From positions 13,006-77,005 of the forward strand of contig CACGDY010000002.1 in the NCBI GenBank assembly GCA_902571915.1: 64,000 nucleotides of DNA. The letters are read 5' to 3'. The translations under genes and the position numbers were made by a program. Below, piece after piece: positions 1 to 64,000 of the stretch (positions within the stretch are counted from its first letter, which is position 1; each line of letters starts with the position of its first letter). Below the pieces are notes generated by a model. It saw nothing but the letters and a program-made list of their open reading frames with translations, did no database searches and was not told the DNA's origin. This DNA comes from an uncultured Pelagibacteraceae bacterium (GTDB lineage Bacteria > Pseudomonadota > Alphaproteobacteria > Pelagibacterales > Pelagibacteraceae).

Positions 1-369
1 TTGAGTGATTTCATTAAGATAATCGTTATGCCATAAAGTATCAGGATTAAAAATTATAAAATCATTATCATCTGAATGATTAATCAAATTTAATATCCCT
101 CCACCTGTATTAAGTATATCATTTTCCTCTTTGATTATTTGAATATTTATTGAAAACTTTTTTTTTTCAATAAATCTAAAAATTTGATCACCTAAATGAA
201 ATGTGTTGATTAAAATTTTTTTAACACCTATTTTCATGATTAAATTTATACAAACCTCTAGCATTGTTTTATCATTTAATTTTAGAAGAGGTTTAGGTGT
301 TGATAAAGTAAGTGGACTTAACCTTTTTCCAAGGCCTGCACATAATATCAAAGCTGTTTTAATTCTCAT
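1..369 (-). CDS. murU: Sugar-phosphate nucleotidyltransferase (MurNAc-alpha-1-P uridylyltransferase-like); 3' end runs off the window
   Basis: Not in the ORF track. ATG at 369 overlaps the amgK stop (ATGA). Translates MRIKTALILCAGLGKRLSPLTLSTPKPLLKL...LNTGGGI, the NTP-transferase signature. Fits tsaE-amgK-murU synteny. Confidence 0.8.
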   Translation of the reverse strand, partial: MRIKTALILCAGLGKRLSPLTLSTPKPLLKLNDKTMLEVCINLIMKIGVKKILINTFHLGDQIFRFIEKKKFSINIQIIKEENDILNTGGGILNLINHSDDNDFIIFNPDTLWHNDYLNEITQ

Positions 370-1304
370 TTAATTTTTTTAAAATTTTGACTCAGTAAGT
401 TTTTCAAATTAATAAACACTTGATTTTGATTAATGCGCATATTAACAAGATGCCAAGTATAAGGAATTAGTTTTAGATATTTTTTTTTTCTATCCCTAAG
501 TGCTAAACGGGTAAATATTCCAATAATTTTCAGATTTCTTAAAACTGATAGTATTTCAAAATCATTCTTGAACTTTTTTATATCTAATTTTTTTTGTTTT
601 TTTATGTAAAAATTAAAAATTTTCTCTTTAAAAGATTTAGATGTTTCTAATCTCACATCATCTATCAATGAGGCTAGGTCATAAGCTTTGTTACCGATTA
701 ATGCGTCCTGGCTATCAATGAGACCTATTTGATTGTTAACTAACATCAAATTTGAAACATGAAAATCTCTATGTACAAAAATATTATCTTTCAATTTTAA
801 TTTCAAAGTTAATTCTTTAATAATCTTCTTAAAATTTCTACAAAATCTTTTTTTTTTTAATTTCGATAAATTATTTTTTACATACCAATCACAAAATAAA
901 TTTGTTTCATTTATTAAAATTTTTTTGTTGTATTTTGGAATTGTATAATTTTGATTTCTAAAATTTTTTACTTTTTTATTTTTAATAGATTGAATTTGTA
1001 TTAACAATTTAATTATCTTATTAAAATATCTTAATTTATTTTTACCGTCTTTTTTTAATATTTTGAAAAGAGTTTCATCTCCAAAATCCTCTATTTCAAT
1101 GAAATTTTTATCATATCTTTGAGTATATAATCTTGGCGCTAAAATTTTATTCTTGTTTAATATTTTATTTATCGCATCATATACAAGTAAATTTTTAAAT
1201 TTATCTTTTTTTGTATAAACAACAATCGAGGATTGGCCATTGAATTTTTTCCTAAAAAAAATTCTAAAAGATGCATCTCCCTTTATTTTAATTAATTTCG
1301 TCAT
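366..1304 (-). CDS. amgK: APH-family phosphotransferase, anomeric MurNAc/GlcNAc kinase
   Basis: GDASFR, EDFGD, HRDFHVSNLM, IDSQDA, YDLASL and LKIIGIFTRL motifs; lies between tsaE and murU. Confidence 0.8.
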   Translation of the reverse strand: MTKLIKIKGDASFRIFFRKKFNGQSSIVVYTKKDKFKNLLVYDAINKILNKNKILAPRLYTQRYDKNFIEIEDFGDETLFKILKKDGKNKLRYFNKIIKLLIQIQSIKNKKVKNFRNQNYTIPKYNKKILINETNLFCDWYVKNNLSKLKKKRFCRNFKKIIKELTLKLKLKDNIFVHRDFHVSNLMLVNNQIGLIDSQDALIGNKAYDLASLIDDVRLETSKSFKEKIFNFYIKKQKKLDIKKFKNDFEILSVLRNLKIIGIFTRLALRDRKKKYLKLIPYTWHLVNMRINQNQVFINLKNLLSQNFKKIK

Positions 1305-1320
1305 TTAGAAGTAATAAAGG

Positions 1321-1770
1321 CTATAAACCCTTAATTTGCACAGATCTAGTTTTATGATCTTTTCCATACTCAAAAACTAATTCTATCAAATTTTTTGGTT
1401 TTTCTTTAATCATTTGTGGCCATTCTACTAAAGTAATTATGTTTTTATTTTCTTCAAATAAATCTAAATTTCTAATTTCCTCGGCCGACTTCAATCTAAA
1501 TAGATCATAATGATTAATCTTTAATTCATTTATTTGATACTCATTTAACAAATTAAAGGTGGGACTTGTAACTTCTGTTGTTTCAAGTCTATAAAGTTTT
1601 TGAAATTTATTAATAAGGTATCTAATAAAAGTTGTTTTTCCAACTCCTATTTCACCATATAAAAAAACAAAGCATCCAGGTTTAATTTTTTTTAAAAATT
1701 TACCTGCAAGTTCTTCTGTTTTTTTTTCTGAAGATAAATCTATTCTATCACTTTTAATAGCGGTAGGCAT
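1321..1770 (-). CDS. tsaE: tRNA t6A37 biosynthesis ATPase TsaE
   Basis: [10 protein letters not shown]-loop, SPTF, HYDLFRL, EWP. Start moved to the ATG at 1770 (MPTAIK), overlapping the ahcY end by 17 nt. Confidence 0.93.
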
Positions 1771-3040
1771 CAGATTTAAAAGGACCTTCAACTCCGACAC
1801 TTATATAGTCCGCCTGTTCTTTTGATAATTTTGTTAATTTTGCTCCAACTTTTTTAAGATGAAGTGTAGCAACCTTCTCATCTAGATGTTTCGGCAAAAC
1901 ATAAACTTTGTTCTCGTAATTTTTGTTATTATTCCAAAGCTCTATCTGTGCAATCACTTGATTAGTAAACGATGCACTCATTACAAAACTTGGATGACCT
2001 GTAGCACAACCTAAATTAACTAATCTACCTTCTGCTAATAAAATAATTCTTTTTTTACTTGGTAATTCTATCTCATGAACTTGGGGTTTTACCTCAGTCC
2101 ATTTGTAATTTTTCAAAGCATCAACTTGAATTTCGTTATCAAAGTGTCCTATATTACACAAAATTGCTCTATCTTTCATTTCGCGCATATGGTCAGCTGT
2201 CACAATATCTTTGTTACCAGTTGCTGTAACAACGATATCAGCTTTGCTGATAGCTTCTTCCATCAAAACCACCTCATAACCTTCCATTGCAGCCTGTAAT
2301 GCACAAATTGGATCCGCTTCTGTAACTAACACTCTAGCACCGCTTTGTCTCAAAGATGCGGCACTTCCTTTGCCAACATCTCCAAAACCAGCTACAATCG
2401 CAATTTTTCCAGACATCATTACATCAGTAGCTCTCCTAATGCCATCAACTAAACTCTCTCTGCACCCATAGAGATTATCAAACTTTGATTTTGTTACTGA
2501 GTCATTTACATTTATAGCTGGGATTAATAAAGTATTATCTTTTTCCATCTTGTTAAGAGCTTTAATACCTGTTGTTGTCTCCTCTGAAACACCTTTTACA
2601 TTTTTAAGTAAATCTTTGTAGTCTTGATGCATCATTGCAGTAAGATCTCCTCCATCATCTAAAAGCATATTAGGTGTCCAATCTTTTTTTCCATTTATTG
2701 ATTGTTTAATACACCAAATATATTCCTCTTCAGTTTCTCCCTTCCAAGCAAAAACGGGCACTCCAGCTTTTGCTATTGCAGCTGCAGCGTGATCTTGGGT
2801 TGAGAAAATATTGCAAGAAGACCATCTAACTTCAGCTCCTAGGTGAACAAGTGTTTCTATTAATACAGCTGTCTGTATTGTCATATGTAGACATCCAATA
2901 ATTTTTGCTCCTTTAAGAGGGGATTTTCCTTTATACTCCTCACGTAATGCCATCAAGCCAGGCATCTCACTTTCTGCGATTAAAATCTCTCTACGACCAA
3001 AATCAGCTAATGATAAATTTTTTACTTTGAAATCTCCCAT
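1754..3040 (-). CDS. ahcY: Adenosylhomocysteinase
   Basis: [56 protein letters not shown]. Confidence 0.98.
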
Positions 3041-3094
3041 GATGAATTTTTTAACAATAAAGGATTAATTAATCAATAGAACTATTTATATCCT

Positions 3095-4636
3095 TTACGC
3101 TTTGGGGAAAGTAATTTCCATACTTGCACCCTTTTGATCTTTTCTATTAGTAGCTTTAATTGTAGCGTTATGCAAATCTACTAAATTTTTCACTATATTT
3201 AATCCAAGCCCTGAATGTTGGCCAAATTTATTTGGTCTATTACTATAAAATCTTTTAAATATCTTTGATGTATCTTTTTCTTTAAAACCCTCCCCTTGAT
3301 CAACTATATTAATTACTATCTCATCGTCTTTTGTTTTAGAAAGGGCCACAATTATCTCTTTGTTATCCTCACTAAAAGAAATTGCATTATCCAAAAGATT
3401 TGCGATTATTTGTTCAATTCTGTTTTCAATTCCGTTTATCAAATAATTATTTTTTCCATCATTTTGATAAAAAATTTTTATTCCTCTTTTAACACCGTAG
3501 ATATTGTTAAAATCATCTACCACAGACTGTATAAGAGGCTCTACATCTAATTTGTTTATTTTTTCTTTACTTAATGCAACTTCATCTTTCAACATTTGAG
3601 AATAATCAGTGATTAATCTCTCAATCCTTTGAACATCGTGACTTAAAATATCAATAAGCTTTGACCGTTGATCTATATCATGATTGTCTTGCAAAATCTC
3701 TGATGCGCTTTTTAAAGATGCAAGCGGATTTCTAATTTCATGAACCAAATCAGTTGAAAAATTTTCAGCCTGGGAAACTCTTTTTTGAAGCTCATAAGTC
3801 ATATTATCTAAAGATTTAGATAACAATCCAAGTTCATCATTTCTCACCTTAAGATTTTCTATGTTTGTAGTTTTAGATTTTTTATCCTGAATAGTTTTTA
3901 TATAGAGAACTAAATTCTTAATTGGTTTTAAAAAATATCGATTTAAAACATAAGAAAAAATTAAGATAACTATTCCTACTGCTATAGCTGTTCTTATTAT
4001 AAATGTTTTTCTTTCATCAATAGCAGCTTTAACATCATTCGCATTTTCAGTAATAGCTAAATAGCCAACATTTTTTCCGCTCTGCATTACGTTCTTAATT
4101 GTTGTAAGTTTAAATTGATTAAAATCTTCTTGAGTAAAAGTATAAGGTGTTCCAAAATTTTTTGATGTAACATAATTAGAAAGAATATCTTTCAGAGAGA
4201 CAAGGTTTTTTCTTCCAATATTTATATTTTTTTGCTCGATTATTTCTTTAGTTTTTTCTTCACTTAAAATTTCAAATTCAATAATATCAAGTCTATTTGT
4301 AAATGATCTTGGGTCTAAATCTAGAGTATCTGTATCTCCGATAAGATTAAGATTATTATCAAAAAAAATTACTCTATCTAAGTTTTGAAATATAAATCTA
4401 GTAGAAAATAAAAACTTTCTAATATCCTCCTCAATAAACTTGATATTTAGCCTTATCAAATTATCAGTTGTGTTATTTATAATTTTAATATGATTAGAAG
4501 ACTTTTTTTTTATTAAATTAGGTTGAACATTTTTTAGGTATAAGAAGGTAAAAAGTCCTATAATTGTAAAAAAAACTATATTTATTAATAAAAATTTTTT
4601 TAAAATTGATAAATTCTTAAGTAAACCACTAATCAT
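3095..4636 (-). CDS. chvG: Sensor histidine kinase ChvG/ExoS-like
   Basis: Two TM segments, HAMP domain, DLVHEIRNPL H-box, NLLDNAISFS, RFYSNRP...HSGLGL; directly downstream of chvI. Confidence 0.88.
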   Translation of the reverse strand: MISGLLKNLSILKKFLLINIVFFTIIGLFTFLYLKNVQPNLIKKKSSNHIKIINNTTDNLIRLNIKFIEEDIRKFLFSTRFIFQNLDRVIFFDNNLNLIGDTDTLDLDPRSFTNRLDIIEFEILSEEKTKEIIEQKNINIGRKNLVSLKDILSNYVTSKNFGTPYTFTQEDFNQFKLTTIKNVMQSGKNVGYLAITENANDVKAAIDERKTFIIRTAIAVGIVILIFSYVLNRYFLKPIKNLVLYIKTIQDKKSKTTNIENLKVRNDELGLLSKSLDNMTYELQKRVSQAENFSTDLVHEIRNPLASLKSASEILQDNHDIDQRSKLIDILSHDVQRIERLITDYSQMLKDEVALSKEKINKLDVEPLIQSVVDDFNNIYGVKRGIKIFYQNDGKNNYLINGIENRIEQIIANLLDNAISFSEDNKEIIVALSKTKDDEIVINIVDQGEGFKEKDTSKIFKRFYSNRPNKFGQHSGLGLNIVKNLVDLHNATIKATNRKDQKGASMEITFPKA

Positions 4637-5343
4637 CAACTAACATTCCATCTATAACCACTTCCATATCTTGTTTCTATAGCTGAAAAATCAGGATCAA
4701 TTTTTTTGAACTTTTTTCTAATTCTTTTAACGTGACTATCTATAGTTCTGTCCTCAATATCTGTGTCTTCCCTATAAGCTATATCCATAAGTTGAGCTCT
4801 TTCTTTAATTATCCCAGGTCTTTTAGCAAGCTCTTTGACAATCAAAAATTCTGTAGTTGTCAATTTGTCAGGCAACTGTTTACCATTCCATTCACATTCT
4901 AATTGTGCAGAGTCTAATTTTAATTTTCCATGTGAAATTATTGACTTATTGTCTTCAATTACGTTATTAGTTTCCTTTTTTCTTAATTGAACTCTAATTC
5001 TTTCAATTAAAACTTTAATTGAAAATCCACCCGATTTTTTAATAAAATCATCAGCTCCGAGCTTTAAGCCTAAAAGCTCGTCAATTTCGTCATCTTTTGA
5101 TGTTAAAAATATTACCGGCATAGATGTTTTTTTTCTTAATTTTTTTAATAATTCTTCTCCATCCATTTTAGGCATTTTTATATCAATAACTGCTAAGTCT
5201 GGAGTTTTTCTTCCAAGACCAATTAGAGCACTTTCTCCATCAATATAAGTTTGGACATTAAAACCTTCTTTTTCTAAAGCAATACTTAAGCTTGTAAGAA
5301 TATTTCTATCATCATCAACTAAAGCTATTGTCTGTTTTTGCAT
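4636..5343 (-). CDS. chvI: OmpR-family response regulator ChvI
   Basis: TIALVDDDRNILTS, DIKMPKMDG, FLTSKDDEIDE, DRTIDSHVKRIRKKF, IETRYGSGYR. Confidence 0.93.
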   Translation of the reverse strand: MQKQTIALVDDDRNILTSLSIALEKEGFNVQTYIDGESALIGLGRKTPDLAVIDIKMPKMDGEELLKKLRKKTSMPVIFLTSKDDEIDELLGLKLGADDFIKKSGGFSIKVLIERIRVQLRKKETNNVIEDNKSIISHGKLKLDSAQLECEWNGKQLPDKLTTTEFLIVKELAKRPGIIKERAQLMDIAYREDTDIEDRTIDSHVKRIRKKFKKIDPDFSAIETRYGSGYRWNVS

Positions 5344-5354
5344 TACCACATATA

Positions 5355-5383
5355 AAAATACTAAATTGTTCCAATTAGGGCAA
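5355..5383 (-). promoter_or_regulatory. Possible sigma70 promoter of chvI-chvG
   Basis: TTGCCC-17 nt-TATTTT ending 11 nt before the chvI ATG. The AT-rich background weakens the call. Confidence 0.3.
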
Positions 5384-5393
5384 TAAATATTAA

Positions 5394-8168
5394 TTACTTT
5401 AGGTTGCCCCAGTTATTTCCTATATTTAAATCAACTGTTAAAGGTATCGAGAAAGAATGTAGATCACTTTTTGATACACTGCTCATCTCATCTATAATTA
5501 TTTTGCTGATTCCTTCAATGTCATCTTTATGTGTTTCAAAAATTAATTCATCATGTATTTGTAAAAGCATCTTTGTTTTAAAATTTCTTTTTAAATTTAA
5601 TTTTTTACTAAGCCTTATCATCGCTAATCTCATTATTTCAGATGCTGATCCTTGAATAGGTGCATTAATAGCAGCTCTCTCTTGAAAATTCCTGACATTA
5701 TAATTTTTGTCATTAATATTTATAAAATGTGATCTTCTTCCAAAAATATTATTTACGTATCCACTTTTTCTACAAAATTTAATTGTTTTCTCCATATAAC
5801 TTTTTATTTCTGGAAATCTTAAAAAATAAGAATTTAAAAAATTTTTAGCCTCATGATTAGAAACATTGATTTGTTTCGCCAACCCATATTCAGAAATCCC
5901 ATATATTATACCAAAATTAATTGCCTTTGCTTTTCTTCTTTGATCGGAAGTAATTTTATCAATTTCAATATCAAATATTTGGCTTGCAGTTAATGAATGG
6001 ATATCTTCATTGTTTTTAAAAGCTTTTTTAAGTTCTTTTACATCAGCTAAGTCTGCTAATATTCTCATCTCTATTTGATTATAATCTGCAGAAAGTAAAA
6101 CATAATCTTTTTTTGCTATAAAAGCTTTTCTGATATCTTTTCCATCATCAGATTTTATAGGAATATTTTGTAAATTTGGTTCACTTGAGGCTAATCTACC
6201 AGTTGATGTTGCTGCCAACAAAAATGATGTATGAACCCTTTTTGTTTTTTGGTTTATATGTTCAGGAAGTGAGTCTGAATAAGTATTTTTTAACTTAGAT
6301 AATTGTCTCCAGTCTAAAATTAGTTGTGGAAATTTATGACCTTTATAAGCGAGATCTTCTAGTACAGATGCATTAGTTGCAAATCCTCCTTTTTTGGTTT
6401 TTTTTAATCCTCCTATCTTTAAATCATTATAAATTATTTCCCCTAATTGTTTAGTCGAAGCAATATTAAATTCTTTTTTTGATAACTTGAAAACTTCTTT
6501 TTGTATTTTTTCGATTTTTTTTTGAAATTTTGAAGATAAAATCTTTAGAAAATCTTTATCAATTTTAATTCCTTCGATTTCCATGTGTGCTAAAATTTCA
6601 ATCATAGGTTTTTCAAATGTTTCATAAATATTTATCAATTTTTGTTCCTTCAGAAATTTATAAAATTTTTTATAAAGTCTCAAAGTAATGTCAGCATCCT
6701 CAGCAGCATAATTTTTTGCTTTTTCGATATCTACCTCGCTAAAATTTATTTCTTTTTTTCCAGTTCCCACTAATTCTTTAAATGAAATGGTTTTATGACT
6801 TAAGTGAATTTTCGAAAGCGTATCCATATTATGTCTGTTTTTTCCTGCATCTAACACATAAGACATCAACATAGTATCTTCCATGGATGAAATATTTATT
6901 CCTTGATAAAATAATATAATAAAATCAAATTTAATATTCTGTCCGATTTTTTTTACACTGGTATCCTCAAGTAAAGGTTTCAATTGATTTAAAACCCTTT
7001 TTTTATCTAAAGATTTTTTCGATTTGTGTCCGACAGGTATATAACAAGCTTTTCCAATTTTAGTACTTAAAGAAATACCAACTAATTCTGCAGTGTGAGG
7101 GTCAAGTGAGTTGGTTTCTGTATCAAAAGCTACTTCGCCTGCCTCCTCAGCTTCCTTAATCCAAGAGTCGATTTCTAAATAATCTTGAATTAAGTGATAT
7201 TCTTTTTTACTAATCTTCGAAGTGTTAAAGTTATCTTCTAATACTTTTTTATTTCCCTCAAAATTCGGTTCTCCGTAAGCTGAAATAGCTGAACTTAACA
7301 ATCTGTTAAATTCCATTTCTCTTAAGAAAGTATAAAGTCTATTTTTGTCAATCTCTTTCAACTTAAACTCCTTTAAATCCATTTTAATTGGTACATTTTT
7401 TTCTAAAGTTACCAATTTTTTACTGATAATTGCTTTATCTTTATTCTCAATTAGGGACTCTCTTCTTTTATTTTGTTTAATTTCTCTAGCTGAGTTCAGA
7501 AGTTTTTCTAAAGAACCATATTTATTAATTAATTCAGATGCTGTTTTTATTCCTATACCTGGGACACCTGGTACATTATCGCTACTATCACCAGCTAAAG
7601 CTTGAACATCTACTACTTTTGACGGCTGTACACCAAATTTTTTAAGCACATCTTCTTCATTAATAAATTTATTCTTCATAGGATCATAAATTCGAATATC
7701 TTTTTTATATAGTTGCATTAAATCTTTATCAGATGAAACAATTGTTACCTTGCCACCTTTTTTTAAAATTTTATCAGCATATGTAGCTATTAAATCATCT
7801 GCTTCAAAATTTATTAGCTCAACTGATGGCAAATTAAAAGCAAGAACAGATTTTCTTATATACTCAAATTGAGGAGCTAAATCATCGGGTGCTTCGGAAC
7901 GATTGGCTTTATAATCTTTGTAAATTTCATTTCTAAATGTTTTCCTAGCTGAATCAAAGATCACTGCAAAATGAGATGGTTTTTGCAGATTTTGATTTGA
8001 TTTTGAGTCCTCTAAAAGTTTAAAGAGCATGCTACAAAATCCACTAACTGCACCAGTGGGTAATCCATCGCTTTTACGTGATAAAGGCGGGAGAGCATAG
8101 TAAGCCCGGAAAATATAGCCAGAACCATCTATGAGATAATAATGCTCTTTTTTTTTAATTTTATTCAT
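5394..8168 (-). CDS. polA: DNA polymerase I
   Basis: 5'-3' exonuclease (LIDGSGYIFRAYY, EADD), 3'-5' exonuclease (DTET), polymerase motifs (ADYNQIEMR, KAINFGIIYG, QIHDEL). Confidence 0.98.
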   Translation of the reverse strand: MNKIKKKEHYYLIDGSGYIFRAYYALPPLSRKSDGLPTGAVSGFCSMLFKLLEDSKSNQNLQKPSHFAVIFDSARKTFRNEIYKDYKANRSEAPDDLAPQFEYIRKSVLAFNLPSVELINFEADDLIATYADKILKKGGKVTIVSSDKDLMQLYKKDIRIYDPMKNKFINEEDVLKKFGVQPSKVVDVQALAGDSSDNVPGVPGIGIKTASELINKYGSLEKLLNSAREIKQNKRRESLIENKDKAIISKKLVTLEKNVPIKMDLKEFKLKEIDKNRLYTFLREMEFNRLLSSAISAYGEPNFEGNKKVLEDNFNTSKISKKEYHLIQDYLEIDSWIKEAEEAGEVAFDTETNSLDPHTAELVGISLSTKIGKACYIPVGHKSKKSLDKKRVLNQLKPLLEDTSVKKIGQNIKFDFIILFYQGINISSMEDTMLMSYVLDAGKNRHNMDTLSKIHLSHKTISFKELVGTGKKEINFSEVDIEKAKNYAAEDADITLRLYKKFYKFLKEQKLINIYETFEKPMIEILAHMEIEGIKIDKDFLKILSSKFQKKIEKIQKEVFKLSKKEFNIASTKQLGEIIYNDLKIGGLKKTKKGGFATNASVLEDLAYKGHKFPQLILDWRQLSKLKNTYSDSLPEHINQKTKRVHTSFLLAATSTGRLASSEPNLQNIPIKSDDGKDIRKAFIAKKDYVLLSADYNQIEMRILADLADVKELKKAFKNNEDIHSLTASQIFDIEIDKITSDQRRKAKAINFGIIYGISEYGLAKQINVSNHEAKNFLNSYFLRFPEIKSYMEKTIKFCRKSGYVNNIFGRRSHFININDKNYNVRNFQERAAINAPIQGSASEIMRLAMIRLSKKLNLKRNFKTKMLLQIHDELIFETHKDDIEGISKIIIDEMSSVSKSDLHSFSIPLTVDLNIGNNWGNLK

Positions 8169-8277
8169 TCAGAATATTTAATGTTATATTAGACATTATC
8201 TCTATATTAAAATTATATTATAAATTTTATATAATTTATTTCTAGATTATCAGGAAAAAAGTTAGTAATATTTTTTT

Positions 8278-8829
8278 ATGGAATCAATAAGAACAATTAC
8301 TCAATCAAAGCTTGTGAAATTATCACTTATTGTATTTTTTGGATCGATAATTCTTGCTATATCTGCGAAAATTAAAATTCCATTCTATCCCGTTCCTATG
8401 ACCATGCAGACATTTATAGTGTTACTTTTAGGTATAAGTTTTGGTACTAAAATTGGTGTTGCGACTATAATTTTGTATTTACTTGAGGGAATAATAGGCT
8501 TACCGGTTTTTTCTAATTCTCCTGAAAGGGGTATTGGATTAGTTTATTTCACTGGACCTACAATGGGTTATTTGCTTGGATTTATTTCTGCTTGTTATTT
8601 GACATCCTCGATTAGACAAAATGAGAATTACTTGAGAATTTTTATGAAATTAATTTTGTCAGTATCAACTATATATATTTTAGGAGTTTTGTGGTTGGGT
8701 TATATTATTGGGTGGGATAAACCTTTGTTTGAATTAGGTGTAGCACCTTTTTTATTAGCTGAAATTTTTAAAATTACTTTATTAACTTTATTATTTAGAA
8801 GATTAATCAAATTAAGAAAATTTATTTAG
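8278..8829 (+). CDS. bioY: Biotin transporter BioY (solitary S component)
   Basis: IPFYPVPMTMQTF, YLLEGIIGLPVF, GPTMGYLLGF; hydrophobic, 183 aa. Confidence 0.92.
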   Translation: MESIRTITQSKLVKLSLIVFFGSIILAISAKIKIPFYPVPMTMQTFIVLLLGISFGTKIGVATIILYLLEGIIGLPVFSNSPERGIGLVYFTGPTMGYLLGFISACYLTSSIRQNENYLRIFMKLILSVSTIYILGVLWLGYIIGWDKPLFELGVAPFLLAEIFKITLLTLLFRRLIKLRKFI

Positions 8830-9385
8830 GAGACCTCTTTGAAAGAATTCTTTGCAAAGTTCTTCTATGCATCTTAAGTCTTCTAGCAGTTTCTGAGACA
8901 TTTCTGTTACAAAGTTCGAACACTCTATGAATATGTTCCCATTTTACTCTATCTGCTGACATTGGGTTTTCTGGCGGTACAGCTTTTTTTGTTGGATCAG
9001 CTAAAAGAGCTTTTTCAACATCATCTGCGTCCGCAGGCTTTGCTAGATAATCAATTGCCCCCTCTTTAATAGCTGCGACTGCTGTTGGAATATTACCATA
9101 ACCTGTTAGCATTATTATTCTACTAGATGAGTTAGATGATTGGATTTGTTTTACAACTTCTAAGCCGTTACCATCACTTAGTCTCAAGTCTACCACTGCA
9201 AAACCGGGTTTTTTGGACTTAACAGTATCAATACCTTTTTGTACACCCTCAGCTTGAATAACTTCAAATCCCTTCTTTTCCATAGCTCTAGCTAAACGCT
9301 CTCTAAAAGGATTATCATCATCCACAATTAATAGTGATTTGTTCTCAAAATCAGCTAAATTTTGCAAAGTTGCATCTGTTTTCAT
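8822..9385 (-). CDS. regA: Redox response regulator RegA/PrrA/ActR
   Basis: LTGYGNIPTAVAA and the highly conserved PMSADRVKWEHIHRVFELCNRNVSETARRLKMHRRTLQRIL tail. Confidence 0.95.
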   Translation of the reverse strand: MKTDATLQNLADFENKSLLIVDDDNPFRERLARAMEKKGFEVIQAEGVQKGIDTVKSKKPGFAVVDLRLSDGNGLEVVKQIQSSNSSSRIIMLTGYGNIPTAVAAIKEGAIDYLAKPADADDVEKALLADPTKKAVPPENPMSADRVKWEHIHRVFELCNRNVSETARRLKMHRRTLQRILSKRSPK

Positions 9386-9392
9386 ATATTGA

Positions 9393-9420
9393 ATATGGCT
9401 ACTTTTTATTAAATTTCAAG
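9393..9420 (-). promoter_or_regulatory. Putative regA promoter (RpoH-like or sigma70), predicting a leaderless transcript
   Basis: CTTGAA-16 nt-CCATAT, ending 7 nt before the regA ATG. Confidence 0.4.
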
Positions 9421-9528
9421 GGTCATTATTTTCTTTACATTAAATAAGTATTGAATTAACTGCTGGATATTAAAGATTATTTTTTATAAATAACTTTTTT
9501 TTGTTAAATTTTTTTGGGGGGCGTTTAG

Positions 9529-10707
9529 ATGCTAAAATTTAAATCAGTTGATGCATTAGTAAATCAACTGAAACCAACAGAGCCAGTTTATTGTATTAGA
9601 AGAAATTCTATAAATTTAGCTTCTAAATTTTTTCAAAATAAGTTTCCTGGTAAAATTCTATATGCTGTAAAAACTAATCCTCATCCATTGGTATTAAAGA
9701 CAATTGTAGAAAGTGGAATTAATGACTTTGATATTGCTTCAATTAATGAAGTAGAGGCAATAAAGAAAGTAAGCCCAGATGCAAAATGCTCTTATATGCA
9801 TACTGTAAAAAGTAAAGAAAGTATAATCGAGGCTTACTTCAAATATAACATTAAGACTTTTTCAATAGATACTAAAGACGAATTGATAAAAATTCTAAAC
9901 AGCACAAATCAAGCTAAAGACTTGGAATTATTTGTAAGGGTAGCAGTTTCTAATGAACATGCAGAAATAGATTTATCTAAAAAATTTGGCGCACAAACTT
10001 CTGAAGCTATAGGACTTTACAGACTAACAAAACAATATGCCAAAAAAATAGGATTAAGTTTTCATGTTGGATCACAATGTATGCATCCAATATCTTACTC
10101 GAAAGGTATTAATGAAATTAAATATATAATTAAAAAAACAAAGATAGTTCCAGATATTATAAATATAGGTGGAGGATTTCCAACGATCTATCCTGATTTG
10201 GTTCCTAAATCATTACATTCTTATTTTGATGAAATTAAAAATTCTTTAATTAATTTAAAATTAAAAAAACTTCCTGAAATAATATGTGAGCCTGGCCGAG
10301 CAATTGTTGCTGAAAGTGGTTCTACAATAGTTAGGGTTAATTTGAGAAAAAAACAAAAGCTTTACATTAATGATGGAACATATGGAACTTTATTTGATGC
10401 AGGGGTACCTAATATAATTTATCCATCAAGAATAATTACAAATGGACGAATAGTGTCAAAAAAATTAACCTCATTCGATTTTTATGGACCAACATGTGAT
10501 AGTATGGATTATATGAAAGGTCCTTTTATTTTACCCAATAATATTAAAGAGGGTGATTATATTGAATTAGGTCAATTAGGTGCATATGGTCTTACTTTTA
10601 GGACTCAATTTAATGGCTATTACTCCGATGAAATTTATGAGGTTGAGGACAGACCAATAATGACTATGTATGATAAGAATTCAGACAAAGCTACTCTAGT
10701 TGCTTAA
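9529..10707 (+). CDS. Fold-III PLP-dependent basic amino-acid decarboxylase (ornithine decarboxylase family; probably arginine-specific)
   Basis: YAVKTN PLP lysine, FHVGSQ, IGGGF, EPGR, NDGTYG, GPTCDSMD, GAYG. Operon context with aguA/aguB argues for agmatine as the product. Confidence 0.85.
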   Translation: MLKFKSVDALVNQLKPTEPVYCIRRNSINLASKFFQNKFPGKILYAVKTNPHPLVLKTIVESGINDFDIASINEVEAIKKVSPDAKCSYMHTVKSKESIIEAYFKYNIKTFSIDTKDELIKILNSTNQAKDLELFVRVAVSNEHAEIDLSKKFGAQTSEAIGLYRLTKQYAKKIGLSFHVGSQCMHPISYSKGINEIKYIIKKTKIVPDIINIGGGFPTIYPDLVPKSLHSYFDEIKNSLINLKLKKLPEIICEPGRAIVAESGSTIVRVNLRKKQKLYINDGTYGTLFDAGVPNIIYPSRIITNGRIVSKKLTSFDFYGPTCDSMDYMKGPFILPNNIKEGDYIELGQLGAYGLTFRTQFNGYYSDEIYEVEDRPIMTMYDKNSDKATLVA

Positions 10708-11747
10708 TGTCAGAAAATAAAAATCTTGGTCACAACAGTAAAAAAGATTTCTTAAAAAAGCCTGTAGAGCATATTGATATTACATCTTTTGACTCTAGAA
10801 AAATTATTTCTTCCATGGAAAAAATGTCTTTTGTTTCAAGAGAGACGGCAAATGCAGCAAATATTTATAATGAAATGTTAAAAGATAAAGAATGTACAAT
10901 TTTTTTAACATTAGCAGGATCTACTTCAGCGGCAGGATGTATGCATATTTACAGAGATATGGTCAAATACAACATGGTAGATGCAATTGTTGCAACTGGA
11001 GCGTCTATAATAGATATGGATTTTTTTGAGGCACTTGGATTTAAACATTATCAAGGTTCACAGTATCAAAATGATAATGAGCTCAGAAAAAATTACATAG
11101 ACAGGATTTATGACACTTACATCGATGAGGAGGAGCTTCAATTGTGTGATAAAACAATTGGAGAAATAGCTGATAAACTAAAACCAAAAACTTATACATC
11201 AAGAGAGTTTATTAGAGAAATTGGTAAATATTTAAAGTCAAATGCTAAAAAGAAGGGATCTTTGATTGAAACAGCATATGACAATAATGTTCCAATATTC
11301 TGTCCAGCATTTACCGACTCAAGCGCAGGTTTTGGATTAGTGATGCACCAAGAGAAAAATCCAAAAAATCATATAACTATGGACTCAATAAGGGAATTTA
11401 GAGAATTAACAGAGATAAAAATTAAATCTAAAGGATCAGGGTTATTTATGATTGGTGGCGGTGTTCCTAAAAATTTTATACAAGATACAGTAATTTGCGC
11501 TGAGCTTTTAGGAAAAGAGGTTGATATGCACAAATATGCCATTCAAATCACAGTTGCTGACTCGAGAGATGGCGCATGTAGTAGCTCAACACTAAAAGAG
11601 GCAAGCTCGTGGGGTAAGGTTGATATAAACAAAGAGCAAATGGTATTTGCTGAAGCTACTAGTGTTCTTCCATTAATTGCAAGTAATGCTTATCATACTG
11701 GAGAATGGAAAAATAGAGAAAGAAAAAACTTCTCCAAAATATTTTGA
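10707..11747 (+). CDS. Deoxyhypusine synthase-like aminobutyltransferase (homospermidine or bis-guanidino-homospermidine synthase type)
   Basis: IDRIYD, FCPAFTDSSAG, IGGGVPKNF, DGACSSSTLKEASSWGKV (catalytic Lys motif), FAEAT. TAATG overlap with the decarboxylase gene. Confidence 0.88.
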   Translation: MSENKNLGHNSKKDFLKKPVEHIDITSFDSRKIISSMEKMSFVSRETANAANIYNEMLKDKECTIFLTLAGSTSAAGCMHIYRDMVKYNMVDAIVATGASIIDMDFFEALGFKHYQGSQYQNDNELRKNYIDRIYDTYIDEEELQLCDKTIGEIADKLKPKTYTSREFIREIGKYLKSNAKKKGSLIETAYDNNVPIFCPAFTDSSAGFGLVMHQEKNPKNHITMDSIREFRELTEIKIKSKGSGLFMIGGGVPKNFIQDTVICAELLGKEVDMHKYAIQITVADSRDGACSSSTLKEASSWGKVDINKEQMVFAEATSVLPLIASNAYHTGEWKNRERKNFSKIF

Positions 11748-11750
11748 TTA

Positions 11751-12632
11751 ATGGTCAAAAAAATTAAAATTGGAATTATTCAAAGTAAAATCTCAAGTAA
11801 TATTAAAGAAAATTTAGACTTAGCGATTAAAAATATAAAAAAAGCTGCATCAAAAAAAGCTAAAATAGTTTGTTTGCCAGAACTATTTTTATCAAATTAT
11901 TTTTGTCAAACAGAAAACCACTCAAATTTTAGACTAGCTGAAAAGATACCAGGAAAAACAACAAAAATATTTTGTGATTTAGCAAAAGAATTAAAAATAG
12001 TTTTAATTATTTCTTTATTTGAAAAAAAAACACATGGTTTTTATCATAATACGAGTGTTGTTATAAATGATATAGGTAAAATATTGTCAAAGTATAGAAA
12101 AATGCATATTCCTGATGACCCTGGGTATTATGAAAAATTTTATTTTACTCCTGGGGATTTAGGATTTAAATCTATCAAAACAAAGTTTGGTAAAATTGGA
12201 CCTTTAATATGTTGGGATCAATGGTTTCCTGAAGCTGCTAGACTAACAGCACTAAAAGGTGCACAAATAATTTTTTATCCTACAGCTATTGGATGGCATC
12301 CAAAAGAAAAAAGGAAATTTGGTAAATCTCAATTAGATTCATGGATTACTATGCAAAAATCTCATGCTATCGCAAATGGAACCTATGTAGTTGCCATAAA
12401 CAGAGTAGGAACTGAAAAGAAAGGTAAAAAGAAAATAGAATTCTGGGGAAATTCTATGATAATTGATCCAAGTGGCCAAATAATTGGAAAACTTAGTAAT
12501 AATAAAGAGCAAATTTTAATTCGGGAAGTTGATTACAAAAAAATAGACAAAGTTAGACAACATTGGCCCTTTTTACGAGATCGAAGAATTGATTTTTATA
12601 AAGGTATATTAAAAAATCCTGAAGATGAGTGA
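11751..12632 (+). CDS. aguB: N-carbamoylputrescine amidohydrolase (nitrilase superfamily)
   Basis: E-K-C triad (LPELF, YRKMHIPDDPGYYEKFYF, ICWDQWFPE), YPTAIGW, WPFLRDRR. Confidence 0.88.
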   Translation: MVKKIKIGIIQSKISSNIKENLDLAIKNIKKAASKKAKIVCLPELFLSNYFCQTENHSNFRLAEKIPGKTTKIFCDLAKELKIVLIISLFEKKTHGFYHNTSVVINDIGKILSKYRKMHIPDDPGYYEKFYFTPGDLGFKSIKTKFGKIGPLICWDQWFPEAARLTALKGAQIIFYPTAIGWHPKEKRKFGKSQLDSWITMQKSHAIANGTYVVAINRVGTEKKGKKKIEFWGNSMIIDPSGQIIGKLSNNKEQILIREVDYKKIDKVRQHWPFLRDRRIDFYKGILKNPEDE

Positions 12633-13677
12633 AAAACTTAGTGGATTTAGAATGCCTGGTGAATGGGAGAAACAAAAATCTGTCTGGATTGCGTGGCCTT
12701 ATAACAAAAACGATTGGCCTGGTTTATATAAATTCATTCCTGACGTAATTTTGGAAATTATATATAAAATATCAAAACATCAAAAGGTTAATTTGATTAT
12801 TAACAATAAAATCGAGAGCATCAAAAAAATCTTCAAATCAAGCAAAATTAAGAATGTTAGTTTCCATAAGATAAAAACTGATAGAATATGGTTGAGAGAC
12901 TCAGGTCCAATTTTTTTAATTAACAAAAAGTATAAAAAAAAAATTATATTAAACTTCATATTTAATGGCTGGGCAAAATATAAAAATTACGAAAATGACA
13001 ATAAAATTAATGATAAACTAAGTAAAATCATCAAATTAAAAAAAATTAATCCAGCTATCAAAAAAAATGGGAAATCAAGAAAAGTAATAATGGAAGGTGG
13101 GGCGTTTGACGTAAATGGTACAGGAACAATTTTATTAACAGAAGAATGTTTATTAAGCAAAATTCAGGAGAGAAATAAAAAGTTTAATAAGAAAGACTAT
13201 GAGGGAATATTTAATAAATATTTAAATATAAAAAATTTTATATGGTTAAAAAAAGGTATTATTGGTGACGATACACATGGCCATGTTGATGATATTTCCA
13301 GATTTGTATCAAGAAATACAATTATGACTGCAATCGAAAAAAATAAAAATGAAAAAAATTACAAAAATCTTAATGAAAATTTAAAGATATTAAAGAAATC
13401 TAGAGATGAAAGGGGTAAAAAATTTAAAATCATAAAAGTACCTATGCCCTCACCCATATTTATAGATAAAACGAGAGTTCCAGCTAGTTATATGAACTTT
13501 TATATTTGTAATAAAAAAGTTTTGCTTCCCATCTTTAAGGTAAAAGAGGATAAAATTGCAATTAAAATTTTCAAAAATTATTTTAAAAATAGAAAAGTCG
13601 AAACAGTTGACTGCAGTAAACTAATATGGGGTTTTGGCGCAATACATTGTATGACACAACAAGAGCCCATTATTTAG
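12625..13677 (+). CDS. aguA: Agmatine deiminase family protein
   Basis: RMPGEWE, WLRDSGP, FNGW, EGG, DDTHGHVDD, ASYMNF, GAIHCMTQQ (catalytic Cys). Confidence 0.9.
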   Translation: MSEKLSGFRMPGEWEKQKSVWIAWPYNKNDWPGLYKFIPDVILEIIYKISKHQKVNLIINNKIESIKKIFKSSKIKNVSFHKIKTDRIWLRDSGPIFLINKKYKKKIILNFIFNGWAKYKNYENDNKINDKLSKIIKLKKINPAIKKNGKSRKVIMEGGAFDVNGTGTILLTEECLLSKIQERNKKFNKKDYEGIFNKYLNIKNFIWLKKGIIGDDTHGHVDDISRFVSRNTIMTAIEKNKNEKNYKNLNENLKILKKSRDERGKKFKIIKVPMPSPIFIDKTRVPASYMNFYICNKKVLLPIFKVKEDKIAIKIFKNYFKNRKVETVDCSKLIWGFGAIHCMTQQEPII

Positions 13678-14226
13678 TCAGGCTGCTTTTAAAGTACCTA
13701 GCAATAACCTAAAAGGTATCAACATTACTAAGGCAACAAAAATTTTAACTGCCAAGTCACCTAGAGATAACGTTACCCATGGTATTCCTGTTCCATAAAA
13801 AGATATGGAAAAAAATATAAAAGTATCAACGGTAGATCCAATTAAAGAGGATATTAGAGGAGCAACGAACCATTTTTTTTGTCTTAATTGATCAAATATC
13901 TGAACATCTAAAAGTTGAGCAATAATAAATGCTGTTCCTGATCCGATTGCTATTCGTATTGAGATTAGATCAGTGAAATTTGTGGAAAATATTAATGTAA
14001 ATAAAATTCCTATCGAAAAACCAATGTAGACAATTTTTCTAGCAATCAACTTTCCAAAAGATCTATTAGCTAAATCGGTTATTAAAAATGCGATCGGGTA
14101 ACTAAAAGCTCCGTATGTTAATATCTCCTCCAGTCCATAATATTTAATAGGAAATTGAACCAAATAATTAGAAGCTAGTACAACAAGCCCCATTAAAAAT
14201 GAAAGTGTCAAAAATGTTTTATTCAT
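13678..14226 (-). CDS. yhhQ: Queuosine precursor transporter (VUT/YhhQ family)
   Basis: SNYLVQ, TYGAFSYPIAFLITDL, RIAIGSGTAF, QLLDVQIF, DTFIFF. Its ATG overlaps the rpmB stop (TAATG). Confidence 0.85.
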   Translation of the reverse strand: MNKTFLTLSFLMGLVVLASNYLVQFPIKYYGLEEILTYGAFSYPIAFLITDLANRSFGKLIARKIVYIGFSIGILFTLIFSTNFTDLISIRIAIGSGTAFIIAQLLDVQIFDQLRQKKWFVAPLISSLIGSTVDTFIFFSISFYGTGIPWVTLSLGDLAVKIFVALVMLIPFRLLLGTLKAA

Positions 14227-14540
14227 TATGCAGTTTTAGATTGAATAGGTTTTTTTTGAAATGGAGATTTAATTAATAAGCTTTTTTTTAGTTTTTTTAA
14301 TCTAGGAGATAAATTTTTATTTTTTACAGATTTCAAAAATTCATCAAAACTGCCTTTTTTATCTACTGATCTAACCCCTGCATTACTAACTGTTAATTTT
14401 AAGCTTCTTTTTAAAAGTTCACTTGTAAATTTTACTTTTTTCAAATTAGGTAAAAATCTTCTTTTTGTCTTATTGTTAGCATGACTAACGTTATGACCTT
14501 TCATAGGATTTTTTCCAGTTAATTCACATTTTTTTGTCAT
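14226..14540 (-). CDS. rpmB: 50S ribosomal protein L28
   Basis: KCELTGK...[19 protein letters not shown]. Start moved to the ATG at 14540. Confidence 0.96.
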
Positions 14541-14550
14541 TTCGATCGAC

Positions 14551-14579
14551 TGTATAAAGTGAGATATTGATGGCGTCAA
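14551..14579 (-). promoter_or_regulatory. sigma70 promoter of rpmB-yhhQ
   Basis: TTGACG-17 nt-TATACA, ending 10 nt before the rpmB ATG. Confidence 0.6.
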
Positions 14580-14594
14580 GTTTATTAGATTATT

Positions 14595-15641
14595 CTAATC
14601 CTTTTTTCCTACTATTTCGTTAAAGTTTTTTACGCCATCTTTAAATAATATTTCCTTCAGCTCTTTTTTAATGAGACTAACAATATTTGGACCTCTAAAA
14701 ACCATACCTGTATAAAGTTGTAAATAATCAGCTCCAGCTAAAAATTTTTGATAAGCAGACTTACCTGAGTCTACGCCACCTACACCTATAATTTTGATTC
14801 TACCGTTTAAAACTTTGTAAAACTTTCTGATCAACTCAGAAGACTTAGACTCAATAGGTTTACCAGATAATCCTCCTTTTTGATGACTTTGGGTATTTTG
14901 TAAATTTTCTCTTGTTGTATCAGATGTGTTTGAAATGATAGCTGCTTCTATCTTATTATTTAAAAGCACTTCAGAAATTTTTGAAATTTCTTTGTCGTTT
15001 ATATCCGGTGATACTTTTACCGCTATAGGAGTTTGAGAATTAAGATCTCTCTTCACTTTTTCTATTTGTTTTAAAAGATCGTCTAATTTTTTTTGATCGT
15101 GAAAGCTTCTTAAATCGTCGGTATTTGGTGAAGAAATATTGATAGTGATATAATCAGAGACCCCATTAAATGTTTTTAAACACTGTATATAATCATTCGT
15201 TCTATCTTTTGAGTCTTTATTAGGTCCAATATTTATTCCAAGTAAGCCGTTTGGATTATTTCTTTTAATTCGATCTAAGATATATTTTGAACCTAGGTTA
15301 TTGAAACCAAGTCTATTTATGAGAGCCTCGTCCTCTATCAGTCTAAATACTCTAGGTTTGGGATTTCCGTATTGTTCTAACGGTGTAACAGTGCCTACTT
15401 CGACAAATCCAAACCCTAAATTGAATAACGAATTATATACCTCGGCATTTTTATCAAATCCAGCTGCCATACCAATTGGATTTTCTATTTCTTTATCAAA
15501 TAATTTTGTTTTAAAAAGAGGGTTATTTTTTTCTTCATCTAAAATATTTGGAATAAAATTAAATTTTAGTGACTTTATCGCCAAACTATGAGCCATCTCA
15601 GGATCTAATTTAAAAATTAAAGATCTTAGATTTGAAAACAT
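14595..15641 (-). CDS. pyrD: Quinone-dependent dihydroorotate dehydrogenase (class 2)
   Basis: DPEMAH, GMAAGFDKN, GNPKPRVFRL, INRLGFNN, NISSPNT, GGLSG. Confidence 0.96.
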   Translation of the reverse strand: MFSNLRSLIFKLDPEMAHSLAIKSLKFNFIPNILDEEKNNPLFKTKLFDKEIENPIGMAAGFDKNAEVYNSLFNLGFGFVEVGTVTPLEQYGNPKPRVFRLIEDEALINRLGFNNLGSKYILDRIKRNNPNGLLGINIGPNKDSKDRTNDYIQCLKTFNGVSDYITINISSPNTDDLRSFHDQKKLDDLLKQIEKVKRDLNSQTPIAVKVSPDINDKEISKISEVLLNNKIEAAIISNTSDTTRENLQNTQSHQKGGLSGKPIESKSSELIRKFYKVLNGRIKIIGVGGVDSGKSAYQKFLAGADYLQLYTGMVFRGPNIVSLIKKELKEILFKDGVKNFNEIVGKKD

Positions 15642-17203
15642 TATTTAATTTTATTTAATATAAGATCTTTTGTTTCTTTCACACCAAAAAAACTTATAAA
15701 AAATCCCATCCTTGGTCCATTTACATCTCCAAAAACTACTTCGTAAATTAATTTAAACCAATCTCGAAGGTTCTCAGTATATCCATTTTCTTTACCGGTC
15801 GAATATATCATTGTTTGAATATCTTCAGGTTGCATTTTGTCATCACATTTATCTAAAGTATTTACCAAAGCTTCTAAAGCTTTTTTTTCTTCAGTATTAG
15901 GCTTTTTATATTTTTTTTTTAATTTAATTACATCATTAAAATACTTTATTGCATAGCCTACTAAATTATCAAAGATAGGATTGTTTTTTTCTGAGATGTC
16001 TTTTTTATATTTTTTAACAAATTTCCAAAGAAGTTCTTTGCTATCAGCATTACTTGTTTCGACTAAATTTAATAACATTGAAAATGACATAATCATATTT
16101 TCCTTTGGCACTAAGCTATTATGGACGTGCCATACAGGATTCATCAGTAACTGCAACTCATTTTGATTTTTTGCTTTCTCTATCTGGTCTAAATAATCGT
16201 CAACGGTTTTTGAAACTATTTCTTTGTAAAGTTTTTTTGCTCTTTTTGGGTTTTGATACATATAAAGTGACAAACTTTCAGGTGAAGCATACTCTAACCA
16301 CTGATCAATAGTGATGCCATTACCTTTTGATTTTGAAATCTTCTCGCCTTTTTCATCCAAAAATAATTCATATGCGAAACCTGAAGGATTTGTCTTCCCA
16401 ATTAGTTTGATAATTTTTGTTGAAAGTATTGCGCTCTCTATTAGATCCTTTCCATACATTTCAAAATCAACATCTAGTGCAAACCACCTCATAGCCCAAT
16501 CAACTTTCCACTGTAATTTACAATTTCCATCATAAATGCTTGTTTCCAAATCTTTTCCATTATTATCAAAAACGATTGTAGATTTTTCCTTATTTATTTT
16601 TTTTACAGGTATTTCTAGGACACGGCCTGTATCCGGACAAATTGGAAGGAATGGACTGTAAGTTTTTTGTCTCTCTTTTCCCAATGTGGGGAGTATTATA
16701 TTCATAATATCATCATAATTCTCTAAAATTACTTGAAGAGATGAATTAAAAAAACCTGATTTATAAAGTAATGTTGAGCTTTTAAAGTTATATTTAAATT
16801 TAAAATTATCTAAAAATTTTTTTAACATTTCATTATTATACTCACCAAAACTATTGAACTTTTGAAAAGGATCAGGCACACTAGTAAGTGGTTTGTGTAA
16901 ATTTTTTTCTAATAATTCTTTTTGAGGAACGTTATCAGGTACTTTTCTAAGACCATCCATATCATCTGAGAAGGTAATTATTTCCGTTGGTAGATCGGTT
17001 AAATATTTTAGGGCGTTTGCAATCATTGATGTCCTTGCAACTTCTCCAAATGTTCCTATGTGTGGAAGACCACTAGGACCATAACCTGTTTGGAGAATTA
17101 TTTTGCCTTTTTTTTCTAAAAAAGATTTTCTTTCCCGAAGCATTTTTTTTGCCTCAACGAAAGGCCATGCGCTTGTTTTATCAAAATTCTCTTTTTTAAT
17201 CAT
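15641..17203 (-). CDS. lysS: Lysine--tRNA ligase, class I
   Basis: TGYGPSGLPHIGTF, KLQWKVDWAMRW, KISKSKGN, GPRMG. Confidence 0.96.
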   Translation of the reverse strand: MIKKENFDKTSAWPFVEAKKMLRERKSFLEKKGKIILQTGYGPSGLPHIGTFGEVARTSMIANALKYLTDLPTEIITFSDDMDGLRKVPDNVPQKELLEKNLHKPLTSVPDPFQKFNSFGEYNNEMLKKFLDNFKFKYNFKSSTLLYKSGFFNSSLQVILENYDDIMNIILPTLGKERQKTYSPFLPICPDTGRVLEIPVKKINKEKSTIVFDNNGKDLETSIYDGNCKLQWKVDWAMRWFALDVDFEMYGKDLIESAILSTKIIKLIGKTNPSGFAYELFLDEKGEKISKSKGNGITIDQWLEYASPESLSLYMYQNPKRAKKLYKEIVSKTVDDYLDQIEKAKNQNELQLLMNPVWHVHNSLVPKENMIMSFSMLLNLVETSNADSKELLWKFVKKYKKDISEKNNPIFDNLVGYAIKYFNDVIKLKKKYKKPNTEEKKALEALVNTLDKCDDKMQPEDIQTMIYSTGKENGYTENLRDWFKLIYEVVFGDVNGPRMGFFISFFGVKETKDLILNKIK

Positions 17204-17291
17204 AATTAATTCAAATAAAATCTTAAATTAACGATTTAACTTATTCTTATAGAGTTGAAATTTATTTACCATAAAATAATGTTCATTCAAA

Positions 17292-18731
17292 ATGTCTAAT
17301 TATAAAACTGTTTTTTTTACACTTGGAATACTTCAGATTATTCTTGGAATTTTTATGTTAATTCCTGTAATCGCACAGTTTTTTTATGACGATATAGATT
17401 CTTCTTTTTTAGGATCTTCAATCGTGACTATCATTTTTGGTACTTTATTTTTTTTATCAAATTTAGATCACAATAAAAAATTAAATTTACAACAAGCTTT
17501 TCTTTTAACTGCTTTATCATGGTTAAGTATAGCAATATTTGGTTCTTTACCTTTTGTTTTTTCAAACTTAAATTTTTCTTTTACAAATGCTTTTTTTGAA
17601 AGTATGTCAGGTATAACCACTACCGGCTCTACAATAATTTCAAATTTAGAAGTCATTCCAAAGGGAATTTTGCTATGGAGGGCAATACTTCAATGGCTAG
17701 GAGGGATTGGCATCATTGTAATGGCAATAACTTTAATGCCTATAATGAATGTTGGAGGAATGCAATTATTCAAAATTACAAGTAACGATTCTTCAGAAAA
17801 AATTCTTCCTAAATCAAAGCAAATTGCATTAAGACTAATTTTCATTTATTTATTTCTGACAACATTGTGTGCATTTTCTTATAAAATGCTTGGTATGAAT
17901 TTATTTGACAGCATTACACATAGTATGACTACAATAGCAACCGGTGGTTTTTCAAACTATAACGAGTCTATTGGTTTTTTTAACAGTATTTCTATAGAAA
18001 CTTCTGCTATGATTTTTATAATTTTAGGTAGTTTGCCTTTCATAGCATATATAAAATTTTTAAACGGTGATAAAAAAATATTTTTTACCGATATACAAAT
18101 AAAAACATTTTTAAAAGTTGTTTTGATAAGTATCATTATATTATCGATATTCTTAATTCTAAATAATTCAGCTGAGTTTAATTTTAGATCCATCTTATTT
18201 AATATTATTTCAATCTTAACTGGAACCGGTTATGTAAATGCCCAATTTGATAATTGGGGAGGATTTCCTATAATCTTATTTATAATACTTATGTTTATTG
18301 GAGGCTGTGCTGGATCAACTACCTGCGGTATTAAAATTTTTAGAATTCAAATTCTTTACTCATTTTTTGTAAATCAAATTAGAAAGATTATTTATCCAAA
18401 AGGGATATTTGTTTTAAAATATGACCAAAACCCAGTAGATGACAAATTTATTGCATCAATAATTTCTTTTATATATTTGTATTTAGTAATTTTTTTTGTA
18501 ATAACGGCACTCTTATCTCTATCTGGTTTAGATTTTATTACTTCAATATCAGGGGCAGCCACATCCATTTCAAATGTTGGACCTGGATTAGGGTCAACAA
18601 TTGGTCCTAATGGAAATTTTTCAAGTTTACCAGATATTTCAAAATGGATATTATCCTTAGGAATGATTTTAGGTAGACTAGAATTGTTTGCAATACTAGT
18701 ATTGTTTTTACCATCTTTTTGGAAAAATTAA
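17292..18731 (+). CDS. trkH: Trk potassium uptake membrane subunit
   Basis: FFESMSGITTTGST, QWLGGIGI, TTIATGGFS, GGCAGSTTCGIK, ISNVGPGLG, LGRLE. Confidence 0.95.
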   Translation: MSNYKTVFFTLGILQIILGIFMLIPVIAQFFYDDIDSSFLGSSIVTIIFGTLFFLSNLDHNKKLNLQQAFLLTALSWLSIAIFGSLPFVFSNLNFSFTNAFFESMSGITTTGSTIISNLEVIPKGILLWRAILQWLGGIGIIVMAITLMPIMNVGGMQLFKITSNDSSEKILPKSKQIALRLIFIYLFLTTLCAFSYKMLGMNLFDSITHSMTTIATGGFSNYNESIGFFNSISIETSAMIFIILGSLPFIAYIKFLNGDKKIFFTDIQIKTFLKVVLISIIILSIFLILNNSAEFNFRSILFNIISILTGTGYVNAQFDNWGGFPIILFIILMFIGGCAGSTTCGIKIFRIQILYSFFVNQIRKIIYPKGIFVLKYDQNPVDDKFIASIISFIYLYLVIFFVITALLSLSGLDFITSISGAATSISNVGPGLGSTIGPNGNFSSLPDISKWILSLGMILGRLELFAILVLFLPSFWKN

Positions 18732-18733
18732 CT

Positions 18734-20113
18734 ATGACAGAAACACAAATCAAATCATCCTGGCTAAATTCTCTTTCAGTGTACAAGGATATTAGAATGC
18801 TAAGAATTTTACTCCTTGGATCGATAAGTGGTTTTCCTTGGGTTTTAATCGCAAGTAGTTTAAGTCTTTGGCTTAAAGAAGAAGGTCTTAGCAGATCAAC
18901 AATTGGTTGGGCAGGTTTAATTTTTGGTGTTTATGCATTTAATTATCTGTGGGCGCCTATAATAGATAGAATTCAAATACCTATTTTAACAAAAAAACTA
19001 GGTCATAGAAGAGGATGGATAGTTTTAATGCAAATAATAATTTTATTAAGTTTAATAATTTGGAGTTTAATAAATCCTACACAAAACTTAGCCCTTCTAA
19101 TATCAGTAGGATTAGTAATTGCAATAGCCTCAGCTACTCAAGACATAACTGTAGACGCTTTAAGAATTGAGCAAATACATGAGAACGAGGGAAAATCAAT
19201 GGCAGCAGGTGCAGCTATGGCTGTTGTAGGTTGGTGGACAGGCTACAAGTTAGGAGGAGTTGTAGCTTTATTTGCAGCCGAGTTTTTCGAAAATCTTGGT
19301 GTTAAAGATTACTGGCAAGCTACTTTTTTAGTTTTGGGTATTTTAATTATTTTAATGAACATCGGATTAATGTTCGTTCATGAGCCTATTGAAACAGATA
19401 GACAATTAAAGCAAAGAGAGACCGATAAACTAATTGAGGGAAAACTTGGATCAAGTAACGCTATCACAAACTTTATTGCTTATATTACTGGAACTATAGG
19501 TGGACCTGTTATTAGTTTTTTTAAAAAGAATGGCTTTGCAATTGCAGCAGGAATTTTAGGTTTTGTTTTTTTGTTTAAAATAGGTGAAGCTTTCATGGGA
19601 AGAATGTCAATTGTATTCTATAAAGAAATAGGATTTTCCAAAGGACAAATAGCAATTTATTCAAAAGGATTAGGTTGGATAACAACTGTTGTATTTACTT
19701 TATTAGGTGGTGTAATGGCGATGAGAGCCGGAACAATAAAAACAATGTTCTTTGCTGGAGGTTTAATGGCTTTAACAAATCTTTTATTTGCAGTTTTAGC
19801 ATGGACAGGAAAATCTGAAATTTTATTTGCAATTGCTGTTATCGCTGATGATATAACAGCTGCATTCGCAACAGTGGCATTTGTTGCATTTATTTCACTT
19901 TTGGTTGATAGAACCTACACAGCGACACAATATGCATTACTTGCCTCAATTGGTACTGCTGGAAGAACTACATTAGCTTCTTCCTCTGGTGCTTTAGTTG
20001 ATTGGCTTAATGGAGATTGGGGTACATTTTTTGTTTTAACGACTATTATGGTGATACCTTCTTTAGTTTGTTTATGGCTGATAAAAAATAAAATTAAAAT
20101 TAGTGCAAAATAA
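18734..20113 (+). CDS. ampG: AmpG-family muropeptide MFS permease
   Basis: LLGSISGFP, LWAPIID, GHRRGW, SATQDITVDA, YTATQYALL. Confidence 0.9.
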   Translation: MTETQIKSSWLNSLSVYKDIRMLRILLLGSISGFPWVLIASSLSLWLKEEGLSRSTIGWAGLIFGVYAFNYLWAPIIDRIQIPILTKKLGHRRGWIVLMQIIILLSLIIWSLINPTQNLALLISVGLVIAIASATQDITVDALRIEQIHENEGKSMAAGAAMAVVGWWTGYKLGGVVALFAAEFFENLGVKDYWQATFLVLGILIILMNIGLMFVHEPIETDRQLKQRETDKLIEGKLGSSNAITNFIAYITGTIGGPVISFFKKNGFAIAAGILGFVFLFKIGEAFMGRMSIVFYKEIGFSKGQIAIYSKGLGWITTVVFTLLGGVMAMRAGTIKTMFFAGGLMALTNLLFAVLAWTGKSEILFAIAVIADDITAAFATVAFVAFISLLVDRTYTATQYALLASIGTAGRTTLASSSGALVDWLNGDWGTFFVLTTIMVIPSLVCLWLIKNKIKISAK

Positions 20114-20849
20114 TTTTTACTTTATAAATAATTATTCTAATATTTACAAAAAACCTTCAAAATTATCTGAAGTCACCTCTCAAATAATTTACGGTGAAAA
20201 ATTCAAGATTTTAGCAAAAAATAAAAGTTGGATAAAAATTAAAACTTTATTTGATAATTATAAGGGGTTTATAAAAAACTCAAAATATATAGAGCAATTT
20301 AGCCCTAAATACAAAGTCAGTTCATTAAAAGCAAAAATTTTTAAAAAACCTGGAATTGGAACAAACAGTTGGCTTCCTCTTGCATCTAAATTATCTGTAT
20401 TTGAACAAAATAAAAATTATATAAAAATTGAAAAAAATAAGTGGATTAAAAAAAAAGATATTAGAAAATTGAATCATAAGGAAAAAAATTTTGTAAAAAT
20501 ATTTAAAAAATTTATAAATGTAAAATATGCTTGGGGTGGAAAAACATTTCAAGGTATTGATTGCTCTGCTCTATTACAAATATTTTTTTGTTATAATAAC
20601 TCATTTTACCCAAGGGACACCAAAGACCAGATCAGATACACAAAAAAAAATTTAATAAAAAAAAAATTTAAAAAAGGAGATATTATTTTTTGGAAAGGTC
20701 ATGTTGCTATGTGCTTAAATTCTAAACAACTTATTCATGCTTATGGTCCAGAAAAAAAAGTAATTGTTATGCCAATTATCGAGACAATTAATAAAATTCA
20801 AGAAACAGCAAAATTAAAAGTAAAAAAAATATCTAGAATAAAATATTAA
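20103..20849 (+). CDS. SH3 + NlpC/P60 cysteine peptidase (YkfC / dipeptidyl-peptidase VI-like)
   Basis: SQIIYGE SH3-like start; YAWGG, GIDCSALLQ, PRDT, GHVAM and IHA give the C-H-H triad. No evident signal peptide. GTG start. Confidence 0.85.
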   Translation: MQNNFYFINNYSNIYKKPSKLSEVTSQIIYGEKFKILAKNKSWIKIKTLFDNYKGFIKNSKYIEQFSPKYKVSSLKAKIFKKPGIGTNSWLPLASKLSVFEQNKNYIKIEKNKWIKKKDIRKLNHKEKNFVKIFKKFINVKYAWGGKTFQGIDCSALLQIFFCYNNSFYPRDTKDQIRYTKKNLIKKKFKKGDIIFWKGHVAMCLNSKQLIHAYGPEKKVIVMPIIETINKIQETAKLKVKKISRIKY

Positions 20850-21742
20850 TTTCTTCCAAAGTCAGGCTTATTAATATCTTGTTTTAACTTAATTATTTTT
20901 GATCTTACTTTTTTAGTTTGAATAAGTTTTTTTATAATAGACTTATTGTTCTTAGAATTAATATCTTTTTTGAATTCACTTAAATTTTTAATAAATAGAT
21001 CAATAGCTTTAGAAATATTTTTTTTATTATTAAAGAAAATGTCTCTCCACATAATCTCGTTCGAGGCTGCAATCCTAGAGAAATCTCTCAAACCACCTGC
21101 GCTATATTTAATTAGATTATACTTTTCTTTTTTTTCAAAATCCTGAGCTGATTTTACTAAATTATAAGCAATTAAGTGAGGTAAATGACTAGTGATAGAA
21201 AAAATTTTATCATGTTTCTCAGAATTCATAATAACAACTTTAGAACCCATTTTTTTCCAAAAAGAGTTCAAAAAATTTAAATGTTTCAAATTAGTTTTTT
21301 TGTCTTTAATTAAAACACACCACTTATTCTCAAATAAATTTTGCTTACCATTTTCAGGTCCACTAACTTCAGAGCCAGCAATCGGGTGGCTTGAAGTCCA
21401 AGAAATATTTTTTTTTAAACTATTTTTTATTACCAGCTTAGATTCTAATTTTGAAGAACCAATATCAGTAATAATATGTCTTGTAGAAAGATTTTTATTA
21501 ATTTTGAATATCAATTTTTTGTACTCACTCATAGGAGTACAAAAAACAATTAATTGTGATTTTAAAACAACATCATCTAATTTTTTGACTAAAGTTCCTG
21601 GTAATTTTAAACTTTTTATTTTCGATATATTCTTTTTTGATTTTTCATAAACGAATATTTTCCTGGCAATTTTTTTTTTATGAATTCTTCTTAATAATGA
21701 AGATCCTAATAGACCACATCCAATTAATAATATATTTTTCAT
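20846..21742 (-). CDS. tyrA: Prephenate/arogenate (cyclohexadienyl) dehydrogenase
   Basis: GCGLLGSS, TDIGSSK, HPIAGSE, HD...SHLPHL, GGLRDFSRIAAS..MWRDI; follows hisC. Confidence 0.92.
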   Translation of the reverse strand: MKNILLIGCGLLGSSLLRRIHKKKIARKIFVYEKSKKNISKIKSLKLPGTLVKKLDDVVLKSQLIVFCTPMSEYKKLIFKINKNLSTRHIITDIGSSKLESKLVIKNSLKKNISWTSSHPIAGSEVSGPENGKQNLFENKWCVLIKDKKTNLKHLNFLNSFWKKMGSKVVIMNSEKHDKIFSITSHLPHLIAYNLVKSAQDFEKKEKYNLIKYSAGGLRDFSRIAASNEIMWRDIFFNNKKNISKAIDLFIKNLSEFKKDINSKNNKSIIKKLIQTKKVRSKIIKLKQDINKPDFGRN

Positions 21743-22824
21743 TTATTAAATATACTTTTTACAACAGTCATAAATTTTAAATTATCTTTTGCTGATCCGA
21801 TTGATAATCTTAACATATTTTTAATTTTGTAACCCTCTTCTGTCGATCTTAAAATAATACCTTTACTTTTTAATTTATTGTTAAAATTCTTTGCTTTAAA
21901 TCTACATTTTTCAAAGTTTAATAATAGAAAATTAGCAGAAACTTCATTTGATGTAATACCATATTTTTGTAAAAAAAATTTTAATTTTCTAGCATAAAAA
22001 ATATTATGTTTAACGGAACGTAATATAAATTTATTATCTCTAAGAGATTCAACAGCTGCTTTTTGAGCTACTTCATTTACATTAAATGGTGGTTTAATAA
22101 TATTTAAAGCGTCAATAATTTTTTTAGCCCCATATCCCCATCCAACTCTTAAGGATGATAATCCATAAATTTTTGAGAAAGTTCTTAAAATAAAAACATT
22201 TTCTTTATTCTTAAATAAATTTAAACCGGATGCATAGTTTAAGTTTTTCATATATTCAAAATAAGCATCGTCAATTACCAGCAAGACATTTTTTTTTAAT
22301 TCTTTTCTTAATTTAATAAGTTCATTTTTAGTTAAAAAAGTCCCCGTTGGATTATTAGGATTTGCTATAAAAACCATCTTAGTTTTTTTTGTTACTTTTT
22401 TAATTATTTCTGATACTGAAACTTTAAATTTTTTTTCTTTGGCAAATATAACATTTGCACCAACAATTTTTGCATAAATCCTGTACATCAAAAAACTAAA
22501 TTGAGGGACGATTACTTCATCTTTGGGTTTAAGAAATAATTGACAAAGCATCTGAATTACCTCATCAGATCCTGACCCACAAATAATCCTTTCAATATCA
22601 CACTTAAATTTTTTAGATATTTCCATTCTTAATTTTTTTGATTTTGGATCTGGATATCTAAAAAAGCTCAAATTCTTTTTAGATATAATTTTCTCAACTT
22701 TAGAACTTACTCCCAAAGCAGATTCGTTTGCCGAAAGTTTTACTACTTTCTTTATATTCCTGATACTAGACCTTCCAGGTTTGTAAGTATCAATATTGAA
22801 TTTTTTAAATCTTATAGCTGTCAT
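21739..22824 (-). CDS. hisC: Histidinol-phosphate aminotransferase
   Basis: KLSANES, GSGSDE, NPNNPTG, DDAYFEY, RTFSKIYGLSSLRVGW. Confidence 0.94.
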   Translation of the reverse strand: MTAIRFKKFNIDTYKPGRSSIRNIKKVVKLSANESALGVSSKVEKIISKKNLSFFRYPDPKSKKLRMEISKKFKCDIERIICGSGSDEVIQMLCQLFLKPKDEVIVPQFSFLMYRIYAKIVGANVIFAKEKKFKVSVSEIIKKVTKKTKMVFIANPNNPTGTFLTKNELIKLRKELKKNVLLVIDDAYFEYMKNLNYASGLNLFKNKENVFILRTFSKIYGLSSLRVGWGYGAKKIIDALNIIKPPFNVNEVAQKAAVESLRDNKFILRSVKHNIFYARKLKFFLQKYGITSNEVSANFLLLNFEKCRFKAKNFNNKLKSKGIILRSTEEGYKIKNMLRLSIGSAKDNLKFMTVVKSIFNK

Positions 22825-22898
22825 TTTTTTAAAATTTAAGCTCTTTATAATTAAAATAACAATTTTTTATATAGTATTAGTAAATAAATTTTTTAAAT

Positions 22899-22927
22899 TT
22901 GACATACTAAATAACATCCTGTACAAA
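22899..22927 (+). promoter_or_regulatory. sigma70 promoter of metX
   Basis: TTGACA-17 nt-TACAAA. The predicted start near 22933 coincides with the 5' edge of the riboswitch. Confidence 0.6.
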
Positions 22928-22932
22928 AATCC

Positions 22933-22982
22933 TGCGCTGATTTAACTGAATTGCGAGCGCTTTAAAAAAACCGCTAAATAAG
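22933..22982 (+). ncRNA. SAM-II riboswitch
   Basis: GCGCTGATTTAACTGAATTGCGAGCGC...GCTAAATAAG closely matches the marine metX SAM-II aptamer as I recall it (GCGCUGAUUUAACCGUAUUGCAAGCGC...GCUAAAAAGGG). GC-rich island directly upstream of metX. Confidence 0.88.
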
Positions 22983-23016
22983 TTTTTTTTCTCACAATTC
23001 AAAATCTGCTTCAATT

Positions 23017-24135
23017 ATGAATGACAAAGAAAATATAAGAACAATAACGATTAATAATCCGCTTAAATTAGATTGTGGTAAAACAATTAATAATTTCCCT
23101 CTTGCTTACGAAACATATGGTTCATTAAATAAAGATAAAGATAATGCAATTTTAGTTTTTCATGCTTTAACTGGAGATCAGTTTGTTACTGGAGTTAATC
23201 CTGTAACAAATAAAGATGGTTGGTGGAGTTATGCAGTTGGTCCTGGTAAATCTATTGATACAGAAAAATATTTTGTAATTTGCGCAAATGTTATTGGAGG
23301 TTGTATGGGTTCTTTTGGACCTAGTCATCAAAATCCTGAGACTAGAAAAATATACGGTACTGATTTTCCAGTAATTACTATTAATGATATGGTAAATGCA
23401 CAAGTAAATTTGTTAGATCACTTTGGTATCAAAAAACTTTTCTCAGTTGTTGGAGGATCAATGGGTGGGATGCAAGTTTTACAATTTGTGAGTAACTATC
23501 CTGATAAAACTAAAACTGCAGTTCCTATAGCTTGCACTTCTAGTCACTCTGCACAAAATATTGCATTTAATGAACTTGGAAGACAAGCAATAGCAGCTGA
23601 CCACAAGTGGCAAGATGGTAAATATTCATCTAAAAATACAATTCCAGATAAGGGTTTAGCAGTTGCTAGAATGGCTGCACATATAACTTATTTATCAAAA
23701 AAAGGTCTTCAAGAAAAATTTGGAAGAAAACTCCAAGAGAGAGATGATTTAAAATTTGGATTTGACGCCGACTTTCAAATCGAAAGTTATTTAAGGTACC
23801 AAGGATCTGTGTTTGTAGATCGATTTGATGCTAACAGCTATTTATATATCACGAGAGCGATGGATTATTTTGATTTAGTAAAACAGAATAATGGTAATCT
23901 ATCAAATGCTTTCAAAAATACTAAAGCAAAATTTTTTATAATATCATTTACATCGGATTGGCTTTATCCAACACAAGAAAATAAAGATATTGTTATTGCA
24001 TTAAATGCAATTGGAGCAAATGTGGGATTTGTAGAGATTAAATCAGATAAAGGACACGACTCCTTTTTGTTAGATGTTCCAGATTTTTTAAAAGCTCTAA
24101 AAAATTTTTTAGATAAGTCATTTTTAGAGAAATGA
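23017..24135 (+). CDS. metX: Homoserine O-acetyltransferase
   Basis: HALTGD, NVIGGCMGS, GGSMGGMQ, RFDANSY, GHDSFLL. Confidence 0.95.
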   Translation: MNDKENIRTITINNPLKLDCGKTINNFPLAYETYGSLNKDKDNAILVFHALTGDQFVTGVNPVTNKDGWWSYAVGPGKSIDTEKYFVICANVIGGCMGSFGPSHQNPETRKIYGTDFPVITINDMVNAQVNLLDHFGIKKLFSVVGGSMGGMQVLQFVSNYPDKTKTAVPIACTSSHSAQNIAFNELGRQAIAADHKWQDGKYSSKNTIPDKGLAVARMAAHITYLSKKGLQEKFGRKLQERDDLKFGFDADFQIESYLRYQGSVFVDRFDANSYLYITRAMDYFDLVKQNNGNLSNAFKNTKAKFFIISFTSDWLYPTQENKDIVIALNAIGANVGFVEIKSDKGHDSFLLDVPDFLKALKNFLDKSFLEK

Positions 24136-24734
24136 ACATGAAACCAGAATTTAAAATTATATCAAATTTAATTAACGAAAATTCCCAAGTGCTTGATGTT
24201 GGTTGTGGTGATGGTATTTTAATGGAATTACTTATCAAAGAAAAAAAAGTAAACATTAGAGGAATAGAAATTTCAAAAGCAAAAGTTCAAAATTGTATTG
24301 CCAAAGGATTAACAATTATTGAAGGTAATGCAGAAAATGATTTAAAACAGTTTCCAGAAAAGTCATTTGACTATGTGATTTTAAGTCAAACTTTGCAGGC
24401 TTTCCTTGATCCTGAAAATGTGATTAATGAACTCTTAAGGATTGGAAAACAAGCAATCGTCACAATACCAAATTTTGGTTATTGGAAAATTGGTTTACAT
24501 CTTTTGTTAAAAGGCACAATGCCTGTAACAAAAACACTACCAGATGAATGGTACAATACTGCAAATATACATCTTTGTACAATAAAGGATTTTGTAAATT
24601 TTAGTAAAACAAAGAATTTTAAATTATCAAAATCTATTGCTCTCAAAAGTGATCAACAATCATTCATAACCAATTCTAATCTAAATATAAAAAATTTGAG
24701 TTCAAACCTTGGTATTTTTTTAATAGAAAGTTAA
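24132..24734 (+). CDS. metW: Methionine biosynthesis protein MetW
   Basis: VLDVGCGDG, FDYVILSQTLQ, PNFGYW, WYNTANIHLCTIKDF; coupled to metX. Confidence 0.93.
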   Translation: MNMKPEFKIISNLINENSQVLDVGCGDGILMELLIKEKKVNIRGIEISKAKVQNCIAKGLTIIEGNAENDLKQFPEKSFDYVILSQTLQAFLDPENVINELLRIGKQAIVTIPNFGYWKIGLHLLLKGTMPVTKTLPDEWYNTANIHLCTIKDFVNFSKTKNFKLSKSIALKSDQQSFITNSNLNIKNLSSNLGIFLIES

Positions 24735-24735
24735 A

Positions 24736-25455
24736 ATGGAAATAAAAATAATCGCATGTTTAAATGATAATTACTCATATTTAGTATTTGATAAAAATAA
24801 AAAAAATGCATGTGTTATTGACCCAAGTGAGTCTAAGCCAATTATTGAAATGATCGAAAAAAATCAATTAAACTTAAAATATATATTGAACACTCATCAT
24901 CATTACGACCATGTTGGTGGAAATGAAAAATTAAAAAAAAGGTATAATTCAAAAGTAGTTGGTTTTAAAAATGATAAAGATCGAATTCCTGAAATTGATA
25001 TTCTTGTAGAAAATGAACAAATTTGGAAAGAAGAAAATTTTGAGGCAAAAATTTATCATATTCCAGGTCATACAACAGGTCATATAGCTTTTCATTTTTT
25101 TAAAGAAAAAAAAATTTTTACTGGTGATACATTGTTTTCTTTGGGATGTGGAAGAATTTTTGAAGGTACATACGAACAAATGTATAATTCATTGAATAAA
25201 ATCAAAGAACTTCCTAAGGATACTGAAATTTATTGTGGACATGAGTATACATTACAAAATGCAAATTTTTGCTTAGCAAACGACTCTACTAATCTTAAAT
25301 TAATAGAAAAGGTTAAAAAAATAAAAAAACAACGAGAGAATAACTTACCAAGTATCCCTACAATTTTAGCAGATGAAATAGAATGTAATATATTTCTAAA
25401 AGCTAAAGATTTAGAAAGCTTTTCAAAATTAAGAGATTTAAAGGATAATTTTTAA
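24736..25455 (+). CDS. gloB: Hydroxyacylglutathione hydrolase (glyoxalase II)
   Basis: DNYSY, THHHYDHVGG, PGHT, FTGDTLFSLGCGR, CGHEYT. Confidence 0.94.
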   Translation: MEIKIIACLNDNYSYLVFDKNKKNACVIDPSESKPIIEMIEKNQLNLKYILNTHHHYDHVGGNEKLKKRYNSKVVGFKNDKDRIPEIDILVENEQIWKEENFEAKIYHIPGHTTGHIAFHFFKEKKIFTGDTLFSLGCGRIFEGTYEQMYNSLNKIKELPKDTEIYCGHEYTLQNANFCLANDSTNLKLIEKVKKIKKQRENNLPSIPTILADEIECNIFLKAKDLESFSKLRDLKDNF

Positions 25456-25465
25456 CTTATAAAAC

Positions 25466-25493
25466 TTGACTATAGTGTCTCTCACACTATATT
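25466..25493 (+). promoter_or_regulatory. sigma70 promoter of rplU-rpmA with an internal 8-bp inverted repeat
   Basis: TTGACT-16 nt-TATATT; TATAGTGT-CTCTC-ACACTATA at 25471-25491. Confidence 0.5.
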
Positions 25494-25518
25494 GCGTTTA
25501 TTAAATTTACAAAATTAT

Positions 25519-25917
25519 ATGTCTTACGCAGTTATACAAACAGGTGGAAAACAATACAAAGTTAGGTCTGGTGAAATTCTAAAAATTGAGAGATTACCAA
25601 ATACAAAATCTGATGCAAAAGTAGAATTCAAAGAAATATTAGCTTACGGTGATGATAAGATAATTGAGGTTGGAGCTCCAACTGTTCAAGGTGCAAAGGT
25701 TGAGGCAAATTTGATTAAAAATAGTAAAAATAGAACTGTTTTAATTTTCAAGAAAAGAAGAAGACAAAATTCAAGAAGAAAAAACGGACATAGACAGCAG
25801 TATTCAATGATAAGAATTAATAAAATTTTTTCAAAAGATGGTAAAGTTTTATCTGAAGCTGAAAAAATTACAAAGCCTTCGAAAAAAGAAGAGCCTAAAA
25901 AAGAAGCAAATAAATAA
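25519..25917 (+). CDS. rplU: 50S ribosomal protein L21
   Basis: [30 protein letters not shown]. Start moved to the ATG at 25519. Confidence 0.96.
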
Positions 25918-25930
25918 TTGGTAGTAAAAT

Positions 25931-26185
25931 ATGGCAACTAAAAAAGCAGGTGGATCATCTAGAAATGGAAGAGATAGTGCCGGAAGAAGACTTGGTGTAA
26001 AAAAATATGGCGGTGAAACTGTTATACCTGGAAACATTATTGTGAGACAAAGAGGAACTAAAATATTTCCTGGTGAAAATGTAGGCATGGGTAAAGATCA
26101 CTCTATTTTTTCAGTGATTAAAGGCAAAGTAGTTTTTAAAAAAACTAAATCAGATAGAACATTTGTTTCAGTAAAACCCAATTAA
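25931..26185 (+). CDS. rpmA: 50S ribosomal protein L27
   Basis: [32 protein letters not shown]. Confidence 0.98.
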
Positions 26186-26212
26186 TAGTACAACTAAAAA
26201 TAGCGTTGTATT

Positions 26213-27196
26213 ATGAAATTCTTAGATCAAGTAAAAATTTATATTAAAGCTGGTAACGGTGGTGACGGTTCTCCTAGTTTTAGAAGAGAGAAATTTATTG
26301 AATTTGGTGGACCTGACGGCGGTGATGGTGGAAATGGTGGTTCAATAATATTAAAAGCTGAAAGAAATCTTAACACCTTAATTGATTTTAGATACCAACA
26401 ACATCACAAAGCAAAAAGAGGAGACAATGGTTCGGGTCAAAATCGTACAGGAAAAAGTGGAGATGATTTAATACTTAAAGTTCCCCTAGGAACACAAGTA
26501 TTTGAAGAAGATAACAAAACACTAATTTATGATTTTATTAAAATTGGAGAAGAATTTGTAGCTGCTACTGGGGGTAAAGGCGGTCTTGGAAATACAAGGT
26601 TTAAAAGTTCAACAAACAGAGCACCAAGAAAATTTACAAAAGGAACAGTTGGTGAAGAATTTACCATTTGGCTTCAATTAAAAACAATTGCTGATATTGG
26701 AATAATTGGTCTCCCAAATGCAGGAAAATCAAGTTTACTAGCAGCAATTACTAATGCAAATCCTAAAATTGCAAATTATCAATTTACTACTTTAAATCCT
26801 AATCTCGGTGTTGCTAATTATGATGACAGAGAAGTTACTATAGCAGACATACCTGGTTTAATAGAAGGGGCACATAAGGGTACGGGTCTCGGAATAAAAT
26901 TTTTAAAGCATATTGAAAGATGTAAATCTCTTTTACATATGATTGATATAACAAATAATGATATTAAAAAAAGTTATGATCAAGTTAAAGCTGAATTAAA
27001 AAATTACAGTACAAAACTTTCCAAAAAAAAAGAATTAATCATTTTGAGTAAAACAGATTTAATTGATGAAAAAAAAGTAAAAGATATATTAAAAAATTTT
27101 TCGAAAAAAACTAAATCAGAGGTAATCACTTTGTCCACATTAAAAAAGAAAACTTTATCAAGAATTAAAGCGAAATTAATATCTTATGTATCTTAA
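26213..27196 (+). CDS. obgE: GTPase ObgE/CgtA
   Basis: Gly-rich Obg domain (FRREKFIEFGGPDGGDGG), GLPNAGKSS, DIPGLIEGA. Confidence 0.97.
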   Translation: MKFLDQVKIYIKAGNGGDGSPSFRREKFIEFGGPDGGDGGNGGSIILKAERNLNTLIDFRYQQHHKAKRGDNGSGQNRTGKSGDDLILKVPLGTQVFEEDNKTLIYDFIKIGEEFVAATGGKGGLGNTRFKSSTNRAPRKFTKGTVGEEFTIWLQLKTIADIGIIGLPNAGKSSLLAAITNANPKIANYQFTTLNPNLGVANYDDREVTIADIPGLIEGAHKGTGLGIKFLKHIERCKSLLHMIDITNNDIKKSYDQVKAELKNYSTKLSKKKELIILSKTDLIDEKKVKDILKNFSKKTKSEVITLSTLKKKTLSRIKAKLISYVS

Positions 27197-28292
27197 AAAT
27201 TCAAAAATAATTGTAGTAAAAATTGGATCATCTTTACTGGTTGATAATGAGAGGAAAATTAGAAAAAAATGGTTATCAACGTTTGCAAAGGACATTAAAA
27301 GATTAAGATCTAAAAATAAGAAAGTAATTATTGTTAGCTCTGGCGCTATAGCTCTCGGCTGTAAAAAAATGAATTACCAAAAAAAAGGTCTAAAACTAGA
27401 CAAAAGTCAGGCTATAGCATCTATTGGTCAAATAGAATTAATGAATCTATTTTCACAAACATTTTCAAAATTTAAACTAAATATTTCCCAAATCTTATTA
27501 ACATTGGATGATACAGAAGAAAGAAGGAGATCAATAAATGCAAAAAGGACTTTTGAAAATTTATTTGAACTTGATTATATACCAATTGTAAATGAAAATG
27601 ACACTATTGCCACCTCAGAGATTAAGTATGGTGATAACGATAGACTTGCCTCTCGCGTAGCACAAATTACTAATGCTGATACTTTGATCTTATTATCTGA
27701 TGTAGATGGTCTTTTCACAAAAAATCCAAAAATATTTAAAGATGCAAAATTAATCAAAAAAATTGATAATTTAGAAAAAGAAATAAAGAATATAAACTTA
27801 AAGGGTATTACAGAATTTGGAAAAGGGGGAATGAATACTAAAATTGAAGCAGCAAAAATTTGTAACTTATCTGGCTGTAATATGATAATTGCCAATGGAT
27901 TATATTTAAATCCTATTAACCAAATAGAAAAAAAAAATAATTGCACTTTGTTTGTCTCAAAAATATCAAAATTGCATGCCAGAAAAAAATGGATAATAAG
28001 TTCTATTTCTCCAAAAGGTGAACTAGTTATAGACGATGGTGCAAAAAAAGCTCTTTTAAATGGAAAAAGTTTATTAGCTGCTGGAATTAAAAAGGTAACT
28101 GGAAAATTTCACAAAGGTGATCATATTAAAATCTTAGATACAAAACGTAATGAATTTGCTCGAGGTTTAAGCTCCTTTTCATCTGAAGAAATAGTTAAAA
28201 TCTTAGGATGTCATTCAAATGAGATAGAAAAAATACTTGGTTATATTTCAAAATCTGAAGTAGTCCACAAAGATGATATGGTAAAAATTTAA
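27186..28292 (+). CDS. proB: Glutamate 5-kinase
   Basis: VVKIGSS, VSSGAI, NENDT, GDNDRL, GGMNTK, C-terminal PUA domain. Confidence 0.96.
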   Translation: MYLKNSKIIVVKIGSSLLVDNERKIRKKWLSTFAKDIKRLRSKNKKVIIVSSGAIALGCKKMNYQKKGLKLDKSQAIASIGQIELMNLFSQTFSKFKLNISQILLTLDDTEERRRSINAKRTFENLFELDYIPIVNENDTIATSEIKYGDNDRLASRVAQITNADTLILLSDVDGLFTKNPKIFKDAKLIKKIDNLEKEIKNINLKGITEFGKGGMNTKIEAAKICNLSGCNMIIANGLYLNPINQIEKKNNCTLFVSKISKLHARKKWIISSISPKGELVIDDGAKKALLNGKSLLAAGIKKVTGKFHKGDHIKILDTKRNEFARGLSSFSSEEIVKILGCHSNEIEKILGYISKSEVVHKDDMVKI

Positions 28293-29542
28293 TGAAAAAA
28301 TTATTAGCAAATATTGGAAAGAAATCGAAAAAGGCTTTTGTTCAAAAATTAAGCTCCAAAAAAAAAGACAAAGTCTTAAATGATTATTGTTTTCTTATAA
28401 AGAAAAATAGAAAGTTGATAATCAATGAAAATAAAAAAGATATTAAAAATGCTATCAAGAAAAAAATAAAAAAAAATCTAATTCAAAGACTTCTTATAGA
28501 TGATAAAAAAATTTCAATTATAACAAGTGCTATTAAAAAGATTATAAAATTAAAAGACCCAACTAATAAAATTTTAGAAAAATGGAAAAGACCTAGTGGC
28601 TTAAATATTTCAAAAATATCAATACCTATTGGTGTTATAGGAGTTATTTATGAAAGTAGACCAAATGTTACATCTGATGTAGCCTCATTATGTTTTAAAT
28701 CTGGTAATTCAGTAATTTTAAGAGGTGGCACTGAAGCATTTTATTCTAACTTAATACTTTCAAAGTTATTTAGGAAATCGCTAAAAAAAAATGGTGTAGA
28801 TGAAAATTTTGTTCAATTTATAAATATTAAAAACAGAAAAGTAGTGGATTTTTTACTGACTGGTATGAATAAATTTATTGATGTGATAATACCACGTGGG
28901 GGAAAAAATTTAGTTAAAAAAGTTCAAAATCTTTCCAATGTTCCTACTATTAGTCATTTAGAGGGTATTTGTCATTCGTATGTTGATAAAGATGCAAATC
29001 CCAAAATCGCGAAAAAAATTATTATTAATGCCAAATTAAGAAATACTGCAATTTGTGGTGCAACAGAAACAATACTTTTGCATAAAAAGATAGTAAAAAA
29101 AATTGGAAACGAAATTTTAAAAAATTTAGAAAATAATGGTTGTAAAATTATAGGTGATAATAAAATAAGAAAAAACTACAATAAAAAAATAAAAAAAGCT
29201 TCTATTAAAGATTGGTCAAAGGAATATTTAGCCCCAATAGTTTCAGTAAAAACAGTAAAAAATCTTGAAGAAGCGATTTATCATATAAATAAATATGGAA
29301 CTATGCATACTGATTGCATAATTACACAAAACAAAAAATCAGCAAAAAAATTTTTAAATAATGTTAAAAGTTCCATTGCAATGCATAATACTTCAACTCA
29401 ATTTGCAGATGGTGGTGAATTTGGATTTGGTGGAGAAGTGGGAATTTCTACAAATGTTTTACCACCGCGTGGTCCAGTTGGTTTAGATCAATTGGTTTCA
29501 TATAAATATCAAGTTACCAGCAAAGGTATAATAAGGAAATAA
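28292..29542 (+). CDS. proA: Gamma-glutamyl phosphate reductase
   Basis: GVIYESRPNVT, IIPRGG, ICGATET, FADGGEFGFGGEVGIST, RGPVGL. Confidence 0.96.
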   Translation: MKKLLANIGKKSKKAFVQKLSSKKKDKVLNDYCFLIKKNRKLIINENKKDIKNAIKKKIKKNLIQRLLIDDKKISIITSAIKKIIKLKDPTNKILEKWKRPSGLNISKISIPIGVIGVIYESRPNVTSDVASLCFKSGNSVILRGGTEAFYSNLILSKLFRKSLKKNGVDENFVQFINIKNRKVVDFLLTGMNKFIDVIIPRGGKNLVKKVQNLSNVPTISHLEGICHSYVDKDANPKIAKKIIINAKLRNTAICGATETILLHKKIVKKIGNEILKNLENNGCKIIGDNKIRKNYNKKIKKASIKDWSKEYLAPIVSVKTVKNLEEAIYHINKYGTMHTDCIITQNKKSAKKFLNNVKSSIAMHNTSTQFADGGEFGFGGEVGISTNVLPPRGPVGLDQLVSYKYQVTSKGIIRK

Positions 29543-29543
29543 T

Positions 29544-30068
29544 TTGAATTTAAAAAAAAATAAAATTGGAATTTTAGGTGGTACTTTTGATCCACCTCAC
29601 AAGGGTCACTTAGCAATATCTAAAGAAGCAACTAAGAAATTCAATCTTAAAAAAGTAATATGGGCAATAACAAAAAAAAATCCTTTTAAGAAAAAAAGCA
29701 TTTTAAGTCTTAAGGAAAGAGTCGATTATTGTAAAAAAATTATTCAAAAAATAAATTTTATTGAAACAAAATTTTATGAAAATAAATTGAGATCAAATCG
29801 TACGATTGATTTGATAAATTATCTTTTAAAAAACAAAAAAAATGAAATTTATTTTCTGATGGGTGCTGATAATCTAATTAACTTTCATAAGTGGCATCAA
29901 TGGAAAACTATCTCACAGAAATGTAAAATAATAGTTTTTGACCGCCACGGATATAAAAAAAAATCTTTAAATTCAGTAACATTTAAAAGATTGGGTAAGA
30001 AAAATTTAGAGTTTATAAAGTTCAAAAAAGTCAACATTTCTTCTTCTCAATTAAGGAAAATTTGGTAA
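29544..30068 (+). CDS. nadD: Nicotinate-nucleotide adenylyltransferase
   Basis: GGTFDPPHKGH, FLMGADN, WHQW, ISSS; proA-nadD-rsfS synteny. TTG start is uncertain. Confidence 0.9.
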   Translation: MNLKKNKIGILGGTFDPPHKGHLAISKEATKKFNLKKVIWAITKKNPFKKKSILSLKERVDYCKKIIQKINFIETKFYENKLRSNRTIDLINYLLKNKKNEIYFLMGADNLINFHKWHQWKTISQKCKIIVFDRHGYKKKSLNSVTFKRLGKKNLEFIKFKKVNISSSQLRKIW

Positions 30069-30081
30069 AGTTAGTTATTTG

Positions 30082-30432
30082 ATGGATAAAATTTTAGATT
30101 TAAAACAAATCGTACTCAAAACTTTAAATACCAATAAAGCTCAGGATATAGTAAGTATAGATCTTAAAGACAAAAGTTCTATGGCAGATTATATGATAAT
30201 TGCTAGCGGAACATCATCTAGACACATGCAGTCTTTGTCAGAACAAGTTCTAGAGAAACTAAAGGACAACGGGGTAAAGAATTCTAAAATTGAAGGTAAA
30301 GAAAGTAATGAATGGAAACTTGTAGATGGTATTGATGTTATTGTTCATATATTTCATCCGGAAAAAAGAAAATTTTACGAACTCGAAAAAATGTGGTCTG
30401 AGTTAATACCTAAAGAAAAATTAATAATATGA
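30082..30432 (+). CDS. rsfS: Ribosome silencing factor (Iojap)
   Basis: KAQDIVSID, DYMIIASGTSSRH, WKLVDG.DVIVHIF, RKFYELEKMW. Confidence 0.95.
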   Translation: MDKILDLKQIVLKTLNTNKAQDIVSIDLKDKSSMADYMIIASGTSSRHMQSLSEQVLEKLKDNGVKNSKIEGKESNEWKLVDGIDVIVHIFHPEKRKFYELEKMWSELIPKEKLII

Positions 30433-31565
30433 TAATTAAAAAGATTTTTATTATAGCGTTCTTTTTCTCAACTTTTTTTAATCATCTTTTGAATTCTGCA
30501 GAAAATATTTATGAAAAAATTGATTTATTTGGTGAGGTTTTAGAAAAAATAAACAGTGAATATGTTGATGAGATTGATCAATCAGAAAGTATGGATTCTG
30601 CCATAAATGGCCTTCTTCAATCTCTAGACCCTTATTCAGCTTATATGTCTCCAGAAATTTTAGAAGAAATGCAAACAGAAACAAGCGGAGAATTTGGTGG
30701 ACTAGGTATTGAAGTGAGTATGGAGTCAGGAGTTGTGAAAGTAATATCACCTATTGATGATACGCCCGCTTCCAAGGCTGGAATTAAAGCCGGAGATTAT
30801 ATTGTTAAAATTAATAATACCCAAGTTCAAGGAAAAAGTTTATCAGAAGCAGTCGAGTTAATGAGAGGCGCAGTAGGATCAGAAATTGAGTTAACAGTAA
30901 GAAGGGTTGGTGAAAAAAAAGCTTTAACATTTAAAATTATTAGAGAAATAATTCAAATTCAGTCTGTTAAAGCTGAATTAATAGAAGAAAATATTGGGTA
31001 CATAAGATTAACATCCTTTAACGAAAATAGCGGCAAACAAATAGAAAGAGAGATTAAAAATTTAGAAAAAGACAAAAATGTTAAATCATATATTTTAGAT
31101 TTAAGAAATAATCCTGGAGGACTTCTTTCTCAAGCAATCAAAATATCAGATTTCTTTTTAGAAAATGGAGAAATTGTTTCAACAAAAAGTAGAAAAGACT
31201 CAGAAAATAGAAAATGGTTTGCAAAGAAAGGTGACATAACGAATGGTAAAACTCTTTTGGTTTTAATTAATTATGGATCAGCATCTGCTTCTGAAATAGT
31301 TGCTGGCGCACTTAAAGATCACAAAAGAGCTATTTTGCTTGGAGAAAATAGCTATGGTAAAGGCTCAGTTCAATCAATAATCCCATTAAAAAATAAAGGT
31401 GCAATTAGACTAACTGTAGCAAAATATTATTTACCATCTGGGAAGTCAATTTCAGAAGTTGGTGTCTCGCCGGATATTGAAATTGATGAAGATACTGATG
31501 ATTTCAGAATAAAAACTGAAACTGATAATCAATTAAAATACGCAATTAATCTTCTTAAAAGTTAA
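30429..31565 (+). CDS. ctpA: S41 carboxy-terminal processing protease
   Basis: Signal peptide, LDPYSAY, PDZ GLGIEV, DLRNNPGG, SASASEIVAGAL, GKGSVQ. Confidence 0.92.
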   Translation: MIIKKIFIIAFFFSTFFNHLLNSAENIYEKIDLFGEVLEKINSEYVDEIDQSESMDSAINGLLQSLDPYSAYMSPEILEEMQTETSGEFGGLGIEVSMESGVVKVISPIDDTPASKAGIKAGDYIVKINNTQVQGKSLSEAVELMRGAVGSEIELTVRRVGEKKALTFKIIREIIQIQSVKAELIEENIGYIRLTSFNENSGKQIEREIKNLEKDKNVKSYILDLRNNPGGLLSQAIKISDFFLENGEIVSTKSRKDSENRKWFAKKGDITNGKTLLVLINYGSASASEIVAGALKDHKRAILLGENSYGKGSVQSIIPLKNKGAIRLTVAKYYLPSGKSISEVGVSPDIEIDEDTDDFRIKTETDNQLKYAINLLKS

Positions 31566-31566
31566 G

Positions 31567-32043
31567 ATGGAAGATAGGTATAAAAATCTGCCACTTAGAA
31601 GCGGTGTAGGCATTGTGGTGCTTAATAAGCAAAATAAAGTTTTTGTTGCTAGAAGAATTGATAATCCAAAAAATTTTTGGCAGATGCCTCAAGGAGGTGT
31701 AGATGAGGGAGAAAATTTTTTATCTGCTGCCTATAGAGAATTAGAGGAAGAAACTAGTATCAAAAATGTGGAACTAATTAAAGAATTGGAAGGCATGATC
31801 ACCTACGAGCTGCCAAAAGACCTATTAGGTATTATATGGAAAGGCAAATATAGGGGTCAAAAGCAAAAATGGTTTTTAATGAGATATCTAGGAAATGACG
31901 ATGAAATTAATATTAAAACAAATAAACCAGAATTTTTAGAATGGAAATGGATTGAATTAGATAAGTTAACTGAAATAGTTGTGGATTTTAAGCATCATGT
32001 ATACAAAGAGCTGAAAGAAAAGATAAAAACAATAATCAATTAA
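31567..32043 (+). CDS. rppH: RNA pyrophosphohydrolase (Nudix)
   Basis: WQMPQGG..EGE...AAYRELEEET Nudix box, GQKQKWF, VDFK..VY. Confidence 0.93.
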   Translation: MEDRYKNLPLRSGVGIVVLNKQNKVFVARRIDNPKNFWQMPQGGVDEGENFLSAAYRELEEETSIKNVELIKELEGMITYELPKDLLGIIWKGKYRGQKQKWFLMRYLGNDDEINIKTNKPEFLEWKWIELDKLTEIVVDFKHHVYKELKEKIKTIIN

Positions 32044-32427
32044 TAGATTTTAAAGTTTCAATTTTTTGATCAATTAAATATTTTGATTCGTCAGAAATTT
32101 CTATTTTTTTTGACTCTTCCTCTGCAATTTTAAGTAATTCATGTAATTTGTTTTTTTCAATTTTTTTTAAATTTAGAATAAAGCTAGTTAGAATAGATAA
32201 ATTATTGTTTTTAAATTCTACTATTCCATCTTCTACATAATATTTTTCCTCTCCAGATTTTGCTTGAACAGTAATTATACCAGGTTTTAAAAATGAAATA
32301 ATTGAGATATGGTTTTTAAGTATTCCCATTTCACCTTCAAATGCAGGCAAAATCACCTCAATTACATCTTCTTTTGACAAAAAGGTTTTTTCAGGGTTAA
32401 CAATTTCTATTTTAAATTCATCACTCA

Positions 32428-32428
<1 letters not shown>
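32036..32428 (-). CDS. atpC: ATP synthase F1 epsilon subunit
   Basis: EIVNPE, PAFEGEMGILKNH; last gene of atpHAGDC. Confidence 0.93.
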
Positions 32429-34724
<2,296 letters not shown>

Positions 34725-34731
34725 AAATAAA

Positions 34732-36267
34732 TCAAGATTTAAAGTTTTTCTTAAGATTGGTAATTACATCAATTAAGCTTTTTTCTGTTCCCTCTTCTAA
34801 TTTACCTGAGCTCTGAATTGACTCGATTAATTCTGGTTTATCAGATTTACATCTCTCAATGATCTTGTTTTCAAATTCAGCAATATCTTTTAAACCAATA
34901 TCATCTAAATATCCTTTTACTCCACAAAATACAGATATTACCTGTTCAGCAACAGTCATTGGTGAGTATTGTTTCTGTTTTAATAACTCAGTTAATTTTG
35001 ATCCTCTATTTAAAAGTTGTTGAGTTGAGGCATCTAAATCTGATCCAAATTGTGCAAAAGCTGCCATTTCTCTATATTGTGCTAATTCGAGTTTCATTGA
35101 TCCTGATACTTTTTTCATAGCTTTTGTTTGTGCAGCTGATCCAACCCTAGAAACAGAGAGCCCAACATTAATCGCTGGTCTTATACCTTGATTAAATAAC
35201 TCAGTTTCTAAAAAAATTTGTCCATCAGTAATTGAAATTACATTAGTTGGAATATAAGCAGAAACATCTCCACCTTGAGTTTCAATGATAGGAAGAGCTG
35301 TTAAAGAACCTCCGCCGTGTTCATCACTTAATTTAGCAGCTCTTTCCAGCAATCTACTATGAAGATAAAATACATCACCAGGGTATGCCTCTCTACCTGG
35401 TGGTCTTCTTAAGATCAGTGACATTTGTCGGTAAGCAACCGCTTGTTTAGATAAATCGTCATAAATAATCAGAGCATGCATTCCATTATCTCTAAAGTAT
35501 TCTCCCATTGCACATCCAGTGTAAGGAGCCAAAAATTGAAGTGGAGCTGAGTCTGATGCTGTTGCTGCAACTATAGTTGTGTATTCCATTGCGCCAGCTT
35601 CCTCTAAAGTTTTTTGAATTTGTCTAACAGTTGATCGTTTTTGACCAACAGCAACATAAATACAATAAAGTTTTTGTTTTTCATCTCCCGACTCATTTAT
35701 CTTTTTTTGATTGATAATTGTATCAACTGCTACAGCAGTTTTACCTGTCTGACGATCTCCAATTATCAGCTCGCGCTGACCTCTTCCAATTGGCACAAGA
35801 CTATCAATTGATTTTAGACCTGTCTGCATTGGTTCGCTAACAGATTGTCTTGGTATTATTCCTGGTGCCTTAACTTCAACTCTACTTTTTTTAATCCCTT
35901 TGTCTAAAGCACCTTTCCCATCGATTGGATTTCCTAATCCATCTACTACTCTACCTAACAACTCTTTTCCAACAGGGGTATCCACAATACTGCCAGTTCT
36001 TTTTACAACATCACCTTCTTTAATATTCCGGTCGTCACCAAAAATTACAACTCCAACATTTTCACTTTCAAGATTTAAAGCCATTCCTTTCGATCCATCT
36101 GAAAATTCAACCATTTCTCCTGCTTGAACATTATCAAGGCCATAAATTCTTGCTATACCATCACCTACAGACAATACCTGTCCAACTTCTGAAATTTCTG
36201 CGTTTTCTCCAAAATTTTTAATTTGTTCTTTTAATATTTTTGTAACTTCTGAAGGATTTATTTCCAT
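34732..36267 (-). CDS. atpA: ATP synthase F1 alpha subunit
   Basis: [31 protein letters not shown]. Confidence 0.99.
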
Positions 36268-36825
36268 TTATGCCTCTATCATTTTATTTTCTATTTGTTG
36301 CAATTTACTTTTTATTGATGTGTCAATCATAGTACTTCCCACTTGAACGATCAAACCTCCAATTAAACTCTCGTCTTGCGTATAGTTTAATTTGATTTGA
36401 GATTTGAAGTTACTTGATAATTCATCTGTAATTTTTTTAATCTCCTCTTGATTTAGTAATTTTGCAGATTTTATTTCTGCTTTCAATTCACCTCTTTTCT
36501 CTGAACATATTTCAATAAATGTTTTTAAAATTTGCTCTAGATAAAAAAATCTTCTTTTTGAGACTAAAAAATTTATAAAATTTTTAAAAAGAATTTCTAA
36601 CTTAAAATTTTCTGAAATCTTATTAATTACATTAGTTAAAATTTCTCTATTTAATGTAGGATCTTTTATAAAATTTTTAAAATCTTTATTATTTGAAATT
36701 AAATTTAAAAAAGCTTTTGCATTTATTTCTATATTAACCAGTGAGTTAGAATCTCTAGCTAACTCATACAAAGCTAAAGAATATCTATTCGCTGAAGTAT
36801 CTGAAAATCCTTTGTTTTTTGTCAA
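36268..36825 (-). CDS. atpH: ATP synthase F1 delta subunit
   Basis: RYSLALYEL, DESLIGGLIVQVGSTMIDTS; TTG start. Confidence 0.94.
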   Translation of the reverse strand: MTKNKGFSDTSANRYSLALYELARDSNSLVNIEINAKAFLNLISNNKDFKNFIKDPTLNREILTNVINKISENFKLEILFKNFINFLVSKRRFFYLEQILKTFIEICSEKRGELKAEIKSAKLLNQEEIKKITDELSSNFKSQIKLNYTQDESLIGGLIVQVGSTMIDTSIKSKLQQIENKMIEA

Positions 36826-36868
36826 TTTTTACCCTTTAAATGAATATGATTAATTTAAAATCACGATT

Positions 36869-36897
36869 TAATTAGCACATGCCTTTATAGTCTTCAA
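36869..36897 (-). promoter_or_regulatory. Possible sigma70 promoter of atpHAGDC
   Basis: TTGAAG-17 nt-TAATTA, with TG at the extended -10 position, in the priA-atpH spacer. Confidence 0.4.
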
Positions 36898-36932
36898 GTA
36901 ACACATTAGCTAAAAATTAGTTTTTTTGAGCG

Positions 36933-38888
36933 TTAATTAAAGCTAATTGGATCAACATCAACTGAAAGTTTTATTCCTGAGGCAAATTTATATTTTTGAA
37001 TTAGTGATGCTAAACTATTTTGTAATTTAAGAGTTTTAGTACCTCTTATAAGTAATCGTACTCGATATTTGTTCTTTAATTTAAAGACAGGAGCGCTTAC
37101 TGGACCTAAAATTTTTCCATTTATTTTGTTAGAAATGAACAGTTTGAATTTTAAAGCTTCTCTTTCTAATTCATTTTCCATATTACCTGTCAAAATCAAA
37201 GAAATAAATCTTTGAAATGGAGGTAAATTATTCTTTTTTCGAATTTCTATCTCTTTATCAAGAAAAATTTCTGGATTTTTATTTGTAATATCATCAATCA
37301 ATTTTGTATTTAAGTTATAAGTTTGAAAATAAATAGTAGAAGGACTTCCTGTTCTTCCAGCTCTACCTGATAACTGATGATATAATTGTAAATTTTTCTC
37401 TGCACTTCTTAAGTCGTGGCCCATTAGTGATAAATCGATATCAACTACAACAATACAGTTCAAGTTTGGAAAATGAAAACCTTTGGAAATTAGTTGTGTT
37501 CCAACTAAAATTTCAATTTCATTATTTATTATTTTTTCTAATTTTTCTTTTGAACTTTTATTATTCATTGTATCACTCGAAAAAATTTCAATTTTTTTCG
37601 ATGGAAAACTTTTTTTTACTTCCTCTGAGATCCTTTCCACACCAGGTCCACAAAATATAAATTCGCAAAATCCCTCTTTAGAACATTCTCTTTTTAAAAA
37701 ACTTTTAAATCCACAATAATGGCATAATAAATTATTTTTATTTTTGTGATAAACTAAATTTATTGAACAATTTGGACATGGGAAATTATTGAAACATTTT
37801 TTGCACAAAACACTCGGAGAAAATCCTCTTCTATTTAAAAAAAATAAAACTTGATCATTCTTATTTAAGTGGAAATTTACTTTTTGAATTATCTCTCTAG
37901 AAAGCCAAGATTGTTTATCCATTTTAACATTATTCAAATTAATTATTTCGTAGTTCGGTAAAGAAGCATTTTGATATCTTCGAACAAGTTTTGAGGAGGT
38001 GTACTTTTTTTTCTTTATATTTTCGTATGTTTCTATTGATGGAACAGAAGTAATCAAATTTATTGGAATATTTTCAAATGATGCCCTAGAGATAGCCATA
38101 TCCCGAGCATTAAATATTATCCCTTCATCTTGTTTGTAAGATTGGTCATGCTCTTCATCAACTATTATTAACCCTAAATTTTTAAATGGTAAAAATAAAG
38201 ATGATCTGGCCCCAATAACAACACTTATTTCACCATTCGTAATTCCACTCCAAATAATTTCTTTATTTTTTTTTGTTATTCCAGAATGCCAAATTGCTGC
38301 TTTGAAACCAAAAAATTCAAAGAATTTTTTTTCAAATTGATTGGTCAAACCAATCTCTGGCAACATTATTAATCCTTGATAACCTTTTTGTAAGATGTGC
38401 TTTAAAGTTTCAAAATATACAATAGTTTTACCTGAGCCAGTAGTTCCCTGTAAAACATGAACATTAAACTTTTTATTCGTATTGTTCATCTCTTTAAGAG
38501 ACTCTTTTTGTTCTATATTTAATTCAAATGAATTTTTTTTTAACTTAAAAGAAAACTCTTTATAAAATTTATTATTAAGTTTTTTAACTGGTCTTCCGCT
38601 CAACAAAGTTAATTTGAGTGCCATTCCTTTTGGAACAATATTATATTCTGAAAACCAATTTAAAAAATTTATAGTTTTTTTTTTTAATTTGGGAATTTCT
38701 AACTTTCTGATAATCTTTTTTATCTTAAAAGTTTTATTCTCATTTTTTTCAAAATTATCCCACACGACTCCGATAATTTTTGTTTTTCCAAAAGGAACCT
38801 CAACAAAATCGCCAATGTTTAATTTTAGATCACTTTTATAGGTAAAAGGATAGTTAAATATGTTGGGTAAAAGAATCGGAAAATTCAT
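36933..38888 (-). CDS. priA: Replication restart helicase PriA
   Basis: VPFG, GTTGSGKT, PEIGLT, GARSSLF, DEEHD, LNRRG, Cys-rich region, GTQLISKG, Q.SGRAGR, DVDP. Confidence 0.95.
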   Translation of the reverse strand: MNFPILLPNIFNYPFTYKSDLKLNIGDFVEVPFGKTKIIGVVWDNFEKNENKTFKIKKIIRKLEIPKLKKKTINFLNWFSEYNIVPKGMALKLTLLSGRPVKKLNNKFYKEFSFKLKKNSFELNIEQKESLKEMNNTNKKFNVHVLQGTTGSGKTIVYFETLKHILQKGYQGLIMLPEIGLTNQFEKKFFEFFGFKAAIWHSGITKKNKEIIWSGITNGEISVVIGARSSLFLPFKNLGLIIVDEEHDQSYKQDEGIIFNARDMAISRASFENIPINLITSVPSIETYENIKKKKYTSSKLVRRYQNASLPNYEIINLNNVKMDKQSWLSREIIQKVNFHLNKNDQVLFFLNRRGFSPSVLCKKCFNNFPCPNCSINLVYHKNKNNLLCHYCGFKSFLKRECSKEGFCEFIFCGPGVERISEEVKKSFPSKKIEIFSSDTMNNKSSKEKLEKIINNEIEILVGTQLISKGFHFPNLNCIVVVDIDLSLMGHDLRSAEKNLQLYHQLSGRAGRTGSPSTIYFQTYNLNTKLIDDITNKNPEIFLDKEIEIRKKNNLPPFQRFISLILTGNMENELEREALKFKLFISNKINGKILGPVSAPVFKLKNKYRVRLLIRGTKTLKLQNSLASLIQKYKFASGIKLSVDVDPISFN

Positions 38889-38909
38889 ATTAGATAATAT
38901 GAAAAATTA

Positions 38910-40310
38910 TTAGGAGTGTATTGCTCTTTTATCCACAGATAAAGCCGCTTCTTTCACTGCTTCTGAAAAAGTAGGATGAGCATGACATGTTCTTGCTATA
39001 TCTTCAGAGCTAGCACCAAATTCCATCGCGATACCAATTTCCCCAATTAATTCACCAGCATGAGGTCCTATTAAATGTGCGCCTAATACTTTATCAGTTT
39101 TTTCGTCAGCAAGAATTTTTACAAAACCCTCTGTATCATCAATGGCCTTTGCTCTTGAGTTTGCCATAAATGAAAATTTACCAATTTTATAATTTATTTT
39201 AAGCTCTTTCAATTGCTCTTCTGTTTTTCCAATAGAGGCGACTTCTGGACTGGTATAAATCACTCCAGGGATAGTATCATAGTTAACATGACCTGATTGA
39301 CCTGCTATATTTTCTGCAACTGCAATTCCTTCATCCTCAGCTTTATGAGCTAACATAGGACCACTTATTACATCTCCTATCGCATAAATATTATTCTGAT
39401 TAGTTTTAAAATTTTTGTCTGTTTTTACTCTCTTTTTTTTATCTAATTCCACGCCAATTTTTTGAAGATTTAATCCCTCCGTATTTGGTTTTCGTCCAAC
39501 AGATATTAATACTACGTCACATTCAAAATCTTTTTTGGTACCATTTTCGTTTGAAGTTGAGATAATTGCACTATTTTTATTCTTTTTAATTTTCTCTACT
39601 TTATGCTGCATATGAAAATTGATACCTTGTTTTTTTAAAATTTTCATAAACTCACTAGAAATCTCTTTATCCATACCTGGTGTGATATGATCTAAAAACT
39701 CAATTACATGAACTTCTGAACCAAGTCTAGACCATACTGATCCCATCTCTAAACCTATATACCCCCCACCAACAACAACCATTTTTTTAGGGACTTGTTC
39801 TAACTTAAGTGCTCCAGTGGATGAAACAATTACTTTTTCATCAATTTCAATACCTGGTAATGATACTGGAACAGACCCAGTTGCAATTATAGTATTTTCG
39901 GTTTGTATAATTGTCTCTTTATTATCATTATCTTTAATTACAATATCATTTTTAGATTTGAAACTTCCAGTACCTTTAAAATAGGTGACTTTATTTTTTT
40001 TAAGAAGGAATTCTACCCCTTTGGTCAAAATCGTAACTGCCTTATCCTTATTCTTCATCATTTTTGACAAGTTTAATTTTACCTCACCAATTTCAATTCC
40101 TTTATTTGATAGACTTTGTGCTTTATGAAACTCCTCAGATAAATTTAATAAACTTTTAGATGGAATACATCCAACATTCAAACAAGTACCACCTAGAGAA
40201 CCCCTAGATTCTATACATGCAGTTTTGAGGCCTAATTGTGCCAATCTTATTGCACAAACATAACCTCCAGGTCCTCCACCAATTACTACTGCTTGAAATT
40301 TAACTGCCAT
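38910..40310 (-). CDS. lpdA: Dihydrolipoyl dehydrogenase (E3)
   Basis: GGGPGGY, GGTCLNVGCIPSK, HAHPTFSE. Confidence 0.97.
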   Translation of the reverse strand: MAVKFQAVVIGGGPGGYVCAIRLAQLGLKTACIESRGSLGGTCLNVGCIPSKSLLNLSEEFHKAQSLSNKGIEIGEVKLNLSKMMKNKDKAVTILTKGVEFLLKKNKVTYFKGTGSFKSKNDIVIKDNDNKETIIQTENTIIATGSVPVSLPGIEIDEKVIVSSTGALKLEQVPKKMVVVGGGYIGLEMGSVWSRLGSEVHVIEFLDHITPGMDKEISSEFMKILKKQGINFHMQHKVEKIKKNKNSAIISTSNENGTKKDFECDVVLISVGRKPNTEGLNLQKIGVELDKKKRVKTDKNFKTNQNNIYAIGDVISGPMLAHKAEDEGIAVAENIAGQSGHVNYDTIPGVIYTSPEVASIGKTEEQLKELKINYKIGKFSFMANSRAKAIDDTEGFVKILADEKTDKVLGAHLIGPHAGELIGEIGIAMEFGASSEDIARTCHAHPTFSEAVKEAALSVDKRAIHS

Positions 40311-41597
40311 TTAAATATCCAAAAATAATCTTCTTGGTTCCTCTAAATTTTCCTTTATCATTTTTAAAAAAGAAACAGACTCTTTACCATCAACAATTCT
40401 ATGGTCATATGATAATGCTAAATACATTATAGGTCTGATCTTAATTTCTCCATCAATTACGATAGGTCTATCAACGATATTGTGCATACCTAAGACACCT
40501 GATTGTGGAAGATTAAGAATAGGGGTTGAAAGCATTGAACCATAAACACCACCATTACTAATAGTGAAAGTCCCACCTTGAAGATCTTCAATTGTAAGCT
40601 TTCCATTTTTTGCTTTTTCTGAGATTTCTTTAATGTTTTTTTCAATGTCTGCAAAAGATAATTCATCTGCATTTTTTAAGACAGGAACGACAAGTCCTTT
40701 TTCAGTACCAACTGCAAAACTAATATTATAATAATTTTTATAAACAATTGTATCCCCCTCAATTTCAGCATTTATTGCCGGAAAATTTTTCAAAGCTACA
40801 ATTGAGGCTTTCACAAAAAAAGACATAAAACCTAATTTTACTCCATAGCGAGTTTGGAAATCTTCTTGATTTTCTTTTCTCATGTTCATTACATTAGACA
40901 TGTCAACTTCATTAAAAGTTGTTAGCAATGCTGCATTATCTTGAGCTTGTTTTAATCTCTTTGCAATAGTTTGTCTTAACCTGGTCATCTTTATTCTTTC
41001 CTCTTGACCATATTTAATTTTTCTTTCAGAGGGAGGAGGGTTCACGCCCATCAGATTAATTAAATCACCTTTTAAGACTCTTCCACCTTTTCCAGAACCT
41101 TTTACTGAACTAATATCAATTTTTTTTTCAGTTACAATTTTTCTTACTGCTGGAGACAAAGTTTGATCATTTTTTTTATCAGCTTCAGCTAGTTTATCTT
41201 GAACTTCTTGAGTGAGGACTAATGGCTTTTCACCCTCTGACATCTCATCAAAAATTTCTACTTCCTGATTTTTATTATCAATTTCTTCAGAATTATTTTC
41301 TTCTATTTTAACAGTTGGTTGAATTTTTTTTATTTCCTCAATTTTTTTTGACTCAGACTCACTCTCAGAGACAGACCCTAGATCTGCTCCCACTTCTACT
41401 ACTGAGCCATTCTTTGAATTTATTTTTGTTAGAACACCAGTCACTGGTGAAGGAACCTCTAAATTTACCTTATCAGTCTCTAATTCAACAACAGGTTCAT
41501 CTGCTTCAACTGAATCCCCTTCAACTTTTAACCACTTAGAGACAGTGGCCTCTGTGATACTTTCCCCAAGCACTGGAACTAATATTTTTTCACTCAT
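40311..41597 (-). CDS. sucB: 2-oxoglutarate dehydrogenase E2
   Basis: LGESITEA, lipoyl ETDKV, E3-binding [14 protein letters not shown]. Confidence 0.97.
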
Positions 41598-41606
41598 TTA
41601 TATTTA

Positions 41607-44477
41607 TTAAAAAACTTTCTTTATAATTTCTTCTTGTTGTGAATAATGTCTCCTGATATATCCTGTTGCAGGTGATGCATCTGGACTTCTTCCAATATAA
41701 GAAATTATATTATTCTTAGCCTTTATATTATCTAATGTCCATTGGATATAATCTCTGACTGAAAACCAAGCACCCATATTTTTTGGTTCTTCTTGACACC
41801 AGTAAAATTTCGCATTTTTGGCATATGGTTTGAGCTCGTTAGCAAGTGCTTTTGCAGGAAAAGGGTACAGTTGTTCGATCCTAAATAGGACTACATTATC
41901 TTTTTTTATTTTTTCTCTCGCCTCAAGTAAATCAAAATAGATTTTTCCAGAACAAAGAATCACTTTTTTAATATTTTGTGGTTTTTTTAATTTAATAAAT
42001 CCTTTTACTTTCGGATCAATGGCATGATCCCATAATACTCTATGAAATGAATTTGTTTTACTAAAATCATCCAAATTAGAAACACAATGTTTGTGCCTTA
42101 ATAAAGATTTTGGTGTCATAATAATTAATGGTTTTCTAAAATCTCTATGAATTTGTCTTCTCAACGCATGGAAATAATTTGCGGGAGTTGTGCAGTTCAT
42201 TACTTGCATATTATCATTAGAGCATAATTGTAAAAATCTTTCTAACCTTGCTGATGAATGTTCTGGTCCTTGACCCTCGTATCCATGCGGTAACAACATC
42301 ACTAAACCTGAGGCTCTAGACCATTTTCGTTCTCCAGAAGCTATAAATTGATCAATAACTACCTGCGCACCATTAGCAAAATCACCAAATTGGGCCTCCC
42401 AAATAGTTAGAGTATTTGGTTCAACCAAACTATATCCATATTCAAATCCTAGAACAGCTAATTCTGATAAAAAACTATCTACTATTTCAAAATTTTTTTG
42501 TTTATTAGAAATATTATTTAGAGGGATATATCTTGAATTATCTATTTGATTTCTTAAAACTGAATGTCTTTGACTAAATGTTCCTCTTCCTGAGTCTTGA
42601 CCCACAAGTCTCACTGGGTAACCCTCATCTAGTAATGATCCAAAAGCTAATGACTCAGCAGTAGACCAGTCTATACCTTTGCCTTTAGATACCGTAAGTT
42701 TACGATTATCTATGATTTTTCTAATAGTTTTATGAATATTTATTTCTGCTGGAATTGTATTTATCTTATCAGAAATATTTTTCAATTTTTTGGTATCAAA
42801 GCCTGTAACTCCTCTTTTGTCTTTTCCCAGCTCTGGTCTATACCTTGACCAAGTTCCCTCGAACCACTCTATCTTTGGTTTGTAGTTTTTTGCATTTTTA
42901 AATTGGTCATCTAATAGATCTTTAAATTTTTTAATAGAGCTGTTTAAATAGTCATTTGTAATTGATCCTTCATTTACCAATTTTTTTCCATAAACTTTAA
43001 TTGTTGATGGGTGAGATCTTATTTTTTTATACATTAAAGGCTGAGTAAACGATGGTTCATCACCTTCATTATGTCCGAATCTTCTATAACAAATTAAGTC
43101 AATGACAACATCTCTATTGAACTTTAATCTAAAGTCTGTTGCAATTCTTGCTGCATAAACAACAGCTTCTGGATCATCACCGTTTACATGAATAATTGGT
43201 GCCTCAACCATTTTTGCAATGTCAGAAGGATACGGTGAAGATCTTGCAAATCTTGGACTTGTCGTAAAACCTATTTGATTATTTATAATAATATGAATTG
43301 TGCCACCAGTATTATGTCCTGGAAGACCAGACATCGCAAAACATTCAGCAACCACTCCTTGTCCAGCAAAGGCTGCATCTCCATGAATTAAAATTGGTAT
43401 TACTTTTTTTCTCTCTTTATCTTTATGAAAAAATTGTTTTGCTCTAGTTTGTCCTAGGACGACTGGATTAACTGCTTCTAAATGTGAAGGGTTGTCTGTT
43501 AAACTCACATGAACTAAATTTCCATCGAATTCCCTGTTAGATGAGGCACCTAAATGATATTTAACATCTCCAGTATCATCTTTAGATTTTGAACTTATTT
43601 CTCCAGCAAACTCATTAAATATTCTTTTGTAAGATTTTTGAAGAACATTAGCCAATACATTTAGACGACCTCTATGAGACATTCCAATTTTTACTTCTTT
43701 GACATTTGACTGACCGCCAATTTTAATAATTTGTTCTAGTGCAGGAATTAAGCTTTCACCTCCATCAAGACCAAATCTTTTAGTCCCAACATATTTTGTA
43801 TGAAGAAATTTTTCAAAACCCTCGGCTTGAATTAGCTTGTTAAGAATTGCCTCTTTACCATTTTGTGTAAAATTAAAATCATCTGCTTTTTCAACACGTT
43901 CCCTAAACCATTTTCTCTCAATGGGATTCGAAATATGCATATATTCGTAACCCAAAGAACCACAATACTTTTCTTTTAAGAATTTCAATATCTCGTTAAT
44001 ACTTGAGTATTGCTTGTTGGTAACGTTGTCTAAGAAAATTTTTTTTTGATAATCTCCTTTTTTAAATCCATAAAACTCTGGATTAAGTTCTTCTAAATTA
44101 TCTGATTTTAATAATTCTAATGGATCTAGTTTTGCAACCAGATGACCTCTTTGTCTATAAGATCTAATCATTGCAACAGCTTTAATTGAATTTGCATTTG
44201 ATTTAATTATATCAACATCATTTTTTTCTGTATTTTGATTTTCAAAATTTTGATACTTATTTATTGAGACTTTCTTAGAAGGGTTCCACGAAGGGCCATT
44301 TATCTCATTTACAATTATATCGTCCTCATCTCCAACTTCCTTGAAATATTTTCTCCAACTATCAGGTAATTCAGGATCATTATTTACAAATTTCAAATAC
44401 ATTTCTTCAATAAAGGCACTGTTTGATTTATTGAGAAAAGCCGTTTTTTTAAATTCTAAATTTTTAGAAGAAGACAT
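41607..44477 (-). CDS. sucA: 2-oxoglutarate dehydrogenase E1
   Basis: KRFGLDG, HRGRLN, HGDAAFAGQG, GHNEGDEP, LPHGYEGQGPEHSS. Confidence 0.98.
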   Translation of the reverse strand: MSSSKNLEFKKTAFLNKSNSAFIEEMYLKFVNNDPELPDSWRKYFKEVGDEDDIIVNEINGPSWNPSKKVSINKYQNFENQNTEKNDVDIIKSNANSIKAVAMIRSYRQRGHLVAKLDPLELLKSDNLEELNPEFYGFKKGDYQKKIFLDNVTNKQYSSINEILKFLKEKYCGSLGYEYMHISNPIERKWFRERVEKADDFNFTQNGKEAILNKLIQAEGFEKFLHTKYVGTKRFGLDGGESLIPALEQIIKIGGQSNVKEVKIGMSHRGRLNVLANVLQKSYKRIFNEFAGEISSKSKDDTGDVKYHLGASSNREFDGNLVHVSLTDNPSHLEAVNPVVLGQTRAKQFFHKDKERKKVIPILIHGDAAFAGQGVVAECFAMSGLPGHNTGGTIHIIINNQIGFTTSPRFARSSPYPSDIAKMVEAPIIHVNGDDPEAVVYAARIATDFRLKFNRDVVIDLICYRRFGHNEGDEPSFTQPLMYKKIRSHPSTIKVYGKKLVNEGSITNDYLNSSIKKFKDLLDDQFKNAKNYKPKIEWFEGTWSRYRPELGKDKRGVTGFDTKKLKNISDKINTIPAEINIHKTIRKIIDNRKLTVSKGKGIDWSTAESLAFGSLLDEGYPVRLVGQDSGRGTFSQRHSVLRNQIDNSRYIPLNNISNKQKNFEIVDSFLSELAVLGFEYGYSLVEPNTLTIWEAQFGDFANGAQVVIDQFIASGERKWSRASGLVMLLPHGYEGQGPEHSSARLERFLQLCSNDNMQVMNCTTPANYFHALRRQIHRDFRKPLIIMTPKSLLRHKHCVSNLDDFSKTNSFHRVLWDHAIDPKVKGFIKLKKPQNIKKVILCSGKIYFDLLEAREKIKKDNVVLFRIEQLYPFPAKALANELKPYAKNAKFYWCQEEPKNMGAWFSVRDYIQWTLDNIKAKNNIISYIGRSPDASPATGYIRRHYSQQEEIIKKVF

Positions 44478-44512
44478 TATGTTGAGTTAATATAAACTTA
44501 GAAAGAATTTTT

Positions 44513-45387
44513 TCAATCAGACAATTTATCGAATAGTGTTTTTCCGATTTTAGATGGAGAATTTGCCATTGTTATTCCACAATCTTGCATCTTTTTGATC
44601 TTATCTTTAGCACCGCCTTTGCCCCCAGAAATTATTGCACCTGCATGGCCCATTCTACGACCTGGTGGTGCTGTTAAACCCGCCACAAAGCCAACAATAG
44701 GTTTTTTTATTTTATGATTTTGAATAAAATCTGCTGCTTCTTCCTCAGCTGTACCTCCAATTTCTCCAATCATTAAAATAGACTCTGTTTCGTCATCATT
44801 TAAAAATAAATCTAAACAATCAATGAAGTTAGTTCCATTGATTGGATCTCCACCAATTCCTATACACGTAGATTGACCTAATCCATTTTCTGTAGTTTGA
44901 GCAACTGCTTCATAAGTTAGCGTACCCGATCTAGAGACAATACCAACTGAGCCTTTTTTGTGGATGTTACCAGGCATAATACCAATTTTACATTCATTGG
45001 GAGTTATAATTCCTGGACAATTAGGTCCAATTAATCTGGTATTTGATTTTAATAATTTCTGTTTAACTCTCAACATATCTTGAATTGGGATCCCTTCAGT
45101 AATGCAAACAATTAACTCGATTGATGCTTCTATTGCCTCAACGATTGCTGCAGCAGCAAATTTTGCTGGCACATATATCATGGTAGCGTTCGCGCCCTCA
45201 GAGTTTTTAGCTTCTTTAACTGTATTAAAAACTGGTAATCCTAGATGTTTTTGTCCTCCTTTTTTAGGAGTGACTCCACCAACTAATTTAGTTCCATATT
45301 TAATTGCTTGCTCAGAGTGAAATGTTCCATGTGACCCCGTAAAACCTTGGCAAATTAATCTAGTTTCTTTATTTACAAGAACTGACA

Positions 45388-45388
<1 letters not shown>
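44513..45388 (-). CDS. sucD: Succinyl-CoA synthetase alpha subunit
   Basis: [27 protein letters not shown]. Confidence 0.98.
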
Positions 45389-47528
<2,140 letters not shown>

Positions 47529-49022
47529 CTATTTCATCGTAGGCATAACAAATTCTGCATTTGACCTGATGCCTGAGGGCCATCTTGAAGTAATTGTTTT
47601 CAATTTTGTATAAAATTTTATACCCTCCATACCATGCATTGCACTGTCTCCAAATAAGGATCTTTTCCATCCACCAAAACTGTGAAAGGCCATTGGTACA
47701 GGAATTGGCACATTAATACCTACCATTCCAACTTGAATTTTGCTAGCAAAAGTTCTTCCAGCATCTCCATCTCTTGTGTAAATACTCACACCATTTCCAT
47801 ATTCATGATTATTTATTAAATTTGCTGCATCCTCAAAAGTTTTAACTCTAACTACAGACAAAACTGGTCCAAATATTTCCTCTTTATAAATTCTCATTTC
47901 TTTTTTAACATGATCGAATAAACAGCCACCAATATAAAAACCATTTTCATATCCTTGTAATTTTAAGCTTCTTCCATCAACAACAAGCTTAGCGCCTTCT
48001 TTTACTCCTAGGTCTACATAACCTTTTACTTTTTCTAAATGCTCTTTTGTTACTAGAGGTCCCATTTCAGAATTTTTATCCATTCCTGGTCCTACTTTTA
48101 AAGCTTCTGCTTTTTTTGAAAGCCTTGAAACAAGTTCATCACCTATATTTCCAACTGCTACAGCAACTGATTGTGCCATACATCTTTCTCCTGCAGATCC
48201 ATATGCTGCTCCCATTAAACCATTTACCGCACCATCTAAATCACAATCAGGCATTACTACTAAATGATTTTTAGCACCCCCTAAAGCCTGAACTCTCTTT
48301 TCATTTTTGGCCGAATTCTCATATATATATTTTGCGACTGGAGTAGAACCAACAAAACTTACTGCTTTTATATCTGAGTTTGTTAAAATTGCATCAACAG
48401 ACTCCTTGTCTCCATTAATAACATTGAAAACACCATCGGGTAAACCTGCTTCTTTTAAAAGTTCAGCTAATTTAATGGAACAAGAGGGATCTTTTTCAGA
48501 TGGTTTTAATATAAAAGTATTTCCACAAGCAATTGCAATTGGAAACATCCACATCGGTACCATTGCTGGAAAGTTAAAAGGCGTAATTCCTGAAACTACA
48601 CCTAATGGCTGTCGTATAGACCAACTATCAACATTTGTACCAACGTTCTCTGAAAATTCACCTTTCAACAAATGAGGAATACCGCAAGCAAATTCAACAA
48701 CTTCTAAGCCTCGAGTTAGTGAACCTTTTGCGTCCTCATAAACCTTTCCATGTTCATTCACAATTAGTTGTGTAAGTTCATCAGAATTTTTTTCGATAAG
48801 TTCTTTAAATTTAAACATGACTCTAGCTCTAACTAAAGGAGGTTTTGCCGACCATTCTTGAAAAGCTTTTTTTGCTACCTCTACCGCGCTATCTAAATCT
48901 TTTTTAGACGCGATTCTTACCTCTTTTTCTTGATCGCCAGTTGCTGGATTAAAAACTTTACCCTTTTTATTTGATGTTCCAGGAATTATTTTTCCACCTA
49001 CAAAATGTTCAATTAATTTCAT
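47529..49022 (-). CDS. mmsA: CoA-acylating (methyl)malonate-semialdehyde dehydrogenase
   Basis: RGLEVVEFACG, ITPFNFPAMVP, KPSEKDP, GGAKNH, GSAGERCMA, GINVPIPVP, FGGWKRS. Confidence 0.93.
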   Translation of the reverse strand: MKLIEHFVGGKIIPGTSNKKGKVFNPATGDQEKEVRIASKKDLDSAVEVAKKAFQEWSAKPPLVRARVMFKFKELIEKNSDELTQLIVNEHGKVYEDAKGSLTRGLEVVEFACGIPHLLKGEFSENVGTNVDSWSIRQPLGVVSGITPFNFPAMVPMWMFPIAIACGNTFILKPSEKDPSCSIKLAELLKEAGLPDGVFNVINGDKESVDAILTNSDIKAVSFVGSTPVAKYIYENSAKNEKRVQALGGAKNHLVVMPDCDLDGAVNGLMGAAYGSAGERCMAQSVAVAVGNIGDELVSRLSKKAEALKVGPGMDKNSEMGPLVTKEHLEKVKGYVDLGVKEGAKLVVDGRSLKLQGYENGFYIGGCLFDHVKKEMRIYKEEIFGPVLSVVRVKTFEDAANLINNHEYGNGVSIYTRDGDAGRTFASKIQVGMVGINVPIPVPMAFHSFGGWKRSLFGDSAMHGMEGIKFYTKLKTITSRWPSGIRSNAEFVMPTMK

Positions 49023-49064
49023 GAATAGAGACTTTTAGATTAAAAATTCTTATTAGTCTATTGT

Positions 49065-49844
49065 TTAAATATTAGCTGTTGCTAACATTTTTTTTATTTC
49101 AGCAATTGCTTTTGCAGGATTTAAACCTTTTGGACAAGCGCTGGTACAGTTTAAAATTGTGTGACACCTATAAAGTTTAAGTTCGTCTGCTACTTTTTTT
49201 AATCTTGAATTTCTTTCTTCATCTCTACTATCTATAATCCAACGATAGGCTTGTAAAAGCACTGCTGGTCCCAAATATTTATCACCATTCCACCAATAAC
49301 TTGGGCAAGAGGTTGAGCAACACGCGCACATAATACATTCATATGCACCATCTAGTTTAGCTCTATCCTCTTTAGATTGAAAAATTTCTTTAGTTTCTGA
49401 CTTTGAATTTGATTTTAACCATGGCTCAATTGATTGATATTGTTTATATAAACCGTCCAAGTCACCTATTAAATCCTTTTTAACCTTAAGGTGTGGTAAT
49501 GGATAAATATTAATATCACCATCTATTTCTTTGTGGGGAGTTGTGCAGGCAAGACCATTTTTTCCATCCATATTCATTGCACACGAACCACAAACTCCAT
49601 GTGCACAAGATCTTCTATAGGCCAAAGTTGGATCAATTTCATTTTTAATTTTGTTTAAAATATCCAAAACTTTTGAGGGACAATTGTTCATATCAACTTC
49701 ATAAGTATCAATTCTAGGATTTTCCTCTGTAGACGGATCCCATCTATAAATGTTTACTTTCCTTAGATTTTTTGATCCAGTTTTATCCTTAAAATATTTA
49801 CCTTTTTTTACTTTAGAGTTATTAGGTAAACCTATTTGAGCCAT
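49065..49844 (-). CDS. sdhB: Succinate dehydrogenase iron-sulfur subunit
   Basis: [10 protein letters not shown]...[32 protein letters not shown]. Confidence 0.97.
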
Positions 49845-51619
49845 CAATAAACTCTTTCCTGAGGTGGAAAATATTGCACTTCATTAGTTAGTGTTGATTT
49901 ATGAACTTCTCTGTAACTAATTTTTGTATTTTTTCCGTCACACCAGGCAAGAGTGTGTTGCATAAATTTATTATCATCTCTTTTTGGAAAGTCTTCTCTC
50001 GCATGAGCTCCTCGACTTTCTTTTCTATTATAGGCTGAGTCAACTGTAACTACAGCTTGTCTTATTAAATTATCAAACTCTAAAGTTTCAACTAAATCAG
50101 TGTTAAAAATTAAAGATTTATCTTTAACAGATAAAGAATCTAACCCATCGTAAGTTTTTCTTATTTCATTAACACCTTCTTTAAGAGTTTTTTCAGTTCT
50201 AAAAACAGCGCATTTAGACTGCATAGTTTTCTGCATTGATAATCTTAATTCAGCTGTTCCAATATCGCCCTGTGAATTTCTTATTTTATCAAAACGATCT
50301 AAACATTTTTGAGTTTCTGATTCGCTGATCTCCTCGTGTGATGTTCCTGGTTTGATTAGCTCTGCAGCACGTTTAGCAGCAGATCTACCAAAAACAACTA
50401 AATCAATTAATGAGTTAGAACCAAGTCTATTCGCACCATGAACTGAAACACATGCTGCTTCACCTATTGCCATTAAACCTGGAACAGTTTTTTCTGAACC
50501 ATTTACAGTTAATACTTCTGCTTTATAATTTGTTGGAATACCACCCATATTATAATGAACTGTTGGAACAACAGGAATTGGCTCCTTAGTAACATCTACA
50601 TTTGCAAATAATCTCGCAGCATCAGTTATACCAGGTAATCTACTTTCGATAATATCTTTATCTAAGTGACTTAAATTAAGATGAACATGATCTTGATCTT
50701 TTCCAACTCCTCTTCCTTCATTAATCTCAATTGACATTGATCTACTCACAACATCTCTTGATGCTAAATCTTTTGCTTTAGGTGCATATCTTTCCATAAA
50801 TCTCTCACCTTTGGAATTTGTAAGATATCCTCCTTCACCTCTCGCGCCTTCTGTAATCAACGTACCATGACCATAAATTCCTGTTGGATGAAACTGCACA
50901 AATTCCATATCTTGTAATGGTAAACCTGCTCTTAGTACCATCGCATTACCATCACCTGTGCAAGTATGAGCTGATGTTGCTGAATAATATACTTTTCCAT
51001 AACCGCCTGTTGCGATTATAACAGTATGAGCTCTAAATCTATGAATAGTACCATCATTTAAATTCCAAGCAATCAAGCCTTTACACGCCCCATCTTTCAT
51101 TAATAAATCTAATGCAAAATATTCAATAAAAAATTCTGTATTATGTTTTAATGCTTGTCCATACAAAGTATGTAAAATTGCATGACCTGTTCTATCAGCG
51201 GCTGCACAAGTTCTTTGAACAATCCCGTTACCATAATTTTTAGTCATGCCGCCAAAAGGTCTTTGGTAAATTTTACCATCTTCAGTTCTACTGAAGGGAA
51301 CACCATATTTTTCTAATTCAATTACTGCTTTTGGTGCTTCTTTACATAAATACTCAATACTGTCCTGATCACCTAACCAATCAGCTCCTTTAACTGTATC
51401 ATACATATGCCATCGCCAATCATCTTCACCCATATTCCCTAGAGCTGCAGAAATTCCTCCCTGGGCAGCTGAGGTATGACTTCTAGTTGGAAAAACTTTT
51501 GAAATACATGCAGTTTTTAATCCAGCTTCACTTAAACCAACTGCAGCTCTTAAGCCTGAGCCACCTGCTCCTAAAACAACCACATCATATTCATGATTTA
51601 TTATTTTATACGAACTCAT
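49844..51619 (-). CDS. sdhA: Succinate dehydrogenase flavoprotein subunit
   Basis: [10 protein letters not shown] (covalent FAD His), [24 protein letters not shown]. Confidence 0.98.
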
Positions 51620-51939
51620 AATCTAGTTATTAATATAATTGTAATTAGAGGAATTACCACTGCTGATGTATATAAAAATGTGTTTGCGACATTTTTGATT
51701 TTAATATTTTTAATATAGTCCTCAAAAACCTCACTAATACTCAATGCAGAGAAAAAATATGCATTTATGATAAAGAGACTAAATAAAAACTTAGATAAAG
51801 GATCTGTAAAAAAATTTACAACTGTTGAATAATCTTGATCATAAATTCTTATAAAATTTATAATAAACCACAACATAAATGGAACAAGTATTGCCCCTGT
51901 TATCTTTAAAAATATCCATTTTTTTGTTGCGTTTATCAT
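51616..51939 (-). CDS. sdhD: Succinate dehydrogenase membrane anchor subunit D (no histidine)
   Basis: Three hydrophobic helices and the EDY quinone motif; lies between sdhC and sdhA. Start moved to the ATG at 51939. Confidence 0.88.
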
Positions 51940-51940
51940 T

Positions 51941-52324
51941 TTAAAAAATATTTTTACCAATTAAATAAAAAATCACAGTAAAAATTATAGAACCAAATAT
52001 AACAATTAAACCAGTTATTTTTGATATTTTAAGTTCAAATCCAAAACCTAAATCCATAATTAAATGTCTAATCTCACTCAAAATTTGAAAAGAGAAAGAC
52101 CATGTTATTCCAAGAATAACGAATTTACCCATAAGTGAATTTAAAAATAAATAAATCGTATCGTAACTATTTTGGCTTAGGACAAGAAGCGAAACCATAA
52201 GACAAATTAATGTAATTGAAATTATATTAATAATTCCAGTTATTCTATGAGAAATAGAAACTAATGAGGAGACATGCCATTTATAAATTTGAATATGAGG
52301 AGATAAGGGTGATTTATTTTCCAT
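51941..52324 (-). CDS. sdhC: Succinate dehydrogenase cytochrome b556-family subunit C
   Basis: PLSPHIQIY, SISHRITG, IRHLIMDLG. Confidence 0.93.
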   Translation of the reverse strand: MENKSPLSPHIQIYKWHVSSLVSISHRITGIINIISITLICLMVSLLVLSQNSYDTIYLFLNSLMGKFVILGITWSFSFQILSEIRHLIMDLGFGFELKISKITGLIVIFGSIIFTVIFYLIGKNIF

Positions 52325-53321
52325 AAAAATTATTTTTAATTAACGTTTCTGCTATTTCCACAGCATTCAAAGCTGCACCTCTTAAAAGATTATCTGAAAC
52401 AATCCACAAGTTTAATCCATTTTTTACTGTTCTATCTTCTCTGATCCTTGAGATAAATGTATCATCTTTTCCTTCAGCATCCAAGGGTGTTGTATAACCA
52501 CCATCAACTCTTTCATCAATCACCTTGCAGCCTTTAAAATTATCTAAAGCTTCTCTTACTCTTTCAAGAGAATAATTTTTTTCAAATTGTAAATTTACTG
52601 ACTCTGAGTGAGATACAGATATCGGTAGTCGCACACACGTTGCTGTTAAATCAATCTTTTCATCTAAAATTTTTTTAGTTTCATTGCTCATTTTTAATTC
52701 CTCTTTCGTATAACCATTGTCAGAAAAAATATCTATATGAGGAATAGCATTGAAAGCTATTGTTTTTGTAAAGTTTTTAGATTCAATTTTTTTACCTTCC
52801 AAAGCTAATTTAGTTTGTTCTATTAATTCATCCATTGATGCTTTTCCCGCACCTGAAACAGATTGGTATGTGGATACTACTACTCTTTTAATAATAAACA
52901 AATCATGTAATGGTTTTAGAGCCATTACTAGTTGTGCAGTTGAACAATTTGGATTGGCAATAATATTTTTTTTTATATTATTTAAATGATTAGAGTTCAC
53001 TTGCGGAACTATTAAAGGCACCTCAGGATCCATTCTAAAATAACTAGAATTGTCAATTACAATACAATCTTTTGCTGCTTTTACAGCAAATTTTTTTGAA
53101 ATTTTTCCACCAGCTGCAAAAAAAGCTATCTTAACTTTTGAAAAATCAAAATTTTCAAGATCTGATACTTCTAACTCCTTGCCCTTAAAATTTATCTTTT
53201 TTCCAGTGCTTTTTGATGAAGCAACCAAGTATAATTTGTCAATAGGCAGTTCTTTCTTTTCAAGAACTTCCAATGTTTTTCTTCCTACATTTCCTGTAGC
53301 CCCAACTATTACAATATTCAT
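52314..53321 (-). CDS. asd: Aspartate-semialdehyde dehydrogenase
   Basis: GATGNVG, IDNSSYFRM, ANPNCST, STYQSVSGAG, DNLLRGAALN. Confidence 0.97.
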   Translation of the reverse strand: MNIVIVGATGNVGRKTLEVLEKKELPIDKLYLVASSKSTGKKINFKGKELEVSDLENFDFSKVKIAFFAAGGKISKKFAVKAAKDCIVIDNSSYFRMDPEVPLIVPQVNSNHLNNIKKNIIANPNCSTAQLVMALKPLHDLFIIKRVVVSTYQSVSGAGKASMDELIEQTKLALEGKKIESKNFTKTIAFNAIPHIDIFSDNGYTKEELKMSNETKKILDEKIDLTATCVRLPISVSHSESVNLQFEKNYSLERVREALDNFKGCKVIDERVDGGYTTPLDAEGKDDTFISRIREDRTVKNGLNLWIVSDNLLRGAALNAVEIAETLIKNNFYGK

Positions 53322-53336
53322 GATGTAAGTTTTATA

Positions 53337-54446
53337 CTAGATGAAAGGTAAATCGCAAACTTTTACAGAGAATGAATTTCCCTCTATTTCCAGAATTCCA
53401 GCTTTTGATGCTTCACAATATGGCTCATTTATCATTGCTATTCCTATTACTTTTTTGAAATGAGGTGAATAACATGCAGATCTAAGTTCTCCAAAAAAAT
53501 TTCCTCTATCATCTTTTATTTTTAAAGATTTAGTTAAATTTATTCTATTAGTATCGATTTGAACCCCCTTTAATTTTCTTTTCACGCCATTTTTTTTTAT
53601 CAATATTAATTTTTCTTTACCTAAAAAAGTTACATCGGATTCTAAATTGACATACTTTTCAAAACCACATTCCAATGGATTATCTTCGTTATCAAAATCA
53701 TTCCCATATGATAACAAACCACTTTCTATTCTCTCAATTAAATTTGGACATCCAGGTTTGACATCAAATTCTTTACCGAGCTCAAAAAGTTGATCATATA
53801 AATCTAAACCTGATTTGGTATTTTCTACATAAACTTCAAAACCACCTTGTTTTGACCACCCTGAACGAGCAATTAAATGCTTTACTCCATCAAAATCAAA
53901 ATAATCAAAACCAAAAAATTTTAATTCTTTAATTTTTTTTCCAAAAATTTTTTCCATCAAATCAAAAGATTTTGGTCCTTGAATAGCTAAGATGTTAACG
54001 TTAGGCTCAAAAATTTTAACCTCATATTTATTTCCTGAAGCTAAGCCCTTTGCAAAAAAAATTACATCTGAATCTGCTATTGATATCCACCATCTATCTT
54101 CTGCTAACTTTAAAATTACTGGATCGTTAACTAAATTTCCATTATCATCAATTAGAGGACAATAATAGCATCTTCCTATTTTTGATTTTGATAAATCTCT
54201 ACAAGTCATTAATTGAACAAGTTTGGCGGCATCTTTTCCCTTAATTTCTACTTGTCTTTCTGCTGCAACGTCCCAAATTTGAACATTTTTTTTTAAGTGT
54301 TTACAAGACTCCTCTAAAGATCCGAATGCCGCTGGTAAAAGCATATGATTATAAACTGTGTAAGATGTTACACCTTGCTTTTCAATTCTTGACGTATAAG
54401 GTGAACTTCTAACTCTACGAGATTTTGCTATTGAAAAACTTTTCAT
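53337..54446 (-). CDS. dmdA: Dimethylsulfoniopropionate (DMSP) demethylase
   Basis: GcvT fold with DmdA-specific segments ([59 protein letters not shown]); 369 aa, ends DLPFI. Confidence 0.95.
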
Positions 54447-55219
54447 CTATTTAAAAATTCTAAAATCTTTTCTCTCATTTCGAATGCTTTTTCAATCATT
54501 ATCATATGCCCACATTCACTTATTACATGTGTTGTCGAATTTTTTATCAAACTTGAGAACTTTTTTCCTGTATCTAAATTTACCATTTTATCCAATTCTC
54601 CAAGTATAAGCATTGTAGGAAAATTTATTGACTTTGCAGCTCTAAGACCATTTGAATAATTATTACATGCATTTAAATCTACCGCCAGTATTTGGCTTAT
54701 GTCTCTAGGTGACTGTATTATCTTTTCCACAGGGTTACCTCCAATAAATCTTTTTGAACCCTCATAACCCCATTTCATCATTAATTTTACTGCCTCTGAG
54801 TCACCATTTTGTGCCAAGTATAGTAAATCTGGATGAACAGGCATTTTATTTGAACCTCCAACAAAAATTAAATTTTTTATTCGATCTTTATATTTATGAG
54901 CATACTCTAATATTTCTAAGCAGCCTTGTGAGTGACCTACCAATGTTAAATTCTTTAGTTTTAACTTATCAAAAACTTTCTCTAACCAATCAGAGATTTT
55001 TTCTATACTATCTAAACAAGGTCCCTCAGAATTACCATGGCCTGGTAGATCAATAGACAATACATTAAAATTTTTGTTTGAAAAAAACTGTTCTGTTAAA
55101 GACCACACTATGTGAGAGAGACCACTACCATGTAGAAAAACAATTGTTTCTTTTTCAAAATTTATACCTTGTCCTGCGTCAGATACATGAATACTTTTAT
55201 TTTCTAATTGGAATATCAA
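54443..55219 (-). CDS. Alpha/beta-fold hydrolase of unknown substrate in the dmd operon
   Basis: HGSG, DLPGHG, GHSQG nucleophile elbow, GELD, GHMIMIE (Ser-Asp-His triad); TTG start. Confidence 0.85.
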
Positions 55220-55227
55220 TTATTTAC

Positions 55228-56844
55228 CTAAAATTTTTTTCTCAATTCAAATTTTTGAATTTTTCCTGTTGAAGTTTTGGGTAGATCACAAAAAACTACT
55301 TGTTTTGGTACCTTAAATCCTGCAAGAGTTTCTTTGCAAAAGGTGATTAATTCTTTTTCAGTCACCGGTTTATCTTTAACCATTTCAATAAATGCACATG
55401 GCACCTCTCCCCATTTTTCATCAGGTTTAGCAACAACTGCAGCGATAGATACAGAGGGATGTTTTGATAAAGTATTTTCTATTTCTATGGAAGAAATATT
55501 TTCTCCACCAGAGATAATAATATCTTTAGACCTATCTTGAATTTTAACATAACCATCAGAATGCATTACTGCTAAATCACCTGAATGAAACCATCCTCCA
55601 CTCATTGCTTTGTTAGTAGCATCTTTATCTTTAAAATAACCTTTCATTACTACATTGCCTTTAATCATAATCTCACCAATTGTTTTTCCATCCTTTGGTA
55701 CCTCTTTCATGGTTTCAGGATCCATCACTGCTATTCCTTCTGTATTAGGATATCTTACTCCTTGCCTTGCTTTAATTTCATTTTGTTTTTCTTCATCAAG
55801 TTTATTCCAGGAGTCGTTCCATGCACATTGAGTTACATGTCCATAGGTTTCGGTTAATCCATATACGTGCATCACTTCAAATCCAAGTTCTTTCATCTTT
55901 TTAAATATTATACTTGGTGGAGGGGCACCGGCAGTTAAAACATAAACTATTTGCTTAAGTTTTTTTCTATCAGACTCAGGGGCACTGGTAATCATATTTA
56001 AAACTATTGGTGCTCCACCAAAATGAGTAACGTTAAATTTATCTATTAATTCAAATATTTTTTTGACATCAATATTTCTTAGACAAATTGTTCTTCCATT
56101 TAGCATAGGCACAGTCCAAGGATATCCCCAACCATTACAATGAAACATTGGAACAATAGTTAAAAAATTTAATCGATTTGGCATGTTCCAAGCAACTGCG
56201 CTACCTGTAGACATTAAATAAGATCCTCTATGATGATAAACAACACCTTTTGGATTTCCAGTTGTTCCTGATGTATAGCTTAATGATATAGCTTGCCATT
56301 CATCATCGGGCATTTTCCACCTGAAATTTTCATCCCCACTATTTAAAAAGCTTTCATATTCAAATTCTCCAATTTTTTCACACTTTGATTGATCGGCAAA
56401 TTTATCTACGATATCAATAATGATTATTTTTTTATTTAGTGTGTTCAATGCTTTCTTAACTTCACCATGAAGCTGCCTATCAACAACTAATACTTTTGCG
56501 TCGCTATGATTTAAAATGTATGCAATAGTCTTAGCATCCAATCTAATATTGATTGTGTTTAAAACTGCACCAGTCATAGGTATAGAGTAATGACCTTCAA
56601 AAATTTCTGGAGTGTTAAAAGCTAAAAATGAGACAGTATCTCCTTTTTTGACACCAATTTTAGTGAGAGCACTTGCAAATTTTACAGCACGCTTATAGAC
56701 TTCGGCCCAAGTGTATTTACGATCCTCATATATAACCGCCTCATAATCTGGATATATATCTTTGGCTCTTTTTAAAAAAGTTAGGGGTGTTAGGGGAATA
56801 TAATTAGCCTCGTTTTTATCTAAATTAATGTCGTAATGACTCAT
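55228..56844 (-). CDS. dmdB: 3-(methylthio)propionate (MMPA)-CoA ligase
   Basis: ANL motifs YTSGTTGNPKG, PMFHCNGW, YGLTE, SGDL, DRSKDIIISGGENISS, GKIQK; adjacent to dmdA and dmdC. Confidence 0.85.
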   Translation of the reverse strand: MSHYDINLDKNEANYIPLTPLTFLKRAKDIYPDYEAVIYEDRKYTWAEVYKRAVKFASALTKIGVKKGDTVSFLAFNTPEIFEGHYSIPMTGAVLNTINIRLDAKTIAYILNHSDAKVLVVDRQLHGEVKKALNTLNKKIIIIDIVDKFADQSKCEKIGEFEYESFLNSGDENFRWKMPDDEWQAISLSYTSGTTGNPKGVVYHHRGSYLMSTGSAVAWNMPNRLNFLTIVPMFHCNGWGYPWTVPMLNGRTICLRNIDVKKIFELIDKFNVTHFGGAPIVLNMITSAPESDRKKLKQIVYVLTAGAPPPSIIFKKMKELGFEVMHVYGLTETYGHVTQCAWNDSWNKLDEEKQNEIKARQGVRYPNTEGIAVMDPETMKEVPKDGKTIGEIMIKGNVVMKGYFKDKDATNKAMSGGWFHSGDLAVMHSDGYVKIQDRSKDIIISGGENISSIEIENTLSKHPSVSIAAVVAKPDEKWGEVPCAFIEMVKDKPVTEKELITFCKETLAGFKVPKQVVFCDLPKTSTGKIQKFELRKKF

Positions 56845-56845
56845 T

Positions 56846-58612
56846 TTAATTAAATCTAAAATTCATGATATTTGAACTTCCAGAGATAGCAGATTTATAA
56901 TGTTGTTCTGCTCTCGGCAGAACTTTTTCAAAATAAAATTTTGCAGTATTTATTTTATCTTCGTGAAACTTTTTGTTTTCCTCAAAATCTTTAAAACTTA
57001 CAGTTAAAATTTTTACCCAAGAAAAAGCTAAAGATATATAGCCAAGTGTCTTCAAATAGTCATTAGCGGCTGCACTGACATCATCTTTGTTAGTCTTTAT
57101 TTTATCAATAGTCCAATCACTAAATTTTTTTAAAATTTCTAAATTATAATTTAATGTATCAACAAATGGCTTCATTTTTTCATTATCTGAATTAGTTTCA
57201 GATTTAATTAAATTCATAAATCTATCAACTATGTTTCCATTCTTAGTTGAAAGTTTTCTAAAAACTAAATCAGCTGCTTGTACTGAATTAGTTCCTTCAT
57301 AAATGGGTGTAATCCTGTTATCTCTATAAAATTGCTCTATACCTTGATCTTTTGTATAACCATATCCACCAAATATTTGCATTGCATCACTTGTAATTTC
57401 CATTCCTAAATCAGAAAATAACGATTTTACAACTGGTGTCATTAACGAGACCATATCCAAGGCCTCCTGTTTAATTTTTTGATCATCATGATTTAAACTA
57501 ACTTCAGTTTGTTGAGACAACCAGAAACATAACGCTCTTTCTCCCTCAATTATAGACTTCATGTTCAACAAAGTTTTTCTTATATCAGCATGCTCAATAA
57601 TTGAATCTGCTTTTCCATTTTCAGACTTATTATTATTGCTTTTTCCTTGTTTTCTCTCTTTTGCATAATTAAGAGAATTTTGATAAGCAATTTCTGATAT
57701 TCCTAGACCTTGAATACCCACAACGATTCTCTCTAAATTCATCATTGTGAACATTTGACTCAATCCCTTGTTTTTAGGGCCAATCATTATTCCCGTGGCT
57801 TCATCAAAATTTAATACACATGTAGCTGAACCCTTAATACCCATTTTTGTTTCTATTGATCCAGTAGATATTCCATTTCTTGGGCCAACAGTTCCATCTT
57901 CCTTTACGATAAATTTTGGAACTAAGAATAAGCTTATTCCTTTAGTCCCTTTGGGCGAATCTGTTGCTCTTGCTATTACCAAATGAATAATATTTTCTGT
58001 TAAATCATGATCACCAGAAGTAATAAATATTTTTTGCCCTGTGATTTTATACGTTCCATCTGGTTGTTCTACTGCCTTTGTTTTTAATAAACCTAAGTCA
58101 GTTCCACAGACTGGTTCAGTTAAACACATTGTGCCACTCCATTTACCTTCAACCATTTTAGGAAGGTATTTGTCTTTTATTTCATCTGTGGCATGGTGAT
58201 GAATACAATTATAAGCTCCTAGAGTCAATTCGCTGTAAAGTTTAAATGCTAGACTTGCAGATGAAATCATTTCATCAAAAAAAGCACTAACAGTTCGTGG
58301 CATGCCTTGTCCTCCGTATTTTGGATCACAGGATAACGAAGTCCAACCGTCCTCAATATATTTTTGGTAAGCCTCTTTGTATCCTGGTGGTGTTCTTACA
58401 ACTCCATTTTCTAAAATTGCAGGGTTTTCATCTCCTGCTTTTGCGAGTGGCAAAATCAAATTTTGATTAATTTTTGCAGCTTCTTCTAAAATATCTTTAA
58501 CTAATTCTGGACTTACCTCTTTATATTTTTCCAGTTCATTATAGTTTTTATTGTCCCTCAATTTCTCAAAAAGAAACATCATATCATCGACTGGTGCTAT
58601 ATAGCTTGGCAT
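56846..58612 (-). CDS. dmdC: MMPA-CoA dehydrogenase (long acyl-CoA dehydrogenase)
   Basis: GTMCLTEP, KIFITSGDHD, KGISLFLVPK, KMGIKGSAT, FGGYGY, PIYEGTNSVQA; operon context. Confidence 0.85.
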   Translation of the reverse strand: MPSYIAPVDDMMFLFEKLRDNKNYNELEKYKEVSPELVKDILEEAAKINQNLILPLAKAGDENPAILENGVVRTPPGYKEAYQKYIEDGWTSLSCDPKYGGQGMPRTVSAFFDEMISSASLAFKLYSELTLGAYNCIHHHATDEIKDKYLPKMVEGKWSGTMCLTEPVCGTDLGLLKTKAVEQPDGTYKITGQKIFITSGDHDLTENIIHLVIARATDSPKGTKGISLFLVPKFIVKEDGTVGPRNGISTGSIETKMGIKGSATCVLNFDEATGIMIGPKNKGLSQMFTMMNLERIVVGIQGLGISEIAYQNSLNYAKERKQGKSNNNKSENGKADSIIEHADIRKTLLNMKSIIEGERALCFWLSQQTEVSLNHDDQKIKQEALDMVSLMTPVVKSLFSDLGMEITSDAMQIFGGYGYTKDQGIEQFYRDNRITPIYEGTNSVQAADLVFRKLSTKNGNIVDRFMNLIKSETNSDNEKMKPFVDTLNYNLEILKKFSDWTIDKIKTNKDDVSAAANDYLKTLGYISLAFSWVKILTVSFKDFEENKKFHEDKINTAKFYFEKVLPRAEQHYKSAISGSSNIMNFRFN

Positions 58613-58638
58613 ATTTAGAGTTTAAAATAATTAGTTAA

Positions 58639-59745
58639 TTATTGCAATTTTGAAATGATCGCATCACCCATTTTAGATGTTGATATTTCTTTCATTCCCT
58701 TGGATAGAATGTCTTTGGTTCTTAAACCATCATTTAAGACATCCTGAACAGCTTTTTCTAAGCCTTCTGCCTCTTTATCAAGGTTCAAGGAGTATCTTAA
58801 AGCCATTGCGAAGCTTAAAATTGTTGCTATTGGATTTGCTAGACCTTTTCCAGCTATATCAGGTGCAGACCCATGAATAGGCTCATACATCGCTCTCATT
58901 TCTCCATCTTTATTTTTTGCACCTAAAGAGGCTGAGGGTAAAAGTCCTAATGAACCTGTTAACATTGAAGCTTGATCTGAAAGCATATCCCCAAAAAGAT
59001 TATCTGTGACAATGACATCAAATTGTTTCGGGTTTCTAAGTAACTGCATTGCACAATTGTCGGCAAGCATATGACTTAATTCTACATCTTTATATTCCTT
59101 TTCATGAAGTGCTTTAACCTCTTCCTTCCATAATTGTCCAGCCTCCATTACATTAGATTTTTCACAAGAAGTAACTTTATTTGATCTTTTTTTTGCTAAA
59201 TCAAAAGCTACTCTTGCTACTCTTGTAATTTCACTGCTTGTATAAGTGTGAGTATTTATTCCTTTTCTTTCACCATTTTCAATTGGTTTAATACCTCTAG
59301 GTTCACCAAAATAAATTCCACCTGTCAACTCTCTCACAATCATAATGTCTAATCCTGAGACTATCTCAGGTTTTAATGTAGATGCTTCAACTAATTGTTT
59401 GAAGCAAATAGCGGGTCTTAAGTTTGCAAATAATTTTAATTCTTTTCTCAATTTTAATAGAGCTCTCTCTGGTTTTTTTGAAAATTCAACATTATCCCAT
59501 TTAGGTCCTCCAACTGCACCAAGCATAACAGCCTCACTTTCCAAGGCTTTATAAAAAACTTCATCAGTTATTGGTGTTCCATGTTTATCATAAGAACAAC
59601 CTCCGGCTAAATCTTCATCGATTTCAAAATCTAAAGATTTCTTATTATTGAACCAATTTATTATCTTTTTAACTTCACCAATAACTTCTGGTCCAATGCC
59701 ATCTCCTGGCAATAAAAGGATTTTTCTTTTTTTAACTTTAATCAT
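58639..59745 (-). CDS. leuB: 3-isopropylmalate dehydrogenase
   Basis: [39 protein letters not shown]. Confidence 0.97.
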
Positions 59746-60343
59746 TAAAGATCCAAGGCTTTTTATTTTTTAAATCTTTTTCGAAATTTTTAATTTTGTC
59801 AGATTTCTTCAAAGATAGAGCTATGTCATCTAGTCCCTCTAAAAGACATTTTTTCTTAAAAGGGTCAATTTTGAATTTAACCTCATTGTTTCCGTAAACA
59901 ATTTTCTCTTTATTGAGATCCACAAAAATTTCCTCTTTTCTGTTGGTATACTCTGATAACTCCTTTATTTTTTCATCATCAAGCGTGATTGGTAAAATTC
60001 CATTCTTAAAACAATTATTATGAAAAATATCTGCAAAACTAGTGCTTATAACACAGGTAATACCAAAATCTAATAATGCCCATGGCGCATGCTCTCTTGA
60101 TGAACCACAGCCAAAATTTTTTCCTGCAATTAGAATTTTTGAATTATTAAATGGATTTTTATTTAAAATGAAATCATTTATTTCTTTACCATTATCATCA
60201 TATCTCATCTCAAAAAATAAATTTTTCCCCAATCCGGTTCTCTTAATTGTTTTAAGAAATTGTTTTGGAATAATCATATCTGTATCAATATTTACTATCG
60301 GTAAATATGCTGGAATACTTCTTAATGTGCTAAATTTTTGCAT
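59738..60343 (-). CDS. leuD: 3-isopropylmalate dehydratase small subunit
   Basis: [28 protein letters not shown]. Confidence 0.97.
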
Positions 60344-61747
60344 TTAATTTTGATACTTCCTCACATCATCAAGACTTCCTGATATTGCTGCAGCTGCAGC
60401 CATTCCAGGACTAACTAAATGAGTTCTTCCACCTCTTCCTTGTCTTCCTTCAAAATTTCTATTTGAGGTAGAGGCGCATCTTTCTTCAGGTTTTAATTTG
60501 TCTGCATTCATGGCTAAACACATTGAGCAACCTGGTTCTCTCCATTCAAATCCTGAATTAACAAAGATTTTATCTAATCCTTCTTGTTCTGCCTGTCGTT
60601 TTACCAATCCAGATCCTGGAACAACCATTGCATGAACGTGGGAAGCTATCTTTTTATCTTTTAAAATTTTTGCAGCTTCTCTTAGATCCTCAATTCTACC
60701 ATTTGTGCAGCTACCTATAAAAACTTTATCTATTTTAATATCTCTAGCTGACATATCAGGTTTAAGGCCCATATATTTTAAGGATCTCTCTATAGAATTT
60801 TTACGGTCCTCATCTTTTTCTTGACTTGGATTTGGAACTTTGCCGTCAATTGTAATTACATCTTGAGGTGAAGTCCCCCAAGTTATCATTGGCAAAATTT
60901 CGTTAGCCTGCAAACTTACTTCTTTATCAAAGCTTGCGTCATCATCAGTTTTTAAACTTTGCCAATGTTCTAAAGCTTTATTCCATTTTTCACCCTTTGG
61001 CGACATTGGTTTTCCTTCTAAATATTTAAATATCTTTTCATCAGGTGCTATTAATCCAGCTCTTGCCCCACCTTCTATTGTCATATTGCATATCGTCATT
61101 CTTTGTTCAACGCTTAACGATCTTATTAAATCACCTGCATATTCAAGAACACAACCTGTTCCGCCTGCAGTTCCAATTTTTCCAATTATTTGTAAAATAA
61201 CATCTTTTGAAGTAACACCCACTGGAAGTTTACCATTAACATTTATTCTAAAATTTTTTGCTTTTTTTTGAACTAGTGTTTGAGTTGCTAAAACATGTTC
61301 TACCTCTGAAGTTCCAATTCCAAAAGCTAAAGCACCAAATGCTCCATGGGTTGCAGTATGACTATCCCCACAAACAATAACTGTTCCGGGTTGCGTGAAA
61401 CCCTGCTCTGGACCGGTTACATGAACAATACCTTGTCGCTTATCATTCATGCCAAAAAGTTTAATACCAAATTCTTTGCAATTTTCCTCTAAGGTCTCTA
61501 CCTGAATTTTAGATTCATGATCTGAAATACCCTTTGATCTATCGGTTGTTGGCACATTATGGTCTGCTACAGCTAAAGTTAATCTCGGGTGCCTGACTTT
61601 TCGTTGAGTATTTCTGAGTCCCTCAAAAGCTTGTGGACTTGTAACCTCATGAACCAAATGTCTATCAACAAATAATAATGCTGTTCCATCATCTTGTTGA
61701 TGTACTAAGTGGTCATTCCAAATTTTATCGTAAAGAGTATTAGGCAT
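60344..61747 (-). CDS. leuC: 3-isopropylmalate dehydratase large subunit
   Basis: [42 protein letters not shown]. Confidence 0.98.
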
Positions 61748-61758
61748 TGAGAAAAAAA

Positions 61759-62334
61759 TTATTTTTTTTCTTGTAAATTTTCAAGCTTTTTTTCTGTACT
61801 AGTTTCGGCCTTAGGGGCAACTTTTTTAACTTCATTTTTTGAAGTTTTGTCTATTTTTAGCTCATCCGCTGGTGTAGACTCTTTTTTAATTTCTGAGGTA
61901 TTTTCTTTTGCGATGGGAGCTAAATTTTCCTCAGTTATTGTTTCTGTTTTAACACCAATATCGATACCAATTTTTTTTCTAATTTTTTCAGCAATTCTTG
62001 CTGACTTCCCAGTTCTGTCTCTTAAATAATAAAGTTTTGCTCTTCTTACTTTTCCTGATCGGATTACTTTAATTGAATCAATCACAGTTCCAAACAATGG
62101 AAATGTTCTCTCAACTCCCTCACCGAATGATATTTTTCTGACAGTAAATGAGGAGTTTATGTCTCTACTTTTTTTAGCAATACATACGCCTTCAAAATAC
62201 TGAATTCTTTCTTTTTTACCCTCTGTAATTCTTACTCCAACTTTTACAACATCTCCTGGGAAAAATTCAGGTATCTTTTTTTCAGAGAGAATCTTTTTAA
62301 AGTTGTTTTGGTTAATTTCTTCTATTGTTTTCAT
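61759..62334 (-). CDS. rplS: 50S ribosomal protein L19 with a long charged C-terminal tail
   Basis: [33 protein letters not shown]. Start moved to the ATG at 62334. Confidence 0.96.
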
Positions 62335-62350
62335 TTCAGTATTTATCAAT

Positions 62351-63037
62351 TTAATCTTTCTTATATTTTTGCCACAAATCTGGTCTTCGGTCGCGTGTTA
62401 TAGCCTCAGATTGAGATAAACGCCAGTCTTTAATTTTATTGTGATCTCCAGATAATAACACTTCTGGCACTGCTTTTTCTTCCCATATTTGAGGTTTTGT
62501 GAACTGCGGATACTCTAAAAGGCCATTTTCAAAAGTTTCATCAGCTGGAGATTTATCATTTCCTAAAACTCCAGGTAAAAGTCTTAAAACGCTATCTAAA
62601 ATAACCAAAGCTGCTGTTTCTCCTCCAGACAAAACATAATCTCCAATGCTTACTTCCTCAATATTTCTAGTACCTAAAACTCTTTCATCAACACCTTCAA
62701 ACTGTCCACAAATTAAAGAAAATGATTTTTCTTTAGATAAATCTTGTGCAAATTTTTGATCAAATCTTTTACCCTTTGGTGAAAGATAAAAAATTCTATC
62801 TCCCTTATTTACATTTTGATCAATAGAATTCGCCAGGACATCCGGTTTAATCAACATACCTGTCCCACCGCCGTAAGGAGTATCATCAACTGTTTTATGT
62901 TTATCTTGAGCAGAGTCTCTAATATTAATTACTTTTAAGCTCCACAACTTTTTAGTCATTGCTTTATTGAATATACCTTTATTTAAAGGCCCAGGGAAAA
63001 TTTCTGGGTGTAGAGTAAATACTTGGGCTTGCATCAT
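62351..63037 (-). CDS. trmD: tRNA (guanine37-N1)-methyltransferase
   Basis: [40 protein letters not shown]. Confidence 0.97.
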
Positions 63038-63057
63038 AAATTATCTTTGTATTATTT

Positions 63058-63531
63058 CTATTCCTCTTTTTTAGCTTCCTCTTTTTTAGCTTCTGCTTTT
63101 GGAGCTTCCTCTTTTTTAGCTTCTGCTTTTGGAGCTTCTGCTTTTGGAGCTTCCTCTTTTTTAGCTTCTGTTTTTGGAGCTTCTGCTTTTGGAGCTTCCT
63201 CTTTTTTAGCTTCCTCACTACCTTCTTTTTTTCGATCTTTTTTTGGGATAGCTTTCTGAGGATTATTTCCATTTGCTGGCATAGGCATTAATGCATTTTC
63301 ACCTAAAATCCTTGCTACTCTAGTTGTCGGTTGTGCGCCTTGACCCAACCAATACTTTATTCGTTCCGCTTCTAATCCAATTCTTTCCTTTTTTTCCTTT
63401 GGCAATAGTGGATTAAAAAATCCCACTTTCTCTATAAATCTACCGTCCCTTGCAAAACGACTGTCTGCAACAACTAATTTATAAACTGGTCTTTTCTTTG
63501 TTCCGCCTCTTGATAACCTTAATTTTAACAT
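63058..63531 (-). CDS. rpsP: 30S ribosomal protein S16 with a repetitive C-terminal extension
   Basis: LKLRLSRGG.KKRPVY, RDGRFIEKVG, WLGQGAQPT; AGGAG Shine-Dalgarno upstream. Confidence 0.97.
   Translation of the reverse strand: MLKLRLSRGGTKKRPVYKLVVADSRFARDGRFIEKVGFFNPLLPKEKKERIGLEAERIKYWLGQGAQPTTRVARILGENALMPMPANGNNPQKAIPKKDRKKEGSEEAKKEEAPKAEAPKTEAKKEEAPKAEAPKAEAKKEEAPKAEAKKEEAKKEE
63061..63216 (-). repeat. Coding 15-nt tandem repeat (KKEEA / PKAEA pentapeptides, about 10 units)
   Basis: Units AAAAAAGAGGAAGCT and CCAAAAGCAGAAGCT alternate with near-perfect nucleotide identity. Confidence 0.95.
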
Positions 63532-63545
63532 TCATTCTCCTTTTT

Positions 63546-64000
63546 TTATTTTAATTGATTGAATAATTCTGGAGGTATTCCTTTGTCAGTCATACCTTTG
63601 AGATTACCCTTTGACATCTTTCTCATCATTTCAGACATCATTTTAAATTGTTTTAACAACTTATTGATAGTGGCTGGATCTGTCCCAGAACCATTAGCAA
63701 TTCTTTTTTTTCTAGAACCATCAATTATCTTTGGACTCTCTCTCTCTTTCTTTGTCATAGACAATATTATAGCTTCATTCTTTGTAATAATACTTTCATC
63801 AATCCCAGCCGCATCCATTTGTGATTTAACTTTTGAAACACCAGGCATAAAAGACATGATGCCTTCTATTCCACCCATTTTTTTCATTTGTCTTAGTTGT
63901 GCCAAATAATCTTCCATAGAAAATTGTCCCTTTTTTAAATTCTCTTCAGCTTTTTTAATATTTTCTTCACCTAAATCTTGAGCTGCTTTTTCAACTAGAG
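63546..64000 (-). CDS. ffh: Signal recognition particle protein Ffh (C-terminal M domain; 5' end outside the window)
   Basis: LVEKA...FSMEDY, QMKKMGG, IILSMTKKER, SRKKRIANGSG; ffh-rpsP synteny. Confidence 0.96.
   Translation of the reverse strand, partial: LVEKAAQDLGEENIKKAEENLKKGQFSMEDYLAQLRQMKKMGGIEGIMSFMPGVSKVKSQMDAAGIDESIITKNEAIILSMTKKERESPKIIDGSRKKRIANGSGTDPATINKLLKQFKMMSEMMRKMSKGNLKGMTDKGIPPELFNQLK

What the first reader, a model, noticed from the sequence alone, without database searches (positions are those of the whole stretch)
9529..13677. Four-gene polyamine operon: possible urea-free arginine-to-homospermidine route using a DHS-like synthase plus deiminase/carbamoylase
Seen: four tightly packed genes (TAATG overlap, 3-nt gap, 8-nt overlap), all with intact catalytic motifs: fold-III decarboxylase, deoxyhypusine-synthase-like enzyme, AguB, AguA. 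A true ornithine decarboxylase makes putrescine directly, so aguA/aguB would be redundant; the operon makes more sense if the first enzyme yields agmatine. Established, from memory and to be verified: the Pelagibacter ODC homologue was reported to be an arginine decarboxylase; bacteria lack eIF5A; cyanobacterial and Thermus DHS-like enzymes make homospermidine via guanidinated intermediates (aminobutylagmatine or bis-guanidino-homospermidine) that an agmatinase then hydrolyses. Inference: here a deiminase plus carbamoylase replaces the agmatinase, and may act on the guanidinated homospermidine precursors rather than only on agmatine. That would release ammonium instead of urea, which suits a nitrogen-limited oligotroph. 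I do not know of this variant having been described.
Basis: partly seen in the sequence, partly recalled or inferred. Interest (0 to 1): 0.78.

Follow-up and report, generated by a model that had tools for sequence, protein, structure and literature searches.

The report
SAR11 urea-free homospermidine operon, already described

Summary
Four co-oriented genes sit at exactly the stated coordinates, with the stated TAATG overlap, 3-nt gap and 8-nt overlap, and all have intact catalytic motifs.

Li et al. (J Biol Chem, Sept 2026, PMC13625781) showed that bacterial DHS-like SpeY enzymes couple two agmatines to N1,N9-bis(guanidino)homospermidine (G44G). They also showed that SpeY-associated AguA homologues deiminate G44G to bis(carbamoyl)homospermidine (C44C). 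One system they tested is the same four-gene cluster of the freshwater SAR11 relative Ca. Fonsibacter ubiquis. The SAR11 "ODC" homologues were shown to be arginine decarboxylases in 2023 (PMC9992855). Only the last step, AguB on C44C, is still untested anywhere.

New here:
- The window SpeY passes NCBIfam's G44G-synthase model and carries the Thermus-type substrate-site residues.
- The window AguA falls in a clade found only in SpeY-bearing genomes.
- Among 300 Pelagibacteraceae genomes, the aguB-aguA cassette (111) and a single agmatinase-like gene (175) never co-occur.
- The two modules replace each other exactly between the speY stop and the next gene, at least three times among close relatives.
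- Urease was found only in agmatinase-type genomes, which look like one lineage.

Verdict: correct, well reasoned, already known. The population-level cassette swap is a modest addition.

The parts
9386..9528 (+). AT-rich intergenic region upstream of the operon, the presumed promoter and 5' UTR. It separates the operon from a divergently transcribed ActR/PrrA/RegA-type response regulator gene (8822-9385, minus strand).
   Evidence: Sequence read. No Rfam family matched. Promoter-like hits are no more frequent than in shuffled sequence. The regulator was identified. No regulatory link has been shown.
9529..10707 (+). Alanine-racemase-fold, PLP-dependent decarboxylase (392 aa). It is an ODC homologue predicted to be an arginine decarboxylase that produces agmatine.
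   Evidence: Pfam PF02784 and PF00278. PLP-lysine and active-site motifs are present. It is 64% identical to the 396-aa first gene of the same cluster in G020, which is probably Fonsibacter. The Pelagibacter and Fonsibacter homologues were assayed as arginine-only decarboxylases (PMC9992855). It is the only AR-fold decarboxylase besides a lysA-like one in near-complete relatives.
10707..11747 (+). SpeY (346 aa), a deoxyhypusine-synthase homologue. [quoted passage not shown]
   Evidence: NCBIfam NF002699 scores 576.6 bits against a cut-off of 500. Pfam DS scores 330.7 bits. Lys304 aligns to the catalytic Lys329 of human DHS, and Phe209 and Cys291 replace DHS Asp243 and Asp316, as in Thermus CdmS (Phe204, Leu286). 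It is 79% identical to the G020 SpeY.
11751..12632 (+). AguB-like carbon-nitrogen hydrolase (293 aa). Predicted function: N1,N9-bis(carbamoyl)homospermidine (C44C) amidohydrolase, releasing 2 NH3 and 2 CO2 to give homospermidine. This step is inferred.
   Evidence: Pfam CN_hydrolase scores 218.7 bits. TIGR03381 (aguB) scores 299.9 bits, below its 410.25 cut-off. The Glu/Lys/Cys triad is present. It overlaps aguA by 8 nt. It always travels with aguA as one cassette.
12625..13677 (+). AguA-like iminohydrolase (350 aa). Predicted function: G44G ('diagmatine') iminohydrolase, producing C44C and 2 NH3.
   Evidence: Pfam PAD_porph scores 360.2 bits. TIGR03380 scores 248.3 bits against 381.8, and NF010070 scores 264.8 against 483, so both curated cut-offs are missed. 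The catalytic Cys, His and Asp motifs are present. It falls in a 100/100-supported clade made up only of SpeY-bearing genomes. It is 55% identical to the G020 homologue. The Fonsibacter AIH produced C44C when co-expressed with SpeY.
11748..13677 (+). The exchangeable cassette (aguB-aguA, about 1.93 kb). In other Pelagibacteraceae the same slot, between the speY stop and the convergent queuosine-precursor transporter gene, holds a single agmatinase-like gene of about 0.89 kb.
   Evidence: Searches show the agmatinase-like gene at the same position. One search gives exact breakpoints with flanks 93-96% identical. Searches show 111 versus 175 genomes and none with both. One search shows at least 3 switches on the speY tree.

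Best explanation
The operon encodes an agmatine-dependent, putrescine-independent and urea-free route from arginine to homospermidine. (1) The ODC-fold enzyme decarboxylates L-arginine to agmatine. (2) SpeY oxidatively couples two agmatines through an enzyme-imine on Lys304, giving N1,N9-bis(guanidino)homospermidine (G44G) and NH3. (3) The AguA homologue deiminates both guanidino groups, giving N1,N9-bis(carbamoyl)homospermidine (C44C) and 2 NH3. (4) The AguB homologue hydrolyses both carbamoyl groups, giving homospermidine, 2 CO2 and 2 NH3. Steps 1 to 3 have been shown experimentally for orthologues or close homologues. Step 4 is inferred. In sister SAR11 genomes a single ureohydrolase does the work of steps 3 and 4 and releases 2 urea.
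For: Literature:
- ADC activity only, with none on ornithine or lysine, for the Ca. P. ubique and Ca. F. ubiquis homologues (PMC9992855).
- Fonsibacter SpeY accumulates G44G in E. coli lacking speB. It makes no homospermidine without a guanidino-removing enzyme (PMC13625781).
- Fonsibacter SpeY plus its AIH gives C44C.
- The R. wittichii SpeY-associated AIH is G44G-specific.

- SpeY passes the NCBIfam equivalog for G44G synthase, 576.6 against 500 bits.
- SpeY has Phe209 and Cys291 where DHS has the two spermidine-binding aspartates, as in Thermus CdmS.
- The same gene order occurs in G020, a 1,160,202-bp closed genome with a 396-aa ADC, probably Fonsibacter. Identity to the window is 64/79/65/55% for ADC/SpeY/AguB/AguA.
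- AguA and AguB both fall below the canonical aguA/aguB equivalog cut-offs.
- AguA sits in a strongly supported clade found only in SpeY-bearing genomes.
- The aguB-aguA cassette and an agmatinase-like gene are mutually exclusive in 300 genomes: 111, 175, none with both.
- The two occupy the same slot with exact breakpoints on near-identical ADC-speY backgrounds, and have switched at least 3 times. This argues that the two modules do the same job.
- No arginase-fold gene and no urease were found in the own genome (57% complete) or in its 92%-complete near-twin G238.
Against: - No enzyme of this window, or of any marine aguBA-type SAR11, has been assayed. The nearest tested AguA is only about 55% identical, and its activity on agmatine was not measured.
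- AguB activity on C44C has not been shown for any organism.
- Cultured agmatinase-type SAR11 strains contain little or no homospermidine and mainly spermidine (PMC8437039), so the pathway may carry little flux.
- These genomes also carry an aminopropyltransferase and no separate ODC. The cell therefore needs a putrescine source, which hints that AguA/AguB may also act on agmatine.
- I could not confirm by name that G020 is Fonsibacter.
Confidence: 0.82

Rival explanations
1. Classical route, as interpreted in 2023. ADC makes agmatine, AguA and AguB convert agmatine to putrescine through N-carbamoylputrescine, and SpeY condenses two putrescines (or putrescine plus spermidine) to homospermidine.
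For: AguA and AguB are homologous to the canonical enzymes. This reading was given for the Fonsibacter cluster in PMC9992855. P. aeruginosa AguA acts on both agmatine and G44G, so substrate overlap exists in the family.
Against: Every SpeY tested, including the Fonsibacter one, made G44G. None made homospermidine in E. coli lacking speB, which still has putrescine from ODC. The window SpeY passes the G44G-synthase model and has the CdmS-type pocket. AguA and AguB miss the canonical equivalog cut-offs, and AguA clusters with SpeY-associated homologues. The only kinetically tested SpeY-associated AIH has no activity on agmatine.
Confidence: 0.06
2. Multifunctional module. The single AguA/AguB pair mainly, or equally, converts agmatine to putrescine. 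The agmatine would be endogenous or imported, and the putrescine would feed the AdoMetDC-aminopropyltransferase fusion or serve as a nitrogen source. G44G processing would be only one of several roles.
For: These genomes have an aminopropyltransferase, no second ODC/ADC-type decarboxylase apart from a lysA-like one and one PAD_porph gene. Cultured SAR11 make spermidine de novo and take up agmatine. Pelagibacter aminopropyltransferases were classed with the spermine/thermospermine synthases, which mostly did not aminopropylate agmatine. Putrescine therefore has to come from somewhere.
Against: SpeY-associated ureohydrolases and the one SpeY-associated iminohydrolase that were characterised are inactive on agmatine. 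A module that consumed agmatine would compete with SpeY for its substrate, as PMC13625781 argues. Putrescine can be imported through PotABCD. The cassette is fused translationally into the ADC-speY operon.
Confidence: 0.12

Closest known systems
Ca. Fonsibacter ubiquis ADC-speY-NCPAH-AIH cluster and the SpeY/diagmatine (G44G) pathway with diagmatine iminohydrolase (Li et al., J Biol Chem 2026, PMC13625781; cluster first drawn in PNAS 2023, PMC9992855)
   Same: Same order (Pelagibacterales), same four genes in the same order, and tight packing. The ODC-fold ADC sits immediately upstream of speY. The route is agmatine to G44G to C44C to homospermidine.
   Different: This is a marine Pelagibacter-genus genome. 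Its proteins are only 64/79/65/55% identical to the probable Fonsibacter ones. It additionally carries an aminopropyltransferase that G020 lacks. Nothing from the marine form has been assayed.
SpeY plus diagmatine ureohydrolase (DUH) pathway: Thermus thermophilus CdmS/SpeB (PMC10981699), Anabaena, and Ca. P. ubique SAG AAA797-I19, HTCC1062 and HTCC7211
   Same: The same ADC and SpeY steps and the same G44G intermediate. In SAR11 it sits at the same chromosomal locus with the same flanking genes.
   Different: One arginase-fold enzyme removes both guanidino groups as 2 urea. Here two enzymes remove them as 4 NH3 and 2 CO2.
Canonical agmatine deiminase / N-carbamoylputrescine amidase route to putrescine (Pseudomonas aeruginosa AguA/AguB, plants, PBCV-1)
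   Same: The same two protein folds and the same chemistry on a guanidino and then a carbamoyl group.
   Different: The window proteins miss the curated aguA and aguB cut-offs. AguA lies in a clade found only in SpeY-bearing genomes. The predicted substrate is the symmetrical bis-guanidino triamine, not agmatine.
Bacterial homospermidine synthase HSS (putrescine-dependent)
   Same: The same end product.
   Different: An unrelated fold and a putrescine substrate. It is reported to be mutually exclusive with SpeY. I did not search for it here.

Membership tests
[quoted passage not shown] | Scores above the curated cut-off of the NCBIfam equivalog NF002699 | tested here: met
   576.6 bits against a cut-off of 500. 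True DHS models score 304 bits or less, below their own cut-offs.
[quoted passage not shown] | Catalytic lysine retained, and the two spermidine-binding aspartates of eukaryotic DHS (Asp243, Asp316) replaced by non-acidic residues as in Thermus CdmS | tested here: met
   Lys304 aligns to Lys329, Phe209 to Asp243, Cys291 to Asp316 and Glu298 to Glu323. CdmS has Phe204 and Leu286.
[quoted passage not shown] | Forms G44G from two agmatines and makes no homospermidine from putrescine | not testable with these tools
   Shown for the Fonsibacter, R. wittichii and other SpeY proteins. The window protein is 79% identical to the probable Fonsibacter one.
ODC-fold arginine decarboxylase (neofunctionalised AR-fold ODC) | AR-fold PLP decarboxylase with intact active site, encoded immediately upstream of speY in an alphaproteobacterium | tested here: met
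   PMC13625781 states that such ODC homologues in SpeY-encoding species are likely ADCs.
ODC-fold arginine decarboxylase (neofunctionalised AR-fold ODC) | Decarboxylates arginine but not ornithine or lysine | not testable with these tools
   Measured for WP_075506504 (Pelagibacter, 394 aa) and WP_099339815 (Fonsibacter, 396 aa). I could not retrieve those sequences, so identity to the tested Pelagibacter enzyme is unknown. A 394-aa allele class in relatives is 76-79% identical to the window's.
Diagmatine (G44G) iminohydrolase, DIH | PAD_porph fold with the catalytic Cys, His and Asp | tested here: met
   360.2 bits. IHCMTQ, THGHVDD and WLRDSGP are present.
Diagmatine (G44G) iminohydrolase, DIH | Encoded with SpeY and ADC, in a genome without an agmatinase-type partner | tested here: met
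   Same operon. None of 300 family genomes has both modules. No arginase-fold gene in G238. The clade occurs only in SpeY-bearing genomes.
Diagmatine (G44G) iminohydrolase, DIH | Active on G44G and inactive on agmatine | not testable with these tools
   Shown only for the R. wittichii enzyme. Its sequence could not be retrieved for comparison.
Canonical agmatine deiminase AguA (TIGR03380 / NF010070) | Score above the curated cut-off | tested here: not met
   248.3 against 381.8, and 264.8 against 483. The closest solved structure is the uncharacterised 1xkn (288 bits). Characterised agmatine deiminases score about 165 bits.
Canonical N-carbamoylputrescine amidase AguB (TIGR03381) | Score above the curated cut-off | tested here: not met
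   299.9 against 410.25. The catalytic triad is intact.
C44C amidohydrolase (NCHAH), as proposed in PMC13625781 | Hydrolyses N1,N9-bis(carbamoyl)homospermidine to homospermidine | not testable with these tools
   Untested in any organism for lack of pure C44C. Supported here only by translational coupling to aguA and by the cassette being exchangeable with a one-gene ureohydrolase.

The most novel reading that the evidence does not exclude
In marine SAR11 the one-gene ureohydrolase module (4 N lost as urea per homospermidine) and the two-gene iminohydrolase/amidohydrolase module (the same 4 N recovered as ammonium) are alternative alleles of one locus. Homologous recombination at exact gene boundaries shuffles them, and selection on nitrogen economy maintains both. 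The extra 1 kb would be tolerated in an otherwise streamlined genome where nitrogen is limiting and no urease is present. The aguBA form, found in 44 of 177 sampled genomes of the window's genus but in none of the closed ones, would then be an unstudied physiological type of the ocean's most abundant bacterium.
Probability: 0.3. Interest if true: 0.55.

Novelty: already known. Interest (0 to 1): 0.27.

Why it matters
SAR11 is the most abundant bacterial group in the ocean, so its polyamine metabolism affects marine nitrogen and dissolved organic matter budgets. Per homospermidine the pathway consumes two arginines, which hold 8 N. With the ureohydrolase module and no urease, 4 of those N leave as urea. 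With the aguA/aguB module they return as ammonium. The pathway itself is now published, so this window adds no new biochemistry. It does show three things. The urea-free variant is common in uncultured marine Pelagibacter. It is an exact, recurrently exchanged allele of the urea-producing variant. All closed genomes sampled from the window's genus carry the other allele, so the physiology measured in HTCC1062 and HTCC7211 may not represent aguBA-type cells.

Tried and rejected
- Exact-sequence cluster look-up and the word-indexed homologue search with AguA, aimed at the tested proteins (WP_075506504, WP_099339815, R. wittichii AIH). Both returned only unnamed SAR11 metagenome proteins. Identity to those exact proteins could therefore not be computed.
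- Gene-neighbourhood look-ups for four non-SAR11 representatives of the AguA clade. The contigs were too short. They showed only that the aguB-aguA order is conserved elsewhere. The partial ORF upstream in L083 is not SpeY.
- Supplementary tables of PMC13625781 are not held.
- An Rfam scan of the operon and its leader found nothing above noise. The promoter and terminator scan was uninformative in this AT-rich DNA.
- Considered and rejected: SpeY as a true deoxyhypusine synthase. All DHS models score below their cut-offs, the substrate aspartates are replaced, and bacteria have no eIF5A.
- Considered and rejected: a role for SpeY in spermidine catabolism. Noell et al. proposed it and then disfavoured it.
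- Considered and downgraded: an N1-aminopropylagmatine branch served by AguA/AguB. Pelagibacter aminopropyltransferases were classed with the spermine/thermospermine synthases, which mostly did not aminopropylate agmatine.
- Urease occurring only in agmatinase-type genomes (21 of 175 against 0 of 111) is not treated as statistical support. The urease carriers look like one lineage.
- One PDB search was wasted on a too-strict E-value.


Full report
**1. What is there**

The junctions are a TAATG stop/start overlap, a 3-nt gap and an 8-nt ATGAGTGA overlap.

| Gene | Pfam | Catalytic motifs |
|---|---|---|
| ADC | alanine-racemase-fold PLP decarboxylase | YAVKTN (PLP lysine), GGGFP, EPGR, PTCDS |
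| SpeY | deoxyhypusine-synthase family, 330.7 bits | SWGK (Lys304) |
| AguB | carbon-nitrogen hydrolase, 218.7 bits | Glu/Lys/Cys triad |
| AguA | Porphyromonas-type deiminase, 360.2 bits | Cys/His/Asp motifs |

No terminator-like site interrupts the block and no Rfam family lies in or before it.

The DNA is about 29% G+C. The nearest relatives are single-cell and metagenome genomes labelled "uncultured Pelagibacteraceae". The window's own assembly is only 57% complete.

**2. What the literature already says**

- Kobayashi et al. 2024 (PMC10981699) showed that the Thermus DHS homologue couples two agmatines to a bis-guanidino homospermidine, which a ureohydrolase then converts to homospermidine.
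- Li et al. 2023 (PMC9992855) purified the ODC-fold proteins of Ca. P. ubique (394 aa) and Ca. Fonsibacter ubiquis (396 aa). Both decarboxylated arginine only. The paper drew the two SAR11 cluster types: ADC-SpeY-agmatinase in Pelagibacter, and ADC-SpeY-NCPAH-AIH in Fonsibacter.
- Li et al., J Biol Chem, September 2026 (PMC13625781) then showed three things:
  - All tested SpeY proteins, Fonsibacter's included, make G44G and need a guanidino-removing enzyme to give homospermidine.
  - Fonsibacter or R. wittichii SpeY plus the cognate AIH gives the new compound bis(carbamoyl)homospermidine (C44C).
  - The R. wittichii AIH is inactive on agmatine; the authors call it a "diagmatine iminohydrolase".
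- The same paper states that the final amidohydrolase step could not be tested for lack of pure C44C.

A search for "diagmatine" finds only that paper.

**3. Does this window belong to that system?**

[quoted passage not shown] All true DHS models score below their own cut-offs. Aligned to human DHS, it keeps the catalytic lysine (Lys304 to Lys329) and Glu298 (to Glu323). It has Phe209 and Cys291 where DHS has the spermidine-binding Asp243 and Asp316. Thermus CdmS shows the same pattern, with Phe204 and Leu286.
- *Comparison with G020.* This is a closed 1,160,202-bp genome of another genus in the family. It carries the same four genes in the same order, with a 396-aa ADC, the length reported for the Fonsibacter enzyme. 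Identities to the window are 64% (ADC), 79% (SpeY), 65% (AguB) and 55% (AguA).
- *AguA and AguB.* Both fall well below the curated cut-offs of the canonical equivalogs (248 against 382, and 300 against 410). The closest solved structures are uncharacterised structural-genomics entries (1xkn, 6mg6), not the characterised agmatine deiminases or NCPAH.
- *Survey of Alphaproteobacteria.* In a sample of 400 genomes, SpeY passes its cut-off in 19 and PAD_porph proteins occur in 117.
- *AguA tree.* A maximum-likelihood tree of 42 of these deiminases puts the window protein in a 100/100-supported clade whose five members all come from SpeY-bearing genomes. A second 100/100 clade holds four more SpeY-bearing genomes and one without. 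The SpeY label needs 3 changes on the tree against 9.2 for shuffled labels. Relatedness inflates such clustering. The clade nevertheless spans two different families.

**4. A natural swap experiment**

- *Alternative gene in the same slot.* Seven of the 80 speY loci fetched lack aguB-aguA. They carry one agmatinase-family gene (TIGR01230, about 203 bits) in the same slot, with the same flanking genes: queuosine-precursor transporter, L28, pyrD and lysS.
- *Exact breakpoints.* Pairs of genomes of opposite type are 93-96% identical for 8 kb up to the speY stop codon. They then differ completely for 0.89 kb against 1.93 kb, and are again about 95% identical for 5 kb.
- *Repeated switching.* On a speY DNA tree, well-supported branches force at least three switches of module type.
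- *Mutual exclusion.* Among 300 Pelagibacteraceae genomes at least 80% complete, 111 have the aguA type, 175 have the agmatinase type, none has both and 14 have neither. Four genera are mixed.
- *Interpretation.* The two modules are interchangeable on near-identical ADC-SpeY backgrounds. SpeY-associated ureohydrolases are G44G-specific. This is good comparative evidence that AguA plus AguB together do the same job on the same substrate, including the untested AguB step.
The data refine that: it is one of two alternative cassettes, not an addition.

**5. The nitrogen argument**

By the established stoichiometry of these enzyme classes, two arginines (8 N) give homospermidine (3 N) plus NH3 from SpeY. 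The remaining 4 N leave either as 2 urea or as 4 NH3.

- Neither urease nor an arginase-fold gene was found in the own genome.
- Neither was found in G238, a 92%-complete genome whose speY-aguB-aguA is about 100% identical to the window's.
- True urease occurs in 21 of 300 family genomes. All 21 are agmatinase-type, and none of the 111 aguA-type genomes has one. The carriers look like one lineage, so this is only consistent with the idea, not a test of it.
- Against a simple adaptive story: 154 of 175 agmatinase-type genomes have no urease either.
- Noell et al. suggested that urea build-up may explain agmatine toxicity in cultured SAR11.

**6. Open points**

- Cultured SAR11, which are agmatinase-type, contain mostly spermidine and little homospermidine.
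- The window's genome and its close relatives carry an aminopropyltransferase. They have only one ODC/ADC-type decarboxylase apart from a lysA-like one and a single deiminase.
- Pelagibacter aminopropyltransferases were classed with the spermine/thermospermine synthases, which mostly did not aminopropylate agmatine. The putrescine source for spermidine is therefore unclear. It could be import, or some activity of AguA/AguB on agmatine. That keeps a multifunctional reading alive, at about 0.12.

**7. Verdict**

The system is already known and was experimentally characterised in the same bacterial order. Interest is therefore low for the pathway itself. The exact, recurrent and mutually exclusive cassette exchange within marine SAR11 is a modest addition, as is the lack of an aguBA-type genome among the closed genomes sampled from the window's genus.

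No claim here rests specifically on the genomes flagged as unpublished (G050, G151). Each only contributes one count to the tallies.

Noticed in passing
window 8001-10750 against 10750-14250 (compared with L082, which is G238:C3): The window is about 100% identical to its nearest genome from the start of speY onward. Upstream, including the ADC gene, the response regulator and bioY, identity is only 60-80%. A recombination breakpoint therefore lies near the ADC|speY junction. ADC alleles fall into classes (about 77% and about 93% identical to the window's) that do not track the speY tree.
   Followed up: partly
PDB 1xkn_A and 6mg6_A: The closest solved structures to the AguA and AguB homologues are uncharacterised structural-genomics entries: 'putative peptidyl-arginine deiminase' (288 bits) and 'carbon-nitrogen hydrolase' (283 bits). 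Both score well above the characterised agmatine deiminases (about 165 bits) and plant NCPAH (231 bits). They may be unrecognised structures of the non-canonical, G44G-type or aminopropylagmatine-type enzymes.
   Followed up: no
P0176, P0191, P0206, P0243 (618-657 aa) and P0157, P0209, P0248 (497-535 aa): Several representatives have the AguA-like domain at the C-terminus of a protein about 270-300 residues longer. That is the size expected of an AguB-AguA fusion. I did not examine the N-terminal parts.
   Followed up: no
Genus g1 genomes: All 47 or so genomes of the window's genus listed with one or two contigs (probably isolates) are agmatinase-type. None of the 44 aguA-type genomes is closed. 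The aguBA-type marine Pelagibacter therefore appears to be missing from cultured, closed-genome strains. Contig counts may be rounded by the tool.
   Followed up: partly
G020 (genus g11): The probable Fonsibacter genome has no spermidine-synthase-family gene and no arginase-fold gene. Marine aguA-type genomes do have an aminopropyltransferase. The freshwater lineage may rely on homospermidine alone.
   Followed up: partly
G115:C1:61466-62284 and G139:C3:259442-260260: Two aguA-type Pelagibacter genomes carry an arginase-family gene scoring about 318 bits on PF00491, much higher than the speY-linked agmatinase-like gene (about 203 bits). It did not match the speY-linked gene at E<=1e-40 and is probably a true arginase. 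It would be another source of urea.
   Followed up: no
window 8822-9385 (minus strand): An ActR/PrrA/RegA-family redox response regulator (307 bits, cut-off 250) is transcribed divergently from the operon, 143 nt away. The same neighbour is present in L019 and L069. No regulatory link was tested.
   Followed up: no
PDB 7cmc_A alignment: The archaeal 'probable deoxyhypusine synthase' 7cmc keeps Asp at the human Asp243 position but has Leu at the Asp316 position, as Thermus CdmS does. This bears on the question raised in PMC13625781 of whether some archaeal DHS enzymes are agmatine-dependent.
   Followed up: no

What the first reader, a model, noticed from the sequence alone, without database searches (positions are those of the whole stretch)
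51616..52324. Both heme b axial histidines are lost from SdhC and SdhD: a probable naturally heme-less complex II
Seen: SdhC aligns to E. coli numbering with a constant offset of 4 (S23/R27/H87 = S27/R31/H91). The heme ligand H84 position is Gln80 (codon 52085-52087), and the following conserved Gly is Glu (FQILSEIRH versus YHVVVGIRH). SdhD aligns with offset 8 (D74/Y75 = D82/Y83). The H71 position is Phe63 (codon 51751-51753), R20 is Lys, and the whole protein has no His or Cys. Quinone-site residues (SdhC Ser and Arg, SdhD Asp-Tyr, SdhB CHT His) are kept. Established: these two His ligate heme b556 in type C succinate:quinone reductases, and heme is dispensable for catalysis in E. coli mutants. 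Inference: concerted loss on both subunits, with bulky residues filling the pocket, points to a heme-free enzyme, plausibly an iron-sparing adaptation. Caveat: SdhC H26 and H87 remain as possible alternative ligands.
Basis: partly seen in the sequence, partly recalled or inferred. Interest (0 to 1): 0.75.

Follow-up and report, generated by a model that had tools for sequence, protein, structure and literature searches.

The report
SAR11 succinate dehydrogenase without heme ligands
This Pelagibacter (SAR11) genome has an intact succinate dehydrogenase whose membrane anchor has lost both histidines that hold its heme, so the ocean's most abundant heterotroph very probably runs a heme-free complex II, as yeast does.

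Summary
In the sdhCDAB operon, SdhC has Gln80 where E. coli has the heme ligand His84. SdhD has Phe63 where E. coli has His71. The Gly four residues after each ligand is now Glu84 (SdhC) and Ser67 (SdhD), and SdhD contains no His or Cys. Quinone-site residues, the Fe-S motifs and the FAD histidine are intact, and both anchor genes are under purifying selection.

The substitutions are fixed across the genus Pelagibacter. A clade uniting my own sampled genus with a sister group shares SdhC Gly->Glu and SdhD Arg20->Lys, His->Phe and Gly->Thr/Ser. Within that clade the former ligand positions then drift (SdhC H/Q/F, SdhD F/Y/H/N). Subclade III relatives (HIMB114, IMCC9063, Fonsibacter) keep the canonical heme site, as do 135 of 137 other sampled Pseudomonadota.

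Yeast complex II was shown heme-free by cryo-EM and carries the same kind of changes, including a ligand+4 Glu that replaces a heme propionate. The loss here was stepwise rather than concerted. An iron-sparing benefit is untested. No heme measurement exists for this enzyme.

This scan has already made the same finding on at least six other SAR11 genomes. I class it as a new member of a known kind (heme-free "type D" complex II).

The parts
51941..52324 (-). sdhC, the membrane anchor large subunit (127 aa). It is a homolog of cytochrome b556 but lacks the heme ligand.
   Evidence: It scores 113.3 bits against TIGR02970 (cut-off 52.3) and 94 bits against PF01127. It aligns to PDB SdhC chains.
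52085..52087 (-). SdhC Gln80 codon (CAA), at the position of E. coli heme ligand His84.
   Evidence: This position is Q in 16/16 sampled genomes of the genus and in 120/120 nearest metagenome clusters.
52073..52075 (-). SdhC Glu84 codon (GAG), at the position of the conserved Gly88 (ligand+4). I propose it stands in for a heme propionate carboxylate.
   Evidence: This position is Gly in 49/50 other alphaproteobacterial families. It is Glu in 79/80 named Pelagibacteraceae loci and in all g1 and g5 genomes. Yeast Sdh4 Glu112 provides the parallel.
51616..51939 (-). sdhD, the membrane anchor small subunit (107 aa from the ATG). It has no His and no Cys.
   Evidence: It scores 51.5 bits against TIGR02968 (cut-off 41.8). 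A profile alignment to E. coli SdhD gives E=4.7e-9.
51751..51753 (-). SdhD Phe63 codon (TTC), at the position of E. coli heme ligand His71.
   Evidence: This position is F in 120/120 nearest metagenome clusters.
51739..51741 (-). SdhD Ser67 codon, at the position of the conserved Gly75 (ligand+4).
51904..51906 (-). SdhD Lys12 codon, at the position of E. coli Arg20, which binds a heme propionate. It is the proposed salt-bridge partner of SdhC Glu84.
   Evidence: The role of Arg20 in E. coli is taken from PMC3290573. The pairing with Glu84 is inference.
52244..52258 (-). SdhC Ser23, His26 and Arg27 (E. coli S27, H30, R31). These quinone-site residues are retained.
   Evidence: (zero changes across 107 rows).
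51715..51720 (-). SdhD Asp74-Tyr75 (E. coli D82, Y83). These quinone-site residues are retained.
49844..51619 (-). sdhA flavoprotein (591 aa), intact. The RSHT motif of the covalent-FAD histidine is present.
   Evidence: PF00890 426 bits and PF02910 154 bits.
49065..49847 (-). sdhB iron-sulfur protein (260 aa), intact. The cluster cysteine motifs and the CHT histidine are present.
   Evidence: PF13085 and PF13534.

Best explanation
The window carries the only succinate:quinone oxidoreductase operon (sdhCDAB) found in the held part of a Pelagibacter (SAR11) genome. Its SdhC/SdhD anchor descends from the one-heme type C anchor but no longer binds heme b. Electrons are expected to pass from FAD through [2Fe-2S], [4Fe-4S] and [3Fe-4S] to ubiquinone at the conserved proximal quinone site. 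That is how heme-free E. coli mutants and yeast complex II work.

The space once taken by heme is presumably filled by side chains: SdhC Gln80, Ser83 and Glu84, and SdhD Leu11, Phe63 and Ser67. I infer that the buried Glu84 carboxylate takes over the role of a heme propionate, pairing with SdhD Lys12 (formerly Arg20) and/or SdhC His87. This would mirror the Glu112(Sdh4)-Arg97(Sdh3) bond that replaces a propionate in yeast.

Shown here: the sequence states, their distribution among relatives and their order of appearance. Inferred: the absence of heme, the Glu-Lys pairing and any selective benefit.
For: 1. Both axial ligands and both ligand+4 glycines are replaced.

2. I scanned all columns that are at least 80% conserved in 50 other alphaproteobacterial families plus subclade III. 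In SdhD, every such column that changed in the genus is a heme-contact or ligand+4 position in E. coli numbering: V19, R20, A23, H71 and G75. In SdhC the changed columns include H84, V87 and G88. Quinone-site columns (SdhC S27, R31, H91; SdhD D82, Y83) show zero changes on a tree of 107 rows. The contact list comes from PMC3290573. Fisher's exact test on contact versus changed columns gives p=0.0016; this is descriptive only.

3. The former ligand positions show relaxed constraint. Inside the clade that carries SdhC Glu, the SdhC position is H, Q or F, with a minimum of 6 changes counted over the whole 107-row tree. The SdhD position is F, Y, H or N, with a minimum of 9 changes on the same count. 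Glu itself is present in 79/80 named loci.

4. The genes are not decaying. dN/dS is 0.09-0.25 for sdhC and 0.12-0.34 for sdhD. All 120 nearest clusters of each protein carry the same residues.

5. Five genomes at 97-99% completeness (four of the genus, one g5; three are single contigs) have exactly two PF01127 genes, so there is no second heme-type anchor. Ferrochelatase is present, so heme is still made.

6. There is an experimental precedent. Yeast complex II has no heme by cryo-EM and spectra. Sdh4 His->Tyr108 blocks the pocket although the Sdh3 His is kept, and Sdh4 Glu112 (ligand+4), Lys73 and Thr84 replace the propionate contacts (PMC12508127; PMC13066397).

7. A heme-free E. coli Sdh variant keeps significant activity and supports growth on succinate (PMC3290573).
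Against: - There is no biochemical or structural measurement of heme for any SAR11 enzyme. Absence of ligands is an inference from sequence.
- SdhC His26 and His87 remain, although they are equally conserved in heme-containing homologs.
- The sister group keeps SdhC His at the ligand position.
- Two lineages of the genus carry His again at the SdhD position (G149, L160).
- For yeast, a 1999 paper whose title appears in the reference list of PMC3290573 reported stoichiometric cytochrome b562, and the cryo-EM structures later showed no heme. So heme content cannot be taken as settled without measuring it.
- The Glu84-Lys12 pairing could not be tested, because no coordinates were available.
Confidence: 0.8

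Rival explanations
1. Heme b is still bound, through other ligands. Candidates are SdhC His26 and His87, a Met such as SdhD Met22, or in the sister group the single remaining SdhC His (five-coordinate heme).
For: SdhC H26 and H87 are invariant. SdhD Met22 appears to be specific to the clade by inspection of the alignment. The g5-like group keeps SdhC His.
Against: H26 and H87 are equally invariant in heme-containing homologs, where they contact a pyrrole ring and a propionate rather than the iron (PMC3290573). The ligand+4 Gly that lets the porphyrin pack against the helix is replaced by Glu in SdhC and by Ser/Thr in SdhD. The former ligand positions drift freely. Yeast, which retains one His, is heme-free.
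Confidence: 0.1
2. The former heme pocket now holds another molecule, such as a lipid or a second quinone as at the distal site of E. coli fumarate reductase, rather than being closed by side chains.
For: The yeast paper reports a more deeply buried conserved phospholipid that helps stabilise the heme-free anchor. PMC12508127 describes additional density in heme-free E. coli QFR.
Against: Nothing in the sequence calls for it. The substitutions are towards bulkier or charged residues, which would shrink the cavity. No structure was available to examine.
Confidence: 0.1
3. The anchor genes are decaying through relaxed selection or pseudogenisation in a streamlined genome, and complex II is not functional as a quinone reductase.
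For: Two other small-genome alphaproteobacteria show similar erosion (L092, L228).
Against: dN/dS is well below 1. There are no stops or frameshifts. The replacement residues are identical in 120/120 nearest clusters. Quinone-site residues are invariant. sdhA and sdhB are intact. In RNA libraries, contigs at 90% identity or better cover sdhA/B heavily, and one run holds near-identical sdhC and sdhD contigs (weak, because DNA carry-over is not excluded).
Confidence: 0.02

Closest known systems
Saccharomyces cerevisiae mitochondrial complex II (Sdh1-4). It is heme-free by cryo-EM and spectroscopy and is classed as type D (PMC12508127; PMC13066397; PDB 9KPS, 9KQ3, 9QDL listed).
   Same: The anchor is SdhC/SdhD-type and descends from the one-heme form. 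An axial His is replaced by an aromatic residue: Tyr108 in Sdh4 compared with Phe63 here, and Tyr in basal lineages of the genus. A Glu sits at ligand+4. An Arg/Lys sits on transmembrane helix 1 of the small subunit. The quinone site and Fe-S chain are kept.
   Different: Yeast keeps the large-subunit His, whereas Pelagibacter has lost both. The sister group has the yeast-like state. The ligand+4 Glu is on Sdh4 (SdhD) in yeast but on SdhC here, the pseudo-symmetric partner. The SAR11 case is bacterial and arose independently. For SAR11 no structure or spectrum exists.
E. coli SdhCDAB, the type C succinate:quinone oxidoreductase with heme b556 (PDB 1NEK), and its engineered heme-free variants.
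   Same: Same operon order and same families (TIGR02970/TIGR02968). The alignment is ungapped and the quinone-site residues are identical (S27, R31, D82, Y83). The heme-free mutant is active and supports growth.
   Different: E. coli binds heme through SdhC H84 and SdhD H71. Here those positions are Gln and Phe, Gly88 and Gly75 are Glu and Ser, and Arg20 is Lys. In E. coli the heme-free state is a laboratory mutant that is less stable when isolated.
E. coli fumarate reductase FrdABCD, the classical heme-free type D enzyme.
   Same: It has two hydrophobic anchor subunits and no heme.
   Different: It belongs to different anchor families. SdhC scores only 21.2 bits against PF02313 (cut-off 25) and 16.6 bits against NF003977 (cut-off 60). 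It is a menaquinol:fumarate enzyme with two quinone sites.
Heme-type SdhCD of SAR11 subclade III (HIMB114, IMCC9063, Candidatus Fonsibacter ubiquis).
   Same: They are the closest relatives outside the heme-less clade, at 41-48% SdhC identity, with the same operon.
   Different: They keep His and Gly in both subunits and keep Arg20 (the HNG / QRAHG signature).

Membership tests
Type C succinate:quinone oxidoreductase (SdhCDAB, one heme b) | Four-gene sdhCDAB unit with a flavoprotein, an Fe-S protein and two three-helix anchor subunits. | tested here: met
   ORFs and Pfam hits.
Type C succinate:quinone oxidoreductase (SdhCDAB, one heme b) | SdhC and SdhD score above the curated cut-offs of TIGR02970 and TIGR02968. 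| tested here: met
   113.3 bits against a cut-off of 52.3, and 51.5 bits against a cut-off of 41.8.
Type C succinate:quinone oxidoreductase (SdhCDAB, one heme b) | Bis-histidine ligation of heme b: SdhC His84 and SdhD His71 in E. coli numbering. | tested here: not met
   The positions are Gln80 and Phe63, and SdhD has no His at all.
Type C succinate:quinone oxidoreductase (SdhCDAB, one heme b) | Proximal quinone-site residues: SdhC Ser27 and Arg31, SdhD Asp82 and Tyr83, SdhB His207. | tested here: met
   S23, R27, D74, Y75 and the CHT motif are present.
Type C succinate:quinone oxidoreductase (SdhCDAB, one heme b) | Stoichiometric heme b in the isolated enzyme. | not testable with these tools
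   This needs spectra or a hemochrome assay.
Type D (heme-free, two anchor subunits) complex II | Two hydrophobic anchor subunits. | tested here: met
   sdhC and sdhD are separate genes, and PF01127 gives exactly two hits, the adjacent sdhC and sdhD, in five genomes at 97-99% completeness.
Type D (heme-free, two anchor subunits) complex II | No heme in the anchor. | tested here: inconclusive
   The ligands and pocket glycines are lost and the pocket positions are remodelled. Heme content itself was not measured.
E. coli-type FrdC/FrdD anchor families | Scores above the cut-offs of PF02313 and NF003977. | tested here: not met
   21.2 bits against a cut-off of 25, and 16.6 bits against a cut-off of 60.

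The most novel reading that the evidence does not exclude
The heme b site of complex II has been dismantled repeatedly and stepwise within Pelagibacterales: once at the base of the Pelagibacter plus g5 clade, and at least once more in the second family of the order. A membrane-buried Glu takes over the role of a heme propionate, convergently with yeast. On this reading the loss was selected because it lowers the heme and iron quota or the assembly cost of the most abundant heterotroph in the iron-poor ocean. Cultured heme-type strains (HIMB114, IMCC9063, Fonsibacter) and ligand-less strains (RS39, HIMB1485, Ca. P. giovannonii) would then form a natural experiment on what the complex II heme is for.
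Probability: 0.3. Interest if true: 0.75.

Novelty: new member of a known kind. Interest (0 to 1): 0.6.

Why it matters
The function of the heme in complex II is a long-standing open question. It lies off the direct electron path, and lab mutants work without it. Natural heme-free forms are documented for E. coli fumarate reductase, yeast and Tetrahymena. My paper searches found no report for a bacterial SdhCDAB or for SAR11.

If confirmed, a very abundant marine bacterium respires succinate without this heme. Close cultured relatives with and without the ligands would allow direct tests of what the heme contributes to stability, reactive-oxygen control and iron economy.

It also bears on annotation. 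These proteins are named "cytochrome b556 subunit" in databases, although they probably bind no heme. Heme and iron quota estimates for SAR11 should take this into account.

Tried and rejected
- Complex prediction on SdhC plus SdhD, using my own 43-row alignments and no heme, gave "weak support": score 0.37, best of 3 controls 0.00, partner pLDDT at least 71, and runs agreeing in at least 85% of contacts. That mark was reached by 58 of 80 solved complexes and 2 of 110 mismatched pairs, but scores of 0.60 or under came from only 7 of those 80. This is a textbook pair, so any pass may reflect likeness to solved structures. No contacts were returned, so the Glu84-Lys12 idea could not be checked.
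- No tool gave coordinates, so no cavity analysis was possible.
- Metatranscriptome contigs: sdhA/B are heavily covered at 90% identity or better. sdhC/D are covered only thinly, with one run holding contigs at 51677-51827 (1 mismatch) and 52090-52291 (5 mismatches). This is a hint of transcription at best, because DNA carry-over is not excluded.
- A paper search to map named single-cell genomes to SAR11 subclades found nothing. The second family of the order therefore remains unnamed, apart from containing SAG-MED32.
- Pseudogene and decay reading: rejected on dN/dS and conservation.
- Fumarate-reductase-type anchor: rejected because the scores are below cut-off.
- Simple path His->Tyr->Phe: I first read the Tyr and His states in basal lineages as intermediates on this path. 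The tree suggests instead that Phe was ancestral for the clade and that Tyr, His and Asn are later wanderings.
- One heme-type locus, L169 (AG-404-E02), nests inside the heme-less clade in the free SdhA tree. An AU test does not reject placing it outside (p=0.37), so neither a single origin nor re-acquisition can be asserted.
Full report
**What is in the window**

Positions 49065-52324 on the minus strand hold sdhC (51941-52324), sdhD (51616-51939 from the ATG; an upstream TTG at 51960 would add 7 residues), sdhA (49844-51619) and sdhB (49065-49847). Pfam and NCBIfam place all four in the expected families. SdhC scores 113 bits against TIGR02970 (cut-off 52.3). SdhD scores 51.5 bits against TIGR02968 (cut-off 41.8).

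The window is 26-34% G+C. It lies in a 722 kb assembly that is 57% complete. The genus of that assembly also contains Candidatus Pelagibacter sp. RS39, HIMB1485 and Ca. P. giovannonii, so this is SAR11.

- phmmer against PDB chains aligns SdhC without gaps across the ligand region to avian complex II, and also matches the E. coli SdhC chain.
- SdhD aligns without gaps to E. coli SdhD. A 43-row profile raises that match to E=4.7e-9.
- MAFFT and hmmalign alignments that include E. coli K-12 sdhCD, taken from NC_000913, give the same register.
- SdhC Gln80 (codon 52085-52087) stands at His84.
- SdhC Glu84 stands at Gly88.
- SdhD Phe63 (codon 51751-51753) stands at His71.
- SdhD Ser67 stands at Gly75, and Lys12 stands at Arg20.
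- SdhD has no His or Cys.
- SdhC Ser23, His26, Arg27 and His87, SdhD Asp74-Tyr75, the SdhB CHT motif and cluster cysteines, and the SdhA RSHT histidine are all present.

**Distribution within the order**

I searched 150 genomes of the order, fetched sdhCD from 40 of them and aligned them.

| Group | SdhC ligand and +4 positions | SdhD ligand and +4 positions |
|---|---|---|
| Own genus g1 (16 genomes, window included) | Gln + Glu in all | Phe in most; Tyr in 3; His in 1; +4 is Ser/Thr/Asn |
| g5 | His kept, Gly->Glu | Phe; +4 is Thr |
| g2, g3, g4 | His + Gly | His + Gly |
| Second family f2, genus g7 | His + Gly | His + Gly |
| f2, genera g6 and g8 | Tyr; +4 is Cys or Ser | His + Gly |
| f2, genus g9 | Asn; +4 is Asp | His + Gly |

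Exact-sequence look-ups name G021 (g2) as HIMB114 and G023 (g3) as Candidatus Fonsibacter ubiquis. The 90%-identity cluster of the g4 protein includes IMCC9063. These three genera therefore correspond to what I know as SAR11 subclade III.

A scan of the GTDB species genomes added 80 named Pelagibacteraceae loci. Of these, 79 have Glu at SdhC ligand+4. The SdhC ligand position is His in 43, Gln in 36 and Phe in 1. The SdhD ligand position is Phe 69, Tyr 6, Asn 2 and His 2, with one locus lacking an SdhD call. All 120 nearest SdhC clusters and all 120 nearest SdhD clusters from metagenomes carry Q+E and F+S respectively.

**Distribution outside the order**

I sampled one genome from each of 50 other alphaproteobacterial families. 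SdhC His is present in 50/50 and its Gly in 49/50. SdhD His and Gly are each present in 49/50.

One of these 50 is an unpublished genome (G182, locus L060). It is canonical. Without it the counts are 49/49 and 48/49.

A further 87 loci from a phylum-level sample are canonical in 86. One family makes up 36 of the 150 genomes sampled for this set.

The two exceptions are both small alphaproteobacterial genomes:
- L092 (G186, 1.1 Mb, closed): SdhD His->Phe and Gly->Ser, SdhC Gly->Thr.
- L228 (G334, 1.5 Mb): SdhD His->Tyr, SdhC Gly->Cys.

**Order of events**

An SdhA+SdhB maximum-likelihood tree puts g2-g4 as sister to a clade of g5 plus g1 (SH-aLRT 100). g1 is monophyletic (100) and f2 lies outside.

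On a 107-row SdhA tree the deepest branches of the heme-less clade all read SdhC His/Glu with SdhD Lys/Phe/Thr. The first step was therefore loss of the SdhD ligand together with SdhC Gly->Glu. This is the yeast-like state. SdhC His->Gln (CAY->CAA/G) followed at the base of Pelagibacter. It happened again in a small g5-like group, and one lineage went to Phe.

Within basal Pelagibacter lineages the SdhD position wanders among Phe, Tyr, His and Asn, all reachable by single-base steps.

Minimum changes on the tree:
- SdhC ligand position: 6
- SdhD ligand position: 9
- The Gly/Glu column: 4, including the f2 states and L169
- Each quinone-site column: 0

A fixed Glu next to drifting former ligands is what one expects if the histidines lost their job while the Glu gained one.

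**Which positions changed**

I scanned all columns that are at least 80% conserved in the 50 outgroup families plus subclade III.

In SdhD, the columns changed in the genus are exactly E. coli V19, R20, A23, H71 and G75.

In SdhC they are H84, V87, G88 and A40, plus three that look unrelated to heme:
- An N-terminal Arg, which has also changed in the heme-type relatives.
- A Leu->Ile exchange.
- Trp->Met in the HLxWD motif, seen in most of the genus (12 of the 16 sampled g1 genomes).

PMC3290573 lists SdhD V19, R20 and A23 and SdhC V85 and V87 as residues within 5 Å of the heme or binding its propionates. It lists SdhC H30, R31 and H91 and SdhD Q78 as propionate or ring contacts. The contacts that also serve the quinone site (H30, R31, H91) are kept here.

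A 2x2 table of contact versus changed columns gives Fisher p=0.0016. This is descriptive only, because the rows are related.

**The genes are functional**

- Pairwise dN/dS within the genus is 0.09-0.25 for sdhC and 0.12-0.34 for sdhD.
- Five genomes at 97-99% completeness (four of the genus, one g5) have exactly two PF01127 genes, the adjacent sdhC and sdhD. There is no spare heme-type anchor.
- Ferrochelatase is present in three genomes of the genus and one g5 genome, so heme is still synthesised.
- Metatranscriptome contigs cover sdhA/B heavily. One run holds near-identical sdhC and sdhD contigs. This is weak evidence.

**Comparison with what is known**

E. coli heme-free Sdh variants retain significant activity and support growth on succinate, although the isolated enzyme is less stable (PMC3290573).

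Yeast complex II lacks heme by cryo-EM and by spectra. Sdh4 Tyr108 replaces the His ligand and sits less than 4 Å from the retained Sdh3 His156, which closes the pocket (PMC12508127).

A second yeast structure reports that the propionate contacts are replaced by three bonds: Arg97(Sdh3)-Glu112(Sdh4), Asp167(Sdh3)-Lys73(Sdh4) and Tyr157(Sdh3)-Thr84(Sdh4). The residues Tyr108, Glu112, Lys73 and Thr84 are not conserved in heme-containing enzymes (PMC13066397).

Glu112 is four residues after Tyr108, the same ligand+4 position that is Gly in heme-type anchors. SAR11 has made the equivalent change on the other, pseudo-symmetric subunit (SdhC Gln80 and Glu84). It has also changed the pseudo-symmetric Arg (SdhD R20) to Lys. 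PMC3290573 states that SdhD R20 and SdhC R31 occupy equivalent positions about the heme's pseudo two-fold axis.

From this I infer a Glu84-Lys12 (and/or His87) interaction that stands in for the distal propionate. This is inference: complex prediction gave only weak support and returned no contacts.

**Literature and earlier notes**

Four searches for SAR11 or Pelagibacter with succinate dehydrogenase and heme, or for non-conserved ligands in Alphaproteobacteria, found no paper that describes this. PMC12508127 names only E. coli QFR and Tetrahymena as earlier heme-free cases.

The scan's own index shows the same finding on at least six other SAR11 genomes, plus a Brevundimonas case. Those notes agree with my results. 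I reached the yeast papers independently before reading the notes. I did not test the Brevundimonas claim.

**Verdict**

The best explanation, at about 0.8, is a naturally heme-free complex II of the yeast type. It evolved stepwise in the lineage leading to Pelagibacter. Erosion of the same site occurred independently in the other family of the order and in two other reduced alphaproteobacteria.

Whether the loss saves iron (1 of 10 Fe atoms per complex, from the known cofactor content), reduces assembly cost or is simply tolerated is open. It is a new member of a known kind. It is interesting mainly because of the organism and because cultured strains of both types exist for a direct test.

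Noticed in passing
L031-L040 (genomes G062, G014, G012, G002, G004, G024, G020, G008, G094, G106): In the second family of the order (f2; one cluster includes SAG-MED32), SdhD keeps His and Gly. SdhC has lost its ligand in three of four genera: Tyr with Gly->Cys or Ser, or Asn with Gly->Asp. This is a separate, mirror-image erosion of the heme site.
   Followed up: partly
L092 (G186:C1:897028-900381): A closed 1.1 Mb genome, named only as a MAG of Alphaproteobacteria, has SdhD His->Phe and Gly->Ser and SdhC Gly->Thr, on very long SdhA branches. This is an independent case outside SAR11.
   Followed up: partly
L228 (G334:C3:82412-83974): A 1.5 Mb alphaproteobacterium, in a family whose other sampled genomes are 6-7 Mb, has SdhD His->Tyr and SdhC Gly->Cys. 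This is another independent erosion in a reduced genome.
   Followed up: no
L169 (CACEPH010000008.1, SAG AG-404-E02): This is the only one of the 80 named Pelagibacteraceae loci with a heme-type site (SdhC His+Gly; SdhD Arg, Ala, His). Its SdhA nests inside the heme-less clade in the free tree, but an AU test does not reject a position outside it (p=0.37). Retention and re-acquisition both remain possible.
   Followed up: partly
L015 (G149) and L160: Two lineages of the genus carry His again at the SdhD ligand position, while SdhC still has Gln+Glu. A neighbouring lineage (L163) has Asn. This looks like neutral wandering of a former ligand site.
   Followed up: partly
window 52314-52324 and cluster 3, cluster 8: asd (52314-53321) overlaps the start of sdhC by 11 bases. 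In the protein collection, two 90%-identity clusters mix 123-127 aa SdhC proteins with 330-337 aa proteins (named aspartate-semialdehyde dehydrogenase in one of the two). This is probably a clustering artefact of overlapping or fused gene calls.
   Followed up: no
window 51937-51960: The sdhD start is ambiguous. ATG at 51939 lies one base after the sdhC stop and gives the 107 aa form that most database entries use. TTG at 51960 would give 114 aa and overlap sdhC by 20 bases.
   Followed up: partly
window 46545-49022: Directly downstream of sdhB on the same strand lie a 497 aa aldehyde dehydrogenase-like ORF (47529-49022) and a 325 aa malate/lactate dehydrogenase-like ORF (46545-47522). I identified them by eye from the translations only.
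   Followed up: no
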